From Chiloscyllium plagiosum (lineage: Eukaryota), in assembly GCF_004010195.1 (NCBI RefSeq), contig NC_057718.1:104928158-104957831 (forward strand): DNA of 29,674 nt, given 5' to 3'. Position 1 is the first letter of the stretch; every line of letters begins with the position of its first letter. The notes beneath the pieces are model-generated. The model had not been told where the DNA came from. It did not search any database and worked only from the letters and a program-made list of their open reading frames with translations. A program made the translations under genes and the position numbers. This document shows positions 1 through 29,674 of the stretch, piece by piece.

Positions 1-407
1 CTGTTTTCCCTGGAGCGTCGGAGACTGAGGGGTGACCTTATAGAGGTTTATAAAATCATGAGGGGCATGGATAGGATAAATAGACAAAGTCTTTTCCCTG
101 GGGTGGGGGAGTCCAGAACTAGAGGGGCATAGGTTTAGGGTGAGAGGGGAAAGATATAAAAGAGATCCAAGTTGCAAATTTTTCACACAGAGGGTGGTAT
201 CTGCATGGAATGAGCTGCCAGAGGAAGTGGTGGAGGCTGGTACAATTGTAACATTTAAAAGGCATTTAGATGGGTATATGAATAGGAAGGGTTTGGAGGG
301 ATATGGGCCGGGTGCTGGCAGGTGGGACTAGATTGGGTTGGGATATCTGATCGATATGGACAGGTTGGACCAAAGGGTCTGTTTCCGTGCTGTACATCTC
401 TATGACT
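1..407 (+). mobile_element. CR1 LINE 3' end (cut by window start)
   Basis: Encodes FFTQRVVSAWNELPEEVVEAGTIVTFKRHLDGYM, the CR1 ORF2 C-terminus, and ends in ctctatgact. Confidence 0.9.
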
Positions 408-408
408 T

Positions 409-476
409 TATAACCTGGTGTTGTGTGATTTTTAACTTTGTACACCCCAGTCCAAGACGGGCACCTCCAAATCATG
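409..476 (+). mobile_element. Penelope-type terminal-repeat fragment (family B), 3' terminus
   Basis: Closely matches the reverse complement of ~12919-12985; ends ...cacctccaaatcat. Confidence 0.7.
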
Positions 477-489
477 ACTAGTCATTCAA

Positions 490-2086
490 ATGACTTCAAG
501 AGAGTCAAGGGGCAGTGGTGAGTGTAATGGCCATCACTTAGGCACAGCTGGAAGGTCTGATGATGGATATATTGCCTAGATCAGATACCCCAGAGTTCTG
601 CAGGAGATAGCTGAGGGGATTGTGGTGGAATCACTGGAATCAGGGAGGACCCTGGAGGTTGGAAAATGGCTAATGTAACACCCCTGTTTAAGAAGCATGG
701 AAAGCAGGAAACTAGGCCAGTTAGCCTGACCTCAGTCCTTGGTAAGATTTTACAGTCTATTAATAAAGATGAGATTGCAAAGTACTTGGAAGTATGTGAT
801 AAAATAGGGCTGAGTCAACATGGCTTCATCAAGGGAAGGTCATGACTGACAAATCTGTTAGATGTTTTGAGGAAGTAAAGAGTAAATTAGACAAGGAAGA
901 ACGTGTGAATGTGAACTGTTTGGATTTCCAGAAGGCCTTTGACAAGGTGTCACTCAGGAGGCTGCTAAATAAGATAAGAGCCCATGTTATGGGGGAAGGT
1001 ACTGGCATGGACAAAGGATGGGCTGACTGGTAGAAGGCAGAGAGTGGAATAAAGGGATCTTTTTCAGAATGGCAGCCGGTGACCAGTGGATTCTGCAGAG
1101 GTCAGTGTTGGGATCAGAAATATTCACGTTATACATTAATGATCTGGACAAAGGAACTGACAGCATTGTTTGCAAGTTTGAAAGTGACATAAAGGGCAGG
1201 GGCAGATAGTGTTGAGGAAGTGGGGAATCTGCAAAAGGACTTGGACAGGTTGGGAGTAGGCAGAGAAGTTGCAGATGGAATACAGTTCAAGAATGTGAGA
1301 GGTTGTGCCTTTGGTAGGAAGAGTGGAGGTGTAAAGTATTTTCTAACTGGGAAAAGACTTTGAAAATCTGAAGCACTTAGGATTCTTAGTGCAAGATTCT
1401 CCTAAGGTTAACATGTAGGTTTGGTTGGCAGTTAGGAATGCAAATGCAATGTTAGCATTCTTTTCAAGAATGTTAGAATAGAGCAGCAGAGACGTACTGC
1501 TGAGACTGTGTAAGGCTCTGGTCATACTGCATTTGGAATATTGTGAACAGTTTCAGGCCCTGTATCTAAGGAAGGATGTGCTGGCATTGGAGGGATTCAG
1601 AAGAGATTTACAAAAATGATCCTGGGAGAGAATGGCTTGTCACATGAGAAGTGGTTGAGATTCCTGGATCTCTAATCAATGGAGTTTAACGGGATAAGGG
1701 CAGATCTGAATAAAACAGTTAGAATACTGAGAGGCCTGGATAGAGTAGACATGGAGAAGATGTTTCCACTGGTAGAAGAGACTATGACCTGAGGGCATAG
1801 CCACAGAGTGAAGGGACAACACTTTAGAACTGAGATGAGGAGGAAATTCTTCAGCCAGAGCGGGGTGAACCTGTGTGACTCATTGCCACAGAGGGCTATG
1901 GAGGCCAAGTCATTGAGTGTACTTAAGCCAGAGATAGATAGTTTCTTGATTAGTAAGAGGATCAAGGCTTACAGGGAGAAGATGGGAGAATGGGGTTGAG
2001 AAACACATCAGCCATGATTGAATGGTGAAGCACACTCGATGGGCTGAATGGCTTGGTTCTGCTCCTGTACCTTATGACCCATGGTC
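490..2086 (+). mobile_element. Degenerate CR1 LINE ORF2 (RT and C-terminus) with 3' UTR
   Basis: Fragments LDFQKAFDKVS, GSVLG..FTLYINDLD and FRTEMRRKFFSQ, with many stops and frameshifts. Confidence 0.9.
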
Positions 2087-2199
2087 CCTGGCCATAGGTT
2101 TGTCTGAGATAATCATTTTGGATCACCAGGACTTACTGCTCCTCCATTTCTCATCTCCAGTTACTTTCACTTTCTCACAAGAGGGATCCAGCCTGGTTC

Positions 2200-3046
2200 A
2201 CAGACTGGATCGACTGGAGAGTTGGGTGGAAAAGTGACAGGTGGATTTCAATCCAGACAAAATGTGAGGTGATGCATTTCGGCAAGATTAATTCCAGAGC
2301 GAATTATACAATGAAAGGAAGAGCTTTGGGAAAAGTTAATGAACAGAGAGATCTGGGAGTGCAGGTCCATTGTACCCTGAAGGTTGTTGCACAGGTGAAT
2401 GGAGTAGTGAAGAAGGCATACAGTATGCTTGCCTTCATTAGATGGGATATTGAGTATAAGAGCTGGCAAGTCACGTTAAAATTGTACAGGATGTTGTTTC
2501 GGCCACATTTAGAATACTGTGTACAGTTCTGGTCGCCACATTACCAAAAGGATGTGGACGCTTTGGAGAGGGTGCAGAGAGGGTTTACCTGGTATGGAAG
2601 GTGCTAGCTATGAAGAGAGGTTGAGTAGGTTAGGTTTATTTTCACTAGAAAAAAGGAGATTGAGGGGGGACCTGATTGAGGTTTACAAAATCATGTAGGG
2701 TATAGACAGGGTGGATAGAGACAAGCTTTTTCCCAGGGTGAAGGATTCCATAATGAGAGGTCATGCTTTCAAGGTGAGAGGTGAAAAGTTTAAGGGGGAT
2801 ACATGCGGCAAGTACTTCACACAGAGGGTGGTGGGTGTCTGAACGCGTTGCCAGCAGAGGTAGTAGAGACAGGCATGGTAGATTCATTTAAGATGCATCT
2901 GGACAGATGCATGTGTAGGGGGGGAGCAGAGGGATACGGATGTTTAGGAATTGGGCAACAGTTTTAAACAGTGGATTTGGATCGGCTCAGGCTTGGAGGG
3001 CCGAAGGATCTGTTCCTGGGCTGTAAATTCTCTTTGTTCTTTGTTC
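2200..3046 (+). mobile_element. 5'-truncated CR1 LINE
   Basis: MHFGK..RDLGVQVH..RPHLEYCVQFWSPHYQKDVDALERVQR; short (tctttgt)n tail at about 3030-3046. Confidence 0.9.
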
Positions 3047-3479
3047 ACAAATTCTAAAGCCTCTGATTTATTGGTAAGAAGCGACAGCTCACTGCAACTG
3101 AAGGGAAAATGAACTGGCTTTCTTCAGGAATCTGTTACAGAAAGACAGACACCACCTCTCTTTGTGGCAGTCCAAAGGCTTCTGACTGGATCATTCCCAG
3201 CCCAAACTGCTCAGCAATCTGAAACCCAATCACCTTGTTTTGTAAGCAGAAGGTCTTTGTCATTGACAACAGGTCACCACTCGACAGACCAATCAGCTAC
3301 CTGCTGCCATCTGGATCTCCCATTGTACACACCCTCAGCTCCAGCTCATCAGCAGTTACACTGAGTGTCAATAACCTTCTTTTACAACACGCAGTAATCC
3401 TTCAATAATCTCTGGTTTCTAATGAAAAGTCCTTTTCCAATTTCAGTCCACAAACAAAAGTACAGAGAAATATAGAGGG

Positions 3480-3700
3480 ATGGCCTTCAGACTTTGTATA
3501 TTTATGTATATGATAATAAATGGACAAAATATATCCAAGACCTTAATAATAGTGGCATTGAGGACAAGGGAGGCTCCGTTGAGCCTGTACAAGGTACAAG
3601 TTCAACCTCAGCTAACCTTGTGTAATGTGTCGAGTTCCAGGCATCACACATTTGGCACAAAGTGCAGAAAAGATTTACAAGAATCATTCTGAAGATCAGT
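3480..3700 (+). mobile_element. Old, highly decayed CR1 fragment, probably continuing at 4845-5000
   Basis: Remnant VQKRFTRII-type sequence (gtgcagaaaagatttacaagaatc). The 4845-5000 segment resembles the next part (SYEDR..RG*LIEIFEIMRG). Confidence 0.45.
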
Positions 3701-3702
3701 AA

Positions 3703-4710
3703 CAGAATCATAGAAGTTTACAGTGCAGAAGGAGGCCATCCTGTCTGTTCTAGCTCCTGAAAGAGCTACCCAGCTAGTCCCACTCTATAGCCCCAGCTCC
3801 GTAGCCCTCTAACTTCATCCCTTCCAAATACATACCCAGCTCTCTTTTGAAACCTCGTAAGCAATCCACCTCCCCCACTCTCCCAGGCAGAGTATTCCAA
3901 ATCCTAACAACTCTCTGAATAAAGGTGTTTCTTCTCTTCTCACTCCTAGATCTCTTGCTGACTGTCTTGAAGGTGTGATCCCTAGTTACTGACATAATAA
4001 TTAGTGGAAATAGAATATCCTTCTTTACCTTGTCGAAATAGTTCATGATTTTGAACACCTCAGTAAGGTCACCTCTTAAACTTCTCTGTTCCAAGAAGAA
4101 TGAGCCCAATCTCTCTAAACTTTCCTTGTGTCTAAAATCCCTCATTCCTGGCATCATTCTAGTAAATCTCCTTTGAATTCTCTCCAGGACTTTCACATTC
4201 TTCCCTAATTAAGGTGCCCATAACTGAACATAATACTCCAAATGTGGTCTGACCAATGATCTGTAGAGGTGTAGCACCACTTCCTTGCTTTTATGCTCTA
4301 TGCTTCTATTTATAAACCCAATGATTGTATAAGCCTTCTTAACAACTGTTTCAACTTACCTGGTTACCTTCAGCGACTCATGCAGTGAACCTTGCGGTCC
4401 CTGTGATCCCCTCAAAATTGTCGCTATTGTCCCTCCATGTTTCTGAGACTAGAACATAGTCCCTCACATTTCTCTGCTTTGAAATCCATCTGCCAGATGT
4501 CTGCCCATTTGGACAACTTGTCAATGTTCGCCTGAAGTCGCCCAGCATCACCCTCACAATTCAGTATTCTCCCTAGCTTAGTATCATCTTCAAATTTAGA
4601 GATTTTGTCCTCAACACACGTCTGCAAATGGTTTATATAAATCAGAAAAAGGATCCCAGCCCCAATCCCTGAGGAACACCATTTTCATGTCATCTCCAGT
4701 CTGAGAAATG
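3703..4710 (-). mobile_element. 5'-truncated CR1 LINE
   Basis: ORFs 4424-4627 (ISKFEDDTKLG) and 3774-4196 (LERIQRRFTRMMPG..QRVVRIWNTLP). Confidence 0.9.
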
Positions 4711-4721
4711 CCCATCTCTCT

Positions 4722-4835
4722 CTACCTGAAATGTTAACATTGCTTTTCCCAACATGGGTACTGCCAGACTTGTTGAGTTTCTCCAGCACTTTCTGTTTGT
4801 ATTTTAAATTTCCAACATGCATAGAATTCAGCTTT
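4722..4835 (+). mobile_element. Old Penelope-type terminal-repeat remnant
   Basis: cctgaaatgttaac...ctgccagacttgttgagtttctccagcactttctgtttg resembles the terminus of the PLE at 25245-25318. Confidence 0.55.
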
Positions 4836-5694
4836 TATTTATGACGGTGATTCAAAGACCGAAATGTCTCAGTTATGAAGATAGAGTGAAAGAGTTGGCA
4901 TTGATTGGAAAGGAAGAAACTAAGAGGATAATTAATTGAAATTTTTGAAATCATGAGGGGTTTGGGACAGAAGGTGGGGAGAAAATGTTCCCAGTGCTGA
5001 ATGCAGTGCTCCCAATAAGACCAGTTTCTGGATTTATTCTAACCTTCCAGGTCCTTCATGCAAACTTTCTCAAAACAAGAGTCTGTCAATCAACAGGCTT
5101 TATCAAAATCCTCTAACAAGCACCAGGAGATTTAAAGACTGGTTGTAAATCCTTCTAATGGTGTTTCGCACCCATCATCAATCAATCAATCAAACTCCAC
5201 CTTCTGAAGCACACTATAGATGGCTATTTCATGGGCAACATTCCTCATTATTCTGGTTTGTAATTCAAGGGTAATTCAAGAGCAAATAATTTCACCTTAC
5301 CAAATGTGGCTAAAGGAAAGAATGACAGTCATTCAGACATAACAGCAGCTGTGAAAGCGTTCTTGAGTGAGAAAATGTGCACAGTTAATAATATTGCAAT
5401 TGATTACTAATTAACAGTTCACATCTACATTGTAACTTATTTGTTTAAAAAGCTAACACAGGTTCTCATAAAATTAAAAGCAGACACAAAAAATTGTGTT
5501 TATATAAAAAAAGGACAATGTAACAGCAAGAAACTGCATAAAAGGCTGACAGTGAGGGTCAAGGAAGCCCATAAGCAGTGATTGTTTTATGGACCACAGC
5601 AGAATAGAGCTCAGAGAAACATAGGCACTTACAGCTTGGTGAAGCTAGCTGTCTGTGCTGAAGCTAAAATTGGGCTTGTGAGCAGATGTAGGAG

Positions 5695-5894
5695 AAGCAC
5701 AGCAGGTCAGATGGCATCCGAGGAGCAGGAATATCGACATTTCAGGCAGGAGCCCTTATCCTTTCCTAATGAAGGGCTCCTGCCTGAAACACTGATTTTC
5801 CTTCTCCTCGGATGCTGCCTGACCTGCTGTGCTTTTCCAGCACCACTCTGATCTTGACTCTGATCTCCAGCATCTGTAGTCCTCACTTTTGCCT
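5695..5894. mobile_element. Palindromic Penelope-derived mini-element (family A) with degenerate hammerhead motifs
   Basis: Inverted arms centred near 5762, flanked by agcagatgtaggag (5681-5694) and agcaggtgtcggag (5895-5908). Confidence 0.8.
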
Positions 5895-5949
5895 AGCAGG
5901 TGTCGGAGTACAGTTTTCAGAATACAAGCTAGCACTATCTTGCCTGGGA

Positions 5950-6381
5950 GAATGTACTAGTAGAACATGAGCCAGGATTGAAGCCGACCATGATGGAAAA
6001 GATTTTGAGGAAGTTGCAAAGATTAGCAGATTCAATGACCCGAAGTGTCAACCCTAGGGTTTGCTGAGACACCATGAGATCTGTCTTGAACACATTTACA
6101 ATTTGATGTGTTGTGAGCAGTGTTCTGTTTTATCTGTTACCCAGCTCAATCACAAGCTAATTCCGGATCTTAGAAATAGATTGTAAACATATTGTAGATT
6201 GTATTATTGTTCTAACTTTTTATAATAAAGTTTATTGTTTGTTCAAAACCTTGCAATCTTGTGGCTTCACTCTTTTTAGTAAGTACCTGAGCTCTCATGC
6301 TTTGTCAACATTAGAAGAAAAGTTGCTGGTCTCCGGCGAGATCAGAACAGAAATTTGACAATCTGTCTCAGGATTGTAACA
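5950..6381 (+). mobile_element. Possible decayed solo-LTR remnant
   Basis: AATAAA near 6224 followed by ends resembling LTR termini (gagatcagaaca, caggattgtaaca). The 5' boundary is not identifiable. Confidence 0.3.
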
Positions 6382-6922
6382 AAATGTAATCTCCAGACAA
6401 AAGGTATAAACAAAGAGAGAATGAGGACATGGGATTGCAACGGGAAATTGATCTCAATCCCATCGATCATGCAGGGTGAAAACAAACAGAAACAATCAAC
6501 TCTTCATGTAAAACTTCCAATATAATAACTCCAAACAATGAAAACATTCAGCTTGACCTAGGCGCACTGATTTGAGAAGAATGTGACCTGTTCTTTTTGT
6601 CAGGTAAGTGACCCTGAGAGCTGCTAAAATTATCACATAAAATATTGATTAGTGTTTCAGTTGTTGGAATTTCAGTCATGATTCAACAGAATGTTAATTA
6701 AGGCAAATCTTACTTCTCATTGTAATCAAAACAGGAGTTTCAACATTTACAAAATATTTTTATTTCCGGTCTCCAGCATCCACAGTACTTTGCTTTCACA
6801 TTTATATGTTTCGTTAACATGGAAATTCCAGAAATGTCCAAGATATCACCATGGTGCTTGGAGTGATTACTGCTCTCAATGTAATGAAAGGCTTGAATTT
6901 TCTACCTTGTCGTCAGAACTCC

Positions 6923-7866
6923 CATAGAACATTACAGCGCAGTACAGGCCCTTCGGTCCTTGGTGCTGTGCCTACCTGTGGAACCAATCTGAAGCCCATC
7001 TAACCTACACTATTCCATTTACACCCATATGCCTATCCAATAACCATTTAAATGCCCTTAAAGTTGGCGAGTCTACTACTGTTGCAGGCAGTGTGTTCCA
7101 TGACCCTATTACTCTCTGAGTAAAGTAACTACCTTTGACATCTGTCCTATATCTATCACCCTTCAATTTAAAGCTATGTCCCCTCATGCAAGCCATCACC
7201 ACCCAAGGAAAAAGGCTCTCACTGTCTACTCTATCGAACCCTCTGATGATCTGAAATGTCTCAAGTCAGCTCTCAACCTTCTTCTCTCTAATGAAAACAG
7301 CCTCAAGTCCCTCAGCCTTTCCTTGTAAGACCCTCCCTCCCTATAGGCAACATTCTGGTAAATCTCCTCTGCACCCTTTCCAAAGCTTCCACATCCTTCT
7401 TATAATGTGGTGACCAGAACTGTATACAATATGCCAAATGTGGCCACCCCAGAGTTTTGTACAGCTGCAGCATGATCTCACGGTTCCGAAAGTCAATCCC
7501 TCTATGAGTAAAAGTTAACGCACTCTCTGCCTTCTTCCCAACTCTGTCAACCTGGGTGGCAACTTTCAAGGATCTATGTACCTGGACACCAAGATCCCTC
7601 TGCTCGTCTACACTACCACGAATCTTACCATTAGCCCAGTACTCTGTATTCCTGTTACTCCTTCCAAAGTGAATCACCTCACACTTTTCTGCATTAAGCT
7701 CCATTTGCCACCTCTCAGCCCAGCTCTGCAGCTGATCGATGTCTCTCTGTAACCTACAACATCCTTTGTCACTATCCACAACTCTACTGACCTTAGTGTC
7801 CTCTGCAAATTTACTAAGCCATCCTCCTATGCCCTTGTCAAGGTCATTTATAACGATGACAAACAA
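6923..7866 (-). mobile_element. 5'-truncated CR1 LINE
   Basis: ORF 7312-7896 (INDLDKGIGGWLSKFAEDTKV..YCIQFWSPHYKKDVEALERVQRRFTRML) and ORF 7005-7202; 3' tail at about 6923. Confidence 0.92.
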
Positions 7867-7868
7867 GT

Positions 7869-8176
7869 GCTGACCCTCCGACAGTGCGGCACTCACTCAG
7901 CACTGACCCTCCGACAGTGCGGCACTCCCTCAGCACTGACCCTCCAACAGTGCAGCATTCCCTCGGCACTGACCCTCCGACAGTGTGGCGCTCCCTCAGC
8001 ACTGACCTTCTGATAGTGCGGCACTCCCTCAGCACTGACCCTCCGACAGTGTGACACTCCCTCAGCACTGACCCTCCGACAGTGCGGCACTCCCTGAGCG
8101 CTACCCTCTGACTGTGCGGCAGTCACTCAGTACTGACACAATGACAGTGCGGCACTCCCTGAGCGCTGACCCTCCA
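7869..8176. repeat. 33-bp minisatellite, about 9 copies (cagcactgaccctccgacagtgcggcactccct)
   Basis: Directly visible tandem periodicity with scattered substitutions. Confidence 0.95.
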
Positions 8177-8179
8177 CGA

Positions 8180-8350
8180 TAAGGCTGAAGCAGTTGCAGC
8201 AATCCTCACCCAGAAGTGCCAATCGAATGATGGATCTCAGCCTCCTCCAGTGGTCCCCAGCATCACAGATACCAGTCTATAGCCAATTCCATTCACTCAG
8301 CGTGATACCAAAAAATGCTTGGAGATACTGGATACGGCAAAGCCTGGGAT
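8180..8350 (+). mobile_element. LINE (CR1/L2 group) ORF2 internal fragment
   Basis: Reads VVPSITDTSL*PIPFTQRDTKKCLEILDTAK, resembling the region just upstream of LINE RT domains. Confidence 0.45.
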
Positions 8351-8968
8351 GAGACTCAATGTTGATCGGTAAGTAGAGAGGGAGGGGTGAATGACCTGGG
8401 GATAAGTTTGGATAAAGAGAACTGTACTTTATAGAAAATGGGAGGGGAACCATGTCTGGATGGGAGAAGGAATGTGTGTTTCAGCAGCAGACGGGCTGAG
8501 GTTGGGTTTGATTTGAACAATAATTATCTGACTCAGTCTCCACTTTTATAACATTGTATGCTGAAATGAGATGATGACATATAGTGTGTGTATTTAATCA
8601 TCATGTACTCCGGCACATCATTAATTTTACAAAATTAAATATATCAGATTATCAACTCTGTCTCATATTGAAACACTGGCTACAAGTTTATAAATATCTG
8701 CATAATTTCCAAATATGCATTAACAAAGGGCATTTTTTCACATGGGTCAGTTCATATTTTAATCATTGCGAAGTCACTGTATTATTTGAGTAAAAAGCAG
8801 CAGATGTTCAGAAATGTGAAACAAAAGGAGAGGCTGGGGCCTGCCAGCAGGTCAGTCAGTATGTTCCCAACTGGGGGCACATTTCAACCAGTCTACTGTC
8901 TAACACTGCTCAAAATTCAAACAATGTCAAGCAGCAGGAGAATGATTAACCAGCGGACGATGGGGATG

Positions 8969-9520
8969 GGGGAGGCAATGGCCTACTGGTATGATCACCA
9001 GACAGTTAAACCAGAGAAAGTGAGGACTGCAGATGCCGGAGATTGGAGTCAAAAAGTGTGATGCTGGAAAAGCACAGCAGTTCAGGCAGCATCCGAGGAT
9101 CAGGAGAGTCAACATTTCGGGCAAAAGCCCTTCATCAGGAGTCTGTTCCTTGAATGCTGCCTGACCTGTTGTGCTTTCCCAGTGCCATAGTTTTTGACTG
9201 TTAATCCAGAGACCCAGGTAAAGGTCTGTGGATGAGGATTCAAAACCCACCATGGTAGATGGTAGAATTTGAATTCAATGAAAATCTGGAATTAAGAATC
9301 TAATGAAGACTGTAATGCATTCCCGATGGGGGGCGAGAAACCCATCTGGGTCACTAACATTCTTTAGGAAAGGAAACTGCCATCCTTACCTGGTATAGCC
9401 CACATGTGACTCCAGACCCACAGCAAAGTGGTTGTCTCTTAACTGCCCTCAGGGCAATTAGGGATGGGCAATAAATGCTGCCCAGCCAGTGACACCCTCA
9501 TCCCATGAATGAATGAAAAC
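8969..9520 (+). mobile_element. tRNA-derived SINE interrupted by a PLE mini-element
   Basis: A-box-like tggcctactgg and B-box-like ggattcaaaaccc. The body matches 20905-21190 (minus) and 29064-29280; tail gggcaataaatgctg...atcccatgaatgaatg. Confidence 0.75.
9013..9199 (-). mobile_element. Penelope-derived mini-element (family A) with partial inverted arm
   Basis: Minus strand reads CTGATGA-A-GGGC-TTTT-GCCC-GAAA-TG-TT at 9138-9111. Flanking direct repeats at 9001-9017 and 9196-9212 match at 15/17. Confidence 0.8.
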
Positions 9521-9681
9521 AAAGGGCACTGTTTTATGATCATCCCAAGGTGGCCAGTGCTGGGGGCAATGGGGAAATGTAATTGCACGGAGCACGTTGT
9601 TGTAATCTGGTCTGTGGGGTGTGAAAGAGATGGAACCAGATTCAACAGTAACTTACAAAAGGGAATTGGATAGATCGTTGA

Positions 9682-9765
9682 AAGGGCTTATTCCTGAAAC
9701 GTCGATTCTCCTGCTCCTCGGACGCTGCCTGAATTGTAGTGCTTTTCCAGCATCACACTCTTCGA
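9682..9765 (+). mobile_element. Family A PLE terminal-repeat fragment within a decayed CR1 3' end
   Basis: aagggcttattcctgaaacgtcgattctcctgctcctcggacgctgcctga matches the other family A copies. Confidence 0.75.
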
Positions 9766-9852
9766 AAGTAAAAATCAGTCAGGCAGTGGGCAAGGAGTGG
9801 ACAGTGGGTCCAAATAGCCTCCTTCTGTGTCGTGCTCACTCAGTGGTGGCTC

Positions 9853-9896
9853 AGCTTTAAAATTTCCATCCTGGTTTTCAAATCCCTCCATGACTT
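9853..9896 (+). mobile_element. L2-like LINE 3' region, left part (split by the array and PLE)
   Basis: Reads FKISILVFKSLHD, typical of the L2 ORF2 C-terminus. Confidence 0.55.
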
Positions 9897-12800
9897 TGAT
9901 TCGGAGATATGATTCGGAGAAGCCGGTGTTGATTCGGAGGAGCCGGTGTTGATTCGGAGATATGATTCGGAGAAGACGATGTTGATTCGGAGATATGATT
10001 CGGAGAAGCCGGTGTTGATTCGGAGGAGCCGGTGTTGATTCGGAGATATGATTCGGAGAAGCCGGTGTTGATTCGGAGGAGCCGGTGTTGATTCGGAGAT
10101 ATGATTCGGAGAAGCCGGTGTTGATTCGGAGGAGCCGGTGTTGATTCGGAGATATGATTCGGAGAAGCCGGTGTTGATTCGGAGGAGCCGGTGTTGATTC
10201 GGAGATATGATTCGGAGAAGCCGGTGTTGATTCGGAGGAGCCGGTGTTGATTCGGAGATATGATTCGGAGAAGCCGGTGTTGATTCGGAGGAGCCGGTGT
10301 TGATTCGGAGATATGATTCGGAGAAGCCGGTGTTGATTCGGAGGAGCCGGTGTTGATTCGGAGATATGATTCGGAGAAGCCGGTGTTGATTCGGAGGAGC
10401 CGGTGTTGATTCGGAGATATGATTCGGAGAAGCCGGTGTTGATTCGGAGGAGCCGGTGTTGATTCGGAGATATGATTCGGAGAAGCCGGTGTTGATTCGG
10501 AGGAGCCGGTGTTGATTCGGAGATATGATTCGGAGAAGCCGGTGTTGATTCGGAGGAGCCGGTGTTGATTCGGAGATATGATTCGGAGAAGCCGGTGTTG
10601 ATTCGGAGGAGCCGGTGTTGATTCGGAGATATGATTCGGAGAAGCCGGTGTTGATTCGGAGGAGCCGGTGTTGATTCGGAGATATGATTCGGAGAAGCCG
10701 GTGTTGATTCGGAGGAGCCGGTGTTGATTCGGAGATATGATTCGGAGAAGCCGGTGTTGATTCGGAGGAGCCGGTGTTGATTCGGAGATATGATTCGGAG
10801 AAGCCGGTGTTGATTCGGAGGAGCCGGTGTTGATTCGGAGATATGATTCGGAGAAGCCGGTGTTGATTCGGAGGAGCCGGTGTTGATTCGGAGATATGAT
10901 TCGGAGAAGCCGGTGTTGATTCGGAGGAGCCGGTGTTGATTCGGAGATATGATTCGGAGAAGCCGGTGTTGATTCGGAGGAGCCGGTGTTGATTCGGAGA
11001 TATGATTCGGAGAAGCCGGTGTTGATTCGGAGGAGCCGGTGTTGATTCGGAGATATGATTCGGAGAAGCCGGTGTTGATTCGGAGGAGCCGGTGTTGATT
11101 CGGAGATATGATTCGGAGAAGCCGGTGTTGATTCGGAGGAGCCGGTGTTGATTCGGAGATATGATTCGGAGAAGCCGGTGTTGATTCGGAGGAGCCGGTG
11201 TTGATTCGGAGATATGATTCGGAGAAGCCGGTGTTGATTCGGAGGAGCCGGTGTTGATTCGGAGATATGATTCGGAGAAGCCGGTGTTGATTCGGAGGAG
11301 CCGGTGTTGATTCGGAGATATGATTCGGAGAAGCCGGTGTTGATTCGGAGGAGCCGGTGTTGATTCGGAGATATGATTCGGAGAAGCCGGTGTTGATTCG
11401 GAGGAGCCGGTGTTGATTCGGAGATATGATTCGGAGAAGCCGGTGTTGATTCGGAGGAGCCGGTGTTGATTCGGAGATATGATTCGGAGAAGCCGGTGTT
11501 GATTCGGAGGAGCCGGTGTTGATTCGGAGATATGATTCGGAGAAGCCGGTGTTGATTCGGAGGAGCCGGTGTTGATTCGGAGATATGATTCGGAGAAGCC
11601 GGTGTTGATTCGGAGGAGCCGGTGTTGATTCGGAGATATGATTCGGAGAAGCCGGTGTTGATTCGGAGGAGCCGGTGTTGATTCGGAGATATGATTCGGA
11701 GAAGCCGGTGTTGATTCGGAGGAGCCGGTGTTGATTCGGAGATATGATTCGGAGAAGCCGGTGTTGATTCGGAGGAGCCGGTGTTGATTCGGAGATATGA
11801 TTCGGAGAAGCCGGTGTTGATTCGGAGGAGCCGGTGTTGATTCGGAGATATGATTCGGAGAAGCCGGTGTTGATTCGGAGGAGCCGGTGTTGATTCGGAG
11901 ATATGATTCGGAGAAGCCGGTGTTGATTCGGAGGAGCCGGTGTTGATTCGGAGATATGATTCGGAGAAGCCGGTGTTGATTCGGAGGAGCCGGTGTTGAT
12001 TCGGAGATATGATTCGGAGAAGCCGGTGTTGATTCGGAGGAGCCGGTGTTGATTCGGAGATATGATTCGGAGAAGCCGGTGTTGATTCGGAGGAGCCGGT
12101 GTTGATTCGGAGATATGATTCGGAGAAGCCGGTGTTGATTCGGAGGAGCCGGTGTTGATTCGGAGATATGATTCGGAGAAGCCGGTGTTGATTCGGAGGA
12201 GCCGGTGTTGATTCGGAGATATGATTCGGAGAAGCCGGTGTTGATTCGGAGGAGCCGGTGTTGATTCGGAGATATGATTCGGAGAAGCCGGTGTTGATTC
12301 GGAGGAGCCGGTGTTGATTCGGAGATATGATTCGGAGAAGCCGGTGTTGATTCGGAGGAGCCGGTGTTGATTCGGAGATATGATTCGGAGAAGCCGGTGT
12401 TGATTCGGAGGAGCCGGTGTTGATTCGGAGATATGATTCGGAGAAGCCGGTGTTGATTCGGAGGAGCCGGTGTTGATTCGGAGATATGATTCGGAGAAGC
12501 CGGTGTTGATTCGGAGGAGCCGGTGTTGATTCGGAGATATGATTCGGAGAAGCCGGTGTTGATTCGGAGGAGCCGGTGTTGATTCGGAGATATGATTCGG
12601 AGAAGCCGGTGTTGATTCGGAGGAGCCGGTGTTGATTCGGAGATATGATTCGGAGAAGCCGGTGTTGATTCGGAGGAGCCGGTGTTGATTCGGAGATATG
12701 ATTCGGAGAAGCCGGTGTTGATTCGGAGGAGCCGGTGTTGATTCGGAGATATGATTCGGAGAAGCCGGTGTTGATTCGGAGGAGCCGGTGTTGATTCGGA

Positions 12801-12940
12801 GATATGATTCGGAGAAGCCGGTGTTCGGAGATATGATTCGGAGGAGCCGGTGTTGATTCGGAGATGCCGGTGTTGATTCGGAGATATGATTCGGAGGAGC
12901 CGGTGTTGATTCGGAGATATGATTCGGAGATGCCGATGTT
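9897..12940. repeat. Tandem array with a 53-bp unit (13+20+20: gattcggagatat gattcggagaagccggtgtt gattcggaggagccggtgtt); 53 regular copies at 9984-12792 with irregular subunits at both edges
   Basis: Periodicity is directly visible, and 12793-9984 = 2809 = 53 x 53. I saw no variants in the core. Confidence 0.98.
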
Positions 12941-13095
12941 GGACTGGGGTGGACAAAGTTAAAAATCCCACAACACCAGGTTACAGTCCAACAGATTTAT
13001 TTGGAAGCACTAGCTTTCAGAGCGCTGCTCCTTCATCACAACCACCTGCTTCCAAAGAAACATGTTGGACTATAACCTGGTGTTGTGGGATTTTT
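12918..13095 (-). mobile_element. Penelope-type terminal repeat (family B) with inverted partial copy
   Basis: Inverted arms at 12961-13009 and 13047-13095. The minus strand between them reads gTGATGA-A-GGAGC-AGC-GCTCT-GAAA-GC-TA, a degenerate hammerhead-like motif. Homologous to 409-476. Confidence 0.75.
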
Positions 13096-13099
13096 CCCT

Positions 13100-13385
13100 G
13101 TGTACTCGCTGACCTTGCCCTGTTTCAGTTATTTCACTGTCAGCAGCAGCTGTACCTTTAGCTGCCAGCCTGCTGAGCTCTTGAGGACTTTCTCTAAACC
13201 TGTATCTCCTCCTTTCCACCTTTAAAAGACTCCTTAAACTCAACCTCCTAGGCTGAGCTTTGGGTCACCTGTCCTGATATCACCTCTTGTGGTTCAGGGC
13301 CCTCCGATGGTCCTCGAGGTGGTTTACTATGAATACAAGTCACTGGGGTTAAGGGTGTGATGTAAATGCAGATTGTTGTTGTTGT
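13100..13385 (+). mobile_element. L2-like LINE 3' end, right part
   Basis: FKRLLKLNL-like remnant, gctttgggtcacctgtcc, and a taaatgcaga(ttg)n tail. Confidence 0.6.
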
Positions 13386-13933
13386 CAGTCATACAGAAGT
13401 CTCCACACCTTCTCATCTTACAGGATTCACAGGGAGTGTCTGCCACTTTATTCTGAACATTCAATTACAAACCCCACGGATCCTACACAATTACACAAAT
13501 ATTCACTTTTGGAAAGTTTGCATTTAACACTAGAGGGGTAAGTGGGGGATTATCGAGGACCAGATTGGTATGGGGCCTACTACATTGCTCCATGAGGAGG
13601 GTACCGGGGCTGGGGGAGGGTAGGCTTGCAGAATGGTTTGGATCCATATCTCCTGGTTTTTGTCATAGCTTCTAGCTCCAACCCTGAATGATGTTCTCCC
13701 GTGGAACAATGTTTAAGACATTTGTTGGATGGGTGTTTCTTGTGACTGGTATCAGATCGCTCCAGGCTTTCTGGGAGGTGGGAATAACGTGCCAAGGTCA
13801 CAGTGTGACCTGGTGTCCTACACTCAGCCCCAATGAGCTGTGAAGCCCTGTCCTAGAGTGATCATTGGTCAGCATGCTCCTACCCAGAGGATTGGAGACG
13901 GGGCACACTCCTCACCAAGTGAGTGTTGTACTG

Positions 13934-15766
13934 CAGCTGGGACAGAGTGGGGTCTGTGCTGGTCCTCAGCTGGGACAGAGTGGGGTCTGTGCTGGTCCTC
14001 AGCTGGGACAGACCGGGGTCTATGCTGGTCCTTAGATGGGACAGAGCTGGGTCTGTGCTGGTCCTCAGCTGGGACAGAGTGGGGTCTGTGCTGGTGCTGC
14101 CAGCTGGGACAGAGCGGGGTCTGTGCTGGTCCTCAGCTGGGACAGAGCAGGGTCTATGCTGGTCCTCAGCTGGGACAGAGCGGGGTCTGTGCTGGTGCTG
14201 CCAGCTGGGACAGAGTGGGGTCTGTGCTGGTCCTCAACTGGGACAGAGTGGGGTCTGTGCTGGTCCTTAGCTGGGACAGAGCGGGGTCTGTGCTGGTCCT
14301 CAACTGGGTCAGAGTGGGGTCTGTGCTGGTCCTTAGCTGGGACAGAGCGGGGTCTGTGCTGGTCCTCAGCTGGGACAGAGCAGGGTCTATGCTGGTCCTC
14401 AACAGACCGGGGTCTATGCTGGTCCTCAGATGGGACAGAGCTGGGTCTGTGCTGGTCCTCAGCTGGGACAGAGCGGGGTCTGTGCTGGTGCTGCCAGCTG
14501 GGACAGAGTGGGGTCTGTGCTGGTCCTCAACTGGGACAGAGTGGGGTCTGTGCTGGTCCTTAGCTGGGACAGAGCTGGGTCTGTGCTGGTCCTCAACTGG
14601 GACAGAGTGGGGTCTGTGCTGGTCCTTAGCTGGGACAGAGCGGGGTCTGTGCTGGTCCTCAGCTGGGACAGAGCAGGGTCTGTGCTGGTCCTCAGCTGGG
14701 ACAGAGCAGGGTCTATGCTGGTCCTCAACTGGGACAGAGCGGGGTCTGTGCTGGTCCTCAGATGGGACAGACCGGGGTCTATGCTGGTCCTCAGCTGGGA
14801 CAGAATGGGGTCTGTGCTGGTGCTGCCAGCTGGGACAGAGTGGGGTCTGTGCTGGTCCTCAACTGGGACAGAGTGGGGTCTGTGCTGGTCCTCAACTGGG
14901 ACAGAGTGGGGTCTGTGCTGGTCCTTAGCTGGGACAGAGCGGGGTCTGTGCTGGTCCTCAACTGGGACAGAGTGGGTTCTGTGCTGGTCCTCAGCTGGGA
15001 CAGAGCAGGGTCTATGCTGGTCCTCAACTGGGACAGAGCGGGGTCTGTGCTGGTCCTCAGCTGGGACAGAGCGGGGTCTGTGCTGGTGCTGCCATCTGGG
15101 ACAGAGTGGGGTCTGTGCTGGTCCTCAGCTGGGACAGAGTGGGGTCTGTGCTGGTCCTCAGCTGGGACAGACCGGGGTCTATGCTGGTCCTCAGCTGGGA
15201 CAGAGCGGGGTCTGTGCTGGTGCTGTCAGCTGGGACAGAGTGGGGTCTGTGCTGGTCCTCAACTGGGACAGAGTGTGGTCTGTGCTGGTCCTTAGCTGGG
15301 ACAGAACGGGGTCTGTGCTGGTCCTCAACTGGGACAGAGTGGGGTCTGTGCTGGTCCTTAGCTGGGACAGAGCGGGGTCTGTGCTGGTCCTCAGCTGGGA
15401 CAGAGCAGGGTCTTTGCTGGTCCTCAACTGGGACAGAGCGGGGTCTGTGCTGGTCCTCAGCTGGGACAGACCGGGGTCTATGCTGGTCCTTAGCTGGGAC
15501 AGAGCGGGGTCTGTGCTGGTGCTGCCAGCTGGGACAGAGTGGGGTCTGTGCTGGTCCTCAGCTGGGACAGAGTGGGGTCTGTGCTGGTCCTCAACTGGGA
15601 CAGAGTGGGGTCTGTGCTGGTCCTTAGCTGGGACAGAGCGGGATCTGTGCTGGTCCTCAGCTGGGACAGAGCGGGGTCTGTGCTGGTCCTCAGCTGGGAC
15701 AGAGCGGGGTCTGTGCTGGTGCTGCCAGCTGGGACAGAGCGGGGTCTGTGCTGGTGCTGCCAGCTG
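13934..15766. repeat. 33-bp minisatellite, about 55 copies (cagctgggacagag[c/t]ggggtctgtgctggtcct) with recurring 35-bp variants
   Basis: Directly visible; variants include caact, tagct, accgg, ctatg and ggtgctgc. Confidence 0.97.
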
Positions 15767-16764
15767 CTGGCTCTGGGTGAACAAGACCATGTGCTGGTGT
15801 TGATAACCTCGCTGTACATTCCTGGAGATGTTTCTTATAGATAATAACAAGTTCTTGATGATTCAAAAACAGTTCAATCAGCCAGGCCCATCAGACAGTG
15901 TCTGAATTGCATTATTCATTCCAGAAATAAACTGTTTGAGAAAACTGTATCAGGAAGCAAACAGGAAGCAATTTCTTGGCTGACTGGTTCACCTGTCACC
16001 ATAGTAACCACAATCCTATTTCCCGAGTGATGGAAAACAAAGACATTGCATTGATCCAAGAGTCCACCACAACATGAAAAGAAGTGGAGAGTCAAATTGG
16101 TGCAAACCTGAGTTCCCAGTTATGGTCGAGGTACCAGCCATTCCCACTGGATAAGTAGCAAATCCCTGATAAACTGAACATCCAGACTCCCAATTCTGGA
16201 ATAACCAAAGTTGCAAGTCACCGCTCCAACCAAGCAGCGTGGATTTAGACCATGCTCCAGTATAATCAGAGGGAAACTGTTACCCACAAACTGTCAGTGA
16301 GTATAAGACCATCAGGTACAGAATAGCTAAAGCTGTGGGAAAGGTGACAGCAATGTTAATCAGAGACAATGTGAAGGGAGTGCAGCAAGTGATCAGTCAG
16401 CTCAGCTCCAGGACATCTCTGCAGGAGTTCCTCAGGGTAGTGTCCTCGGTCCAACCATCTTCAGCTGCTTCATCAACGACCTTCCCTCCATCAGTTGGGG
16501 GTGTTTGCTGATGATTGCTCAGTGTTCAGCACCATTCTCAATTCCTCAGACATTGAAGCAATCTATGTTCAAATGCACCAAAATTTGACAATATTCAAGT
16601 TTGGCCTGAAAAATGATAAATAACATTCATGCCACACAAATGCCAGGCAATGACCACCTCGAATGAGAGACAATCTAACGACCGCCCCTTGATGTTGAAT
16701 GGTGTTACCATCACTGAATCACCCACTATCAACATCCTCGGGGTGGCATTGACCATAGCCCTAT

Positions 16765-17480
16765 TTGTATCGCTTGCCTTTATTGGTCAATGCATTGAGT
16801 ACAGGAGTTGAGAGGTCATGCTGCAGCTGTACAGGATATTGGTGAGGCCACTTTTGAAAAACTGCATTCAATTCTGGTCTCCCTGCTACAGAAAAGGTGT
16901 TGCTAAACTTGAAAAGGTGCAGAAAAGGTTTACGAGGATGTTGTTGGGGCTGAAGGGTTTGAGCTATAGGGAGAGGCTGAATAGACTGCAGCATCGAAGG
17001 CTGCCTGACCTGCTGTGCTTTTCCAGCACCACACTCTCGACTCTTGAGTTTCACTGACATCTGCCTCCCTTTGCAGGCAATACAGGTTCTTGTATTGTTT
17101 GGGGTCTTGTTGAGTGACCTTTTAGAGGTTTATAAAATCATAAGGGGAATGGATGGGGTGAATAGCCAAGATCCTTTCCCCGGGATGGGGGAATCCAAAA
17201 CTGGAGGGTATAGGTTTAGGGCGAGAGGGAAAAGATTTAAAAGGGACCTAATGGGCAACCTTTTCACACAGAGGGTGGTGCATGTATGGAATGAGCTGCC
17301 TGAAGAAGTGGTGGAGGCTGGTACAATTACAGCATTTAAAAGTTACATGAATAGGAAGAGTTTAGAGGGATTTGGGCTAAATTCTGGAAAATAGAATTAG
17401 ATTAATTTAGGATATGTGGTCAGCATGGATGAGTTGGACTGAAGGGTCTCTTTCCATGCTGTACATGTCTATGACTCTAT
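16765..17480 (+). mobile_element. 5'-truncated CR1 nested in the older LINE
   Basis: LYRILVRPLLKNCIQFWSPCYRK..FTQRVVHVWNELPEEVVEAG; tail ctatgactctat. Confidence 0.9.
17000..17115 (+). repeat. Local dispersed duplication of 18559-18668
   Basis: Near-identical sequence (2 substitutions and one 6-nt indel), including non-PLE flank. Confidence 0.9.
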
Positions 17481-18488
17481 AAACTGAACTGGACTAACCA
17501 GATACATGTTGTGGTTACAAGTGCAGGTCCATGAGTTCTGCAGTAAATAACTCAACTCCTGTCTTCCCAAAGCTTGTCCACTATCTACAAGGAACAATTC
17601 AGGAACAATACTCCCCACTAGCCCTGGGGGCAGCTCCAACAACACTCAAGAAGCTCAACACCATCCAGGACAAAGCAGCCTGTTTGATTCATAAATATCC
17701 CCTCCCTCCACCACTGACACTCAGTCGCAGCAGTGTGTGCCATCTACAAGATGCACTGCAGAAATTCACTGTCACTGGGTCAAAATCCTGGAATTCCCTC
17801 CCTAAGGACATTGAAGGTCTACCTACAGCACACGACTGCAGCAGTTCAAGAAGGCAGTTCACCCCCACCTTCTCAAAGGGCAACCAGAGACAGGGAGTAA
17901 GTGATGACTAGCCAGTGATGCCCAAATCCCCCGAATGAAAGTTTAAACCCCATAGTCCATTCTCCTGCCCCTCAATTTCTGGCCCTCCTCTATGAATATC
18001 TTTGGATGTTTACAATGCTGCAGTGGTGCCAAGACTTTAATAACCAGAAAATCCTAAATTTCCAATAATTAACAAAGTCTCACTCAAATTCTGGCAGAAC
18101 AAACAAGCAATCTATTGATCAAGAAATCACCATAAATCACTCTCTTGTCTCATGTAAACCCTGAGCCCAAAGAGGGGCAAGTAATTTAACTAAAATATCT
18201 GTTCACTGCTTATGGGCTGCTGCAGTAGAAGGTTAGATGGAGAGAGATGTGACTGTAAGACCATGTTTGAATATTCTCAGGAAATGTCTCCCAGTCAACA
18301 GCGAAAAAAAATTATTTCAGCCTGCATCATCATGTTTCAACAATTGTGGCTTTAGCAGAAGTGCTCTTGTTGGGTAATACTGTCGTGTGTCATAATTGCC
18401 AGTTATATTGCAGCCTATATTGCAGGTTGTTCCTGTGATGGGGTCCGGTCAGTCCATTGTAATGAAGTCTGAGCTTCACTGACGGGGG

Positions 18489-18603
18489 ACAGTGAGGACT
18501 GTAAATGCTAGAGATGAAGGGCTTATGCCTGAAACATCAACTCTCCTGCTCCTTGGATGCTGCCTGACCTGCTGTGCTTTTCCAGCACCACACTCTCGAC
18601 TCT
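18489..18603 (+). mobile_element. Family A PLE mini-element with short inverted 5' piece
   Basis: gatgaagggcttatgcctgaaac...cttttccagcaccacactctcgactc; direct repeats at 18470-18483 and 18604-18617 match at 13/14. Confidence 0.8.
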
Positions 18604-19059
18604 TGAGTTTCACTGACATCTGCCTCCTTTTGCAGGCAACACAGGTTCTGTTTGGGGTCTTGTTGAGTACAAAGAACTGTTATAGTGGATCTATTTACAT
18701 ATTGACCATGCTGGAGGGGACAAATTCAAGCCTAGTGAAATACGTTTTGTATGACAGAGCTGCTATTAATGGTGAATGTTTTGTTTGAGATACAACTCTC
18801 ATCAGGTCCTGAGAGGACAGTATTGTGTGCTGAACTGGAATGGTGTTGTGTTTGACCCTGGCTGTAACAGGCAGCATTCTGCGGCAGGTTTTGGTGAAAA
18901 GTGAAAACCTGAGAAATATCTAAAAGGCGCTCACTGTGAGGGTGTACGCAGGGACCCTAACCCTGCATACTGCAACAAGCCAATGTTTAAAAGGCAGATC
19001 ACAATTGTTTTTAAAATACCAAAACCATGCTGTCACTTCTTACACTTGATGAAAGAAAA

Positions 19060-19240
19060 TAAAGTCACCGTAGTCCCACTCTTTCATTAGAGAGAGAGAG
19101 AGACAACGGGGGGGCTAAACCTGAGGGTCACCCCATCCCAAATGAGGTTGAGGCAGAGTCCTTCTTGGTTACATCAGCCAGTGCAGGAATTGAACCCACA
19201 CTGCATCATAAACTAGCTCACCAGGCAACTGAGCTAACCC
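19060..19240 (-). mobile_element. tRNA-derived SINE remnant
   Basis: Minus strand has ggttagctcagttgcctgg (A box) and gggttcaattcc (B box). Confidence 0.65.
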
Positions 19241-19245
19241 TGACT

Positions 19246-19506
19246 TTAAACCAAGCCCCAGTCTGTTCTGTCAGGATGTTATGGAAAATCCCATGGCTTT
19301 GTCTCAAAGAAGAGTGTAGAGAGTGTCATGGTCAATAATTGTCTCTCATTAAACATCACAAGAACACATCTGGCCATTATCACATTGCTGTTTGTGGGAG
19401 CTTGCTGTGCATAACTGACTGGCTGCATTAGAACAGCAACCGTCCTTTAAAATGTATTTCCTTCGGCCACCAGGAGGTCATGAAAAGTGCTACTGAAATG
19501 CAAGCA
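19246..19506 (+). mobile_element. DeuSINE (SacSINE1/AmnSINE1-like) core and tail remnant
   Basis: catctggccattatcacattgctgtttgtgggagcttgctgtgca and gaggtcatgaaaagtgctactgaaatgcaag, as I recall the family consensus. Confidence 0.7.
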
Positions 19507-19544
19507 TCAATTTCTTGGGAAACACTGAACATAACGTTTGAAAT

Positions 19545-19645
19545 GGGCACAGCAAGATCCTGCAAACAGGAAACCTGATCATTTGTTCTTATTGACATTG
19601 GTCAAGGACAAATTTTAACCATGACACCAGGAGATCTCCCTTACT
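19545..19645 (-). mobile_element. Second DeuSINE remnant, inverted
   Basis: gcacagcaagatcctgcaaacag is the reverse-complement counterpart of 19388-19411. Confidence 0.55.
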
Positions 19646-19847
19646 GTGCAGGGTTATGGACAAAGGTCAGACAGTGAGATTAGCGGAGGTGCTGTTACAG
19701 AGTACTGGATGGAAATTGAGGGGCTCACTGGCCGCCTCAGTGCTGTCACCATTGTATATCTATAGCACTGTGCTCTGTTAGAGCAGGAGGGGCTGATCCA
19801 AAGGACGGAGCCAGTCAGTAGGATGTGACCAGTATGAGGAACTGTGA

Positions 19848-19960
19848 AGGCTCGCATGGTGCTGTGGTAGTGTCCCCACCTCTGAACCAGGAGGCCAGGG
19901 CTCACGTTATACTTGTTCTAGAGGTGTGTGAGATAGCATGTCTGAATAGATTGATTCAAA
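19848..19960 (+). mobile_element. Short tRNA-headed element remnant
   Basis: A-box-like tggtgctgtggtagtg; degenerate B box. Confidence 0.45.
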
Positions 19961-20219
19961 CCAGCTACTAGGACTGAGCTGGAGTGCTAAGTGATCACCT
20001 ATTTGTTAATGACTGAGACATCAGGAGAGATAGCCACTTATCGAAATTAGCCGACGACACAGAGATAGACAGGATTGGATACACTGTCAGTGGAATCATA
20101 AATTACAATGAAGTATTGATCAATTAAAGAGTTACACAAAAAAAGTGGCAAATTAATTTTAGTGTGGACAAATGTGAGGGCATCCACTGTGGACGTTAAA
20201 ATCAGAACATTTTCTAATG

Positions 20220-20477
20220 GAGTGTTTCCCAATCTTTTCCTCAATGTGACGCTAATTCCGAGGCTGGAAGATTAGTGTGACTGCACTGAAAATTGAGAGA
20301 GGGGAAGTGACATGGGGTTGGGCGTGGGATGATTTTTCAGAAATGTGGGGAGAGGACAGAGACCTGTGACAGTGATTGGGAGGATGCCATTGCTGAGCTC
20401 ATAACCCCCAAAATTGCAGCTTGCGCACAACCCCCCCAGTCCCCTTGGGGTGCTGATGCCCAGTTTGGGAAACCCTG
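20220..20477. mobile_element. hAT (Charlie/MER5-like) non-autonomous DNA transposon remnant
   Basis: Terminal inverted repeats gagtgtttcccaatct and agtttgggaaaccctg; 8-bp flanks ttctaatg and ttctaaat; it interrupts the CR1 FLNGE motif. Confidence 0.6.
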
Positions 20478-20904
20478 TTCTAAATGGTGAAAAGGAGGAT
20501 GTGCCCAGTGGTGCTATAGCAGGAGCTGTGAGGGCTCTGATGGTCCAGTGGGAACAAGAATGCCACTGGACCAGTGGAGGTCCAGAGAGATTCGGTGGGG
20601 GTGGGGGTGGGGGTGGGGTCAGGGTCAGGTTACTCCAGCAGGAAGAACAAGAGGAAGTGATCAAAAGACAAATGAAATGCTGGTCTCCATATCTGGAGAG
20701 GGAGTGACACGGACAAGGGGGTACAAATTGGTTCTCAGCTTCCCAAAGCCCTGGGTACATCACACCTGGAGTTACTGAGAGGAGTTCTGGATGTCATTCC
20801 TGAGGAAGGAGATCTTGGCCTTGGATGATACCTGTACTCCCAACGAGGACATTACACTGGCATTGCATTCCCTGGAGTGTAGCAGGTTCGGAGGTGATTT
20901 TCTT

Positions 20905-21190
20905 TCTTTATTCCATTCACGGATGGATGAGGGTAGCGTTGGCTGGGCAGCATTTATTGCCCATCACTAATTGCCCAGAGGGCAGCTAAGAGTCAACCAC
21001 ATTGCTGTGGGTCTGGAGTCACATGTAGGTCAGATCAGGTAAGGATGGCAGTTTCCTTCCCTAAAGGACATTAGTGACCCAGATGGGGTTTTCTTCATAA
21101 TGGTCATCATTGGAGTTTTTTTAAAAATTGGATTCAAGTTCCACGATCAGCCATGGTGGGTTTCGAACCCGGGTCCCCAGAACATCACCA
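20905..21190 (-). mobile_element. tRNA-derived SINE, same family as 8969-9520
   Basis: Reverse-complement match to 9210-9515; B box gggttcgaaaccc. Confidence 0.8.
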
Positions 21191-21802
21191 CTAGGTCATC
21201 ATCTTCCCACGGTGGTTTTATCAAGATATGGAGAGGAACAAAGAGCTAGAGAGAGTGAATCAATTTCAGCTGATCAGTCAGTCTAGGATTAGGGGAGAAA
21301 ACCAGACCTTTCACAAGTGAAATTAGGAAACATTTCCAAACACAAAGACTGATAGAGGTTTGGAACTCTCTCCCATGGCAATTGATGCCAGATTGACGAC
21401 CCACCCCAGAATGACAGTCAGATTCAGATCTAGACCCCAGGATCGTGACTCAGATAGTTCAAATACAGAGTTGTGAAACTGGCTCGCTAATCCAGCCACA
21501 CAGGAGGGCAAGCACCAACAACTTGTTTAATCAACCCATCATGAAGGAAACGTAATAAATGTGAAGTGAAGCAAAAGAAGCTCTGAGTATGGAAGAGGAT
21601 TTAGTTTCAAATATGTCATTGTTTGTTGAATAACAACAGGCAATGAAACAGCATTTAATCTGTATGGTTGTACCAATTGTTCAGGTGCCTAAAGATATCA
21701 GGGTAAAACTGTAACATCTGCCCAGGATTATAATCAGTTTTAGTCACCAAGACTGACTCAAGCTGTGGCGGTGATACAGGGATTTGTTAGAAGGGCAAAT
21801 CA

Positions 21803-22053
21803 TTGAACCCCTACAGTGTGGAAGCAGGCCATTCAGCCCATGAGGTCCACACCAACCTTCCAAAGAGGCTCTACCCTTGTAATCTCACATTTCCTATGGC
21901 CAATCCACCCGAACCTGCACATTTTTGGACTGTGGGAGGAAACCCTCACAGACACGGGGAGAACATGCAAACTCCACACAGTTGCCCAAAGGTGGAATTG
22001 AACCCAGGTCCCTGGAGCTGTGAGGCAGCAGTGCTAACCACTGAGCCACCGTG
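21803..22053 (-). mobile_element. HE1-type V-SINE
   Basis: Minus strand cacggtggctcagtggttagcactgctgcctcacagc..gggttcaattcc, V-domain gtgtggagtttgcatgttctccccgtgtctg, and CR1-like tail. Confidence 0.85.
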
Positions 22054-22069
22054 ATTCATGTTTAAGTGA

Positions 22070-22490
22070 TTTTATTGAGTTCTTTTGTTGAGTTAACACA
22101 AAGCGTTAACGAGGGAAACGAGGCTGATGTGATGTACATCTTCCAAAGAAACGTTTGACAAAATGCCACACAGTGGGCTTATCAGGCAGCAACAAGCTTC
22201 GAGAGGTGGACAGATGCAGGAATAGTGTGGGAGTGGAATTGAGTGAGGGACGGTCCCTGGGAGGTTTATAGGATTCCGCCCCGTCATCCCAGACCCAGGG
22301 GTTGGGGTCAGGACCCTCGTTTTCCTTCAGGGACATGAATGAGCTCCACTTGAATGCTCAGGGCACGATTTCAGCATTGACAGTACAAATCCTGGAAGGA
22401 TTGTGAACTTTGAAGAGGGCAGTGATAGACCTCAGGAGGACAAAGGCAGGCTGTGGGGAATAGATGGACATGAGACAGCTCAAATTTAAA
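22070..22490 (+). mobile_element. Decayed CR1 RT fragment
   Basis: FFVELTQSVNEGNEADV...FQRNV*QN-type remnants of the D-F-x-K-A-F-D-K region; very degenerate. Confidence 0.5.
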
Positions 22491-22604
22491 ATCCCCTTGA
22501 TTCTTTACAAAGCTGCTTTTGGTCACGTAATGAGTCTCACAGTTACCCAAATGATACTCTTTTCCCTTGGGGGGAATTGGAAAGGCAGAATATACAACTT
22601 AGTA

Positions 22605-22805
22605 GCTGAAAATGTGTTGCTGGAAAAGCGCAGCAGGTCAGGCAGCATCCAGGGAACAGGCGAATCGACGTTTCGGGCATAAGCCCTTCTTCAGGAAGCA
22701 GGCCATTCAGGAAGCAGGTTCCTTTGATGCTGCCTGACCTGCTGCGCTTATCCAGCAACACATTTTCAGCTCTGATCTCCAGCATCTGCAGTCCTCACTT
22801 TCTCC
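22605..22805. mobile_element. Young palindromic PLE mini-element (family A) with a perfect 14-bp TSD
   Basis: tatacaacttagta at 22591-22604 and 22806-22819; inverted arms at ~22604-22650 and ~22726-22771. Confidence 0.88.
22667..22694 (-). ncRNA. Minimal type I hammerhead-ribozyme-like core
   Basis: CTGAAGA-A-GGGC-TTAT-GCCC-GAAA-CG-TC: conserved core boxes, 4-bp helix II and palindromic ACGT in place of helix III. Helix I is weak. Confidence 0.6.
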
Positions 22806-24226
22806 TATACAACTTAGTAACCAGGAGATGTCATTCTTTAACCATAAACTAGAACAAATGAGCCCAATCAACTGATAGGTTTCTCTTGAGTGTATTTTTA
22901 ATGACACACCTTAAAGTGGAAAAATTGCACCATCATTCAGACTGAGTTGACATAATCAACACTGACTTGTGTACGCTGTTTGTTCTCCACCCTGAGGCAT
23001 TTAGATTCAAACCCTGAGAGATCGAACATACAACTCCCAGTAAGTTAAATGTCAGACAGATACCGAGTTCAAATGAAGAGTTGAGTGATGTATGTGGAGG
23101 CCTGATTGTCGTCTCTGTGGAAGTCACCTAATCTCTGCTCGTGTTCTTTCACTGAAACATGACCAAGATTCAAAAACTAATTATCACTCGAGCTTGTTCA
23201 TCAGAACAAATCTCAGAAAACTGGCTGACAAGCCTCAAATCTCGGGATAAGCTGACTTTTACAGTCTTGTGAAAGAAACAATATGAAACATCCCCCAGTC
23301 ACTAAACTCATTTTACCTGGTGATCTCCCCCACCCTGACTACCTCCAAGTTCATAGTCCCCCCAATCCCGTACAGCCCGTTTCTACCTCCTTCCCAAAAT
23401 CCATAAACAGGACTTCCCGGACAGACCCATTGTTTCTGCCTGCTCCTGTCCCACAGGACCCACTGCTTCCTACCTCAACTCAGTTTTCTCTCACGCTGTC
23501 CAGTCCCTTTCCATTTACATCAGCGATTCCTCTGACGCGTTACGTTAGTTTCAGAATTTCCAATATTCAGCTCCAGCCGCCTCTTCACCATGAACATTCA
23601 ATCCCTTTACACGGCCATGCCTCCATCAGGATGGGCTCAGGGCTCTCCACTTCCTCCTAGATAAACGGCCTGGACCATACCCAGCCCCCACTGGCCTCCT
23701 CCACCTGACCAAGCTCATCCTCACCCTGAACAACTTCTCTTTTATACTCCTCTCACTTCCTTCAGATTGAAGCTGTGGCCCTGGGATGGCCCCAGTTATG
23801 GCCGTCTCTTTGCAAGGCCCATGCAACATTCCTTATTCCAATTCTACTCTGGTCCAACCCACAACTCTTTCTCTGGTTTATCAATAACATCATCAATGCT
23901 GCTTCCCACTCTCATTTGGAATTGGAAAAAATATCCATTTCACTCCTAGTTTCGCGCTCTCATCTTCACTGGGTCCATCTCTGACTCCTCCCTTCCCTTC
24001 CCTGACATCTCTGTTTCCATTTCTGAGAATGAGCTGTCCATCAGCATCCATTGCAAACACAGCAACCAGTCACTCAATCCAATCTACTGTATCTGCTGTG
24101 ATCTCCTTTACATTGGGGAAGTCAAGCATAGACTAAGTAACTGTTTTGCAGATCACTCGTGTTCTGCTGCAAAAATGACCTGAGCTTCCAGCTACCACCA
24201 CTTCAACCCACCACCCTGTTCCCTGA

Positions 24227-24513
24227 CTCAGTGGTTAGCACTGCTGCCTCACAGTGCCAGGGACCAGGGTTTGATTCCAACCTTGGGTGACTGTCCGTGT
24301 GGAATTTACACATTCTCTCCGTGTTTATGTGGGTTTCCTCCCACAGTCCAAAAATGTGCAGGTCAGGTGAATTGGTCATGCTAAATTGCCATAGTGTTAA
24401 ATGCGTTAGTCAGGGGTAAATATAGGGTAATGGGTCTGGCTGGGTTACCATTTGGAGGGTCAGTGTGGACTTATTGGGCCGAAGGGCCTGTTTCCATACT
24501 GTAGGGAATCTAA
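24227..24513 (+). mobile_element. HE1-type V-SINE nested in the PLE endonuclease region
   Basis: ctcagtggttagcactgctgcctcacag head, V-domain, and tail gggccgaagggcctgtttccatactgtagggaatctaatc. Confidence 0.88.
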
Positions 24514-24764
24514 TCTCTGTCTCAGGCTTGCTGCTGTGCTCCAGTGAAGCTCAGTGCCAGCTGGAAGAACGGCACCTCATTTTTCAATTGGGGAGCGCAC
24601 AGTCTTCAGGAATCAATATTGGGTTCAATAATTTTAGGGCCTGAACACCTCCTCCCATGCCCTTACCTCAAGCCCCCCACCAGGCCATCACATGATTACC
24701 ACCACAAATGACCCATCGACAGCTCTAATAGCCCCCATTAGCATCTATTGATTCTCCCGGACTG

Positions 24765-25075
24765 ACGGCGACACGGTGGCACAGTGGTTAGCACTGCTGC
24801 CTCACAGCGCCAGAGACCCGGATTCAACTCCCGCCTCAAGCGACTGACTGTGTGGAGTTTGCACGTTCTCCTAGTGTCTGCGTGGGTTTCCTCCGGGTTC
24901 TCCGGTTTCCTCCCACAGTCCAAAGATGTACAGGTCAGGTGAATTGGCCATGCTAAATTGCCCGTAGTGTTAGGTATAGGGGTAAATGTAGGGGTATGGG
25001 TGGGTTGCGCTTCAGCGGGGCGGTGTGGACTTGTTGGGCCGAAGGGCCTGTTTCCACACTGTAATGTAATCTAAT
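24765..25075 (+). mobile_element. HE1-type V-SINE, near full length
   Basis: A/B boxes, V-domain, and CR1-derived tail ending tgtaatgtaatctaa. Confidence 0.9.
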
Positions 25076-25824
25076 AAGTGTAATATATTGTTTCAAAATG
25101 ACTTTTACCAATTCCTCTGTCTGCCCGACTGCTTCTCGTGCTCTCTGGATTCCATCTCCACATTTATTCCTCCCCACTCCCCCCAATCCTATATTTACCA
25201 ACCTTTTCCTTGCTATAATTAATTCTATAGAAGGATCACTGGACAAAATGTTAACTCTGCTCTTTCTCTCCCCAGATGCTGCCAGACCGGAGTTTCTCCA
25301 GCAATTTTGTTTTGTTAGGTTGGAAGCATCTTCCTCAGTTGCAAATTTATCTCTTTGTGACTCCATCCACTTGGTTTTCTCATTCATCTCTCCCCTTCTT
25401 TCGCAGTAAATGGCTTTGACTTTCCCTTAGTCTAAGGACATATTTTTACTGGAGCTAAATTGTTTCGGTAATGCTCATCCTTTTTTTGTCACATCACTCA
25501 AACCAATCTGTTCAAAATACAGAGTTCTTGGATGGAGGAGTTTACCAGAGTTTTGTTCTGCAGAGACACATGAGTATCTCTCGTCTAAAGCTTCTGAAAC
25601 CAAAAACACTTAGGAGACACCACACCCTTTAAAAGAAACCAGTTAGGCTGGTACTGGGAGTGTCTGGGGAACATGTTAACCGGTTTTGGCCAGCCCACAA
25701 TAAGCACAAGTTTGTACCTGGCTGTGTCTACAGTGATGAAAAATGGGATTGATGCTCTCAGCAACAGTTTGTAGTGGCCTACTCCTGCTCCTAATGATAG
25801 GGGAGGAGGAGAAAAAAGGAAAAA

Positions 25825-27407
25825 ATAGGGAAATTATAAATGTTTATTTTTAATTTTTCTAAAGATTGATCTAAACAAAATGAAGTGCCTGACACTTTTA
25901 CCAACATTACATTTTGAAAGACATCTTAATTTGTTTACAGGTTTTCATACATTGACACATTTGCCAAAGTATCCACCAAGTAATCCAACATCAAGAAAAG
26001 TATAAAATAACGAGATATGAAGTGTAACAATTAAGCAGCGAGTTCTGTTGTTAATTCAGTCTTCACACCACAATGAGATCACATCACCAATATCTCCTGG
26101 TTATTGCTCGCTCCCAGAATGGGACAAGGTGATCAGCCCGAAATGAACATTGTCAGAATGTTTCTGTCTCGGTCTGGCAGTGAAATGTGCAGACTCAGAT
26201 GGACACACACCGCACAGAGGGGCTTGTGAAAAAAAACACTTGACAAATGCTGCAACACACATAAATAGGAAGGTTAAATGGAAAACAGCCAAGTGTTTCT
26301 GCTCCATATGACAGATCCTGATTGCAATACTCACAAAATTAGTGTGCCTCTGACAAAGTAGTTTATCATGAAACACAATCAGTAATCTCTCTGCTCATTG
26401 GATCTATCAGTTCTCAAAGTCTGTTCTTTTCCCTGGTAAATAACAGTGACTGAGAGCAAACACTGAAAACATGTAAAGTATTAGATATTCAATTGTCCCT
26501 TGAAATTAATCTTTTTACATTTAGAAATTTGTGAAATATTATGTAAATTACAATAACTTATAGAAAATGCAGTTCCTGCTGATACCAATCGATCTAATTA
26601 AAAGCTCGGTTTAGCAGATTAATTTGAAACACGTTGAAGCAGAAACTGCGAGATATTTCCCAGAAATAAGAACTTTATGACGAACATTACAGATTATGTC
26701 TCTTTATTTTAGAAGTGATTATTGATTGGAAGCAATAAAACATGTGATCTTATCAATAAAACTATTAATAAGTTAAGAGTATCAAGAAATATATCTTTAG
26801 TTTACAGAATCATCTAAATATCTAATACAATCGTTTGCTAACATTCCAATGGTTAATGATTCATTAAGACTAAAATGCATGATGTATATAAATAAGTATC
26901 TAGTGTCATACAGAACACAAACCACACCATCCATGTTACATTCTACAAAAACTATTTACAATCTAGACAATACCCTGACTAGTTCTGCTCTTTGTTTTAA
27001 AATATATATTTGTTAATGAGTTGTGCTGTCATTTCAGTGCAGAGACTGTAGTGCATGGTATAAACAACACACAAAAAAAGTCACTCCATTCAATGCCCTT
27101 ATCCTCCCTCCCTACCCCTTGGTGCAGATGTCCCACACACAAACCCAGCAGAATAAATTATGCTAGCAGGCTCAGAGCCATCTCCAATTGGATTTTACTT
27201 CTGTTATGAGTGCTTCCCCCAATTCCCCAAATCAGTGACATTGGCAATGTCTGAACAATGGTTCCATGTTTCTGTTGAGACAGTAGACAATGGAGCCTGA
27301 CACCGAGATAGCTCAGACCCAGATGGCTCTGCCACACAATGTGACGGCGAGTCTTTGACAGACTGATGGAAAACGTCACAGTTTCTCCTGACAGTCCCAA
27401 AAATATC
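25825..27407 (-). other. LGALSL: Probable 3' UTR of LGALSL
   Basis: AT-rich, apparently transposon-free stretch directly after the stop codon, unlike the rest of the window. AATAAA occurs on the minus strand at 26703-26708 and 25843-25848. Confidence 0.6.
25843..25848 (-). promoter_or_regulatory. Candidate distal polyadenylation signal
   Basis: AATAAA on the minus strand followed by a U/pyrimidine-rich tract (reverse complement of 25801-25835). Confidence 0.55.
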
Positions 27408-27584
<177 letters not shown>

Positions 27585-28734
27585 TCAGAAAAGGTCCAAT
27601 TATCAAAAACAAGTAGAATCATTAAAATATGCAGCATTTACCCAGAATATCAAACAGATAAAATATTAGCCATAATTTCATGGGAACAAGAGGCCATTCA
27701 GTGAGATCATATCTGAGCTGTGACCTAAGTCTTACACACTCACTTTTGCCCCAGCTTCCAAAACCTGCAAGCTCAGATTTCACCTTCACAACTGGTGTAG
27801 CATCAACGCCTTCCCACAAACTTCCATCACCCTCTGCTTACAGAAATATTTCATCATTTCACTCTTAAAAAGGTCCGTCCCTGGAATTGAGGCTTTGTCC
27901 TTGCTATTTTAATTCACTTGACCATCTACAGTACAATAATACTTCAAGTAAATTCCTTTAACCAGAGCAGTGGATGGAAGTAATAATAAATGTGGTACAA
28001 AGCCAATCAGACGAGGTGCACCCCGTGTTTAATGCCAAGTGTGATTTGTCCAATCTCCCTCTGGTCAGCTCCCAGTTCCTATGCTGGGCAGTGCTGGCAT
28101 GTGGAGTCAGTGAGACAGTAACAACGCTTTCCACAGCTGGAATGATTGATTAACAATAATTGTCTGGCTTGACATGAATGACAGTAATGTGGGTTGGGAG
28201 GGACTAGGGAATTGCCAGCAGAAGATGATATCTGTGCCTTTCAGGAATGGAAGGACAGAAGGTGGAAAAAGGCAACTTTTCCTTTAAAGAAATCAACACA
28301 AATTTTAAAATTTAGCATTTTTCTCCCTCCACAAATACGACGTGTCTTGTATTCAAGTCTCAGGTCATGTACATATCCTTCTTTCTGAAAGTGTCAACCA
28401 TTACCATGTTTAACAGTAGTTTATAATCACATTAAAACATTCTGTCAATGTATAATTCCAAACGAGCACTACTTTCCTATTTGCACTATTTGAACGGCAG
28501 TTGCTATCAATAATAAACCCATCTCTATTTCGGTGCAGTAACAGCCACTGAGCGCAGAAGAATACAAAGTCACAGGAAGCGATGGCCTTTGGTCTGTTAC
28601 CAGCAGTGCTCAGAGACAGGGTTTTGACAGGGTCTAGACCTTGTAGGTACTTGAAGGGGAACTGTTATTGTGTAAAGTTATTCTGATCCTAGTTAGGTAG
28701 CCCATATATGACATGTTATACAGTAACTCAGGGG

Positions 28735-28803
28735 TAACTCGAGATGGGCAATAAATACTGGTCCAGCCAGCAACACCCACGTCCCATGAGTGAATTAATA
28801 AAA
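28735..28803 (+). mobile_element. SINE/LINE 3' tail fragment
   Basis: gatgggcaataaatactggtccagccagcaacacccacgtcccatgagtgaat matches 9463-9513. Confidence 0.65.
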
Positions 28804-29063
28804 CACTCTGTCCTTAGTACAAACAAAATCCAGTATTTATGGAAAGTCATGAGACACAAGTTCCAAGTCTCAGCTGGACAATAACAAATAAAGTAATTAA
28901 AAAGTATGTATTAAAATACTGGTAATGAAATGGTTTAAATATTTTAACATGAGCTTATAACAATTAATAGTCTTTCTGCAAGTTGTAGAAATGTTTACAG
29001 TTTCTATAATCTTACTTTACAAAGTGGGTCAAACATGGTAATTCACTTCTGTGTGATCACGGG

Positions 29064-29280
29064 AAGTGGTGATGTATCAGAGTGACCCAGACACCCCCGG
29101 CTAATGTTCTCAGACATGGACCCCAATCTCTTCAAGGCCAGTGGGGAGATTTGAATTCAGTACAAGAGTAGAGTTGATAGTTGATCTCATAGCAACCATG
29201 TACCTACTGTCGATCACTGTGAAAACCCTCCGGTACACTAACGTCCTTTAGGGATGGAAATCTGCCATCCTTACCTGGTC
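29064..29280 (+). mobile_element. tRNA-derived SINE (family of 8969-9520), truncated by a CR1 end
   Basis: atttgaattca...cactaacgtcctttagggatggaaatctgccatccttacctggt matches 9267-9394. Confidence 0.7.
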
Positions 29281-29388
29281 ATAGAGTCATAGCAGTTTAC
29301 AGCATAGAAACAGGCCCTTCAGCCCAACTTAGCCAGTTTTCACAATTAAACTTGTCCCATTTGCCTGGGTTTGGTCATATCCATCCAT
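29280..29388 (-). mobile_element. CR1 3' terminus
   Basis: catagagtcatag tail and aaacaggcccttcagcccaac, the reverse complement of CR1 ends elsewhere in the window. Confidence 0.75.
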
Positions 29389-29674
29389 GCTGAAAAATGT
29401 GTTGCTGGAAAAGTGCAGCAGGTCAGGCAGCATCCAAGGAGCAGGAGAATTGACGTTTCGGGCATAAGCCCTTCTTCAGGAATGAGGAGGGTGTGCCAAG
29501 CAGGCTAAGATAAAAGGTAGGGAGGAGGGACTTGGTGGAGGGGCGTTGGGAATACGATAGATGGAAGGAGGTTAAGGTGAGGGTGATAGGCCGGAGAGGG
29601 GGTGGGAGTGGAGAGGTCGGGAAGAAGATTGCAGGTCAAGAAGGCAGTGCTGAGTCTGAGGGTTGGATCTGGGA
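29389..29674 (-). mobile_element. Family A Penelope terminal repeat plus adjoining pyrimidine-rich internal sequence, running off the window
   Basis: Near identical to 22605-22697; hammerhead-like core at 29452-29479. Confidence 0.8.

What the first reader, a model, noticed from the sequence alone, without database searches (positions are those of the whole stretch)
9897..13095. 3-kb array built from the last 13-20 nt of a Penelope terminal repeat and fused to its 3' end: possible telomerase-like reiterated copying
Seen: the array runs without a spacer into a PLE-type terminal repeat (atgattcggagatgccgatgttggactgggg, from 12919). Every subunit is a prefix of that sequence, either the 13-mer atgattcggagat or a 20-mer tgattcggagNNgccggtgt. 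The independent copy at 409-476 ends at the same point (ctccaaatcat), so this appears to be the element's natural terminus. Subunits next to the element keep the ancestral gagatgcc (12855-12874, 12921-12940), while core units carry derived gagaagcc/gaggagcc. L2-like sequence flanks both sides, so array plus element look like one insert. Known: PLE reverse transcriptases are the closest retroelement relatives of telomerase and prime at the RNA 3' end. Inference: the plus strand would be first-strand cDNA, so the geometry fits repeated copy-and-realign cycles on the template end before full elongation. The fixed substitutions and homogeneity suggest that this seeded a 13+20+20 unit that was later amplified at the DNA level.
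Basis: partly seen in the sequence, partly recalled or inferred. Interest (0 to 1): 0.85.

Follow-up and report, generated by a model that had tools for sequence, protein, structure and literature searches.

The report
Minisatellite grown from Penelope element end
A 3-kb tandem repeat is built from the first 13-20 bases copied by an old Penelope-like retrotransposon insertion; it occurs once in this assembly and likely grew by ordinary DNA slippage and unequal exchange, not by telomerase-like copying.

Summary
The array is real in the assembly: 171 units (13-mer x58, two 20-mers x56 and x54, three variants) abut a 177-bp hairpin-shaped Penelope-like insertion at its 3' end, with the window's plus strand as first-strand cDNA. 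The telomerase-like reading fails its own test. Of 11,816 exact-pattern termini, 10 loci (ours included) repeat the terminal 9-mer upstream (0.085%), the same rate as an internal motif (37 of 49,850) and as ordinary flanking DNA (0.07-0.10%). No other terminus has three exact copies, and the 20-mer junction and 53-mer occur only here. The 2,822-bp core has no substitutions, while the element's two arms differ at 4 of 49 sites, so the bulk is much younger than the insertion. The usual target-site duplication is missing, about 60 bp of host repeat are lost, and the locus lies 0.94 Mb from the contig end. Best reading: a single-locus, transposon-derived minisatellite amplified at DNA level. A one-off reverse-transcriptase restart as the seed remains possible (about 30%). 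Reads roughly support a kilobase-scale array; its exact length is unverified.

The parts
9850..9896 (+). Left flank: piece of a dispersed host repeat (L2-like by recall); its continuation ...actttg shares TG with the first array unit
   Evidence: 13 paralogs match 9849-9897
9897..12919 (+). Tandem array of 171 units: 13-mer x58, 20-mer gaggagcc x56, 20-mer gagaagcc x54, three single variants; 53-bp higher unit
9983..12804 (+). Perfect core, 2,822 bp, 53.2 units, no mismatch to a perfect repeat
9963..9982 (+). Left-edge variant unit with two extra changes, one shared with the element's own terminus
12805..12833 (+). Right-edge unit with a 4-nt deletion of the terminus start (not a prefix)
12854..12873 (+). 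Only 20-mer with the family's common gagatgcc sequence
12919..13040 (-). 3' end of a Penelope-like element; sense is the minus strand, 12919 is the end where cDNA would start
   Evidence: in L068 the terminus runs about 520 nt into the antisense end of a GIY-YIG-like frame
13015..13039 (-). Hammerhead-like core, first C replaced by G in this copy (motif definition recalled)
   Evidence: intact core antisense to the terminus strand in 14 of 39 other copies; Rfam gave no hammerhead hit
12937..12993 (-). Predicted 10-bp RNA stem (12937-12946 with 12984-12993) starting 19 nt from the terminus
   Evidence: whole-fold z -1.8; nt 22 and 24 paired in 30 of 39 copies
13047..13095 (+). Inverted arm of the insertion; differs from 12961-13009 at 4 of 49 sites
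13096..13300 (+). Right flank: same host repeat, resuming about 60 bp downstream of the left flank; no target-site duplication
409..475 (-). Independent copy of the same terminus with a clean end

Best explanation
This is a single-locus 53-bp minisatellite made of the terminal 13-20 bases of an old Penelope-like insertion, likely seeded by a short DNA duplication after insertion and likely amplified by slippage and unequal exchange. Shown: unit composition, uniqueness in the assembly, element identity and strand, an aged element beside a substitution-free core, loss of the target-site duplication and about 60 bp of host repeat, position 0.94 Mb from the contig end. Inferred order: (1) a 5'-inverted short copy inserted into a host repeat, probably with the usual 9-15 bp duplication; (2) short duplications of its end arose, the 20-mer over a TG microhomology; (3) point changes gagatgcc to gagaagcc to gaggagcc accumulated in single units; (4) a 13+20+20 block was amplified and homogenised, older variants surviving at the edges; (5) a microhomology deletion removed the original left junction. 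No function is implied.
For: No terminal enrichment: 10 of 11,816 vs 37 of 49,850 internal vs 45-65 of about 67,000-68,000 positions in 179 kb of flanking DNA after repeat masking. The 53-mer pattern has 110 matches in the assembly and the window alone holds 110; the ancestral 20-mer junction occurs once, here; all 53 other triple matches are unrelated repeats. Core 0 of 2,822 mismatches vs arms 4 of 49 and 7 of 100 columns from the family's commonest letter; about 113 changes expected if coeval. The two main 20-mer types are rare among termini (2 of 100 each), so they are likely local mutations. A non-prefix deletion unit lies inside the array. Two other minisatellites lie within 3 kb; contig length 105.88 Mb. 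Array-specific depth at 9953-9995 is seen in organism A runs but not in B (0.96) or C (0). Same architecture as SINE-derived satellites (PMC10702118).
Against: 170 of 171 units start at the element's natural first or second base, and the 13-mer junction has no microhomology in the element, which a restart at a fixed site explains more simply than slippage. The 20-mer ends at the foot of a predicted stem. Two other loci (L095, L099) have an 11-nt re-copy inside their target-site duplication and two more may (L098, L100). The internal control lies only 55-80 nt from the terminus and could itself be enzyme slippage; the flanking-DNA control is not age-matched. Exact patterns miss diverged copies. 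The original left junction is gone, so the seed cannot be read directly.
Confidence: 0.6

Rival explanations
1. The seed (one 13-mer, perhaps one 20-mer) was made at insertion: the reverse transcriptase started at its fixed site, let go after 13-20 nt and started again; the 3-kb bulk still grew later at DNA level.
For: Units begin at the natural start; the 13-mer needs no homology, and the one tested enzyme initiates without primer homology (PMC11167929). Short re-copies of 11-17 nt at L095, L099 (inside the duplication) and possibly L098, L100; in both L095 and L099 the two copies differ T vs C, as two templates would give. The 20-mer has a 2-nt TG homology and ends at a predicted stem.
Against: Such re-copies are 2 to 4 of 11,815 other termini, each a single extra copy, at or below background. 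The best realignment register at the terminus (3-nt ATG, period 11) gives 0 junctions in this array. No other 20-mer junction in the assembly. T vs C can be CpG decay.
Confidence: 0.3
2. Processive, telomerase-like repeat addition by the element's enzyme wrote many units at once.
For: Penelope-like enzymes are kin to telomerase (PMC8557442, PMC12632851); a 2-nt A-B-A' pattern and a boundary stem exist for the 20-mer, and 2-nt homology suffices in some DRT10 systems.
Against: 110 of 113 20-mer-type units differ from the template at fixed sites in a strict 13+20+20 order; the core is far younger than the element; no other terminus has three exact copies; a 20-nt spacer abolished repeat addition in DRT10 (here 18 nt); the site is not at a chromosome end.
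Confidence: 0.03
3. The array is short in the animal and was inflated or homogenised by assembly (gap filling or polishing).
For: 53 identical units; the assembly has 101,977 contigs and N-gaps at repeats. One organism A contig of 528 nt matches 9704-9868 exactly and then leaves for 363 letters not shown; an 83-nt contig differs at 7 sites where the window's core would differ at 4.
Against: Raw reads of an organism A run give depth 5.1-6.1 on 9896-9995 against about 0.6 on unique flank at 0.54x, about 6 reads, as from 1-3 kb; irregular edge units are what real arrays keep. The reads are few, all of one pair orientation, and their letters were not shown.
Confidence: 0.07

Closest known systems
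SINE-derived satellites of squamates (Vassetzky et al. 2023, PMC10702118; abstract and Discussion read)
   Same: Tandem repeat of part of a retroelement with one longer terminal unit continuing into the element; homogeneity rising with length; di- or trimeric higher units; subtelomeric bias; most primary duplications stay single
   Different: Parent is a Penelope-like element in a shark-like genome (taxon recalled from repeat content); units come from the extreme end; one locus only, no family of arrays
Endonuclease-bearing Penelope-like elements (PMC8557442 and PMC4209133, passages read; PMC11167929, parts 1-2 of 4 read)
   Same: 5'-truncated copy with adjacent inverted piece, hammerhead-like core near the 3' end, RT and C-terminal GIY-YIG pieces in sister copies, variable few-base extension at the end
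   Different: No target-site duplication at this copy; a 3-kb array on its end; clade (Poseidon or Neptune) not established
Telomerase and DRT10 repeat addition (PMC12632851, passages and one results section read)
   Same: Related enzyme family; a short A-B-A' pattern and a stem beside the copied stretch can be drawn for the 20-mer
   Different: No sign of iteration at other copies; the 13-mer has no A-A' homology; the best register (11-mer) is absent; units are not faithful copies of the template
Telomere-attached endonuclease-less Penelope-like elements, Athena and Coprina (PMC8557442 passage)
   Same: Repeats joined to a Penelope-like 3' end
   Different: There the repeats are host telomeric repeats at chromosome ends; here they are the element's own sequence, 0.94 Mb inside, and the family has an endonuclease

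Membership tests
Penelope-like element (with endonuclease) | RT plus C-terminal GIY-YIG frame joined to this terminal repeat | tested here: met
   Atlas look-alikes GIY-YIG 0.95 (family on 41% of members) and RT 0.91-0.94 for pieces in L100 and L068; terminus collinear with the antisense end of that frame in L068. Pfam found neither; no intact copy examined
Penelope-like element (with endonuclease) | 5' truncation with adjacent inverted copy | tested here: met
   12961-13103 self-complementary; an inverted arm within 700 nt in 43 of 56 copies with a located head, 29 of the 59 examined having been picked by a hairpin query
Penelope-like element (with endonuclease) | Hammerhead ribozyme motif in the terminal repeat | tested here: inconclusive
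   Recalled core pattern present in 14 of 39 copies on the sense strand, damaged here; no Rfam match; cleavage untested
Penelope-like element (with endonuclease) | Clade placement by RT phylogeny | not tested
   No tree built
Transposon-derived minisatellite | Head-to-tail units of 10-60 bp derived from an adjoining element | tested here: met
Transposon-derived minisatellite | Homogenised core with older variants at the edges, younger than the parent element | tested here: met
Transposon-derived minisatellite | Copy-number variation between alleles or individuals | tested here: inconclusive
   hints at other alleles in one run; no spanning record
Telomerase-like repeat addition | Iterated copies recurring at products of the same enzyme and template | tested here: not met
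   0 other termini with three exact copies, 0 other 20-mer junctions among at least 11,815
Telomerase-like repeat addition | A-A' homology in the template that sets the repeat | tested here: inconclusive
   2 nt for the 20-mer, none for the 13-mer; the 3-nt registers (periods 11, 17) are unused
Telomerase-like repeat addition | Repeats are faithful copies of the template | tested here: not met
   110 of 113 20-mer-type units carry fixed changes rare in the family
Telomerase-like repeat addition | Enzyme adds repeats in vitro | not testable with these tools
   Needs a bench assay

The most novel reading that the evidence does not exclude
Penelope-like reverse transcriptases occasionally abort 11-20 nt after their fixed internal start, at the foot of an RNA stem, and restart on the same primer, leaving short terminal re-copies (this locus, L095, L099, perhaps L098 and L100). 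That would be a vestigial single round of telomerase-like template resetting, and here it seeded a minisatellite.
Probability: 0.25. Interest if true: 0.6.

Novelty: new member of a known kind. Interest (0 to 1): 0.2.

Why it matters
As read here it is an ordinary outcome: one of more than ten thousand element ends was caught up in minisatellite growth near a chromosome end. It extends transposon-derived tandem repeats to a Penelope-like terminus (none was listed in six literature searches, of a library lacking most subscription papers) and gives a useful negative: in a genome rich in these elements, telomerase's closest mobile relatives leave no genomic sign of processive repeat addition. If the restart seed were proven, it would show template resetting in this enzyme family and bear on how telomerase repeat addition arose.

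Tried and rejected
Second array at C17:72.06 Mb, (GATTCGGAGA)n x41: looked like a sister case, is a (GA)n-derived repeat with no element. L091 and L097 looked like terminal re-copies but the extra copy is the target-site duplication of a look-alike target; L092 and L101 duplicate 23 nt of flank with the end; L096's copy lies outside its duplication. Mixed-template origin of the two 20-mers: rejected, each type 2 of 100 termini. Idea that the lost target-site copy (right flank starts CCCTGTGT, 6 of 8 like the 20-mer's end GCCGGTGT) supplied the slippage homology: plausible but untestable here, and it would predict a 21-mer if the A start was present. Rfam and Pfam gave nothing relevant. Orthologous junction in organisms B and C: no listed contig spans 9868-9897, so empty-site or element-only states were not seen; 4 of 23 listed runs were laid. 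The three long minus-strand open frames over the array follow from a stop-free unit and were not pursued. Three look-ups of earlier findings returned nothing. No supplementary files were read.

Full report
Observation. Splitting 9897-12999 at TGATTCGG gives 172 starts: 58 13-mers, 56 20-mers of the gaggagcc type, 54 of the gagaagcc type, three single variants, and the element's own end at 12920. The order is 13+20+20, period 53, 56 copies. The stretch 9983-12804 has no mismatch to a perfect repeat; irregular units sit only at the edges. [quoted passage not shown]

The element. 12919-13095 is a short hairpin: 12961-13103 matches itself on the other strand. Sister copies share the end at ATGATT, often with a few extra bases. 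In L068 this end runs about 520 nt into the antisense of a frame end found in L100; pieces of L100 and L068 resemble GIY-YIG and reverse transcriptase clusters in the Atlas, though Pfam found neither. A hammerhead-like core (pattern recalled) lies on the opposite strand in 14 of 39 copies and on the same strand in 1, an inverted piece. Truncation with an inverted neighbour is typical of the group (PMC8557442, passages).

Census. An exact 24-nt terminus pattern has 11,816 matches. Asking for the terminal 9-mer again within 30 nt upstream gives 11 matches at 10 loci, ours included (this pattern lacks the leading T, so the rate is if anything overstated). The same design on an internal motif gives 38 matches at 37 loci of 49,850: 0.085% vs 0.074%, Fisher p=0.71. 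In 179 kb of flanks from 78 held loci not picked for duplications, the rate is 0.067-0.096% after masking tandem repeats, 0.28% unmasked, 0.010% shuffled. Of the 9 other loci, two are target-site duplications of look-alike targets, two duplicate flank plus end, one lies outside the duplication, two (L095, L099) are true single 11-nt re-copies, and two are undecided. Three copies within 16-nt gaps: 221 matches, 168 in this window; the other 53 are at C4, C9, C11, C14 and C17 and show no element sequence in the listed matches or in the three loci read. The ancestral 20-mer junction occurs once. The 53-mer pattern has 110 matches, and the window alone accounts for 110. Limits: exact patterns miss diverged copies, the internal control is only 55-80 nt from the end and could itself reflect enzyme slippage, and the flank control is not age-matched.

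Age and junctions. The two arms, presumably identical at insertion, differ at 4 of 49 sites, and the first 100 columns differ from the commonest letter at 7 (median 5% in 39 other copies). A coeval core would carry about 113 changes; it has none. The two main 20-mers are each 2 of the first 100 termini listed, so they most likely arose here by mutation before amplification. 35 of 43 copies with both ends show a target-site duplication-like match (shuffled mean 1.9); 16 of 59 examined were dropped for lack of a head or an arm; this locus scores 5, below the cut of 7. Host-repeat paralogs place 59-61 bp between the flanks in the three best right-flank alignments and 35-63 bp in 7 of 13; the other 6 gave out-of-place alignments. 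The original left junction is therefore lost. The window lies at 104.94 Mb of a 105.88-Mb contig, with two more minisatellites within 3 kb.

Reads. On 8300-9995 (99 bp of array), raw reads of an organism A run at 0.54x give depth 5.1 and 6.1 on the two array bins against about 0.6 on unique flank, about 6 reads, compatible with 1-3 kb; all have one pair orientation and their letters were not shown. Contigs of another A run give 55-88 against 4-15. Organisms B and C hold the flank (36 differences in about 660 nt; 22 in about 670) but give 0.96 and 0 on 9953-9995, so the array as such seems absent there; their junction was not seen. Against a simple picture, one A contig leaves the window at 9868 for 363 unseen letters, and an 83-nt contig differs at 7 sites where 4 were expected. 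Whether organism A is the window's species is inferred from word share only.

Mechanism. Telomerase-like resetting needs homology between template start and boundary and a stem at the boundary (PMC12632851, section read). The terminus offers ATG at periods 11 and 17 and TG at period 20; period 13 has none; the array has 0 11-mer, 59 13-mer and 111 20-mer junctions. A predicted 10-bp stem starts 19 nt from the end and is kept in 30 of 39 copies, without covariation evidence. This, the homology-free 13-mer starting at the natural A, and L095/L099 keep a one-off restart alive as the seed (0.3). A processive origin is excluded in practice by the census, the fixed changes and the age gap (0.03). 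DNA-level seeding and growth is preferred (0.6); DNA-level growth of the bulk holds under both leading readings.

Comparison. It works like, and fits the tested features of, a transposon-derived minisatellite: SINE-derived satellites have the same long terminal unit, homogenised long arrays and subtelomeric bias (PMC10702118, abstract and Discussion). It fails membership of telomerase-like repeat addition on two tested features. PMC4209133 was read in passages; other papers were seen as search listings only. Verdict: new member of a known kind, interest 0.2.

Noticed in passing
L102-L131: Short tandem re-copies 40-80 nt inside the terminus recur with the same breakpoints at independent loci (a 22-nt unit at about 7 places) and some have three copies; could be enzyme slip-back in the AC-rich region or a DNA slippage hotspot.
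   Followed up: partly
L095, L099: 11-nt terminal re-copies inside the target-site duplication; in both the first copy has T and the second C at the same site.
   Followed up: partly
L098, about 245 nt inside the element: A 14-nt copy of the terminus sits at the inversion point of this insertion, as if copying restarted before the strand switch.
   Followed up: no
L091, L071: Copies inserted into older copies of the same terminal repeat, with the element's own sequence as target-site duplication.
   Followed up: partly
loci: This family shows 9-15 bp target-site duplications in 35 of 43 copies and two preferred starts, ATGATT and (a)gtcATGATT.
   Followed up: partly
window 9868 (run X15): A 528-nt contig matches 9704-9868 exactly and continues with 363 other letters: possibly an allele without the array or with another event.
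   Followed up: no
window 7870-8175 and 13934-15755: Two 33-bp minisatellites (9.3 and 54.9 copies, 82% and 89% matches) flank the finding; far less homogeneous than the 53-mer array.
   Followed up: no
L162 (C17:72.06 Mb): Perfect (GATTCGGAGA)n core of about 41 units inside a (GA)n tract with variant units at both edges, unrelated to the element.
   Followed up: yes
window 9014-9140 and 9682-9760: Two fragments, on opposite strands, of another very abundant dispersed repeat (read depth in the thousands); recalled as a second Penelope-like family, not tested.
   Followed up: no
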